From assembly GCA_964016885.1 (NCBI GenBank), contig OZ024742.1, forward strand, positions 100,006,001 to 100,070,000: a stretch of 64,000 bases of DNA, given 5' to 3'. The notes beneath the pieces were generated by a model. It was given only the letters and a program-made list of their open reading frames with translations. It was not told where the DNA came from and did not search any database. Both the position numbers and the translations under genes were made by a program. This document shows positions 1 through 64,000 of this stretch, piece after piece (position 1 is the first letter of the stretch; every line of letters begins with the position of its first letter). The stretch comes from Eledone cirrhosa. Taxonomy: Eukaryota.

Positions 1-1251
1 ATCACGATAATACACAGTTCGTAACGGGAAAGATTGATAAATAATTATATTGAAGAATGTGCATCTACAAATGAGTCATTCGTGTAGAAAAATATATTAT
101 AGCTCTTTAGATATTTTTAAAATGTAAATATATTTATTTCATTTTTAAAAATTGTATCACTTTGTATTTATGTATTTTCTTTTCTTGCTATGGAATTATC
201 ATATAAGTTATCTTAATTTACACTTGTGGTGTATGATCTTGATTTTGCTTTCAACATTTAAAGAATATATTATTAGTGATTTTGTTTTTTTAATTTAAAT
301 GCTTTTTTGCGCAAATGTCTTACTGGCTTACACATTCTTATAGTCTACTCTCCGGTATGTCGGCGACAGAAGCAACTATTCAGTGCAGACGATTTGTAAA
401 TGGCGTCTCTTTATGAATAGATGCTTTATGATAGACGGACCTCCATCGGTTTCGACAATGTGTGTTCCAGTTGTTTCATGAACGGAACAGCCTCTTTGTC
501 AAAGTATTTTCATGTACAGACCATCTTGTATTATAATGTAAGTGGTTGAGTATTCAACAGACACGCATACCTATAACATCATTTTCAGGGAGAACCAGTG
601 TGATACACTGCGTGAAAAGCATGGCAACGGTGACCCTTTGAATACAGTTTATCTAACGGACTTCCGAACAGTTTAATTTCACGCACGTGAATGGCAGCTT
701 AAATGTAAAACGCAGTAGAATTGAAGGAGGAGTCATATTAGAAAACAAAATACTTAACCATTCAATATGCTGCGTTTAGATACTCTATGTAGCCTGATAG
801 TGAATTATCATTGTTAGCGAGTGGGTTAATATATTTTTCAAGGAATCTTTATTCTAGTTTGCAGAACATTATAAACTACTCCGCAATAGTATGTTAGTTC
901 CTTTATGTCTTTAATTATAATCCACTTTATGTTGGTATTGTTGACTTTTAACTCACTTTTATTTTTGTTTCAGCTAAAAGGTTGGTGGAGTTTCTAACTG
1001 GTCAAAAAATGATTTTTAACATACAAATGAACACACATTCACACGCATACCTACATACCTACAGACATACACATTTATATATACACTCACACACATATTT
1101 ACATACATACATACATATATACATACTTACAAATACACGTATACATATAGTTATTTACGAACATATATAAATACACATACCAATACCTACATAAAGATAT
1201 ACGCATACATATAGACATATATACATACTTAAATACATACATACCTACATA

Positions 1252-1448
1252 CGAGGGTAGGCTGAAATCAGTATAGAGTGACCATGAGGGAATGTTGTTA
1301 GAGCTATAAAATCATGCATGCATTAATTTCAACTCTTCTTATCTTTAACTACATTGATTCTTTCCAGCGACTATGTTAAAAATAAACCTTATTTCATCCT
1401 TCCATGAGAATATCTTGGTCACCCTATAAACTTTTCAACCAAGCCTTA
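1252..1448. mobile_element. Mariner/Tc1-type MITE
   Basis: TA-CGAGGGTAGGCTGAAA..GTGACCA and TGGTCAC..TTTTCAACC..CCTTA-TA form imperfect TIRs. Relatives at 1577-1894 (inverse, SINE inserted) and 40020-40128. Confidence 0.65.
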
Positions 1449-1672
1449 TACTTATATGCATAAATACAATCATAAATACATACACATAGGTGCATATACA
1501 CACAAGCATGAATGTATGTATATATGCTTGCATTATACATACATGCCGGTATACATCCATCCATACATCCATCCATAAAAGTTCATAGGCTGACCAAGAC
1601 ACTCTCATGCAATGACCAAATGAGGTTTATTTTTCAACATAATCCTGGGAATGAAACAATGCAATTATTAAT

Positions 1673-1791
1673 TGTTTCTACTTTTGGCACAAGGCCAGCA
1701 ATTAATCCAGTGCATTACTGGTACTTTATTTTTTTGACCCCGTAAGGATCAAAGGCGAAGTTAACCTCGCCGTGATTTGAACTAAGACCGT
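1673..1791 (-). mobile_element. 5'-truncated SINE family 2 with a 15-bp TSD
   Basis: Reverse complement of the SINE 3' half. AATGCAATTATTAAT is duplicated at 1658-1672 and 1792-1806. Confidence 0.85.
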
Positions 1792-2201
1792 AATGCAATT
1801 ATTAATAAGAAGAGTTGGAATTAATGAATGCAAGATTGCACAGCTCTAATATCAATTCTTCATGGTCACACTTGAACTTTTCAGCCTACCCTCGTATACA
1901 CATGCATTAGACGATGTCTACCTCTATTAAACCATATATTGGACAAGTATAAATAAGCAGTTTCAAGCGAATGCTGCGGCTAAACTGAAAAAGTGTATCG
2001 ATATTTCAAGAGTTAATGCCAGAAATCATATCATGGTAATCTATATAATGTTCGATACTGTTAAAATATAGCTCTACCTTCACTATTATCGATGTCCTGT
2101 GCCTAATACCTTGAGGCTATGCTACTTCATAAATACGTTTTCAACGTATATCTAAAACATTTCAAAATATCTTTATGTGTGTTTATATGTGTGTGTGTGT
2201 A

Positions 2202-2284
<83 letters not shown>

Positions 2285-2376
2285 CTATCTGTATGAAGAG
2301 TGAGTTGACATACACGTATTAAAATATACAAACACAGACACACACACATATATATGCAAAAAGGGAAAGAGAGAGA

Positions 2377-2415
<39 letters not shown>

Positions 2416-2994
2416 GGAGGAGAAAATGAAAGATGCAGGGCTACATTGCTTTGGGGTATTTTATTAATGCAAGAAACCAAATTCGCCTTTTTCTTACGTT
2501 ATTATTCAATATTTTAGTATATGTGCTTGTTGTTGGATTTGTTGTTGGTGTTCATGTTGTTGTTGTGGTGGTGGTGGTGGTGGTGGTGATGGTGGTGATC
2601 GTTGGGGTCATGTCTAAATTGCTTCGTTGTTGTTGTGGTGTTGGTGTTGGTGTTTTATTGTAGGATATAAGTGGTTGTTGTTAGTATAGTTGTAGTCGTA
2701 TTTGTCGTGGTGTTATTGTTGTGGCTTTCTTTGGTGATGGCGGTGGTAGTGGTGACATCCGGTCACTGTTTGGCTGTTGCTGTAGTTGTGTTGTTGTTGT
2801 TGTTGTTGGTGGTGGTAGTGGTGGCGATGGCGATGGTGGTGGTGTTGTTGTGCGGTTCTTGTAATTGTGGTTATCATTGTTGCTGTGTTCGTTGTTGCTG
2901 TTATTGATGTTGATGTTATCATTGATCTTTCTTCTTCCTCTCTTCTGAACAAACGGTGAAGATAGACAGAGATTATAATAATGATAATGATGAT

Positions 2995-4235
2995 TATGGG
3001 ACGTCCGAACAAGTATCCTGTCTCCAATTATCTTACCCTCCCCCTCTAGGTCCCGGCCGACAGGTTGGAGAATACATTGCCTTGGAGGACGGCGAGGTTG
3101 ACTCTCTTGAACAGCCACTCCAACTCGCCTGTCTCGCACCTATGGGCAGCCAACTACGCTCCGATAGCAGTGAGAATGGATGTGGTTCGGGGGCCAAGAA
3201 TCCCGGGCGTTCCCTCTGCTACAGGCTCTACCATAAACCTATCAGAGAGTGGCCGATACTTGGACAGTTTTCCCTCTTCGTCCTGGTGGGATGCAGAGCC
3301 CGGTATGGTAGCCAAACGCACCGGGTTGCAATTCTTGTCCGCCCACTTATTCTTGCGAGGGTTGTGGCAGCTGAGCCCTACAGCTGACGCCTACATATAT
3401 CTAGGGATCAATGAAGGCCAAGGTATTCACCATGCCAGCAAGAAAGAAAGAATCAGGAAAGATTGCAACCGGAGATTATGTGCTGTCACGAGCTTAACTC
3501 GTAAAATAAATTATCTGCCATAAATGCGCTTACAATCCCTGTTGACACCTACAGTTTCAATATTATAAATTGCAACGTTAACGAAATTAAGAGAATGGAC
3601 ACCAAAATCAGGAAACCTTTGACCTATAATAGTATACATCACCCAAAAGCAGATGTGGATCGCCTCTATCTGCCTAGACAAAATGGAGGTAAAGGAATGG
3701 TCCAGCTAGACCTTGGATGACTTGAAGCTGTAAGTCAAAAATGACAACAAACTGTAAGGACTGGTGTTTAGCGATGATGTGGGAATGGTGTTTAGACTGG
3801 GGAAATGCACAAAAGCAACGTTCAAGAGCATGTTTCTTAATTGACATTAGCATTCCATCAGACCGTAACATCTCGAGTAAGCTCGGTAAGCTCAGTAAGT
3901 ATAAAGATCTATCAATTGAAATTGAGAAAATGTAGCATCTTAAGGCGTGTACACTACCAGTGATAGTCGAAGCACTTGGAAAGATAAAAAAGGGTAATGA
4001 AAAATATTTGAACCGGATACCTGGAAAGCCATCTCTGCAAGAGATACAGAAAATAGTGTTGACTTTCACTGTCCATGTCCTGAGAAAAGGCATTATCAAT
4101 TTTAAAACCTTTCAAAGATATTTTCTGTTGGTTGTGCCTTTGTGGCATCATTTGCATGACAATTGGTTTTAAAATGTGTATTATTAATTTTGCCTCGGGT
4201 GTCAGATTGACACTCGCTGTAATTTGGGAAAGAAT
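2995..4235 (+). mobile_element. Internally deleted, decayed Dong/R4-type LINE
   Basis: Fragments YLGINEGQGIHHASKKERIRK, HHPKADVDRLYLP and CFLIDISIPSDRNI..KLSKYKDLSIEIEKM..IPGKPSLQEIQKIVL match post-RT and RLE regions. A GC-rich 5' segment (2995-3385) is the probable 5' UTR. Flanked by TAA-type repeats. Confidence 0.75.
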
Positions 4236-4277
4236 CAGAATTCAAAGGAAGTTTCAAATAATAACAACAATAATAAT

Positions 4278-4485
4278 TATTTCTATTTTAGATACAAGGC
4301 CAGCAAGTATGAAGGAAGGGAAAGTCGACTAAATCGACCCCAGTGCGTGATTGATACTTTAGTTTATCGATCTGTAAGGATGAAAGACAAAGCTAACATC
4401 CGTGGGATTTGAAACCAGAATGTCGCTCTATACTGCAAAGCAAGGCGTCCGACAGTCTACCGATACTGCCAACCCACTACCCTTA
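4278..4485 (-). mobile_element. SINE family 2 (long variant)
   Basis: Reverse complement match including CTACCGATACTGCCAA and GTAAGGATGAAAG. Confidence 0.8.
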
Positions 4486-4918
4486 CCAACCCACTACCAA
4501 ATAATAATAATAATAATAATAACAATAATAATAATAATAATAAGGAGTAGGAACGAAGTATCAATATAACATCATTATGTTTATTCACGTGTGATCGACT
4601 CTGGAATCAATAGCTCATCAGACTTGTATATTCCTTAATGACATTAAGTCTGATGAGCTATCGATTCCAGAGTCGGACACAATCGATAGCCATTGTACCT
4701 TGAGCTGATCGATCGCGAAACCCGTGTGACACGTGAATAAACATAATGATGCTATACTGAGAGCTCCTTCCGACTCCTAAATACTAAATACTAAAAACAT
4801 TGCTTCTTAAGAAAACCGACTACGTTGTAATACCAAACGTACAATACCATACCAGCAACAGGAGAAACCAACGTATCGAATGTTCAAACTGGTAAACCAA
4901 CTTTACACACCGATAAAT

Positions 4919-4976
<58 letters not shown>

Positions 4977-4983
<7 letters not shown>

Positions 4984-5151
4984 AAATAAAATTTGGCTTT
5001 GTTTATTAAAGGTACACAGCCAAATTTTAAATATTTGACTTAATTATTTTATTTTACATTATTCCGGAGTAACCAAAACCAACCTGCGCACTCGTCGAGT
5101 GCTCCAATCTGCATACTGAGGTGGCGGTAAACAACCAACATATACTAAAAA

Positions 5152-5186
<35 letters not shown>

Positions 5187-5692
5187 AGCAAGATGTATGG
5201 TAGGTCGTATGTGAATCGCGATGATCACGCCTGACCTACCAAATATGCGACGGTAGCTAGTTAAGCTCTATGCGTATAAGCAGAGCAGAAATATTAATGA
5301 AAAAGAACAAAGGAACTATTATGACATTACAACAAGTTTATTGCCGACAGCCGTTTCGTCCGACCATATGGTGGGACTTAATTATTTTATTTTACATTAT
5401 TCCGGAGTAACCAAAACCAACCTGCGCACTCGTCGAGTGCTCCAATCTGCATACTGATATATATATGAATAGGTATATACATATATATATATATATATGT
5501 GTGTAAAATAAAATAATTATTCAAATATTTAAAATTTGGCTTCGTTTATTGAAGGTACACCTTTAATAAACGAAGCCAAATTTTAAATATTTTACATTAC
5601 TCCGGAGTAACCAAACCAACCTGCGCACTTCGTCGAGTGCTCCAATCTGCATACTGAGGTGTCGGTAAACAACCAACATATACTCAAAATAT
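4977..5692. repeat. Local triplication of a ~100-110 bp unit with short inverted segments (probable PLE tail fragments)
   Basis: TTACATTATTCCGGAGTAACCAAAACCAACCTGCGCACTCGTCGAGTGCTCCAATCTGCATACTGA at ~5054, ~5392 and ~5592. Confidence 0.8.
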
Positions 5693-5704
5693 ATATATAT
5701 AGTG

Positions 5705-5920
5705 AAGGCGTGTGGCTGAGAGGTTAGAGAATTGGGTTCGAAATCGTAAGGTTGTGAGTCCGATTCCTGGACCAGGCGATGCGTTATGTCCTTGAGCAAG
5801 ACACTTTATTTCACGTTGCTTCTTCTACCTGGAGTTGCGACCGATAGATAGTATTAGCAATTGGAAAGACCAACGGAAACATTGTTCCCTCGGTCCGATT
5901 TGACGAAAGTCGATCGTTCC
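5705..5920 (+). mobile_element. tRNA-derived SINE family 1 (CORE-like central block)
   Basis: A box TGGCTGAGAGG, B-box-like GAGTCCGATTCC, then GTCCTTGAGCAAGACACT. Near-identical copy at 43883. Confidence 0.85.
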
Positions 5921-6183
5921 TATATATATATATACACTGTGAAATATGCCGATACAACCCCATATGAATTTACAAAGATGGTAGGTAAGGAATCAGCCGA
6001 GGAAAATTCACGCATACATATACGCATAGACATACATACATACGTATATACATGCGTAAAAACATACAAACATACATACATAAATGCGTACATACATACA
6101 TACATACATACATACATACATACATACATACATACATACATACATACATACATACATACATACATACATACATACATACATAC

Positions 6184-9100
6184 AATGGCGACCGTTGTGG
6201 TCAGTGTCCGATAATTGGACGTGTGTAATTACGGCTTACATGAAGGCAACATACCATATATTGGAAAAAGTTGAGCTACATTACGCGGTAAGATTACATA
6301 CAATAATTCTACATAAGTGTTTGAACTGTAAGTGTGTTGTAAAACACCTATTTATATGAACGATACATACACTTATGATATATGAACGATACATACACTT
6401 TAACATATAAATGCAACGTTGTTATATTACATTTATAAAGAAATATAAAAGTAACGTTTTCGATTCAGAAACAAAAATATAAGTGTTTGAACTGTGAATG
6501 TTGTGAATATGTTGTAGAACACCTATTTATATGAATGATACATAAACTTTAACATATAAATACAGCATTGTTATATTATATTACATTCGTAAAGGAATAT
6601 ACTAAGTAACGGTTCTTTTTGTTCTCGATTCAAACGATTCAAGAACAACGTTTAAAACACAGTTGTAGAATTAAAAACTAACTGAAAAGAAATATTACCC
6701 AAGCTGTGAATAACTTTAAATTTGATTCTGACAGAACTTTGTCGTAACTTTTAAAGAAGATCATCGACTATTTAAAAAAAATAAATACAAAATATTAGTG
6801 AATAGACGAACTCATCATGGCAAAAAGTACAAGTCTCCTTCGACCAAATCGCAATTACAACCGTTGTATACAGTGGAGCTACGAGCTTAACAAAGAATTA
6901 TATGAAGCATACAAACAATCTGAACCCCAAAAGTTCGGTTTTATGCAAAGGCTAAAAACTTTATGGAACTCCAAACACCCAGAATTAGACTTTTCTCCAA
7001 AGCATCTAAATGAACAGGCAAAACGTATCATTAGATGTAAATTGATACATCTAACGGAATCGAGTGATACTACAAATACAGCCCTTGTAGACAACCACCC
7101 CACCTCCACTGACAGACAAAGAGAATGGCCGGCTAAATCTAACAGTGAACAGCTCACCAACAATTTTGCTGAAATCCATCCCACTTCCACTGAAGAACAG
7201 CGAGAAAGGTCAGCTGACTCTAGTAGTAATTGTCACCACATCAACAACGAGGCTGCAATTCATGACTCTACTGAACAAACAGAGCACCAAAAACTTGTGG
7301 GCACCCTACAAGTGATATGGAACGATATGTTTCAAGAGATACACAGCCTTAATGTGAGTGACAGACCATACAACACTAGAGTCAGTAAAGAACCCACTAA
7401 ATTGGAATTGGAAGCGGTGAACGAAATAGCTGGCAATTATCTGAAGGCTATACGATCTAAAGGTGTAGAAACGACATTTGAAACGCTCAATGTTTTGTTA
7501 TATGTTTCAGCTGTCACATTGCTATCATATAACACACATCTAAAACCACGCAATCAAGATACAAACAGAAAGCCTGAACCAGCGTGGATGCGAAATTTAA
7601 AAACCAAAATTTTGTCCCTGAGACGAAGTATCTCACACATCGCAGTCGTTATGAAATGCAACATAGAGAGAAACTTCACACGACACCAGGAAGACCTAAA
7701 GAAAAAGTTAGAGAGACGATTTGGAGATACCAAATTTAAAACTTTGAACTCCAAATTACACCAGTTGAAACAACAACTCACAGCTACAACAGAAAGACTA
7801 AAATATAAGTCAACAGCCCATAAACGACAAGTGCTAAATAGATTGTTTGCCAGAGATCCTAAATCAGTTTATCGCAGCTTCGGTGGCAAAAGCTCAATCC
7901 CTGTAAACGACACCCCTTCAAAAGAACAGGTTGAGAACTACTGGAGATCTGTATGGGAAACGGATGACGGATTCAACAGACAAGCTAATTGGCTAAAACA
8001 ACTGGAACAGGACTACTGCCAACATGTCCAGACAAAACAATATGACATAGATGGGTCAATACTGGAAACAGCTCTACAGAAAATGTCGAATAGGAAATCG
8101 CCAGGCCCAGACCTCATTACAGGATACTGGTTGAAGAATTTCACTTTCTATCGGCAAGATCTCATACGGCTGTTTACAGAAACCATTAAGGGCACACAAG
8201 AACTGCCCAGATGGTTATCAACTGCCACTACTCTCCTCATTCCCAAAAATAGCCAAACCACCCTTGCTAAAAATTACCGCCCAATTGCCTGCCAAAACAT
8301 CATGTATAAATTATATACTGGGTGCCTTAACCTGTTCTTACAGGATCACTGTGCTACCAACAACATCATAACACCTGAGCAAGCTGGTGGAAAGAGGGAG
8401 GTGTGGGGTTGCATAGATCACCTACTAACTAACAAAATGATTCAGGAAAAAACAACAAAGAATCGCAGAAACATGACTGTCGTGTGGCTGGACTATCAAA
8501 AAGCATTTGATAGTGTACCTCATGGGTGGATTATTAAGGCTTTACAGTTAGCTAAAGTCCCACAACCATTAGTAGCTGCTGTTGAACGCCTGACCAAGAA
8601 CTGGTACACCAATTTGATCCTTAGAGGTGAGAAGGAGCAGGTTAAGACTGATAGGATACATTACCAGAAGGGCATCTTTCAGGGTGATAGCTTGTCAGTA
8701 CTACTCTTCGTTCTCTCACTGAATCCACTATCTTACCTACTCAGGAAACAAGGTGGACAAAGAAGTGGGCCCAGAAGTATCTCCCATCTTTTCTTTGTTG
8801 ATGACCTGAAGTTGTATGGGCCAAATATCAATGACATCAAGAAACAATTGGACCTCATTACACAATTTTCAACCGACATCAAAATGAAATTTGGTGAGTC
8901 CAAGTGTGCATATTTGGCAGTAAAACGTGGAAGAGCTGTGCCCTCCTCTAGAAATCTAGATATGAACGGCCTGACAATACAACCTCTGCAGTCAGGTGAC
9001 AACTACAGATATCTTGGACAGGATGAGAATGTCAGATATGATGGACCCATAAATAAGGAGAGAACCAGAACTGAATACCTCAGAAGAGTAAAAAAAATAT

Positions 9101-10430
9101 GGTCATCAGAACTGTCAGCATACAACAAATACATTGCCCACAATACCTATACTGTGCCAATTATAACGCCAACATTTGGCCTACTGAACTGGTCATTGCA
9201 AGAACTAAGTGAGATGGATGTTAGAACTCGTAAACTTCTCAGTGTTACTGGGAACTTTAACATCAATGGTGATGTGGATAGGCTATACTTCTCACGCAAG
9301 GAAGGTGGCCGGGGTCTAAAATCAATATTAACAACATATGAGACCCGGATAGTAACACTGAAGCAACACCTTCAACAGAGGAAAAAGGTTGGCGACCATC
9401 TTGCTCAGGTTTATGAGCATGAAAAAAGAAATATCATTAGAATAGCGACTGATCTGGAGGAGAGATATGGAATAAAGCCTGATATAAATCTCTCACCCAG
9501 AGAAATCGGAAGATCCTATTCAATGTTCAAACAAGAAAAAAAAATTGACCAATTTACAGAGAAAGTTGTGCATGGATACTTGAGGCGTAAAACACAGACC
9601 ATAGAGGGGATAAACCACTCAAAAAGCCTGGCATGGAGTTCCGACAAGTTTATGACATCACACCTTGAGGGATATCTCTATGCAATACAGGAACAAGAAC
9701 TCCCTACCAAATATCTGCTGCACAAAAGAGGAGGGCCAGCAGCTGACAATAAATGTAGGCTATGTAAAACAAAGATCGAGGATGTAAGCCACATTGTTGC
9801 CAGCTGCGAAAGAATGTCATCTCGCTACTACCTCCCCATGAGACACGATGGGATAGCTAGAACTATCTGGAACGCACTTCGGAAAACAAAATTAACAACA
9901 AACGAGGAAGAATATATTGAGACAGATGGCACTAAGGAATACTGGTGGAACCTGAAAATAAAAACTGCCACCAAATTAAAGCACAACCGGCCTGATATTG
10001 TAGTTTGGGACCACACATTGAAAACGTGTTCTGTTGTGGAGATCAGCTGCCCACTTGATGTAAACGTTGTCAGAAAAATACAGGAGAAGGAGGACATCTA
10101 CGGACCATTGATGAGGAGCTTACAAATCCAGTATCCAAGATACACCTTTAGCTTCATACCCATCATTATTGGTGCTACGGGTTATATACCAACCCGCTTG
10201 GACCAAAGTATGACCGAACTTGGATTTGCGGACAAAAAGCGCAGCTCCCTAATTCATAGTCTACAAATGGCTGCGATAGCTGGCACCTTCAAAATATGCA
10301 AAACATTCTTGCGATTCAAGGGATGACAATTTCTTTTCTTTTACAACCTTGCCACCAGGAAGGTGGCCGGTCAAAAAAATATACTCGAAATTAAGAGAAA
10401 GAGAAAACATACATACATACAAACATACAT
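6184..10430 (+). mobile_element. Apparently full-length R4/Dong-like LINE between (CATA)n tracts
   Basis: Starts right after (CATA)n at 6089-6183. Has a ~630 bp 5' region with an internal duplication (~6313-6480 vs ~6481-6640), the intact ORF, and a short 3' UTR with the hairpin GCCACC/GGTGGC, ending in CATA units at ~10407-10430. Confidence 0.8.
6817..10326 (+). CDS. Single ORF (1169 aa) of an R4/Dong-clade non-LTR retrotransposon: reverse transcriptase + CCHC finger + restriction-like endonuclease
   Basis: Uninterrupted ORF with RT motifs KSPGPD, NYRPIAC, WLDYQKAFDSVPH, GIFQGDSLS, FVDDLKLY and YLG. C-terminus has CRLC..H..C, RHD, RPDIVV, EISCP and KEDIY (RLE). No APE domain. Confidence 0.95.
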   Translation: MAKSTSLLRPNRNYNRCIQWSYELNKELYEAYKQSEPQKFGFMQRLKTLWNSKHPELDFSPKHLNEQAKRIIRCKLIHLTESSDTTNTALVDNHPTSTDRQREWPAKSNSEQLTNNFAEIHPTSTEEQRERSADSSSNCHHINNEAAIHDSTEQTEHQKLVGTLQVIWNDMFQEIHSLNVSDRPYNTRVSKEPTKLELEAVNEIAGNYLKAIRSKGVETTFETLNVLLYVSAVTLLSYNTHLKPRNQDTNRKPEPAWMRNLKTKILSLRRSISHIAVVMKCNIERNFTRHQEDLKKKLERRFGDTKFKTLNSKLHQLKQQLTATTERLKYKSTAHKRQVLNRLFARDPKSVYRSFGGKSSIPVNDTPSKEQVENYWRSVWETDDGFNRQANWLKQLEQDYCQHVQTKQYDIDGSILETALQKMSNRKSPGPDLITGYWLKNFTFYRQDLIRLFTETIKGTQELPRWLSTATTLLIPKNSQTTLAKNYRPIACQNIMYKLYTGCLNLFLQDHCATNNIITPEQAGGKREVWGCIDHLLTNKMIQEKTTKNRRNMTVVWLDYQKAFDSVPHGWIIKALQLAKVPQPLVAAVERLTKNWYTNLILRGEKEQVKTDRIHYQKGIFQGDSLSVLLFVLSLNPLSYLLRKQGGQRSGPRSISHLFFVDDLKLYGPNINDIKKQLDLITQFSTDIKMKFGESKCAYLAVKRGRAVPSSRNLDMNGLTIQPLQSGDNYRYLGQDENVRYDGPINKERTRTEYLRRVKKIWSSELSAYNKYIAHNTYTVPIITPTFGLLNWSLQELSEMDVRTRKLLSVTGNFNINGDVDRLYFSRKEGGRGLKSILTTYETRIVTLKQHLQQRKKVGDHLAQVYEHEKRNIIRIATDLEERYGIKPDINLSPREIGRSYSMFKQEKKIDQFTEKVVHGYLRRKTQTIEGINHSKSLAWSSDKFMTSHLEGYLYAIQEQELPTKYLLHKRGGPAADNKCRLCKTKIEDVSHIVASCERMSSRYYLPMRHDGIARTIWNALRKTKLTTNEEEYIETDGTKEYWWNLKIKTATKLKHNRPDIVVWDHTLKTCSVVEISCPLDVNVVRKIQEKEDIYGPLMRSLQIQYPRYTFSFIPIIIGATGYIPTRLDQSMTELGFADKKRSSLIHSLQMAAIAGTFKICKTFLRFKG

Positions 10431-11065
10431 AATATGAAAGAATACTGGAGGAATATTCCAGTAAAAACCACAATAAAATGTAGCCATAACAGACCAGATA
10501 TTATGATATGAGACAGGGAGAAGAAAGAATGCAGAGTAGTGGAAATTAGCTGCCCAGGAGATGCTAATATAATAGCAAAGATTAGTGTAAAGGAGAATAT
10601 TTATGCAGAACTGATGAGAAATCTGCAGATACTCCACCCTGACTACACCTTCAAATTTATGCCTGTGATTATTGGGACACTGGGATATGTTAGTAACTGC
10701 CTCAATACAAATCTTGAGAAGCTAGGCTTCACAGGAAAAGAAAGAACACAACTAGTTAGGAAATTACAAGTATAATCCATTAATGGAACAGTAAAAATAT
10801 GTAAAATATTCCAAACATTTTACATCTAATAACTGCATATACACATGTACAGATGCAAAGCATATACACATACACACATACAACTCAAAACATATACATC
10901 CACACATGCAATAACATCCATATCTACACATACATACATACATATCTACCTAGTTGATGTTGTGTAAATTCCAATGAGAGAGTCTTGTGTCTATGTTAGA
11001 AACCGACTCTCTCTCTATTGGTAAAACTTTGTGAAATTATAAAACCAGAAGAACATATATACATT
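10431..11065 (+). pseudogene. Decayed 3' end (RLE domain + 3' UTR) of a related R4/Dong element
   Basis: Translation EISCPGDANIIAKISVKENIYAELMRNLQILHPDYTFKFMPVIIGTLGY parallels the C-terminus of the 6817-10326 ORF. Contains stops and frameshifts; ends at (CATA)n. Confidence 0.85.
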
Positions 11066-11411
11066 CATACATACATACATACATACATACATACATACAT
11101 ACATACATACATACATACATACATACATACATACATACATACATACACACCTAATTTCTAACACGTTCCTCCAGACAATTATTATATATGGCCTCCTGGC
11201 AAATTCGTCGACAAAACATTGCCCGGAGGAAACATTTGCTTTGGTAAACTTGGATACTGAACATTGAACGTACACGAATATATACAGGTACAAACTCATG
11301 CGCACATACATGTATGTATATATGCAAACACACACATATATACACTAACACACACACACACACATATATATATATATTTATATATATATATATACATATA
11401 TACATACGTAC

Positions 11412-11443
<32 letters not shown>

Positions 11444-11485
11444 GTGTGTATTTATTATATATATACATGTATATAACCGTATGTG

Positions 11486-11591
<106 letters not shown>

Positions 11592-11643
11592 TAGATAGTC
11601 AGATAGATTGATAGATAGCTTGGTGAGTGAATATATATATATA

Positions 11644-11693
<50 letters not shown>

Positions 11694-11794
11694 CATATAT
11701 ACATATGTGTGTGTTGTGTAGGTGTGTGTGGGTGTGTGTATATATATATACATATATATCATTGTGTGTATATATATATATCTGTCTGTGCGTA

Positions 11795-11864
<70 letters not shown>

Positions 11865-12439
11865 AGATATAAACGCAAAGAAACAAATATTTGCATTATA
11901 CACACCGTTACACACCCGGACAAACTCGCGTAAAAAAGATATATAGCGTAGAGAATTATATAAACACGCATAAGGAATCAAACAAGCAAAAAATAATTAC
12001 ACAAACATAAAAAATTATAAACATGCTTGCACGTGGATATTACTTCGTTTTTCTTTTATACCTGACTTATACAAGAATGGAGAAGAGAAAAAAAAATAGC
12101 ACGATAGCATGAAAAGTTGGCAAAAACGATATTAAAAAAACTGTTTGATTAAGTCCAAACAGTGCGATCACAAAACACATGTCAGCTCTTTAATTAAAAG
12201 ATGGAGATATATTAGAAAATATAGACACAACACTAACAAAACAAAGCTACGAAATGGAATCTAACAAACGAATAAAATAAAATAAACATCTGTATGGACG
12301 AAGAGACTATAGTCAGAGAGGCATCAGGAAAATGGCGTCTGAACTTAAACACCAGTACAAATATAAACATAAATAGAAAAATGATGTTTGTACGGGATTA
12401 TGTATGTGTGTACGTGTGTGTACATGTTTGTATACATGA

Positions 12440-12478
<39 letters not shown>

Positions 12479-12484
12479 TATATG

Positions 12485-12521
<37 letters not shown>

Positions 12522-12572
12522 GTATGTATATATGTATATATATATATATAAAGACACACACACATACGGACG

Positions 12573-12610
<38 letters not shown>

Positions 12611-12820
12611 CACATTAGTCGTTAATTGTACAAACAAAGAGAAGATTACTCAGTACGTTATGTACAGTATTTATGTTTGTAGTTTAGCAGTCAATGACTA
12701 CCCCGGATATTTTATGTATTTAGACACATACACACACATGCACACATACACTCACACACATACATACATACATACATACATACATACATACATACATACA
12801 TACATACATACATACATACA

Positions 12821-12851
<31 letters not shown>

Positions 12852-13479
12852 GTATGTATGGATATATGTTTGTATGTATGACTGTATGTAGGTATGCACG
12901 TATATATGTATGACTATGTATACATACTTTTACTGATTTCAACATATTTATTTGCTCTTGCTGAAGCTCCTACATATGTGTGTGTGTGTGTGTGTGTGTA
13001 CCTATGATTATGTGCACGCTTGCATGAATGTCTATAAGAAATGACGTATGACATCATGATAGATATCAATTAAACTGTATATAATATACTACTGATTAGC
13101 TGACACCTTTCACATGGATTATATTCACCCTATACTGACATATATTATCTCTGATCTACTCTATATGTGTTTAGAATACCATTCTATATCGCTTGAGGTT
13201 GTGAAAGAGGATGGCGTGGGTTTGTAGCTGTTGTGAGGGTTAATCAACTTGATTATACTTGTCAGGAATGTGGAAACGAATGAATTCAAAGATCCGGTTT
13301 TCAATGTCATATTAGTGCTGATAATAATAGTAATGTTTTCTTTAATTTGCCACAAGTATAAGAGCTTTTGAGAACAATACAAGAACGTAAAACATTTACA
13401 TAGTGTAAAGAAAGTGGGCATCAATAAAGAGAAATCACATTGGAGTAGAAGTATAATAGCAACGTAGCATTAGGTTAAT

Positions 13480-14720
13480 TATAATTAGGAAGGGGAAGTT
13501 TAAATGGTGGCCTTAGCAGCAAAGCCGGGGGCAGTGTATCGTCTGAGTGAAAAGTTGATTAAAATAGCCTATGAGGAACTGAAATAAAGGGATTGCTCTA
13601 TCTGGTAAACTAAAAAATTATGAGTCCTGAAATAAGAAGTTCAAGCAGAATTTATGTGCAACCAAAGAGGTTGTTTGACTAAATTGCTAGAAAAACAAGG
13701 GTGAAAGTTAATCCAGATGCAAAGGAGAGGAAACAGCTTTGGAACAACGGAGCAAAATGCATTGGTGAATTTGAAAGCTATTTCAGTTATGTGCGTCAAC
13801 AAAGCAATTTTAAGATAAATCGAAAACGTTTCGAAGAAGGTTCTGAATTAGAATGGTCCACGTCTTCCTGGGGTGCAAGGATACTGACTGAAAAAATACC
13901 AATTCATTCCATAAGATAATAATTACACAATTTGAAATTTGTTTGATATAAAGTAATGTCTGTAAGTGGATGACAACAAGGAGGACTGTTCTGTTTTTGA
14001 AAGGCATTTGACAATTCAAACGTTCTACCAATAATATGTTAGCCATTTATGAGAAAGTGATGACTTGCATAACAGCTGAAAAGCTATATAAATATTTGGA
14101 ATGTCTGAAATTACTACTATCAGAGCCGAAGAGATGTAGGAAGGGACGTAGAAGTATTAAAGGCCAGTTATTGGTAGACAAAATGGTAATAAGGAACTGC
14201 AAGAAGAGACTGACAGGGTTATGTTTTGCTTACATAGATGACAAGAAGGTATACTTAGCTTCATAGAGAAAATAATGGAAATGTTCGGTATTGATAAGAT
14301 TATGAAAAATCTGGTAAAAGAAAGTATGAAGCAATGGAATACCCAGCTGGGTTCTTGTGATAGTCAGCTAAGAAATATCAGGATTAGATGGGGTAACCTT
14401 TGGGGAAATGCCATGTCATCCTTGTTAGATATTCATGCAATGAATCTGCTTACAATGACAATGCACTAGGTGAAGGCTTCATATGACCTTGGTCCGGTTA
14501 AGGAGAAATTCAGTCTCTTGCTTTTTGTCCAAAATGAAGACCATCTCCATAGACTGATACACAATTCAAATACTTTTCTGGAGACATAAACATGGAATTC
14601 GAGTTATCAAAATTTGAGAATTTAGCCAAGTACGACACGTTAAAGTACGAAATAGTTTGGATGTGAAAGCTGAAGAAAGCTTTTGTGGGATTTTTCAATA
14701 CAGACTAATTAAAAAAAACT
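13480..14720 (+). pseudogene. Highly decayed Dong/R4-type RT fragment
   Basis: Residual motifs CRKGRRSIKGQLLVDKMVIRNCKKRLTGLCFAYIDDKK and KESMKQWNTQL..IRIRWGNLWGNAMSSL; many stops. Confidence 0.7.
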
Positions 14721-15805
14721 ACAATACAGGCTAGATATCATAGTCGAAGATAAGGCTGGTGGAGAGGGAAGTTTTGATCATAGAGCCATCATGTTTATTT
14801 GATACCAAGATAGAACAAACAGAACAGAAGTTGATCAACTGAAACCCATTGAACTATGAAATAGATTGTCTGTAGAAGCTGCAGGTAATAATCGATATTA
14901 TAAAAGAGAAGCTGTTTCACCGTCTGTCTGTTCATCACAACATATATCTAGGAGAGGTAAAGGGGAGGGGGAGTAAAAAGGGGAGAAGCACCCCTTTAAG
15001 TTTAGAGGAGAAAGGGAGATAATTTGTCATGCTTATAGTTTATTACAATACAAGGGTTAGAGTTAATAAGGTAAAGATCTGTAGAACGGGGGGTGACGAG
15101 CCAGTGGGGAGGGGGGCACTTTGTTATATCAATTTTTATTGGTTCACTTGTTACAGTGGAAGATATTACTGATACCTGCGTGAAGAGAAATGGAATAGGC
15201 TGTCCAAGAGAATAATTGCTAAAAACATGCCGCTTTTTTTCGTAACTTTCTCAACATTATTGTAAGTACGTAAAAAAAAAAAACACCATTACTATCGTAA
15301 AATGACGTAACTCCAAACAGAAACATCATTATCATAAAATTAATAGCTCTAAATGGTAACATTACGTATTATCATAAAAGGAACCAGCATTAAAGAACAA
15401 CAGTATTATTTAAAAAATGAAACTTCTCTAAACAGTAATTTTGTTATCATAAATTAAAATACCTCTAAACCAGAACTTTATTATTGTAGAATAAAATAGC
15501 TCTGGGTGGGAACATCATAATCATAAGTAAAATGAAATAGGTTTACTATGAAATAGAATTACTATTGTCGTGCGTCAAATATAATTGCAAGCAAAGAGGG
15601 TTCGAAACCGGATCGCTGATCCTGCAACACATAAGCACATCACTTCCTCTATGGAATCTCAATAAAAAAAAAAGCAATATAACATCAAATTACAGACATG
15701 CCTGAAAAAGAATATCAAGTTTAATTAAGATTAGTTTCCATTAAAGCTTAATTAAAAGTGTACTTTCCTGTCACTTCCCACAACCACCATTACTATAAAT
15801 AAAGT

Positions 15806-16945
15806 TGTGGTGGTGGTGATGGTGGTGATGGTGGTGGTGGTGGTACTGGTGCTGACGCTGGTACTGGTGGTGGTGGTGGTGGTGGTGGTACTGGTGCTGA
15901 TGCTGGTACCGGTGGTGGTGGAGGTTGTGGTAGTGGTGCTCTATGTCGTAGCGGTGCATATGTAGTTGTTTAGCAGACACACATGCACAGACATACACAC
16001 ACACATACGCACACACATATATACACACGTATATACTTAAGCCGTTACCTCCTTAGGGATATTTACTTCCTGCTAGACACCCCATATACACCACCTCCTT
16101 ATACTAGCAGCCATACCATCACCTTAGACAGCAACACGACTACCTAAACCAATAGAATTACCACCACCACCATCACTACATATATCGCACTAACATCACC
16201 ACCTATATCACAATCATCATCTACATACCACCACTACACACTACCAGCCTTACCACCATCCACCCCTACATCCCCACCACTACATATTACCTCAAACACC
16301 AACACTTCCACAACAACAACAATACTACCACCACTACTACGACCACCATCACCACCAGACTCACTACCATCCATCCCCACATCACCATCACTACATATTG
16401 ATACCAACGCCACCACAGCAACAACACTACTACCACCACTACTACGACCACCATCACCACCAGACTCACTACCATCCACCCCAGTCATACCAACCCCACC
16501 CTAGCCCCGAGAACAAAAGAAGGTCAATGAAGGATTTGCTTCTTGTTGATTTTCATCATTGCTAATTCAATAAGATATGAGTGTTGTTGTTGTCATGGTG
16601 GTGGTGGTGGTGGTTGTGGTTAGGTGGTGGTTATAGTTTTGTCGACGTTGTCGATGCTGTTGGTGGTAGTGGTGGTGGTGCTGGTGGCGGTGATGGTGGC
16701 GGTGGTGGTGGTGGCGGTGTTAATGGTGGTAGGGATAGCGGTGGTAGTGTTAGGGTAGTGGTGTTGACGTTTGTTATGGTGGTGGTAGTGATGGAGTTGT
16801 GGTGTCTGTGGGGTGGTCGTTGTATTCTGGTAGTAATAGTGATGCTTTTGCTGTGGATGCGGTAGTGGTTTTGGTGTTGGGATATTGGTGTTGTTGCGGT
16901 AGTGTTGGTGATGGTGGTGGTGCCGGCGACGGCGACGTTGGTGCT
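15806..16945. repeat. (GGT)n/(CAC)n-rich low-complexity block including a ~108 bp duplication
   Basis: Trinucleotide tracts; ACTACTACGACCACCATCACCACCAGACTCACTACCATCCA repeats at ~16333 and ~16438. Confidence 0.85.
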
Positions 16946-17990
16946 GTTAAAATTATCAGCAGAATGGTAATGATTGGTAATGTCTTTGCTGTAGTTTCCA
17001 AGCAGCGAAGGTAGCGAAACGATCATTGTATTTCTGTTGTTCTTTAATCCCATGTCAACCCTACTCCGGCAGAACTAGACGTTCTAACCATAATTGATCA
17101 ATCTTTTTTGTACAAGCCTGTCAGTTTTGCATATAGAAATATACATATGATAACATTTTTATCATATGTATATGACGAAGGGTAACCTGGCATGCAGTCC
17201 ATTGGCATGCAGTCCAATGGCGGAAATTGGGGCTGTGCAGCCTTACACCCCCCCCCCCCCAATATTCCCTCTAAATTACCCTCCCAGTCAAAGCCGCATG
17301 TAGTGTTATCTAGTGTGTGTGCGTGCGTGTGTGTGTGTTATCTTTTTATGTGTCTACGATTTAGTAAGCAGCCAAAATTCTGCTTGCTTCAACCGACGCA
17401 ATTGATCAACAAAGAGTCTATAACGCATGCATTGCATGCGTTGCATGCACGCACCTTTCACCCCTGGATAAAACCTTCTCTTATACATACGCTTATATAT
17501 ATGAGCGGGGCATGCAAAAGGTTAACAGAAATAATGAAGCAAACGACACAGTACAATGAAGACGAGCATATATATATATATATATATAAATTAAAGAAGG
17601 AACAGAAATATTGAGGTGACGAGCATATATATTTATATATATATATATCCCATCGCTTCATGGAATACCCACACGCAGAAATTGACCAACAACCAATCCA
17701 CTAAACATCTTCGGAATTTACCAACTTTTCAACCATCCTCTTACGTAATCACCTATATAACTCACCCACACACACACCCAAAAAAATTTTTTTCTCCACA
17801 CGCCACCTACACCCACAACACGCTTAAACCCCACACACACGTGCTTTCCACCACATATTTACACCCTCAGTCTCCTGATTCCTCTCCCCCCACCCCTCTA
17901 TCCACACACGCACAGACACTCCGCTCCCCCCCCCCCCCCACACACACACCTCTTCCTGAACATGCAACCCCGTTCTTCCCCCAACCCTTA

Positions 17991-18029
<39 letters not shown>

Positions 18030-18304
18030 CTACAGACACACACCACCTTCACCCCTCCCCGCTCGGACACCCCGTCTCCCTCTCCCCACTCCACCCGCCA
18101 CCACGCCTACACACCCCACACCCTTCCACCACCTGTTTACCCCCCTTTTAATTTTTAGTTTATTTTGATCATGCCTTTATTTTTAAATTTATCTCATTCC
18201 TTGTATTTTGATCATGCTTTATTTTTATTTTTATCTTTATTTTTTATTTTTTCATTCGCACCGTTTCCTTTCGCTATATGTCTCTCCACCACTCCCACAC
18301 ACTT

Positions 18305-18342
18305 CTCACCTGAGGAAGGGCTTATGCCCGAAACGTCGTCCC
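18305..18342 (+). ncRNA. Minimal hammerhead motif (PLE type)
   Basis: CTGAGGA-A-GGGC-TTAT-GCCC-GAAACGTC with AATAAA downstream. A mutated inverse copy lies at 27042-27080. Stem I is weak. Confidence 0.65.
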
Positions 18343-18512
18343 CCACCAACACCCCACTCTCCAGAGCGTGAAATTAATAAACATTCGTTGTACTGCCTCT
18401 CTCTTATGTCCCTGTTCAAATTTTTCCATTATATATATATATATATATATATAAGATGAGCATATACATATATATATAAATTAAAGAAGGAACAAAAATA
18501 TTGAGGAGACGA

Positions 18513-18551
<39 letters not shown>

Positions 18552-18619
18552 CTCTGTCTGATGACCGATCCAGACGTATATTAATATTGTCTGGGATCCA
18601 GAAACCTTTGGTAACAGAG
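18552..18619 (+). ncRNA. Type I hammerhead ribozyme motif
   Basis: Stem I CTCTGT/ACAGAG, core CTGATGA (18558), stem II CCAGAC/GTCTGG, then GAAACC-TTT-GGTA (cleavage triplet GTA). Confidence 0.75.
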
Positions 18620-18643
18620 TAGTTATATTTTGTGTTCACTTTC

Positions 18644-18700
<57 letters not shown>

Positions 18701-19173
18701 GTATATATAGTGTATTTTGCAATACACTGTATGCTTAATTAAAAGCATTTCGGAGACCTTACGCTATTGTTTTATGGTAGTGACAGTCTCACTTACTTTA
18801 AATTTTCAGCAAACAGAGGAGATAAAGCTGACAGAGCTCTGTTTCGTACTGATTGGTACTTATCAAAACCAAGTACTCCACCTGTTTGCTGAAAATCATG
18901 AATGTTTGATTCTTATAGAATTCTAGTAATAATCAGGAACTAAGAGAAATTTCTTTATTAGCCACAAGGGCACAGAAGAAGGGGACAAATACAAATGGGG
19001 AGTTTACATACAGGTATACGAAAATAAAACTATTAATAAAATAACAAATAACAATTGAAATCCCCAATAGGTGGCGTTACACAAGGTTGTACATCCCGAA
19101 AAAATGTACAGCCCTCATCTCCAGGAGCACCAAGAGTGAGTACTCCCTTCCTCTCTTCCTCTTTTTCCTCAAC

Positions 19174-22100
19174 CTACAGGCTTATATAGAGAGAAAGCCC
19201 AACCACTCGGGCCATCTTTGCCACATTCACCCACCTTTTATAAAATTTGCTGGGGTACAGCACCTCTCTCTCCATCCTGATTCTTCTTCCAAAATGATAT
19301 TTGAAAAAACGAATCAGTTGCTCGCCGGTGAGAAACGTGTCTGACCTCAGCCCTTTTAACCTCGTCCACCATATAACCTCTTTCACCATAGCCATAACAC
19401 ATAGAAGGAGGGTGGCGGTTTGATCATGACAATGGACTCGGTGGTCAACTGGATTGATCCCACCCGCGACAATAGTCGTTCTACATAGACCAACAGGTCG
19501 ATAACGTCCGGGCAGTGTACAAATGCGCGCGCGACGGTTTCGTCGTTGCGCACGCATCTCGGACAGATGTTTTTCGAAGGGTCCCTGCCCGGGCGCCCTG
19601 TCCGTAGAGCTTGTCTCGAACTGATAGAGCTCCTCGGTAGCACTGCCAGGCCAGGGACTTTTGAGAGTTGTCCATTGGTCACGGGCGGAAGGTCCTACCG
19701 AACAGACTGGCCAGTTCGTCCTCCTCTACGCCTAGAGTTTCTCAGAGCGCGTCGTCGCACTTGCTGCGGACCAACCCTCTATAGAATGTCGAAGTGGTGT
19801 CTCCACTGATCGCCGGGTCCGTTTGCCAGAGGACTGTGAGCGCCTGAGCACATTCGATGTGCCAGTCGCCTATTTTCCTCGGTCTTTGCTTGACACAAGA
19901 CTGCAGCTCGGTCAGCGAGACGAGTCGTGGAAGGCTCGCCTTACGAATGAGGCCCACACCGGTTGTCCGGTGAGGAATACGTGGAGGTGCCGCAGCCTGA
20001 GCGCGTGTTTGCGCATCGTCGGCCACAGCATCCCCAGCCCTCCGTTTGAAGGGTATTGGCAGCAGATGGATCTCCTCACCAAAGGAGCCCGTTTCTTCCA
20101 AAGGAATTGGAAGAACGCGCGCTCCATTTTGGTGAGCTTTTTGGCTGGACAAGGCACGACGGTCAAGCAGTAGTAGATGACGGACGCTATAAAAGTGTAC
20201 GCCACCTCCGCTCGACCTTTCAAGGATAGCTTGCACTCGGCCCACTTCTGGATGAGCGCAAACACCTTGGCCGTCACCTCATCCAGTTCTTCTCCACCTG
20301 GAGGTCCGGACCAAACGAGACCCCGAGCAGCTTTACCGCCCCTACCGTCCAGCGTCCGACGACGTCATCGGAAGGCATCGGTTTTCCTCTGCACGTTCCG
20401 AGTTGCCAACCGACAGATTTGTCCCCGTTCAGTTTCGTTCTTGTGAACCTTTCGTATTCCTCCAGTAAGGTGCCGACCTCCCCGATTTGCGAGGTGCTCG
20501 ACACCATCACTGTCATGTCTTCGGCGTAAGCCGACGTCGCTTTTAGCAGTCCTGGTTCCAAAGGGATGCCCTGTAATAGCTCCAGCTTCCGCAGTAGTGG
20601 CTCGAGAGTCAGTACGTACAGAAGGGAGGAGAGAGGGCATCCCTGTCGGATGGATCGCGTGATATGGAACGGCTCTGAGAGGTAGCCGTTCACCTTGACC
20701 CTTGAGCATGTTGCTGCTGTGCATTGCAGCAATCCAGCCCCTGAACACGGGACCGAAGCCTGCCGCCTCGAGCACCGCATTCAGGTAACGATGGTCAACC
20801 CTATCGAAAGCCTTAGACTGATCCAAGTTGACCAGGGCCCCAACGAAGCCGGGTTTACACCCTACCCTCTCTATGATGTATTGCATGAGGTGGAGGTTGT
20901 CGTGTATGGACCTGGTCGGGATTGCGCATGTCTGCGCTTCTCCCACCAGGTTCTCGACGACAAGCGCCAGCCTCTTTGCCAACACCTTGGCCAAAATCTG
21001 TAACTCTGAGTTATGGGCCGGAAGGTGCCTATGTCATCCCCCTTATTCTCGTCCTTCCTGACTAGTGTGACTACGCCCCCGGTCACAGAACTGGGAATTC
21101 TCCCGTTTTGTTGCCAGTTGCAGTAGACCGCTTCCAGGAGACCGGAGAATAAGTCCGGCATTGCTACGTAAAATTCGTAGGGTAGACCGTCGAGACCTGG
21201 AGAATTGCGTTTGCCGCATTGGCTCAGCCCGTCCCCTATCTCAGCGGCTAAAATCGGCTTTTCGCAGAACTTTGTCTCGCTGTCCGAGAGTCGGGGTAGG
21301 CTGTCGAGGTATGGACCGAAATCCATAGCCCCTCCCGGCGCGCCGCCCTGCCCGAACAGTTGAGCAAAGTGCCGCTGAAAGGCCGCACACATCTGCTTCG
21401 GCTCACGTATCACGCGTCCGTTTTGGTCCTTCAAAGACCGAATCGTGGACTTGTTGCCACTTTTTGCCTCCGTCACTCGGGCCCAGCTAACAGCTTTGGC
21501 TCCCTCGTTTTCCAGAGCACGTATTTTGCTTCTGACAACGCAGCTTTCATGCTTTGCGTCGAAGAACTGGTCCAAGGCCGTTCTTGTCGCTAGCACGCTG
21601 GCTACGTTGCCACTCCTAAGTGCCTCTTGTACTTTATCTACCAGTTCATTTTCGGTTTTAGTTTTATCTAACACTAATTCTTTACTAAAACCTATCGAGT
21701 CTAATCTAACTACCCTCTTGAGAGAGTACCACCATCTGTTGTTGACAATGGCCCCCGTCAAGTGCTGCTTAACTAAAGTGCTAATCCGTCTACTGTAGGC
21801 TTTGCATGTCGGTAACGACAAGTTCAGCTTCCAGTAGCCGGGTCCCTGTCTATGGGTTTTGTCAGGGTTGACTAAGCAGGTCACTAATTTGTGATCTGAA
21901 TAAGCAACCATGAACATTTGTGGACAGCTTAACATTTCCCTATCCTTCTTTCTAACTAGAACCCTATCTAAGTACGATCTAGATGTTCCGCTACGATGAA
22001 TCCACATCCACAGTGGCGCAGTCGAAAAATCTGTTTGAGGCTGTTACACCCCCCTCTGACATAGTCCCAACGTGAATCTAGGATTCCATTCCAGTCCCCC

Positions 22101-22516
22101 ACTAATAGCAGGGAGCGGGACGTTCCCAGAAAAGTCTCTAGACATTTGAAGAAGTCTGGCCGCGGTGTTCCGGATGGGGCATATGCGGCCACCAGCCTGA
22201 AGGCTCCACCTTCACTACCGTCAACGTCTAGGACCATCAGTCGACCCTCCGTGTCCAGATGTACCGTCTGTGTTACGAGGTCCAGGTGTTTCCGCAGCAA
22301 AACGGCAACCCTACCTCCACCTCCCGGTTGACAGAGAGATGCGTAAATCACGAAGTCGTCGAAGATGGAGGCCAGTTGTTGCTCGCTGTGGATCCTGGAC
22401 TCGCAAATGGCTACTACATCCATACTGTGCGACCTGAGGTCGTTTAAGAGTTTGCCCTGTTTCCAGGGCATCCCCAGGTCGCGTACATTCACACATCCAA
22501 CTCTTATATTGGCCAT
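19174..22516 (-). pseudogene. Tx1-type ORF2 (APE endonuclease + RT + C-terminal Cys motif), several frameshifts
   Basis: APE motifs CVNVRDL, AAYAP, VGDWN, YLDRV and SDH. RT motifs SPGLDGLPYEFY, FRPIT, LDQSKAFDRVDH, SIRQGCPLS and AYAED. C-terminal CPRC..ETVARAFVHC. Confidence 0.9.
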
Positions 22517-22556
22517 GTTGGTGCTGAAAAGTTAAAAGAAGTGGAAAAGAAATCAC

Positions 22557-23666
22557 TCACCTCTTCGTCTCCTGGGGACCAGGCTGCACAATTTCCATGG
22601 GGATGTCGGAGGGGTTGTTTGGTGGGGTGGTGTCCTCTGGAGGCGTGGGGACGGAGATGTTTTGTGGGGAGGGGGTGTCTGGTGGGATGGGGGTGGGGGT
22701 GGGGAAACATTTTAACAGGACTCGATTGTAGGGTTTGACGCAGGGGTTACCTACGTCGTTATGAAATTTTTCTTTTAACTGTTTATGTCTGGCCATGGAG
22801 GTCCTAATCATTTTAAGATTAGGATTCTCCGAAGAGTGTGTAAAAGTTTTCACTTCGCTCTCCACCGAAGGGTTTTTATATATGGTGTCTGTTAAAGTTT
22901 TATTGTTAGTATTTATGTAAGTGTAACATTTTTGTTGTGTTGTGTTGCTTTTTGTCTGTGGTTCTTGTGTGTGTTTACGTTTTGTAGTAGGTGTTTTGTT
23001 TTCAGGAGGGGGGGGGGTGCTGTTTGCGTCACTTGTGTTGGTGTTTGTGTGTTTGTTGCATCTTTGTTTGTGTTATGTCTTTTCTTTTTTCTTTTTACTG
23101 GTCGGAAAGGGTCTCCCTCATCGTCACTGGGTGACGATGATGAAGCCTCATCCGTGTTGTTGGGGAGGGGTACATTTTGGGGGGGCTGTTATGTGTGTGG
23201 GTGTTTTGGGAGTTGTTTTAGATGGGGAGGGGTTGGGTTGGACTGTGTTTGTCGTTTGTTTTGGTGTCACTATTTTTTTATGTTGTTGTGTTGGTGGTGG
23301 TGATTGTTGTGCTGGTGTTGCAGGTGTTGGCAGTAGTGCCTTTTTTGGGGGGCTAGTTAGCCGAGGACAGGAAGCTCTCAGGTGACCCCTGTTTAAGCAG
23401 TGGTAACATGAGGGCTGCCTACCCTCGACCGAAACGTTTATGTATATAAGCCCATCCAGCAGCACACGTTCCGGGATCCTAGCTATTCGTTCTGGTGTCA
23501 TTTGGACCAGAACTTCCAGGCTAGTTCCGCCCAACAGGTCGCCGGAGGACTTATCTACCGATATTATATAGTCTTTTTCGAGGTTTAAAAATCCACATAG
23601 TACCCACCAAATATCAATATTTGGTATGATACTTTGGATTTTTATTTTCTGTGTTCTTTTCCCCAT
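22557..23666 (-). pseudogene. Tx1-type ORF1 (gag-like nucleic-acid binding protein), frameshifted
   Basis: Starts MGKRTQKIKI at 23666, contains VSVEGRQPSCYHCLNRGHLRASCP, followed by a Pro/Thr-rich region; ends just before ORF2. Confidence 0.75.
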
Positions 23667-23735
23667 GTAAGTGGGGAAAAGGGTGAACAGCGGTGACACA
23701 ATTGGCGACACAGAATATTTCTGTGCCGTCAATAT

Positions 23736-23780
<45 letters not shown>

Positions 23781-24284
23781 AGTAGTTCCACAACCATACG
23801 GTTGTTTTTCCTTCTCAATACATATATATATATATATACATATATGGGGGAGTATGCAAAAGGCAAACAGAAAAAACAAAGCAAATGACACAGTACAATG
23901 AAGAAATGTATGTGTGTAACCAGAAACCGAAATACATTCTATATTCACTCCCAAGGCAACCTTCCTACGGATAGTATTGTATTTAGTTTTAACAATATCA
24001 TGCCAAAAAGAGTAGTAATAATAAAGACATTTTTCCGTAGTTGTTGTTTACATGCATGGTATCTTCGTAGAAATCTGACTTGGTCGGCATTTTCCATCAC
24101 ATCTTCATTGTTTAATTATTTCATTGTTTCTTTGGCTCATTAGGAAGTTAGTAATTGACTCTTGCTTTTAGATAGCCAAAATATAACCTTCAAAGCGTGG
24201 TGTTGTGTAACATTCCTAAGTACCAGAAATTGTACGCTTCCTATCAAAGTTAGCATACATATTCTATTATATTAAAGCTGGTAG

Positions 24285-24495
24285 GGCTATAGAGGGTCGG
24301 ACGCCATGCTTTGCAGCATAGAGTTACGGCCCTTTATGATCTGAGCTCAAATCTCGTTGAGGTTAACTTTGCCTTTCATCCTTACGGGGTCGATAAAATA
24401 AAGTACCAGTTACGCACTTGGGTCGATTTAATCGACCCCCCCCCCCAAAAAAAAAAAAAAAATTGCCGGCCTTTTGCCTATATAAGAAACCATTA
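24285..24495 (+). mobile_element. SINE family 2 (long variant)
   Basis: AGAGGGTCGGACGCCATGC..GCCTTTCATCCTTACGGGGTCGATAAAATAAAGTACC..GGGTCGATTTAATCGAC. Confidence 0.85.
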
Positions 24496-24764
24496 TATTA
24501 AAGCTGGTAAATCTGTGGTGTAAAACGTCTGCCACGTTTGGGAAAGGAGGTAACAACGATAGGACAACAAGTTGTATCACATTAATGATATTCCATGGAG
24601 ATACATGTAGTCACATATCATCAGTGAAAATGCAAAAGAAGTTTTGACTCAACCTGGTATGTGTTATGTTTATGTGTGGCATTGTATAACTCAGCATGAG
24701 AATATGTGAAAATATGTATTCTTTTAATGTGCCTACGTAAATGTGTGACTACAGTCAACCTTAC

Positions 24765-25030
24765 CCTGTATCCTCGGTATCATGTATTAATTTCTCCATC
24801 CGCCTTCTGAGATATGTTTCACTGTTACAAGGGATTTAGTCCCCTTTCTTGACCTGTGTATCATAATCTCTCCCTCCGCCTTTTTGAGATTTTCTCTCTT
24901 GCTACGAACGTGTCTGGGATTTTTTTCAGGGTTATAAGAGGCTTAGCTCTGTTTCTTGACCGCTGTATCACGTGATTGACTCCCCCTCCGCCCTTCGGGA
25001 TTCTATCTCGCATCTTACGGACGTGTTTTG
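24765..25030. repeat. Three diverged tandem units (~90-110 bp)
   Basis: TGTATC..CTCC.TCCGCCTT..GAGAT recurs at ~24767, ~24857 and ~24965. Confidence 0.6.
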
Positions 25031-25211
25031 AAACCCTTAATGAGGTATCCTCTTCATAAGTCGGCAGACCTCACAAACATTCTATATCTCTGTGATGTAG
25101 TGTTTTTGCATAATATGCCACGAAACTACGTAGTCGGGGACTAAAGAGGCAGTTTAGGTATGATATATCTTATTACTAATTATATCTAATGTAGCTTCTC
25201 TCTTCATAATG

Positions 25212-25281
<70 letters not shown>

Positions 25282-25552
25282 GTATGGATATTCCAACAGG
25301 CACTAAGTACCTACAGAAATATGCATGGTGTTTATAATAGTTGTGGTTCAATGGTACTAATTTGATATACCAGAACTATAAAAATGAGCGGAACAAGTAA
25401 TCATCAAACAATCTTTTAAATAAATTAAAATACGATTTAAATATTCACCTGTTCTATTGCCGATACCGACGGTTTCACTAATCAAAAGATTGGAAATTCA
25501 GAGAATTTCCAATGGAAAGAATTAAATCTTCAGACAGCTATTTCCGTACTAT

Positions 25553-25752
25553 NNNNNNNNNNNNNNNNNNNNNNNNNNNNNNNNNNNNNNNNNNNNNNNN
25601 NNNNNNNNNNNNNNNNNNNNNNNNNNNNNNNNNNNNNNNNNNNNNNNNNNNNNNNNNNNNNNNNNNNNNNNNNNNNNNNNNNNNNNNNNNNNNNNNNNNN
25701 NNNNNNNNNNNNNNNNNNNNNNNNNNNNNNNNNNNNNNNNNNNNNNNNNNNN
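25553..25752. other. Assembly gap (200 N)
   Basis: Run of N. Confidence 1.
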
Positions 25753-26915
25753 GAAAGGAGGGCTGGGGATGCCGTGGCTAATGATGCGTAAACACGCATT
25801 AAGGCTACGGCACCTCTACGTATTCCTCACCGGACAACCGGTGTGGGCCTCGTTTGTGAGACGAACCTTTCCCAGACTCGTCTCACTCACCGAGCTGCAA
25901 TCCTGGGTCAAGCAAAGACCGAGAAAACTGGGCGCCTGGCACACTGAGTGTGCCCAGGCGCTCACCGCCCTCTGGCAGGCGGATCCGGTTATCAGTGGAG
26001 ACTCCACCGCAACATTCTATAGAGGGCTGGTACGCAGCAGGTGCGACGGCGCCCTCGGAGAAGCCCTAGACATGGAGGAGGACGAACTGGCCAGCCTGTT
26101 CGGTAGGACATTCAGCCCAGGACCTATGGACAACTTCCAGAAGTCCCTGGCCTGGGAGTGCTACCGAGGGGCTTTACCCGTTCGAGAAAGGCTCTACAGA
26201 CACGGGCGCCCGGGTAGGGACCCCGCCAAAAAGATCTGTCCCAGATGCGTGTGCGACGAGGAAACCGTTGCACACGCATTGGTACACTGCTCGGGCGTAG
26301 CCGATCTGTGGGGCTATGTCGAACAACTGCTGTCAAGGGTGGGACCGATCCGGTTGACCACCGAGTCTATTGTAATGATCAAGCCGCCTCCCCCCTTCAA
26401 AGATGAAGCAGAGGCAGTGTTTCTGTGCGTAATAGCCATGGCGAAAGAGGTTGTATGGTGGACGCGTCTGAAAGGACTGAGGTCAGGCACCTTTCTCTCT
26501 GGCCAACAACTGGTCCGTTTCTTCCGTTATCATTTCGGAAGAAGGATCAGGATGGAGAGAGAGGTGCTGCACCCCAGCCGTTTCTATGAAAGATGGGTGA
26601 AAGTGGCGAGAATGGCCCGTGTGAATGGGCCTTCACTCTATCAGACTATAGGTGAGGAAGATGAAAGACCAAGGGAGCACCCCTTCTCTGTGCTCCTGAG
26701 GAGAAGGGTTGCACACTTTTTTCGGGGGTGTGTGCGACCCCCCAAGGCGCCTCCTCTCTATTGAGGATTTTGTTAAAAATTTTATTTTTTGTTATATCTT
26801 ATTTTATTTTTATATTTTGTTATTGCCTCCTCCTTATTGAGGACGCCTTTTTGTGTAAACTCCCCCCTTTGTACTTGTCCCACTTTTGATGCCCTAGTGG
26901 CAAATAAAAGAAACA
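25753..26915 (+). mobile_element. Second copy of the Tx1-like LINE, 3' portion (5' part hidden by the gap)
   Basis: ORF 25769-26764 closely parallels the 19174-20050 translation, with an intact CPRC..H..HC. The 3' end AATAAAAGAAA is followed by TCTA repeats. Confidence 0.9.
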
Positions 26916-27238
26916 TATCTATCTATCTCTATGTATATATATATAGTTTAATAAATGAACAGAGAACAAAAAATAGAAAAACGAAGTGGCAGTACAAATG
27001 ATATTAGTATTAGTTTCACGCTTGAGAGTGGAGGTGGGTGGGGGACGACGTTTTGGGCATAAGCCCTTCATCGGGAGAAAAGTGTGTAGGAAGAGAGTTC
27101 CGTAGGTGTGTGGGGGAATGGTGGAAAAGCATTTACAAAAAAGGGGGATATATATATATATACACTATACAGCGAACCTCCAACCGTCAAAGTTGTTCTT
27201 CGACGGGTATGTCAACATTTATAAAACAAATTTTGCAT

Positions 27239-27299
27239 TTTATCTGATGAAAGCGCACCAAAATTTGCCTTGGTTGTCCTTGAAATATATATAATAAAA
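27239..27299 (+). ncRNA. Minimal hammerhead motif, same family as the 44251-44586 palindrome
   Basis: TTTAT-CTGATGA...GAAA-TATATATA-ATAAA (stem I TTTAT/ATAAA, palindromic stem III). Confidence 0.55.
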
Positions 27300-27348
27300 T
27301 AAATATGGTTTTATAAATATAGTTTCCATTTATTAATATAATGTATAT

Positions 27349-27422
<74 letters not shown>

Positions 27423-27704
27423 ATGCTTTGGGGGAGGGGGCATGTTGCCAATAAGAAACACACGCACCAGTTGCTTTCACTTCAATTTATTATAAATTAA
27501 ATTTAGGAATTTAGGAATTTATAAATTTCCGGTTGGTTGGTTGGTTCCACAACCAGACGATTGTTCATATATTGTCAAAGTTCTTTCGTTACACATTCTG
27601 TGACCTGTTCAGTGACTGACTATTCTTTTCTTTGTTTTTGTACCTCTCCTTTGTTATGTCCTACGCCTACGCCATCTTGTTTTTGTGTTTTTGTTTCAGA
27701 AACG

Positions 27705-27779
<75 letters not shown>

Positions 27780-27942
27780 TTAAGCAAGGTTCAATGAATA
27801 CATCAAAGAATGAGTTTTACAATAGATTGGAAGCACTCAACAAATTTTTCAGAGTTATTAATATTAATTCAAAATATTAACAAAATAGATATTCTTATGA
27901 TCAAGTATATTTTAAGAATATCTATTTTGTTAATATTTTGAA

Positions 27943-27993
<51 letters not shown>

Positions 27994-28243
27994 AGAAAGG
28001 ATAACAAAATATCGTTATAGGTAATCCAGTTAGAGGTTGTGAATACTTCTTATTGTGGACAGTTTTAGCGTACGGCGTTGTCACTCATTGAAGATCTGAT
28101 CGAGCTAACATCGTATTTAAAATTGAGTGGCACTGCTTTTTTAGTGTTCAGCAACTTTTAGACATCTTTATCAGTGAAACAATTGTTAGACTGTTAATAA
28201 ATCCCTTTTTTTGTACTGTTGACCATGTTATTCTCCGCTTTTT

Positions 28244-28309
<66 letters not shown>

Positions 28310-28554
28310 TTATTTATTTATATAAACATTGCTTATGTACATGCTTATAAATATGCTTATATATATGCTAATATATATATATATAACAGTTCTAGTCCGG
28401 TAAAAACCATTTCTATATTAAATTTTATGCGTACACGCTACTAATGTATTGAGTGCCTTACTTACTGCGCTTACCCCCGATTGAACCCGGGTCACACACA
28501 TCTGCGCGCACACAGACACACACATACACAAATATATATATGTGTGTGTGTGTG

Positions 28555-28614
<60 letters not shown>

Positions 28615-28975
28615 AATTTGAAAAATATCGTGTGGTGAAAATCGTATGCAATGAATTTAAAAACCTGGGCGGAGGCAACGGAAAAAACGGACGAAACATG
28701 AGACAGTTTCTTTTCATCAGTAAACCAATGGAGTTCTTCGTGGTTTCGGTATTTTATATTCGATATCACTAGCTCCAGTGCATAAAGAACAGTAACACAA
28801 CACATGTATTTATGTGTGTATGTGTCTATGTATGTATGTGCGTGAGGAAGAATGAGTGAGGAGAAAGAAAAAAACAAGAAAGACAGGAAAAACACCAAAA
28901 CAATACATATGTATATGAACAAAAGTGGACGGTAGGGATAGACAGAGTAAATGTCAGCAACACAGAGAGAGGTGG

Positions 28976-29045
<70 letters not shown>

Positions 29046-29068
29046 AGAATGAAAGATAGTTAATAGAG

Positions 29069-29106
<38 letters not shown>

Positions 29107-29269
29107 AAAGAAAGAGTGTGGGAGAAGTAGAGAAAAAAGAAAGAAAGAAGGAAAGAAAGAGATATATTGCGGTAGAGAGACGTCTTTATGATAACTATAA
29201 TAATTTATTGCAGACATTAAAAAATGTCACACAGCCAGAACCTGCTGTTTTAAAGGGTATTGTTATTGT

Positions 29270-30085
29270 GATGTGTGTTTATCAGTGTGTGTGTGTCAGT
29301 ATGTGTGTGTGTGCCAGTGTGTGTGTCAGTGTGTGTGTCAGTGTGTGTGTGTCGGTGTGTGTGTCAGTGTGTGTGTTTCGGTGTGTGTGTCAGTGTGTGT
29401 AGCAGCGTGTGTATCAGTGTGTGTGTGTGTGGCAGTGTGTGTCAGTGTGTGTGTGTGTCAATGTGTGTGTCAGTGTGTGTGGCAGTGTGTGTATCAGTGT
29501 GTGTGTGCCAGTGTGTGTGTCAGTGTGTGTGTCAGTGTGTGTGTGCCAGTGTTTGTGTCAGTGTGTGTAGCAGTGTGTGTACCAGTGTGTGTGGCAGTGT
29601 GTGTGTGGCAGTGTGTGTATCAGTGTATTTGCCCGTGTGTGTGTCAGTGTGTGTGGCCGTGTGTGTCAGTGTTTGTGTCAGTGTGTGTGTCAGTGTGTGT
29701 GTCAGTTTGTACATCAGAGTGTGTGTCAGTGTGTGTGTGTCAATGTGTGTGGCAGTGTGTGTGGCAGTGTGTGTATCAGTGTGTGTGCTAGTGTGTGTGG
29801 CAGTGTGTGTGGCAGTGTGTATATCAGTGTGTGTGCCAGTGTGTGTGTCAGTGTGTGTGTCAGTGTATGTAGCCGTGTGTGTGTGTCAGTGTTTGTATCA
29901 GTGTGTGTGGCAGTGTGTGTGGCATTGTGTGTATCGGGTGTGTGTGCCAGTGTGTGTGTCAGTGTGTGTGGCCGTGTGTGTACCAGTGTGTGTGGCATTG
30001 TGTGTGTCAGTGTGTGTGCCAGTGTGTGTGTCAGTGTGTGTGGCCGTGTGTGTACCAGTGTGTGTGTGTGTCAGTGTGTGTGTAT
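29270..30085. repeat. Compound (GT)n minisatellite of CAGTGTGTGTGT-type units
   Basis: Tandem 10-16 bp units; the Val/Cys ORFs here are artefacts. Confidence 0.9.
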
Positions 30086-30493
30086 AGATATGTATGTTTT
30101 GTCGGTGTTTGTTTGTGTATTAAGCATGGGTTGTGGGTTTTGTGCATACATGAAATGTGTGTGTGTGTGTGTGTATGTATGTGTGTATGTGTGCATTAAG
30201 AATGGGTTGTGGGTTTTGTGCATACATGCAATGTGAGTGTGTGTGTGTGTGTGTGAGTGCGCGTGTGTATGTATGTGTGTATGTGTGTATGTATGTGTTT
30301 GTGTGTTTGTGAGTGTCCGTGTTAGTATCTATGTATGTTACTGTGTGTATGATGTGTATGTGCGTAATTGGATGCGTGTTGAGGGAGGGGGGATGGTATA
30401 ATGGTTGGGGCGGCGCTGTGAAAGTGAGACCGGGGTGTAAGGTTAGATGCCACCAACTCCTCGCACGCCCATGTCAGTTACCAATTATTTTAT

Positions 30494-31585
30494 ACCACCA
30501 CCGCCACCACCAACTACCGCCACAACCACTACCACCACTACCACCAGTACCACCACCAGTACCGCCACCAGAACCACTACTACCAGTAACACCACCACCA
30601 GTACTACTAACACTGCCACCACAACCACTACCACCAGTACCACCACCAGTACCCCTACTACCAGTAACACCACCACCAGTACTACTAACACTGCCACCAC
30701 AACCACTACCACCAGTACCACCACCAGTACCACCAGAACCACTACTACCAGTAACACCACCACCAGTACTACTAACACTGCCACCACAACCACTACCACC
30801 AGTACCACCACCAGTACCAACAGAACCACTACTACCAGTAACACCACCACCAGTACTACTAACACTGCCGCCACAACCACTACCACCAGTACCACCACCA
30901 GAACCACTACTACCAGTAACACCACCACCAGTACTACTAACACTGCCGCCACAACCACTACCACCAGTACCACCACTACCACCACCAGAACCCCTACTAC
31001 CAGTAACACCACCACCAGTACCCCTACTACCAGTAACACCACCACCAGTACCACCACCAGTACCCCTACTACCAGTAACACCACCACCAGTACTACTAAC
31101 ACTGCCACCACAACCACTACCACCAGTACCACCACCAGTACCCCTACTACCAGTAACACCACCACCAGTACTACTAACACTGCCACCACAACCACTACCA
31201 CCACCAGTACCACCACCAGAACCACTACTACCAGTAACACCACCACCAGTACTACTAACACTGCCGCCACAACCACTACCACCACTACCACCACCATTAC
31301 CACCAGTACCACTACTACTAGTAACACCACCACCAGTACTACTAACACTGCCACCACCACCACTACCACCAGTACCACCACTACCACCACCAGAACCACT
31401 ACTACCAGTAACACCACCACCAGTACTACTAACACTGCCACCACCACCACTACCACCAGTACTACGACCACCACAACCACTACCTCCAGTACCACCCCCA
31501 CCAGTACTACTAACACTGCCGCCACAACCACTACCACCAGTACTACCACCACCACAACCACTACCTCCAGTACCACCACCATCAA
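30494..31585. repeat. Higher-order ACC/ACT trinucleotide minisatellite (~60-75 bp units)
   Basis: Recurrent CTACTACCAGTAACACCACCACCAGTACTACTAACACTGCC block. Confidence 0.9.
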
Positions 31586-32121
31586 CAGCACCGTCGCACC
31601 AATACAATGCTACAACCACCCTCTGTTTAGCAAAAGGTCCTCTGCGTGACTACACACACTGCAAGAAATTACTGACAAATGTTCCACAAATGCTACCACA
31701 GTGCTTTTAAAATGATTAAGTATACAGAAAATAAGGCAAGATGGTCACAGCTTGAAAGCTGATTGATTGATGTAACTAACAGTTAGTAAGTATAGCTGGC
31801 CTCCTCTGAGGTTGTATTATTTTGATGTATCATGATGGTGATGATAATAATCATGATGATGGATCCTCCGTCGGTTTCGACTGTGATCAACTAAATATAC
31901 AACTCATGAATTAACATGTAAGTGGTTCAGTATCCCACAGACGCTTTTGCATTTAACTTAACCCAACTCGAATCAGCGTGAGACAGTATGTGATAATACA
32001 GCATGTATGCACGTCAGGGTCTGTGTTGTACATTGTGATGTTGTTGGATACGGAAAACCTTGATTCTCTTGTTAGGAGGAATTCCTTTTGTGAATATTTG
32101 AAGTTTCTAAAAACGACTTTA

Positions 32122-32272
32122 TGTGCGGTGAATTGGCAGATTCGTTAGAACGTCAGATAGAATGATTTATGGTATTCGTTCCGGATCCCTACTCTGTGAG
32201 TTCAAATCCTACCGAGGTCAACTTTGCCTTTCATCCTTTGGGGGTCGATGAAAACAGTACCAGTCTAGTACT
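32122..32272 (+). mobile_element. Diverged SINE family 2; a further inverse remnant lies at ~32790-32915
   Basis: GAGTTCAAATCCTACCGAGGTCAACTTTGCCTTTCATCCTTTGGGGGTCGAT. Confidence 0.75.
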
Positions 32273-33230
32273 AGATACTTCCTCTACATCTCTTTCACAT
32301 TTCCTCTCTCTCACTTTCTATCTTTCTTTGGAAGAAATCTGCTGAACTCAGGCTTGGATAGGTATGGGCTCCACCAGGCTTAAAATACCGAAGAAACGCC
32401 GTATGTCAATACGGCGTCCCTACGACTCTATCACGAGTTACTGGACCATACAAAAAAACGACTTTGCTTTCTTCATTGATGGTGAATAGGATCAACTAAA
32501 ACCGTTTCAAAGCTGTGAGCCAACATGGCCACGCTCTAATTACTAAGATCAGTGAAAAAAATGTAAAACATTGTATGAGTGTACGACAATGGCGTCCTTC
32601 TCATTAAGTCACATCAATTTCGCTGCAGTTACTGCTTCAACTGTCACACACAATCGAGTATGACTTGAGAGTATATACCATGCTTTCGCTAAGGGTTTTC
32701 GCAGATACAAAGACCTTTTCGACTATCCCCCATTTGAACCAGCAGAACATTTAGAATGTGATAGCTGGACGAAGAGAACGATACACCAGCACTGGACAGT
32801 TACTTTTTTATTGACCCCGAAAGGATGAAAAGCACTGTGAAGCTCGGCAGGATTTGAACTCATAACACAAAATGAAAATCTAACTCTCTAACGATTCAGC
32901 CAAATCGACCGCCTTATTGCAGTTACTATTATCATACATATATATTCACTGAGTCAGAATGTTTACATACCAGCAATTGAACTTATGGAACTTTTTCTAT
33001 GACCTCTGCTACCCTCATATGTGTATCAGTTACTGTCGAAAATAAATCATCTGGTAGTGAAGACTTGGTGATTAATGCTTTAGTCTGTTCCATGCAACGT
33101 GTTTGTTTATACTATTGTGGGGGATCTACTAGAATTGTGCAGTTATGTAGATTATATACGATGTAGATGACAAATAAACTAATAAAAGAATAAATAAAAA
33201 AACGAATACAAACACAAATCCCACTCACAT

Positions 33231-33313
<83 letters not shown>

Positions 33314-33364
33314 ACTGCATTGTTCCTTTAGCTGTTTTCCGTTTACTTTTCGCATATATATATA

Positions 33365-33472
33365 ACAAAGAAAGTGTGATAGGAAACCAAGTGGACCATA
33401 ACGCACCAGAGTGCTCGATACTTAGGGTAGTAGAGTGGGTAATAGGAAAAGAGTCAGGGGGGTTCTGACTCT

Positions 33473-33475
<3 letters not shown>
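33365..33475 (-). mobile_element. Isolated terminal fragment of the 56118-57995 PLE family
   Basis: GGACCATAACGCACCAGAGT..TACTTAGGGTAGTAGAGTGGG matches 56148-56205; sits between TA tracts. Confidence 0.75.
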
Positions 33476-33537
<62 letters not shown>

Positions 33538-33658
33538 CTTTATTTACATGTCCCAACGACTATTTTTAGCCTTTGCTCGCATCAACCGGAGGTATATGGT
33601 CTTTAAAGCGATGAAATACCAATGATGTTGGAAGATCACTGATGAAGGACTAACTTTA

Positions 33659-33763
<105 letters not shown>

Positions 33764-33817
33764 CGGCGATGAATTAGTTTAGCGAGGTTTTTTATATGAA
33801 ATCGTGTGTCGAAACAA

Positions 33818-36483
33818 ATATTGTTATACTTTGGGAGGGTCATATTTGTGTAATATTGCCAGAATTAATAACAGAACACACTCACTGTTTGGTTGGTTTT
33901 CGCTTCTCGCTGTCTTTTATATATATATATCTGCGATCTAACTTACTCGGTCCTCAATGTTGCCATTGACTGACCGACGGTCAAAAATATTACAGATACA
34001 ATATAGACATAAACAGATATATATAGTTTACATAATTTACATAAATCTTTCGTTGCACATCTGCAACATCGTCAGTGGTGTTATATTTTCCTCCTGTTGT
34101 GTTGTATGTCTACGCCATTTTTTATTCAGTCTGTCTATATATTTATTTATTTATTTGCTTGTGTGTTTATTTTATTTTGTCTTCTTTGCGCATGCGTTTG
34201 CGTGTGTGTATAGCGTTATGTTTGCTGTGTGACTAGTGTGTATAGTGTTGTGTTTGCTGGGTGACTAGTGTGTGTTTATGTGCTTGTTGTTATTGTGCTT
34301 GTGTATGTATTTATTTATCTTATTTTATTTACTTATTTATACTTCTCTTAGGTCAGTGTTGTTTGTTTGGGTGTTGTTGCTATTCCACTCATTCTTTCTG
34401 TTTAGCTTTGGTCTTCTAATTTCTATTTCACTGGCCTCTCTGATTTGCCTATCTGCTGGGTCATTTATATGTTTAGATATTATTCTAATTTCTATGTTGT
34501 CTATGTTACCGTCATGTTGTTGTCTAGCATGTTCGTATAGTACTGACCCGTTTTTTCGTCCTTTTAGTTCCCCCCAGTGTTGGTCTATCCTTTCACCTAT
34601 GCTACGAGCTGTCTCACCTATGTATGTTGTTGTCATGTTTCTGCAAGTACTCTCTGTACATCTTATGCTATAGACTACGTTTCTAGTTTTACAGTTTATC
34701 CGGGGGTTCACCTTATATATGATACATTTCCTATTGGTACAGTGGGTTTTCTTAAAAGGGTAGGTTTTGCTGATCAGGGATTTTATGGTGGTTCCTGGCT
34801 TTTCTACCACCTTTATTTTTAAGTGGGTCCTTCTCAGGGCCTTTCTACACTGGTTAGCTAATTTCCCTCCAGGGATGGCGTCCACAAACATGACACTCTG
34901 GTATCTCTGATTGTCGTACCATGATGTGGCTTTCCCTATCTTATGTCTAGCCCTATCTAAGCTATTCCATGATTTGCTCCTGTATAATGGGCAAATTCCT
35001 TTCATGTCCAGTTCTATGAGGGTCTTTTACTTTTCCATGGCTCTTTCGTATACTCTGACTCTGTCTCTTTGGTTGTAGCCAGAGAACTGCACGCGGTTGA
35101 TGAAGTGTTGGATGTGTCTTTCCATTTCTGTTGGGTCGCACATGCTGGACACATTCTTCATCACTCGTACCAAATCTGCGATCAGAATATTAAACTTAGC
35201 ACTACTGGACATTGCTGAGTTTTTGAGTATCAGGTATTTGGAGGCCATGGGTTTAGCATAGTGTGAGTGGAGAATTTGGGCTATCTCGTCTATAGTGTTA
35301 ATCCAGAGTTCTGTGTCTAATACAGGTAGTCTATTGTTAGGGTGTTTGGAAGGGAAGTCGATAGTTACAGTTATACTCTGGTGTATGGAATTAGCTATCT
35401 GCTGGATGCTTTCCATCGTGCTACGTTCTAAATCATGGTTGTCTAGGTAGTCAGTGTCGTAGGTAAGTCTAAATAGGAGGCCCAGTTCGTCTGTGTCGAC
35501 GTCGCAGAACTCCACCTCACTCTCAATGATCATCTCCACACATCTTTTCACAGCAAAATCAATGTTAATGGATGGGTACAGTGACACCACATCCATGCTG
35601 CCTATTATGCAGTTGGATAGGTTCCTGTTTTTGTTGCACTCACTGATTCTGCTGAGGAGGTCCTCTGTACTGTCACATACATCTGGGGACATCTTGATTA
35701 TGGGGCGTATAACCATTGAGAGGAAGTAGGAAATCCTGTAGTTGCTAGCTATATTAGCTCCGCATACGGGTCTTGTTGGTGGTCCTGTTGTCGGGTCGTC
35801 GACTGTCTTGTGGTCTTTGCGGAGTCCATATAAGGGTGGTATGCTATTGTTAGACGCCTGGAAGTTGTTGGCGGTGCGTCTGCTTGGCTTTAGGATGTCA
35901 GTCCACATCATCATGTGAGCGTTGAGGATTTTTTCTCTCCCATCGTGTGTTTGTTGTGCAACTTCGCTCGTGTTGGTGATGTGGGGTTGTATAGCCTCGA
36001 TGTAGTTCGGCATGCTATCTATTGACATCCTACCAGACTTATCTGTGGGTAGACACACTACCTCACCATCCCTTGTGCGCTGCTTGAGGCTAACCAAGCC
36101 TTCTACAGGTTTTCTCCCAAGTTGTTGGGCCTCTGGTCTGCTCTGTCTCTTAGTATACCTGTCTACTATTTGTCTAATCTTATTTCTAGCTATGGTGAAC
36201 TGTGCCTCTGTCTCGTCATCTATTTGTTGTGGTATGCAACTGACGATGTTGCAGATGTGCAACGAAAGATTTATGTAAATTATGAAAACTATATATATGT
36301 GTTTATGTCTATATTGTATCTGTAATATTTTTGACCGTCGGTCAGTCAATGGCAACATTGAGGACCGAGTAAGCTAGATTGCAGATATAAGAGACAGCGA
36401 GAAGCGAAAACCAACCAAACAGTGAGTATGTTCTGTTATTAATTCTGGCAATATTACACAAATATGACCCTCCCCAAGTATAG

Positions 36484-36487
<4 letters not shown>
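33818..36487 (-). mobile_element. Penelope-like element, copy A (RT + GIY-YIG with Cys linker), 5'-truncated, with inverted terminal duplication
   Basis: RT motifs YGLRKDHK, PTRPVCGA, SMDVVSLYPSI and LPVLD; endonuclease CTNRKC..CKTRNVVYSIRC..YIGETARS..H..H. Region 36238-36487 is the reverse complement of 33818-34076. TA tracts lie at or near both ends. Confidence 0.92.
34040..34080 (-). ncRNA. Hammerhead core in the 3' terminal repeat of PLE copy A
   Basis: CTGACGA-T-GTTGCA-GATG-TGCAAC-GAAA on the minus strand. The same motif occurs at 36238-36275 (+) and 40465-40505 (-). Stems I and III are weak. Confidence 0.6.
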
Positions 36488-36573
<86 letters not shown>

Positions 36574-37135
36574 TGTCGGTACACCAGCATGGTCATATTT
36601 TGAAGACTGACAATTAAAACAATAATAATATGTGTCTGTGTAGTGTGGTGTTTCTTTTATAGGAGGATGTATTTTGCTTGAACCATAGTAGAGAAAACTG
36701 TTTTTAGAGTGTCCCAGCAATGCAAATAGGACATTAAATGTTCAAATTCACGATAACAAATATGTTCTAATGTTTTCTTCTAAGCTGTTTAAATAGTCCT
36801 TAATATTTCGGAATACTAATTTTTACCGTCAAAAGAAATGTTAAGAAAACTAAGTCAGAACAGATTACTCTGTGTTGTTCTAATGCTTGTATAGCTCCTA
36901 TTCTTTTCTGCCTTCAGACATTACATTGCAGATATATTCAATTATCTATATAATTTAGTCGATTACAATCGACACCTAGTACTTATTTTTTCAATCGGAT
37001 ATTTATATCGATTTCTTTTCTCTCGAAATGCGAATTTACGGCACATCAACGCAGACACACAAACGTAAATATTTTTTTATGCGGAATGGCGGCTCCAAAT
37101 TATCTACATCAGGCACGTCAAACATGCGGCCCGCG

Positions 37136-37670
37136 GTAACAACCTATTATTCCTATGTGTGTTAAACACACATAGGAAGGTTGTTACCAAAGAGCCAGAA
37201 GATTGACAAGCCGACCCTAAATATGACTAATAGCACCAGAAAAGCCAAGAACGACACCACATCTTTTTAAATTTGATTTTGAAAGTAGGTTTATAGTTAT
37301 TAATTTTGATTACACTTTTGTAGCTGTCCCGGCCGCCTAGTTTGAAGAATCTTAGACCGTGGTGATCCTGATCTGAAGTTCGATCCTGGTCGGGAGCAGG
37401 GTTCCCAGTAAACCTTTTCAGTTTTTTTCTATGAGATATAAAGTAAAAACTCAAAAAGATTACATGCAACTCATGAGCGGGATTGAACCCAAGACTAGGA
37501 TCACCACCCTCTCTCGTACCTGCCGCTAGGCCACTTAGACAACTATGAAAATCTTATGAAAATTCATATTTATAAACCTACTTTCAAAATTTTCAAAACA
37601 AAGTGTTGTGGCGTCGTTCATGTCTTTCTTAATGTTATTGCTCCTACTTAAGGTCGACTTCTAAATCCTT
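37136..37670. mobile_element. Inverted-repeat element with two convergent tRNA-like cassettes; second copy at ~38001-38350
   Basis: Arms ~37205-37390 and ~37480-37665 are imperfect inverted repeats, each with A/B-box-like motifs (GTTCGATCC on +; TGGCCTAGCGG and GGTTCAATCCC on -). Confidence 0.7.
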
Positions 37671-37770
37671 TGGGTGTTCCATAAACTACATCCTCGCTTT
37701 GTTACTCATCTATCTAGACAATATTTTAACCTGTAATCCATGTTTCTTTTCTGTCGCACCTCATTTATCC

Positions 37771-37850
<80 letters not shown>

Positions 37851-38632
37851 TTCTGTGATATTTGAATCTACTATGATTTGGTCTTACCTTACTCATATAT
37901 GTATGTGTTTTTGCATGTCAGTTAGATTAAAACTTACAATGATTGGCATTATATATATAGTATTTGTTTGCTAAATTAATTAAATTAAATCAATTCAACA
38001 GTTAAACACACATAGGAATAATAAAGTTGTTACCAAAGAGCCAGAACATTGACAAGTTGACCCTAAATATGACTAACAGCTCTGGGAAAGCCAAATACGA
38101 CACCACATCGTTTTAACTTTGATTTTGAAAGTAGGTTTATAATTATTAATTTTCATTACAGTTTTGTAGCTGTCTCGGTGGCCTAGTTGGAGGAATCATA
38201 GACGCTGGTGATCCTGGTCTGAAGTTCGGTCCCGGTAACCTTTTCAGTTTTTTTCTATTGGATGTAAAATAAAAACTAAAGAAGATTGAACCCAAGACCA
38301 GCATCTCTACTGTCTCTAGTAGCTACCGCTAGGCCACTGAGACAGCTACGGAAAAAACCACCTTTCGGGTGGTTTTCTGCTAGCATGTATAGTGTGTATA
38401 TTGATATTATACGCAAGTATATATACATGTAGATATGATACTTCAAATAAAATCGCCACCGGAAGGGTTGATATCACACACTCTCTCTTTCTATATATAT
38501 GGTAGTTAAAGTGGTGGGGGTGGCAACGATATACCGGAAGTGCAACTTTGAAAAGAAGTTAATTTTAAATTATTTATTTTTACGAAATTTAGTAGATAAA
38601 TTATGTAATATTCATTCATTATTTAGTAAAAG

Positions 38633-39212
38633 TAAGGGCGGTGGATTGGCAGTATCGGTAGAGGGTCGGACGCCATGCTTTCCAGCATAGTTACGTCCTT
38701 TACGATCTGAGTTCAAATCCCGCCGAGGTTGACTTTGCCTTTCATCCTTACGGGGTCGATAAAATAAAGTACCCGTAATGCACTGGATAATTGCTGGCCT
38801 TGTGCCAAAAGTAGAAACAATTATTTATTCAAAGTAAGGGCGGTGGATTGGCAGTATCGGTAGAGGGTCGGATGCCATGCTTTGACGCCAAGAGTTCAAA
38901 TCCCGCCGAGGTTAACTTTGCTTTTCATCCTTACGGGGTTGATAAAATAAAGTACCAGTAATGCACTGAGTAATTGCTGGCCTTGTGCCAAAAGTAGAAA
39001 GAATTATTTATTCAAAGGGGCGGTGGATTGGCAGTATCGGTAGAGGGTCGGACGCCATGCTTTGATGCGTACTTACGGCCCTTGCCATTCTGAGTTCAAA
39101 TCCCGCCCAGGTTAACTTTGCCTTTCATCCTTACAGGGTCGATAAAATAAAGTACCAGTAATGCACTGGATATTTGCTGGCCTTGTGTCAAAAGTAGAAA
39201 CAATTATTTCCT
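38633..39212 (+). mobile_element. Three head-to-tail copies of tRNA-derived SINE family 2 (Deu/Nin-like central block)
   Basis: Unit GGGCGGTGGATTGGCAGTATCGGTAG..GAGTTCAAATCC..GAGGTTAACTTTGCCTTTCATCCTTACGGGGTCGATAAAATAAAGTACC..CTGGCCTTGTGCCAAAAGTAGAAAC starts at ~38635, ~38837 and ~39016. Confidence 0.92.
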
Positions 39213-40127
39213 CAAAGTAATCCAACTTACTTTACTAACGGGATAAAAAAATAAATAAACCGTACGCAGTCCCGCAGACCATCCTGTATTATAGTTTAGA
39301 TTCATGAATGCTGCTAAAACATTTGTATGTACATTGTATGTTTCTAAATTTAAGAAACATTTTTCTGCAATAAATTTTATTAAATAACTTTAATTAGTTG
39401 TAATGTGCACAATTAGTTGTCCATTACGGCCCTCAATCAACACATATGTGACCCATGAGACCTTTGGGGGTCCTCAGTTTGATATGCCAGATCTACATGT
39501 TTGCAATACTTCAGTTATGTTCATTATATACATAAATAATTTATATATGAGAAACTGAGAGGATTTATAGAATGTTTTTTACTAAAGAAAAATCGTCTAA
39601 ATAATAAGGTATATAAGACACTCTTAACGGAAAAAAATTGTCATTAGCACCTACAAAGTTAGAACACACTCCTTCGTGTTTGCTGTACAGAAATGCTATA
39701 ATTACACCGAAGTGCCCGTCTCAATTGCTCAATTGCCTCCGTTATTTTAAAGCTATGCATAGGAAGCAAGAGATAAACAAACGAACGAGTGTTTTGGGAC
39801 GATGAGAAAACATTTTGACTTATGAAACATTGGAAGAATTTTCAACTAGAAATGTAAGTGTACCAATGCAGGAAAGATGGTGTGTGTAATAGTAGAAGAA
39901 ATCGTGTAAATACAACTGGAGACGAACAAAAATGAACAGAGGCCCCTGCATGGAACTAACCCCACACATATTGGGGTTAGGCTAAAAGGGTCATAGTTTG
40001 AAAAAATGAGTTTTATTTTTTTGCATAATACCTGGAAATATGAAGAGTTGAAATTATTGCAATCAAGATTTCACAGCTCTAGCATCACTCCTTCATAGCC
40101 AGCCTACTAACTTCTCAGACCACCCTC

Positions 40128-43292
<3,165 letters not shown>

Positions 43293-43369
43293 ATATGAGG
43301 GAATGAATTCTGTGAGAGAACATCGTTATTTTTTCTCCCTCATATCAAGAATTTGAAGACAATTCATTT

Positions 43370-43443
43370 CCACCTGATGAGATCAGTGATAATCGATCAT
43401 GGCTTCACAATCGATCTATCTCTTATTGAAACATGTGTCGTGA
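43370..43443 (+). ncRNA. Minimal hammerhead motif
   Basis: CAC-CTGATGA-GAT...ATCTC..GAAACATGTGTC-GTG; sits in a short TA-flanked segment. Confidence 0.5.
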
Positions 43444-43618
43444 TTAAATGATTGGAATTTGACCTTGCCTTCGGATTTTCATTTTGATACTTATTCTCCG
43501 TTTTACATCATCTAGCTGTTCCCTCGAATGGAATTGGAGATATACAAAAGCGTGGAGAACTTAATATTGCTAACATAAAGTTATTGGACCATTTTACACA
43601 ACCAATAATGCACCTTAC

Positions 43619-43749
<131 letters not shown>

Positions 43750-43830
43750 TATATATATAATATATATATATATATAATATATATATATATATATAATATA
43801 TATAATATATATATATATATAATATATATA

Positions 43831-43882
<52 letters not shown>

Positions 43883-43884
<2 letters not shown>

Positions 43885-44097
43885 GCGTGTGGCTGAGTGG
43901 TTAGAGAACTGGATTCGCAATCGTGAGGTTGTGAGTTCGATTCCTGGACCGGGCGATGCGTTATGTCCTTGAGCAAGACACTTTATTTCACGCTGCTCCT
44001 TCTACCTGGAGTTGCGACCGATAGATAGTATTAGCAATTGGAAAGACCAATGGAAACATTGTTTCCTCGGTCCGATTTGACGAAAGTCGATCGTTAG
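43883..44097 (+). mobile_element. tRNA-derived SINE family 1
   Basis: TGGCTGAGTGG...GAGTTCGATTCC...GTCCTTGAGCAAGACACT; matches 5705-5920. Confidence 0.88.
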
Positions 44098-44210
44098 GAA
44101 TATATATATATATAACTGATGAGGACGTATTGAGGAAACAGCACAGTACCTCTGAAATATAATAAAATATATTTGATTACATGAATGTCTATATTTATTA
44201 ATATTTTGAA

Positions 44211-44250
<40 letters not shown>

Positions 44251-44253
<3 letters not shown>

Positions 44254-44586
44254 ATGATATTAATAAATGGAAACTATATTTATAAAACCATATTTATTCT
44301 ATTATATATATTTCAAGGGTACCAAAATTTGGTTCGCTCTCATCAGATAAAATACAAAGTTTGTTTTATAAATATTGACATATCCAGGAACGAGATATTA
44401 ACATTTCAAGTTTTACCTGGATAAACTTGAAATGTTAAGATCTCGTGCCTGGATATGTCAATATTTATAAAACAAACTCTGTATTTTATCTGATGAGAGC
44501 GAACCAAAGTTTTGGTACCCTTGAAATATATATAATAGAATAAATATGATTTTATAAATATAGTTTCCATTTATTAATATCATTGA
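44251..44586. repeat. ~160 bp-arm palindrome with a hammerhead motif in each arm
   Basis: 44251-44412 is the reverse complement of 44423-44586. CTGATGA at 44490 (+) and at 44340-44346 (-), each with GAAA at the expected spacing. Confidence 0.9.
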
Positions 44587-45092
44587 TAATATACTCCAGA
44601 AAACCTGTCATAATCAGTTATAAATATATATATTTGTTAAATTACCAAAAAATTAAATATCCCTTTGCTTATATATATATACCATTAATGTTGTGTGGTT
44701 TACTATTCGATGGAACTTGCAATTCTGGTTAGCAAATCATGATGTAAAGTAAGTAAAGCACTCTACGTTATGCGATGCGACTCATCCATCGTTGATGTGG
44801 TATCCCAGGAACGGAGTTAAATATTTACTTTAAAATAACAGAAGGCCGGACTGGAAATATCCCTCTACAGTTTTGATGCTGCAACAAATATTATACATAT
44901 TTCCATGGCCTAGTTATATCATCCGATCAGGACGTAAGAACACAACGTAAGTGTCATTAACATGTGCGAATTACATAAATTGTTCGCTGCAACAATAACA
45001 CTGATTTCGCAGCCTATGTCCCAATCGTGTACATTCTGTATTCTCTGCTTGTGTTTGACGTAATTCCCTTATTGATTAATTTATTATACAGT

Positions 45093-45168
45093 CCGTACCT
45101 GAGGATGTTGCCAAGGTCTTATGTCAGGATTGGATGACCTAACTTGGCTATTGAAATATGTAGAATGT
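45093..45168 (+). ncRNA. Hammerhead motif with long stem II
   Basis: CGTAC-CTGAGGA...GCCAAG/CTTGGC...GAAATATGTA-GAATG, followed by ATTAAA and TA repeats. Confidence 0.5.
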
Positions 45169-45221
45169 TTTTGCAGCATTAAAACATTAAAGAGATACTT
45201 CCTGTCCGACTCTCTGTTATT

Positions 45222-45268
<47 letters not shown>

Positions 45269-45513
45269 TAATATATATATATTTCCCAATAACTTATTTT
45301 AGTTATTGTTTCGCCCTAGGCTGAGATATATTGTCTCTAACGCGAAGAAATACCTGTGATTCCCAGTAGACAACTGATCACGGATAATCTGCTATTTCGC
45401 CCGTAACTTTTATTTTTTCATTATATATATATATATAAAGTACCAGCAACACTCTGAAGTAATAGCTGGCCTTGTGCCAAAAGTAGAAACAATTATATAT
45501 ATATATATATATA

Positions 45514-46652
45514 TGAATTAAAACAATGAAATAATAAATCAAGCCATTAGAGATATACTTCACTGCCTTACGATCGTTTCTAGATGATGATAATACATTG
45601 TAGCTATACTTCGTTATTGATCTATGTAAGGTTAGTTACAAAATATCAGATAAAGAGAATATTTACTTACATGCATTTCACCAGGTGTTTTCAAAAGCAA
45701 TAATAATTTTATTCAAAATTAGTAGTATGTTAGTATCTTGTCCTTATTTGGAGGTAGTTGAAGAACTAACCAATCAAATTGTTTTTTTTCATATGATGTC
45801 AAGATGAAAAGTAATTCACTTTAGTTGAGGTCATGACCCTTTGAAAAGAATGGTTGAATGGTGTTAATAGTAGAATTGCCATTAAAAATTTATTAGGAGG
45901 AAAGGGATTGTCAAATTGATAGTTGAATGTATCTGGTATAGTGACGTTTAAAAGGAATGCAAAAATAAATGATGATTAGTGTTGTATGGAGTTTTTAGGT
46001 GAATATAAATTAAGGTCATGGCTAGGAAAGATAGTATATTAAAAGATGAAAATTATAATAAGATAATTGTTTCTACTTTTGGCACAAGGCCAGCAAATAC
46101 CCAGTGTATTACTGGTACTTTATTTTATCGACCCCGTAAGGATGAAAGGCAAAGTTAACCTCGGCGGGATTTGAACTCAGAATGGCAAGGGCCGTAACTC
46201 TATGCGTCAAAGCATGGCGTCCGACCCTCTACCGATACTGCCAATCCACCGATGGCGTCCGACCCTCTACCGATACTGCCAATCCACCAATGAAATACAG
46301 TAATGCAATAATATAATATAACCAACACAATATAGTACGGTGTGGTAAATTGCACTTAGTATAATACAGCGTATGATACACTCTAAAATACTATCAAATA
46401 TGCTTATGTATAAATAATTAAACTCAGATAAATACATGTTGACATAGTCAAAACGCATAAATTTCATAGATCACAAAGTGTATATATCCACACTATATAT
46501 AGAGAGGTATAGTTACATTGATACTCAACCCAAAATATATACATACGCACTAATAGATGCAAACACAAATTCACATTTACACATGTGCACATAATCATAT
46601 ACACATATATTTATACATATCTATATATCTACACATACAAACCTAAACCCAC

Positions 46653-46683
<31 letters not shown>

Positions 46684-46792
46684 CATGTGTATGCACACAC
46701 TCATATATGTACACACACTCATATATAATCACTCATACACATATACTCACATATACACACACACAAACACACATATATATACACACATACAG

Positions 46793-46875
<83 letters not shown>

Positions 46876-49025
46876 CACACATACATATACATATATATAT
46901 ACATATATATATATATACACATATATATATATACACACATATATATATATATATACACATATATATATATGCACACATATATATATACACATACACAAAT
47001 ATATTTCCATATCATACATACATAGATATATATCTTCCCAAGCAATTACGTGTGGTTGTGTATCTTGTTGCCTCTAGTCATTAACACATAAACCTAAGGA
47101 AGCTAAAACATTAAAAGGTAAAAGATAAGCATGAATGCATATAATTAGGGGAATGGGGTACTAACAAATGTTACTCTATATACAATTATAGTGAGTTGCT
47201 ATTTAGAATATTTAATTAGGTTTATAGTATTTAAATGTTCTTCTTATACGGTGATTACAAACTATAATCAGTTCCTGTCTTTTATTTAATAACCCCACGA
47301 TATGGAGTTCTTTGTAGAATGGTATTCCATGCTAGTTTGAAATCTATTTTTTCCTTTTTATAATTACTTACTGCTTCAGCTAAAGATGTGGAGTTAGCTA
47401 GTTTAGTATTGTTAAAACTAATAGAGTGTGCGTAAAATATTTTCTTAAATGTGTTTGATGCAGATCCTATATATGTTTTGTTGGAGTCTGTAGTAGACAT
47501 AGTGCATTTATATATTACATTATTAATCAAACAGTTGCCATTTAAGGGGCAAATGCTTCTATTTCTGCAATTACAACCATACGTAAGATGGTTGTTGGGG
47601 GTGCCTATACTATTCTCATTAATCCTTGAGCTATTTCTATTGTAATTAATGTTAGCGGGAGAATGAAAGTTGCTTTGTGGGTGGTTTGGTGCTTGGGTTG
47701 TATTGTGACTTTGTGTTCTGTTGTTTTTGTGTCGGTGATTTGGGTGGTTGTGTTTTCCAGGTTGAAGGATTGTATTATTTGTCTTTGTAAAAGGTGCAGT
47801 CCTATTTAAATTATGTTGTGGTGGTGTAGTCATATTATCTTTAAGTTTATAAATGTTGTAGTTGCTTATTTTTTGCTGGAGATTGTTTGATGTAGAGTTT
47901 ATGTAGAATAATAATATTCTACATAAACATTTTCCACCAAACCACAGATACCACCAAATATTTAACAAATATACTGTTATATTCTCATACTCTTCATCAA
48001 ACAATCTCCAGCAAAAAATAAGCAACTACAACATTTATAAACTTAAAGATACTAAGACTACACCACCACAACATAATTGAAATAGGACTGCACCTTTTAC
48101 AAAGACAAATAATACAATCCTTCAACCTGGAAAACACAACCACCCAAATCACCAACACAAAAACAACAGAACACAAAATCACAATACAACACTAGCACCA
48201 AACCACCCACAAAGCAACTTTCATTCTCCTAATAACATTAATTACAATAGAAATAGCTCAAGGATTAATGAGAATAATATAGGCACCCCCAACAACCATC
48301 TTACTTATGGCTGTAATTGCAGAAATAGAAGCATTTACCCCTTAAATGGCAACTGTCTGATTAATAATGTAGTATATAAATGCACTATGTCTACTACAGA
48401 CTCCAACAAAACATATATAGGATCTGCATCAAACACATTTAAGAAAATATTTTACGCACACTCTAGTAGTTTCAACAATACTAAACTAGCTAACACCACA
48501 TCTTTAGCTGAAGCAGTAAGTAATTATAAAAAGGAAAAAAAAGATTCCAAACTATCGTGGAACACCATTCTACCAAGAACTCCATATCTTGGGAACAGGA
48601 GGGAATGCAGATTATGTTCAGGGGAGATCTTGGAAATTACTAAATCTAAGGACGATTTATTAAATGAAAGACAGGAACTGATTATAGTTTGTAATCACCG
48701 TATAAGAAGAACATTTAAATACTATAAACCTAATTAAATATTCTAAATAGCAACTCACTATAATTGTATATAGAGTAACATTTGTTAGTACCCCTTTCTC
48801 CTAATTATATGCATTCATGCTTATCTTTTACCTTTTAATGTTTTAGCTTCCTTAGGTTTATGTGTTAATGACTAGAGGCAACAAGATACACAACCACCCG
48901 TAATTGCATGAGTAGATATATATTCATGTATGTATGATATGGGAATATAGCTGTGTATGTGTATATATATATATGTGTGTATATATATATATGTGTATAT
49001 ATATATGTATATGCATGTGTGTATG

Positions 49026-49077
<52 letters not shown>

Positions 49078-50275
49078 TGTGTGTGTGTCTGTATGTGTGT
49101 ATATATATGTGTGTTTGTGTGTGTGTATATGTGAGTATATGTGTATGAGTGATTATATAAGAGTGTGTGTACATATATGAGTGTGTGCATACACATGTAT
49201 ATGTATATGTATATATATATATGTGTGGGTATAGGTGTGTATGTGTAGATATACATATGTATAAATATATGTGTATATGATTATGTGCCCAAGTGTAAAT
49301 GTGTATTTGTGTTTGCATCTATTTGTGCATATGTATATTTTGGGTTGAGTATCAATGTAACTATACCTCTCTATATATAGTGTGGATATATGCACTTTGT
49401 GATCTATGAAATTTATGCGTTTTGACTATGTCAACATGTATTTATCTGAGTTTAATTATTTATACATAAGCATATTTGATAGTATTTTAGAGTGTATCAT
49501 ACGCTGTATTATACTAAGTGCAATTTACCACACCGTACTATATTGTGTTGGTTATATCATATTATTGCATTACTGTATTTCATTATCTTATTATAATTTT
49601 CATCTTTTAATATACTATCTTTCCTAGCCATGACCTTAATTTATATTCACCTAAAAACTCCATATAACACTAATCATCATTTATTTTTACATTCCTTTTA
49701 AACGTCACTATACCAGCCAGATACATTCAACTATCAATTTGACAATCCCTTTCCTCCTAATAGATTTTTAATGGCAATTCTACTATTAACACCATTCAAC
49801 CATTCCTTTCAAAGGGTCATGACCTCAACTAAAGTGAATTACTTTTCATCTTAACATCATATGAAAAAACAATTTGATTGGTTAGTTCTTCAACTACCTC
49901 CAAATAAGGACAAGATACTAACATACTACTAATTCTGAATAAAATTATTATTGCTTTTGAAAACACCTGGTGATATGCATGTAAGTAAATATTCTCTTTA
50001 TTTGATATTTTGTAACTAACCTTACATAGATCAATAACGAAGTATAGCTACAATGTATTATCATCATCTAGAAACGATCGTAAGGCAGTGAAGTATATCT
50101 CTAATGGCTTGATTTTTTTATTTCATTGTTTTATCTTATATCATGACTTTGTTTTCCTTTTAATGTTTTATTGTTTCCGGGATTTATCTTACCCTACAAC
50201 ATTTTCAACATATGGATTACATTGAGTTCTTCATCCAGAATAGACCCCACAACTTACCGTGGATATCTATGTGTA
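45514..50275 (+). mobile_element. Penelope-like element (second GIY-YIG type) 3' fragment with a ~2.3 kb inverted duplication
   Basis: + strand 47920-48737 encodes KHFPPNHRYHQIFNK..SYS, CNCRNRS..PLNGNCLINNVVYKC..YIG..CRLC..LNERQEL..CNH. Region 45520-47897 is the reverse complement of 47988-50132. Confidence 0.88.
46068..46288 (-). mobile_element. SINE family 2 inserted in the left arm of the large palindrome
   Basis: Reverse complement SINE with a duplicated 5' ~38 nt; absent at the matching right-arm site (~49583). Confidence 0.9.
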
Positions 50276-50867
50276 TATATATATATATGTATGTGTGTCA
50301 GGATTTTAACAGTTTAAAACTAGTAATGCCATTATACAGTAGAGTACTCGATGCATGGAATAGTTGTGTGTAAATATAGTAGCGGGCCGGGATCCGGAGG
50401 CTGAGCTTTTGTAGTGTCGAGACAGTAATTTTCTCTTGAAACGGCAAGAACTCAGCCGTCGGGTCCCGACTCTCTACAATATGTATGTATATATATATTG
50501 TGTGTGTGTTTGTGAAGGTGTGTGCGTATGTATGTTTATATATGTCTGTGTGTTTATGCGTATAAGTGTGTGTGTGTCTGCGTGTGAGTTTGTATGTGTT
50601 TGTGTAGTCAAGACAATATCTATAAACAATCTTAATGTTTCTCGCAGTTTTAATATTGTTGCCCCTCACAATAAATCTTTTCTTTGTCGTTCATTTCACT
50701 ATCTCCAAACTCTCTTCATGTCAAGGGTTCCCACCATTTGTTCACTGTTGAACCCCTTATACACACTCAACATACATACATACATACATGCACACACACA
50801 CACATACATACATACATACATACACATACATACATACATACATATACATACATATATACAAACATAC

Positions 50868-50898
<31 letters not shown>

Positions 50899-51499
50899 CA
50901 TACATACATACATACATACATACATCTATATATATATACATAAATTATATATATGCTCATTCGCACATACATACAAACTCACAATATGCATATGTATATA
51001 TGTGAGTATACATACATACATACGTACATACATACATACATACGTACATACGTACATACATGCATACATACATACATATATACATACATATATACATACA
51101 TATATACATACATACACATACATATAAACACACATACACATACATACACACATACACACACAGACATACATACAACACCACCTCCACTGCCATCACATCA
51201 CTACTCTCATCACCACACCCACCACCCATAAGAGTTTATATACTTCCTCGATGAACGCACGACATATAAAGAATATGTGTCAAGATGGCATCCACAGATA
51301 CAAAAACGAACATCTCCCCCACCATCATTCCCAGCACAAACATTACTGCGCTGGGGCGGGGGCAATTATAATAAAACAACCCCCCACAACCATCCACTGC
51401 CCTGAAAACTATCTCTAATATGTAAATAATAATGAAATATCTGCCATCATTAATGCCAAGGATATTTTTATGTCTACTCTCTTCATTATAATTACTTAT

Positions 51500-51692
51500 A
51501 AGGGCGGTGGATTGGCAGTATCGGTAGAGGGTCTGACGCCATGCTTTGTAGCACAGTTACGTCCCTTTATGAACTGAGTTCAAATCCCGTCGAGGTTAAC
51601 TTTGCCTTTCATCCTTACTGGGTCGATAAAATAAAGTACCAGTAATACACTGGGTTAATTGCTGGCCTTGTGCCAAAAAGTAGAAACAATTA
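51500..51692 (+). mobile_element. SINE family 2
   Basis: Full match to the 38635 unit. Confidence 0.9.
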
Positions 51693-51714
51693 TAATTACT
51701 ATAAATATACATGT

Positions 51715-51920
51715 TTCGTGATACCTCGTAGTCTAGTGGTTCGCATGTAAGAGTAAGCGACTTGAGGTCGAGGGTTTGATTCCTGGATCGGGCGCCGTGT
51801 CGTATTCTTGAGCAAAGTATGCATTTTATGTTGATTCTTCTGTCAGGATGTCAGACTGGAAGATACTATGAGCAACGGAAACATTGTTTCATTCGTCTTA
51901 TCTGACGAGGGCAAATTTTC
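51715..51920 (+). mobile_element. Diverged SINE family 1 copy
   Basis: TAGTCTAGTGG..GGTTTGATTCCTGGATCGGGCG..CTTGAGCAA..CAACGGAAACATTGTTT. Confidence 0.7.
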
Positions 51921-51980
51921 ATCTCCTTTTGAAGGAACAGAACACAGTATACGCGTAGACTACAGCTTATAAAAATGATT

Positions 51981-52045
<65 letters not shown>

Positions 52046-52644
52046 GTGTGTGTGGGTATATATATATATGTACATATAGAGAATTGACAGGAATCAAAGC
52101 TATGTTCAAAGCATTTATTAGCCTACAATGGTTTCATCCAAACCGAGGCTTGGTATCTTCGGAGCATTTTTCAATGTTTGTATACATACATGACCTCCTT
52201 TCCAACGCCAGAGACATACAGATACATATGTATATATTGATGTACAGTGGGGTGACATATATTATATTATTTCTGAATGGCAATTTAAATTCAAAACTTA
52301 AAATCACATTAAAACAGAAACAAAGCAAAATTTAAATTAACATACAACATCAATGCAAATTTAAAATACAATCGTCAGTTAACGTAGATAATGCAAGGGG
52401 GTAGTTTGTTAGTCAGTTGTAGTAGTTATTGTATGCATTAGTTACACGTGGGGCATGCACGTGTGTCTTATTTATATATGATTATTGTGCGGCAGGGTGT
52501 TATATGTAATACAAGCACTTCAAACGGTTCTAGTCCTCTATAAGTATTTTCTATAATAAACTTGATGTTTACAATCTACTTATGCATCAAGTGCCTTAGT
52601 CCTGTGGTTACTCCCGATTGAAAGCGGGAGTCACACACACACAC

Positions 52645-52774
<130 letters not shown>

Positions 52775-53499
52775 AAATGGGTGGGGCTATGAAAAATTGA
52801 GATGTTCAGCACGGATGAAAGTATAAGCAAACGAAATCGAAAATGCAGCTGGAGTCTTTTTAAGAATATTTGATTATTACCGGTTTCACAGTTCTTATGC
52901 TTTTCAAAAGTATAATTGAGATGGAGTGTTACATTATATATATATATATATATATATAATGGTAAAACACTGGAGGGTAATATGCGTAGTATGTAGAGCT
53001 CTCAGTCAATAGGACTGTTTGGTATACAGTTGGTTCCACAACTAAAACGGGCGTCCTCGAGGATGGTTTGCTAATTTGTAGTGGAACTAACTTTATATGT
53101 GTGTGTGTGTGCGTGTGTGTGTGTTTGTGTGAGTGTGTGTGTGCGTGTGTGAGTGTGCGTGTGCGCGTGCGTGCGAGCTTGTGTGTTTTATGTGTATGTA
53201 CTGAGCTTTCCTGTAAAAGCCATTTTAATACACATACTGTATATATATATATATATGTATATATATATAAATGAAAGGTATAGAAAACATTGTAGCAAAA
53301 AGCCAATATATATATATAGGTGCATGTGCGAGTGTGTGAATAAACAGGAGAATCTCTAGTGTAACAAAACTTATGATTGGCGTTAATAGATAATACTCGT
53401 ACATACATTCATACATACATACATAGCGGAAGCCATCCCGTGACTGTGTACGCTCACTTGTTAGAGTAACAAAAAAAAGACATGTTTTTGATGATGATA

Positions 53500-53905
53500 C
53501 TGTCGCTGTTATCGCCTTAGAAGTGATTTACATGTCATACCACAGTTTCCTGCCTGCTTGTGTCTCACATCCCTACAGCAAGTTTCTTAGCACACATGTC
53601 TGAGACACCTCAACTTTCGTACGCACACTGATAGCTGACAGGGCCACTTCTCCAGTTTACCAAGAGTATCGGCAGCTTTAGACAGCTGGTAGCTTACTTC
53701 TTCATCGAGTGTGCTGGTAGACGAACCTATTCACAACGTTTCCTTTGACAAATATGGATGGTGGAATATATGGCTTTCCGAGTGCATGCTGGTACATCAC
53801 TACTATCTTTTTCAGGCTGATAGCCAGCCCAAACTTATCACACTCTACCGAGAAGTAATCCATCAGAAATTGAAGGGGCTTCTTCTGTATGGCTAACAAA
53901 ATCAG
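53500..53905 (-). pseudogene. RTE-clade LINE RT fragment
   Basis: LQFLMDYFSVECDKFGLAISLKKIVVMYQHALGKPYIPPSI, then EVSYQLSKAADTLGKL..ISVRTKVEV..VL..LL*GCET, typical of the RTE/BovB RT C-terminal region. Confidence 0.75.
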
Positions 53906-55432
53906 TCGTCTATATAAAGACGATCGTATCTCAGTGCAATATTTGTTTTGGTGCACCAAGGAATAGGCGGAGGGTAAAGAGCCATCTTTTCTGCGCGATA
54001 ATATATATATAAATATATATGTAATGTTCCATTATCAAGTCCTACGATCTTATTTGAGGGAAATGTGTGTGATATTCTATCTGGACAAATTACTTCGTAG
54101 AGGTTCACTCGTTTTGCTCTCTTTCTATTCTTTCCTGCTTTGTTATTTATTTTATATTATTTTATATTATTTTATATTATTTTATATTTCAGTTTCCATC
54201 AATTCAATTTTACTTTCTATCCAAGTTCATCATTGGAGATAAATGTACAATGCACTCGAAACCATATCAAATGGCTGCTAAATGAACTTCGTAAACACTG
54301 AAGTATTGACTTTAATGTTCGTTGCTTTAATCTTGATCAGCTTTTCTTAACCCTGTATGGATGGGCTGCACCAGAAAGATTGAACTTAAATGGATTAACA
54401 TCTAACTGTAACATTACTTGCTTTTAGTGGAGCTCAACGCGTTCCTGTTCCCCGGTTCGAGGCCCTAAAACAACAACAACTAGAAAGGGTCATGGGCACT
54501 GCTCTTCCACAACTAACCAAACGATACAAATGAAATTTAAATACATTTTCTGCGAAGAGATCGCATGCTTCACTGCAAGTCTTCATGTGCCCATCCCTCT
54601 GCTTCTCTAAGACATTTTAAGAGCCTCTGATATAGATGCCAGCAGCCCAGCTCTAAATTGTGTTAAACTATTTATTTAGTTATTTCTACCATCTAATAGA
54701 GGAAGAAAAAGAAGTCGTTTATAAGATATTAATGACATGCCATACCATGGGCGCCTAACTTCTGACAGAGATGGAGGACGGTGTAAACCTAGTGAAGTGC
54801 ACCTTTCCAGTTCTGAACACAGGCGATTTCTTACAGAGAAAAAAAATAGGATTGAAGAAAGTGGGAGAAAGGAAGTGGGAATGAAATATAAGGGAAGAAT
54901 ATTCCCCCAGTAATTGATTGGTACTATACTTATCGACCACGAACGGGTGACAATCAAAGATGATCTCAGCGGGATTTGAGCTCAGAGAACAGAGAGCTAA
55001 AACAAATACAACTCTTTCAATTCACGCCTTACAAACTATTGATAATGAATTTACATGTCAGTACCCCAAGTACACGTTTTAATTGATAATCAATATAGGA
55101 TGGCAGAATTAGAAGGGGGCCGAACAAAATAATTTTTAGGTAATTTGTTATATCCCTTCACGTTCTGTGTTCAAATTCTGCTTGATGTCGTTAGAAGTAA
55201 CAGTCAAATACTGAGGTTGTTTTAATCAACTGTACTCGTACAGACGGTAACCTACCCATAGACGAATGACAGAAACCAAAACATACAACAAAAGAATTGT
55301 AGTAACAAGATATGTACTAATCCGTCTGCATTAACTTATGACTGAACTTGGAGAAAGAATTTCGCTCCATAATTTATATGCTACATATAATCACCCTATC
55401 TTCGACAATAAAAATCGGTATGTATAATATAT

Positions 55433-55489
<57 letters not shown>

Positions 55490-55491
55490 CA

Positions 55492-55581
<90 letters not shown>

Positions 55582-56117
55582 TGTGTGTGTGTGTGTCTCT
55601 GTGTGTGTGTGTGTGTGTCGGTACGTCTGTACTAAATATGCATATTAACGATAAAACGTTCACATAAAACGAAACTATAATAAATTCACTCCTGCCAACT
55701 GATATGTCATTTTTACGTTCGCTTAGTCTCCCGCCGGTTTCTCATCAACTCCTGGTGAAATCTAGGGTTTCCCTTGAGCAGTGCTCGAAAACTCCAGGGC
55801 TAAATGTCAATATTTACTTAAAAGGGAGAACATATTCGAGCAAAATTCACGTCGTAAACACTTAAAGCGTTGTTACAGAATTCTACTAGTAAATGTTGAT
55901 CGTAAGTATAATTCTATGTGAATGCCTTGCACGAATTGTGGCAGGAATCTATATGTTATTTGTGTTTACATCTTGACATATATATCTATATATGAAGAAT
56001 CAATAGTTTTCAAGAAGCAGCCTTAAGCTAACAAAATTCAATATAAATACATATATGTTAATATATATATGAATATATATATATGTGTGTGTGTGTGTGT
56101 GTAGATATGCATATATA

Positions 56118-58216
<2,099 letters not shown>

Positions 58217-58974
58217 CATTACAGGAATAAACCTGTTTCATTCGTTTGAATGGTCTCAAATGAATGAAACAGTGCTAGTCCTGTTGAAATGGTTGGTCTC
58301 TATGAAATAAATGTACTTTCTCTACATGATGTGTTGAATACTTTACTTAACTAAGATTTCTTTCAGTTCCTCAACGTAAAACTATTATATATATCTTTAT
58401 TCATCGATATACAGTAAGAGCAATATTGGAGTGTCGGGCGAATTCATGCCAATGAAATACCGCATCTTTTGTAGTTTGGTCACTTCGGGAGGTGTAGTGT
58501 AGTTTGAAGCAGTCACGGTTCCCTAGTAATCTCAACTGATGTGTCATATGTTGGGGCATTGTCACTACCTGTTGGGTGAGGTCTTTGGCTTATCATTTGT
58601 TGTTGGATTAAAAGGTCACCTAAGTACATATAGGAGAGTGTAGACTTACTGGAATGAGTGTGATGATGCTGAGAGGCTATCATCTGACAAGATGAAGCAA
58701 CCATGAATGTATGCATGTATGTACGTATGCACGTATGTACGTATGTATGTATTAGCACACAAAAAGACGTAATGGTCGTGATTAGAACGCATTTGACGAT
58801 AGGTTGGTTGGAACAGAACTGATCTAACACCAAACAACATTAAGTTAATAACAATTATAGTAGTTTAAATTTTAACAAAGATACCATGTTTCATAGATAT
58901 CTTTTAGTATATTTCAGTAATATATTAAAAACAGATCGAAACCTCCTGAATATATTTTAATATTTATTTAAAAC

Positions 58975-59195
58975 AGGGCGGTAGATTGGCAGTATCGGTA
59001 GAGGATCGGACGCCATGCTTTGCAGCATAGAGTTACGGCCCTTTATGATCTGAGTTCAAATCCCGCCGAGGTTAATTTTGCCTTTCATGCTTACGGGGTC
59101 GATAAAATAATGTACCAGTCATGAACAGGGATCAATTTGATCGACTTTCCCCTCCCCCAAAATTGCTGGCCTTGTGCCTATATAAGAAACCAATA
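58975..59195 (+). mobile_element. SINE family 2 (long variant)
   Basis: Full match with the extra GATCAATTTGATCGAC..CCCC block. Confidence 0.88.
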
Positions 59196-60083
59196 TTTAT
59201 TTAAAACGAGACAAGCCCTCTTCCTGAAATATGAAGCCCTAAGCTATAAATCCGCTTCAAACTAACAATGGAATAGCCTGCCAGTGAAATTAACGAGCAC
59301 GTGTCTGAACATTCCACAGACATACACACAATAACCGAGCTCTTAGGGAGATTCAGCTTGATGCACAGTAGGATAAGGCTAGCTATTTTAAATATAAGCA
59401 GGACACATTTTTGCCAGCTGAATGGATTGAAGCAACGTGTAATAAAATGTCATGTTTAAGCGCGCTCTACGTCATCGGAAATCGAACTCAAGAGAATACA
59501 ATCGCGAGCCGAAAACTTTAAACGACACGTCTTCGAATAGTGCAGCATCGAGTGACAATGACAAGGCATGACAGGTTTTGAATGGTTTAATGAGCACGAT
59601 ACAAGAGTTTTGTATAAAACGTGTGCTGCTAATAAACATGTTATTGAAATGGTATATACGACAAGGTGTTGACAGGTAAGAATAAGACAAGATGATGAAA
59701 GGTGAAGATGTATCAAGAATTATACACTAGTAAGTTATAGTTGTTCATCAATGTATAATGTCAGAAGCGTAAAGTGTCAAATGCTTGTCAAATTATTAAC
59801 AATGCTTGCATACATACACTGTATATGTTTGGTAGAACACACGTTTTCAGATAAGAAATCTTGCGAAACAAATACAAAAACGAAGTTTCAAACACTTCCA
59901 GTGATTAAATGTTTGAATGTTTGAAAGTTTAGACACTCTTTGGTTGTCATTTACATTGTATTTCGGCTCTGTAGTATACTTGTTATTTTTACATCGAGCT
60001 ATTTTCATACTTGTAACTGTGTAATATTTATTATTATCCACATTATATATATATATTTATTTATAGCTATACTTACATATATA

Positions 60084-61003
60084 TAAATGGAATAGAATGA
60101 AAGGAAATTTCATTTCTCACTCTTAGTACGGCACTTACTTAAATGTAAGTATGCATGTATGTATACGTACATACATATATGTATACAGACGTACAGTAGT
60201 ATGTATATATATACATACATGCACACACATATATATATATATGCACGTATCGTTTTACTGAACATTTATTATAATGCTCGGTTTGTTTGTTTGTAAACAA
60301 ACAAACAGCCCGAATTACGCCGTACAGTGTTTAGGCAACCCCTTCACCTTTTTGTTCAACAATGACACAGGAACGATGTACTAGTTTCAAGCTTATTAGG
60401 TATCGAAATTTCAAACAAACAAACCGAGCATTATAATAAATGTTCAGTAAACCGATATGTGCATATATATATGTGTGCATGTATGTATATATATACATAC
60501 TACTGTACGTCTGTATACATATATGTATGTACGTATACATACATGCATACTTAGATTTAAGTAAGTGCCGTACTAAGAGTGAGAAATGAAATTTCGTTTC
60601 ATTCTATTCCATTATATCGTTTTCGGTGTGCCCGGCCGACTGAACTCACTCGATATGCAAATTAGGCTGCTCAGCCGTTAATATGCATAAGGAAAGTATA
60701 TACTTTCAGACGTTCAACCATCTGGCAGGTAGGTATACGATGCTGACGATAGCTAATAAGCTTGAAACTAGTACATCGTTCCTGTGTCAGTGTTGAACAA
60801 AAAGGTGACGTGGTTGTCTAAACACTGTACGGCGTAATTCGGGCTGTTTGTTTACAAACAAACAAACCGAGCATTATAATAAATGTTCGGTAAACCGATA
60901 CGTGCATATATATATGTGTGCATGTATGTATATATATACATACTACTGTACGTCTGCATACCTATATGTATGTACGTATACATACATGCATACTTACATT
61001 TAC

Positions 61004-61005
<2 letters not shown>
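60084..61005. mobile_element. Non-coding HHR-bearing element with nested inverted duplications
   Basis: 60084-60292 is inverted against 60412-60615, and 60752-61002 is inverted against ~60138-60399. HHR at 60737. TA flanks. Confidence 0.75.
60737..60779 (+). ncRNA. Minimal type I hammerhead ribozyme
   Basis: Stem I ACGATG/CATCGT, core CTGACGA, stem II AGCT/AGCT, then GAAACTAGTA (palindromic ACTAGT, GTA triplet). Confidence 0.8.
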
Positions 61006-61067
<62 letters not shown>

Positions 61068-61914
61068 CTCTCCTTCTCTGTCTCTTATATAGAAATATAA
61101 AGAGAGGGAGAGAATTTTATACTTTGGGAGAGTCAGGCTACCCATAAAAATCCATTCCAGTTGAGTTTAACGTCGGTTTTATTAATAGTCGTTACAGCTT
61201 TGGACAAACTTTAACAATATTTCTCCTGGCTATTGACGTTCTCATCCACCATAATTCTGGGGTCGATAAAATAAAGTATTAGTAACTTACTGGAGTCGAT
61301 TTCATTGATTTCGGTTCCCAATTTCTGGCCTTGTACTTAAATTAGAAATCAATACTAGACATGGAGCGAATCCATTCCTCGCGTAATTTAGAGACCAAGT
61401 GGGTATTTAATTGTCATATTTATTTCTCAAACCTCTTTCATCGCACATTGTGACCTTCTCAATGACTATTCTTACTTCTAATTTTCGTTTTATTTATCCC
61501 GTTTTTTTCGTTTTGTTTTTTTCTGAAAGACAACACACAAACTGCCCAGCGTTCAACGTTGATATAATCCTATATCTACTCAATCGGATTTATATGACTT
61601 TAGTTTCAACAAAAACAACACCCTTTCCACGCCTGCAAAAACTCACCACCTCTGCCAAGCTCCATCAACGAGTACATTGAAATCATATCTCGAAGACATT
61701 CAAGAATTTTAATGAAAATTCTCTGAAGAGGAATTAGAGAAATATGGTACAATTTACATAGAAAACATAATTTGAAACAAAAGCAGAATCTACTAATACT
61801 TCTCACAGACTTAACAATCTTTCTATCAATGTATCCTATTATTTATTTAAGTATCTATCTATTTCTGCATCTATCTAACTACCTATATATCTGTGCCTCT
61901 CTTTATCTTTATAT

Positions 61915-62555
61915 AACTCGACTGGTTCTCGTCAGAACCACCCCTCCCGCTCTTGCAACTGCAAGATTTTGAAAACAGGCAAAAATATACTTTTTTCGTC
62001 TGTGTAAAGGAGGTGGTTAATCTCATCTGCATATGAAGCTGTATACGTTGGCTCAACTTAATATAGAATAGAACCAGAATTTAGCTTCGAACATAGCTGT
62101 ATACAAATATGTATTTGAAATTCGTATTTCTAATGAAATACGGTATTTTTATAAATAAACATTTAGAAAGCCATAACTATGAAAATGATTGACAGCTTAC
62201 GCCACCATGCGGTGTCCGGCAAAGTTGAGCCAACTAATACAGCTTCATATGCAGATGAGATTAACCACCTCATTTACACAGGCGAAAAAACTATATTTTC
62301 GCCTGTTTTCAAAGTTTAGCAGTTGCAAGAGCGGGAGGGATCGTCCTGACAAGAACCAGTTGAGTTCGAAATTCATCGACGATTGTCCCCCTTGCTTCAA
62401 CCACACACCACTGGGTGGCGTTAGCTGGCAGTGCTTTTTTCTATAGCTATGGCTTTCTAAATGTTTATTTATAAACAAACCGTATTTCTTTAGAAATACA
62501 AAATTCAAAGACGTATTTGTGTACAGCTATGTTCGAAGCAAAATCCTGGTTCTAT

Positions 62556-62560
<5 letters not shown>
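61915..62560. mobile_element. Non-coding HHR-bearing element with inverted partial copies
   Basis: 61915-62060 is inverted against 62222-62367, and ~62065-62180 is inverted against 62440-62558. Confidence 0.75.
62340..62383 (+). ncRNA. Minimal type I hammerhead ribozyme (G8 mutated in this copy)
   Basis: Stem I ATCGTC/GACGAT, core CTGACAA (CTGACGA in the inverse partial copy near 61929-61935), stem II GAAC/GTTC, then GAAATTCATC. Confidence 0.7.
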
Positions 62561-62645
<85 letters not shown>

Positions 62646-62818
62646 CATAAGACGGGATTAAATCGCCACAAATGTTTATTGCATTATATATATATTTCTG
62701 TTACATGGTTATTCATGTGATTTTGTCAGATGCTTATGCAATCATTGGTGCAGCTATGCAATTATTGTGATATGCCAGGGGTCATGCACGTTTATCCACT
62801 GCGAAGTGATTTGGCATA

Positions 62819-62851
<33 letters not shown>

Positions 62852-63057
62852 GCAATTTAAGTTTTTCGAATATTAATAATAATATTCGATTCGTTTGCAA
62901 CTATACAAACAGCTTCTTTTTTTTTTTTTAGAAACATTAGTGTCTGCAGTTCTGTTTACATGCCAACACAAGAGCAAGAATGAGGAGCTCATTCTACTGA
63001 CATGGCTTTAAAAAGGAGGCAGTTTGAATAATTGCAAACGAATTGAATATCATTATC

Positions 63058-63323
63058 AGTAGAGTCTCGGACGCCATGTTTTGACGCATAGAGTTATAGT
63101 CCTTGCCATTCTGAGTTCAAATCCCGTCGAGGTTAACTTTGCCTTGGCAGTATAGGTAGAGGGTTGGACGCCATGCTTTCTAGCATAGTTACGTCCCTTT
63201 ATGGTTTGAGTTCAAATCCCGCCGAGGTTAACTTTGCCTTTCATCCTTACGGGGTCGATAAAATAAAGTACCAGTAATGCACTGAGTAATTGCTGGCTTT
63301 GTGACAAAAGTAGAAACAATTAT
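63058..63323 (+). mobile_element. SINE family 2 (partial + full) inserted into the HHR element
   Basis: Two SINE starts (63058 and ~63144) interrupt sequence that is contiguous at 63750-63770. Confidence 0.85.
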
Positions 63324-63606
63324 TAATATTCGAAAAACTCAGATTACATTTATTGTATTCAACCATGTAGAGCGATAATTTTTTTTAAAATTTGAATATG
63401 GCAAAGTCGGCCATTAATTGCTCGTATACAGGAAACTGACTGGCCTATCTGCTGATATGCAAATCTGGCTGATCAGTGATTCTGCTAATATCTAGATCTG
63501 TCTGATCAGCCAGTCTGTTAATATGCAAATCAGACCGATCAGTCACTGTATATTTTAGAAAATATCATATATTTTCACTAGCTCTGACAGCTAGCAGGTG
63601 AACAGT

Positions 63607-63654
63607 GAACTGCACTGATGAAGGGTAATACCCAGAAACATTTGTCTGCAGTTC
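63607..63654 (+). ncRNA. Type I hammerhead ribozyme
   Basis: Stem I GAACTGCA/TGCAGTTC (8 bp), core CTGATGA, stem II GGGT/ACCC, then GAAAC-ATTT-GTC. Confidence 0.82.
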
Positions 63655-64000
63655 GGTTTACATGCCAACACAAGAGCAAGAATGAGGGGTTGATTCTACT
63701 GATGTGGCTTTTAAAAAGAGGCCGTTTGCACGATTGCAAACGAATCGAATATCATTATTGATATTCGAAAAACTCAGATTACATTTATTGTATTCAGCCA
63801 TCTAGACCGATAATTTTTTTAAAAATTATTATTTATATATATATATACATAAATAATAGTCCAGAAATAGCCGTCGAAACGGCTTGAGCTCTGCCGTCGG
63901 GGTCATACATTTTCCTATATATATACAGAGAGAGAGAAAGAGAAAGAGAGGGATAGAGAGAGAGAGAGGGGGGAGAGTCAGCGGTGCGGAGAGCGGGGAG

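Follow-up and report, generated by a model that had tools for sequence, protein, structure and literature searches.

Hammerhead repeats of Eledone cirrhosa carry a host U6-type motif and TATA box that may serve as a built-in promoter

Upstream snRNA promoters are usually lost on retrotransposition. In the SINE-like hammerhead repeats of schistosomes (Sm-alpha type), the Pol III promoter consists of gene-internal A and B boxes. As predicted for the repeats described here, the schistosome promoter precedes the hammerhead and lies at the 3' end of cleaved multimers, hence tandems are needed (PMC6765202). The metazoan non-LTR retrozymes share with our repeats the lack of an ORF, one type I hammerhead per unit, tandem arrangement, low GC and coexistence with autonomous Penelope elements, and circular intermediates were proposed for them (Cervera and de la Pena 2020, PMC7229834). 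They are reported to be intensely transcribed, and promoters are named only for T7 constructs, none of them endogenous (PMC7229834). Newt satellite 2 (Coats et al. 1994) is likewise tandemly repeated, with a hammerhead and an snRNA-type promoter inside the repeat; it is a single family with a promoter of the Pol II snRNA type and demonstrated activity (PMC2220036). Penelope pseudo-LTRs also hold a promoter and a hammerhead (PMC6765202). Like our repeats, they have minimal hammerheads in which helix III is palindromic and helix II is preceded by an extra base, and their insertions show partial tandems as well as inverted 5' copies, a one-sided tail and (TA)n targets (PMC4209133, PMC8557442). 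The trypanosomatid Pr77 similarly places a ribozyme and a promoter, bound by TBP and SNAP50, at the end of a retroelement (PMC8190864, PMC6765202); it differs in having an HDV-type ribozyme and an internal downstream promoter, in LINE-type elements. A review of SINEs reports no internal snRNA promoter (PMC4494074).

In this study, a window of 64,000 nt of the Eledone cirrhosa genome (contig OZ024742.1) was analysed. It contains members of three high-copy repeat families, A, B and C, which have no ORF, one hammerhead per unit and tandem copies. The sequence-only reading had suggested that such elements may be one family of ORF-less hammerhead repeats. They are ORF-less hammerhead repeats, but of several families with hardly any similarity besides an upstream module. 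Units are 338-484 nt long, which reaches above the range of about 170-400 nt of metazoan retrozymes (PMC7229834). The module is an upstream one of the host U6 type (type 3), whereas the schistosome promoter is internal. Compared with newt satellite 2, the motif is of Pol III class (U6/MRP/tRNA-Sec), and occurs in several dissimilar families, and its promoter activity is predicted from sequence. The layout of promoter then hammerhead is already known in schistosomes and newts; what appears new is that retrozyme-like elements, a known kind, carry a promoter of the host U6 type. The literature searched describes neither these elements nor any hammerhead retroelement with a type 3 promoter, and Repbase or Dfam may hold the families. 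On balance, we regard A, B and C as repeats that bear a hammerhead and show the insertion structure of Penelope elements; their host U6-type motif and TATA box likely form a built-in promoter. The features of family A are as follows.

60086-60405, minus strand: inverted, 5'-truncated copy with a tail of about 50 nt (arms 60086-60236 and 60285-60405; Penelope-type inversion; BLAST of locus L001)
60409-60613, plus strand: upstream partial copy, 5'-truncated (60409-60563), with tail (60564-60613)
60614-61006, plus strand: full unit, period about 443 nt, (TA)n at the end
60654-60666, plus strand: proximal motif TATGCAAATTAGG of U6/MRP/tRNA-Sec type, 21.2 bits with the host-only profile
60697-60702, plus strand: TATA box within the perfect palindrome 60692-60707, 42 nt from the octamer
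60737-60779, plus strand: type I hammerhead motif; its minimal helix III is palindromic (ACTAGT)

The features of family B are as follows.

61915-62215, minus strand: truncated pieces, inverted (arms 61915-62059 and 62064-62185)
62222-62559, plus strand: full unit of about 338 nt, an older and decayed copy with 86-92% identity to other copies
62248-62260, plus strand: proximal motif, TATGCAGATGAGA in the window copy and ATGCAAATGAG in the family majority
62292-62296, plus strand: TATA-like box in a hairpin, 43 nt from the octamer
62339-62384, plus strand: hammerhead motif, mutated in the window copy

The features of family C are as follows.

62846-63392, no strand assigned: inverted piece (62846-62921), partial tandem (62941-63056) and tail piece (63319-63392), with unrelated short repeats in between
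63390-63827, plus strand: full unit of about 435 nt, with a T-run (T9-17) at the unit junction
63436-63543, plus strand: three 33-nt repeats (repeat family D8), each with an octamer-like site and then GATCAG
63567-63572, plus strand: TATA-like box about 45 nt from the third octamer, with 0 departures in 180 cells
63606-63655, plus strand: type I hammerhead motif, predicted cleavage after 63646

Three type I hammerhead motifs were confirmed, with cores at 60743, 62346 and 63615 and stem I starting at 60737, 62339 and 63606. A core of CUGANGA, GAAA and UH with stems I-III was present in A, in C and in the family B majority. That all three ribozymes are well formed holds for A and C, which are intact; the window copy of B is mutated in the core (CTGACAA) and in helix III (TTCA, palindrome lost), whereas the family majority has CTGACGA and the palindromic helix III ATGCAT. 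Stems I and II carry changes on both sides between families B and B2. In family A, cleavage is predicted after 60773 and stem I extends to about 60712-60798. The ribozyme calls come from our own motif scan, not from Rfam models, and no Rfam hammerhead family matched at the gathering score or at E values up to 10. Sub-threshold Rfam miRNA matches on an AT-rich hairpin were dismissed as chance. In a systematic sample of 800 kb, the scan detected 61 hammerhead-like motifs, and none in the shuffled sequence. The GCAG once listed as a separate upstream element is the 5' arm of the extended stem I, at the predicted start site; since it pairs in stem I, it was ruled out as a promoter element of its own.

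Host small-RNA genes were used to interpret the octamer. It belongs to a longer motif of 12 nt, TATGCAAAT(T/G)AG. The host U6, U6atac, RNase MRP and tRNA-Sec genes have this motif 76-79 nt upstream, together with a TATA box near -30. In seven distinct promoters of these classes, the motif was at -76 to -79 and the TATA box 46-48 nt downstream of it. It was absent at that position from 16 U1, U2, U4, U5, U12 and RNase P promoters, and the RNase P gene and four SRP loci examined were without it. Leave-one-out scores of the host motifs were 12.4-20.6 bits. In this tally, near-identical array copies were counted once, and 14 dispersed U6 matches, five of six U6atac loci and low-scoring tRNA-Sec matches were dropped; these have no motif and look like retrocopies or other tRNAs. 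Also left out was one group of U6 array copies in which an insertion shifts the motif to -270. Pol II snRNA promoters of the U1/U2 type were recognised by a YCAGY core near -57, AATT 33 nt before the core and a distal element. Core scores were 6.2-15.3 bits for host Pol II promoters and -4 to -13 bits for host Pol III promoters, and 3% of random windows reach 4 bits. The U6 spacing is tightly conserved in insects (PMC1761439), and type 3 promoters are able to load Pol II (PMC11340601).

The repeats match the host motif closely. The octamers claimed at 60655, 62249, 63457 and 63523 are present, 88 (A), 97 (B) and 92 nt (C) before the hammerhead core; the B octamer reads ATGCAGAT in the window copy (62249) and ATGCAAAT in the family, and the middle octamer of C has decayed in the window copy. 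The family A motif is identical to the tRNA-Sec promoter L279 over 13/13 nt. Family B scores 13.8 bits in the window copy and 18.3 bits in relatives, and family C 14.7-17.2 bits with the host-only profile. With this profile, 18 of the top 20 matches (of 45) in the 800-kb sample were inside hammerhead repeats, as assigned by reading the flanking sequence. A motif of at least 13 bits lies upstream of the core in 45/50 motifs of A, 15/22 of C, 6/9 of B and 5/6 of family E, and in 0/96 hammerhead motifs of 19 other clusters. Family A occurs in 11/80 sampled 10-kb stretches, and two of its lineages have 25 and 13 subfamily-diagnostic changes, none of them in the 13-mer or the TATA box. Across the genome, the exact pattern of motif, TATA and hammerhead core was matched 26,530 times; the reversed pattern, used as a control, gave 0 matches. 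By these counts and subfamily changes, the upstream module is kept across genomic copies, as had been supposed. The stretch reported as shared by A and C is their best local alignment (score 31, reached by 0/200 shuffles). The best local alignments of A-C, A-E, B-C and C-E are all located on the module, of which only A-C and A-E beat all shuffles. The likeness to snRNA promoters was recognised correctly, but it concerns the host proximal U6/MRP/tRNA-Sec motif rather than a distal enhancer of the vertebrate Oct type. As for the distal element of host genes, B has a weak match to it (9.5 bits), and A, C and E have none. The self-complementary boxes are present in all three families, a perfect 16-nt palindrome in A and imperfect ones in B and C.

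Two points qualify the promoter reading. The spacing of motif and TATA (42-45 nt) is just below that of host genes (46-48 nt), and both elements also fall in predicted RNA hairpins. We considered whether the module is kept as an RNA structure or as a binding site of the Penelope protein, with transcription by host read-through only and the U6 match an inactive relic or chance. The whole family A unit folds at z -5.9 (0/100 shuffles as good) with octamer and TATA inside hairpins, one A subfamily with an altered partner strand has retained the pairing, and the spacing is unlike that of host genes. However, B, C and E keep the same distance of 12-mer and TATA despite different neighbouring sequence and pairing partners, and the match reaches past the octamer into the host-specific KAG. 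The motif is not required for mobilisation, since hammerhead families that lack it have spread just as well. We consider this explanation quite unlikely.

The short spacing can also be read in another way, namely that the module is a Pol II promoter only and T-runs are irrelevant. In this case, the U6-type motif would be redirected to Pol II by the spacing together with a U1/U2-like YCAG core, as in newt satellite 2. All five families have a spacing shorter than that of host Pol III genes. A YCAG core lies 26-29 nt before the TATA box in A (5.2 bits) and C (7.2 bits), both borderline, the last TCAGT of C (63539) being at the position of the U1/U2-gene core, and copies run past runs of T5-T17. 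On the other hand, the core is missing in B (-2.5 bits) and E (-5.7 bits), and among host genes the 12-mer occurs only at those of Pol III class. The T-runs of A, C and E also argue against it. They stand where the units of these families end, and they are absent from the predicted transcribed part of A in 29/29 copies (290 nt from the predicted start onward). The first T-run is at +337 from the predicted start in A and at +272 in E. Family B speaks against the U6-type reading instead: 14/23 copies have a fixed internal T-run about 75 nt past the core, so Pol III could not copy the whole B unit. Overall, a promoter of Pol II alone seems unlikely.

The proposed mobilisation by Penelope elements agrees with the insertions, whose 3' end is fixed in (TA)n, whose 5' end is truncated and which come with partial tandems, inverted 5' copies and a one-sided tail. 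The architecture described in PMC8557442 was used as the yardstick for A, B and C. In family A, 60409-60563 repeats 60852-61006 at 95% identity, and the tail is at one end only in many copies. The 5' ends of copies spread over the whole unit, promoter included, with no pile-up at the predicted start or cleavage site; SINE-like copying without the promoter was ruled out as the main route by this absence. Because copies include their own promoter, and also sequence past T5-T17 runs, the mobile RNA must be a read-through product. Divergence within and between insertions of A is the same (7.5% each), and in an A2 array it is 0.17 vs 0.23%; both comparisons are uninformative. One long family E array diverges by 0.23% within and by 3.27% from other loci.

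GIY-YIG elements are abundant (10,596 candidates in the genome). The repeats could be solo pseudo-LTRs (3' UTRs) of autonomous Penelope elements outside our sample, with the module an ordinary mRNA promoter, as pseudo-LTRs are known to hold both a promoter and a hammerhead. One autonomous family has CCAAT/TATA-like boxes ahead of its own hammerhead, one B locus adjoins a Penelope ORF, and the survey covered the best 50 of the 10,596 candidates. Nevertheless, the ends of A, B and C had no blastn match to 3' UTRs in these 50 loci other than nested copies. The motif is in 0/12 autonomous 3' UTRs sampled (best 7.4 bits), which agrees with the earlier view that the repeats are not pieces of such UTRs. 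Only 3/90 A/B/C loci have a Penelope-protein match of any kind, and the one followed up, where the B copy abuts the ORF, belongs to an element that ends in a different hammerhead family, so that copy was rejected as its pseudo-LTR. The repeats are also arranged head to tail in arrays of 7 to about 30 units that contain no ORF. Compared with Penelope pseudo-LTRs, they have no ORF, and their module is missing from the 12 autonomous 3' UTRs examined. This origin is very unlikely.

For a built-in promoter of the host U6 type, the following mechanism can be proposed. The host snRNA-promoter factors, by analogy SNAPc and TBP, would bind the module. Transcription would start about 15-25 nt before the hammerhead core, with predicted starts near 60727 in A (taken as TATA+30), 62321 in B and 63596-63598 in C. 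Most transcripts would end at the unit-end T-run, which would give small RNAs made by Pol III, roughly 115-340 nt in length. Some read-through RNA might enter the next unit, made by Pol II on the same promoter or by leaky Pol III in A. Hammerheads would dimerise through the palindromic helix III and cut this RNA to unit length, leaving promoter sequence at the 3' end. Unit RNAs may then be circularised, and the Penelope reverse transcriptase/GIY-YIG protein could copy them for more than one round into (TA)n sites. Copying over several rounds would restore tandems with the promoter upstream of the ribozyme.

A borrowed host promoter would explain the expression of gene-less elements, and A/B/C-type elements would show a way round promoter loss on retrotransposition. 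The intact modules, at least 26,530, could compete for snRNA transcription factors. It is conceivable, although doubtful, that retroelements captured both host snRNA promoter classes repeatedly and independently (U6-type in A/E, B, C and H; U1/U2-type in F), that hammerhead cleavage and circular templates solved the external-promoter problem, and that a spacing shorter by 1-6 nt retunes the U6 motif for read-through. If this were true, upstream type 3 promoters would drive a SINE-like class of elements, which would have brought the genome over 25,000 dispersed sites of SNAPc type and abundant RNAs, small or circular. Family F (L140) of this genome looks like the closer counterpart of newt satellite 2. 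Host genes delimit the candidate promoter to single-base precision, and the U6-type and U1/U2-type promoter motifs of Eledone cirrhosa, obtained as a by-product, are useful for guide-RNA expression. In addition, one U6 retrocopy was joined exactly at the cleavage site of another hammerhead family, which is an indirect hint of self-cleavage.

The sequence-only reading had claimed three well-formed type I hammerheads, each preceded by an octamer and a TATA-like box. The motif scan found type I cores at 60743, 62346 and 63615, in the window copies of three repeat families (A, B and C, respectively), but the window's B hammerhead has a core and a helix III that are both degenerate relative to the B family. 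The octamers were present, and the octamer-to-core distances of 88 (A), 97 (B) and 92 nt (C) agreed with those first reported. No frame of at least 120 aa overlapped 58.3-64 kb. A SINE motif points tentatively to an octopod-like mollusc, on which none of the results rests. The Rfam search gave no hammerhead match, and the hammerhead calls were therefore based on the core, the stems and variation within each family. A sample of 800 kb from the 3.0-Gb assembly, taken as 80 stretches of 10 kb at even intervals along six contigs, contained 61 hammerhead motifs, and none once shuffled. The octamer-hammerhead arrangement is real and far above chance.

Seven distinct host promoters (three U6 types, U6atac, MRP and two tRNA-Sec) carry TATG(C/G)(A/T)AAT(T/G)AG at -76 to -79, followed by a TATA box 46-48 nt past this 12-mer. 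Dispersed U6 and U6atac copies without the 12-mer were excluded as likely retrocopies. The U6-type 12-mer was not found in SRP or RNase P upstream regions. Sixteen U1, U2, U4, U5, U12 and RNase P promoters have a YCAGY core in its place, located at -55 to -58 in 15 snRNA promoters, and AATT lies 33 nt before this core in the Pol II class. Both classes share a TATA-like box near -30 and, between -250 and -290, a distal motif resembling TTACCTCCCTT. The 3' box of host snRNA genes is AAAATCAGA-like. The host loci were as follows.

L221-L280 and L329-L346: host snRNA promoter grammar, with the U6-class 12-mer at -76 to -79
L271, G000:C24:12936134-12936474: RNase P RNA gene lacking the U6-type motif; a TCAGT core and the distal motif, elements of the U1/U2 type, lie upstream

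The layout of the latter suggests that the RNase P RNA gene is transcribed by Pol II.

The profile built from the seven host promoters scored 21.2 bits in A, 13.8 in the window copy of B and 14.7 in C. It gave 45 matches of at least 12 bits in the 800-kb sample, and hammerhead repeats (A, C, a relative of B, a relative of A named E, and the old family H) held 18 of the top 20. Among 183 hammerhead motifs, the upstream motif preceded 71 of 87 in four clusters versus 0 of 96 in the remaining 19 clusters. The exact motif-TATA-core pattern, which leaves C uncounted, occurred 26,530 times genome-wide versus 0 for the reversed pattern. Conservation across genomic copies was confirmed, with exact ATGCAAAT in 70/80 A, 19/32 B and 30/30 C copies picked by similarity to the window. 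On the profile scores and these counts, the octamer is the proximal element of host U6-class promoters, a candidate for either the SNAPc site or an Oct site close by. The first observation was better grounded than could be known from the window alone.

GIY-YIG elements, the autonomous Penelope candidates, are abundant in the genome, and the repeats might be only 3' UTR pieces of such elements. The upstream motif occurred in 0 of 12 autonomous Penelope 3' UTRs, and only 3 of 90 A/B/C loci had any Penelope-protein match, which argues against this explanation; one of these three, examined further, ends in a different hammerhead family. Three extra type I cores and three long frames were also found in the window.

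27244, 44346 (-) and 44490 (+): fourth hammerhead family, without the motif (motif scan)
6802-10326 (+): LINE-like frame of 1174 aa with RVT_1 and zf-RVT
34337-36373 (-) and 40852-43344 (-): two frames with weak Penelope-protein similarity and no Pfam match

Since an autonomous Penelope copy in L347 ends with a hammerhead of the fourth-family type, the three extra hammerheads are probably its 3' UTR fragments. In one autonomous Penelope family (L204, L205, L208, L216, L200), CCAAT-like and TATA boxes precede the 3' UTR hammerhead in an ordinary Pol II layout. Another (L217, L218) has 3' UTR sites resembling the distal snRNA motif (13-14 bits) and a degenerate hammerhead-like core.

The genome search returned approximately 1,900-2,600 first-look candidates per family, and 40 per family were scored. 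A, B and C were present in 11, 3 and 5 of the 80 sampled stretches. If these stretches represent the genome, the totals would be approximately 40,000, 11,000 and 19,000 loci. Their units are approximately 443, 338 and 435 nt long. At the 90 A/B/C loci, the 3' end is fixed in (TA)n, partial tandems are truncated 5', 5' copies are inverted, and a tail of up to approximately 50 nt is found at one end only. This is the insertion pattern reported for Penelope elements (PMC8557442). The minimal helix III is palindromic in A and B, and an extra base precedes helix II in A and C; both features have been described for Penelope hammerheads, which are thought to act as dimers (PMC4209133). The best A-C and A-E alignments fall on the module (upstream motif and TATA box) and exceeded all 200 shuffles; the A-B and B-C alignments did not exceed the shuffles. 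The families have little in common outside the module. A GTTT...AAAC hairpin follows the ribozyme in A, B and C (window 60845-60867, 62455-62480 and 63725-63745) and also in a further family, F, and is possibly a recognition site for the mobilising protein. Tandem arrays of 7 to approximately 30 units exist. Three arrays elsewhere in the genome were noted.

G000:C1:5738350-5751969: family E head-to-tail array, approximately 30 units with array-specific variants
C1:14044559-14050763: family E head-to-tail array, approximately 14 units with array-specific variants
L140, G000:C3 near 190.00 Mb (-): family F tandem, at least 11 units of 310 nt

In F, the distal motif lies 33 nt past the core in 11/11 units, approximately -257 from the next predicted start, and a weak YCAG core (3.0 bits) is followed 27 nt later by TATA. 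Family F, known from this one array, seems to carry a U1/U2-type promoter set and is a likely counterpart of newt satellite 2, in which a Pol II snRNA promoter precedes the hammerhead (PMC2220036). Schistosome repeats have a Pol III promoter and then a hammerhead, the layout predicted here, and trypanosome Pr77 is reported to be bound by TBP and SNAP50 (PMC8190864). Our literature search, with supplements and repeat libraries outside it, turned up no description of these families, nor of any hammerhead retroelement with a U6-type promoter. The proposal of one undescribed family of promoter-carrying retrozymes holds for the host U6-class motif before the hammerheads, but several dissimilar families are involved, and the arrangement, with its putative promoter activity, varies a design that was already known. 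What appears new is that several dissimilar families in one genome all carry the host's type 3 module, with one further family seeming to carry the U1/U2 set. Provisionally, A, B and C would work like non-LTR retrozymes, with class membership conditional on circular RNAs.

Not all features agree cleanly with a host-like promoter. The motif and the TATA box are 42 nt apart in A and H, 43 nt in B and E, and 45 nt in C, slightly below the host range, and the corresponding spacing is reported to be tightly kept in insects (PMC1761439). A U1/U2-like core is borderline in A and C and was not found in B or E. The unit folds strongly, and the module lies within its predicted hairpins. TATA+30 coincides with the AG of GCAG, and GCAG also forms the 5' strand of an extended stem I. 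The predicted transcribed part lacks T-runs in 29/29 A copies. In A, C and E the first T-run comes where the unit ends, resembling Pol III terminators; B has a T-run within the unit. The 5' ends of copies are evenly spread across the unit, including the promoter, with no peak at the predicted start or cleavage site. Together with the arrays of 7 to approximately 30 units, this implies that the copied RNA read through the T-runs and the promoter.

We believe that the module is most likely a working host-type promoter; all steps of the mechanism beyond sequence comparison are what we infer. Transcription by Pol III would give short RNAs bearing the hammerhead, and a portion of RNA that reads through would serve as the template. 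Pol II loading is described as possible at type 3 promoters (PMC11340601). Cleavage by successive hammerheads would yield monomers that each carry the promoter sequence at their 3' end, as a review describes for the repeats of schistosomes (PMC6765202). If the monomer is circularised and a Penelope enzyme copies more than one round, as proposed for retrozymes (PMC7229834), the promoter would again lie upstream of the hammerhead. One homogeneous array is compatible with a single template but also with local amplification. One of 14 dispersed U6 copies viewed is joined to a hammerhead fragment.

L234, G000:C10:48072680-48072786 (-): U6 retrocopy chimera, its 3' end joined exactly to a post-cleavage fragment of another hammerhead family

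An inverted piece of the joined family lies upstream. The chimera resembles the RtcB-ligated U6/LINE-1 chimeras described in PMC6789731, and its junction hints at cleavage in vivo.
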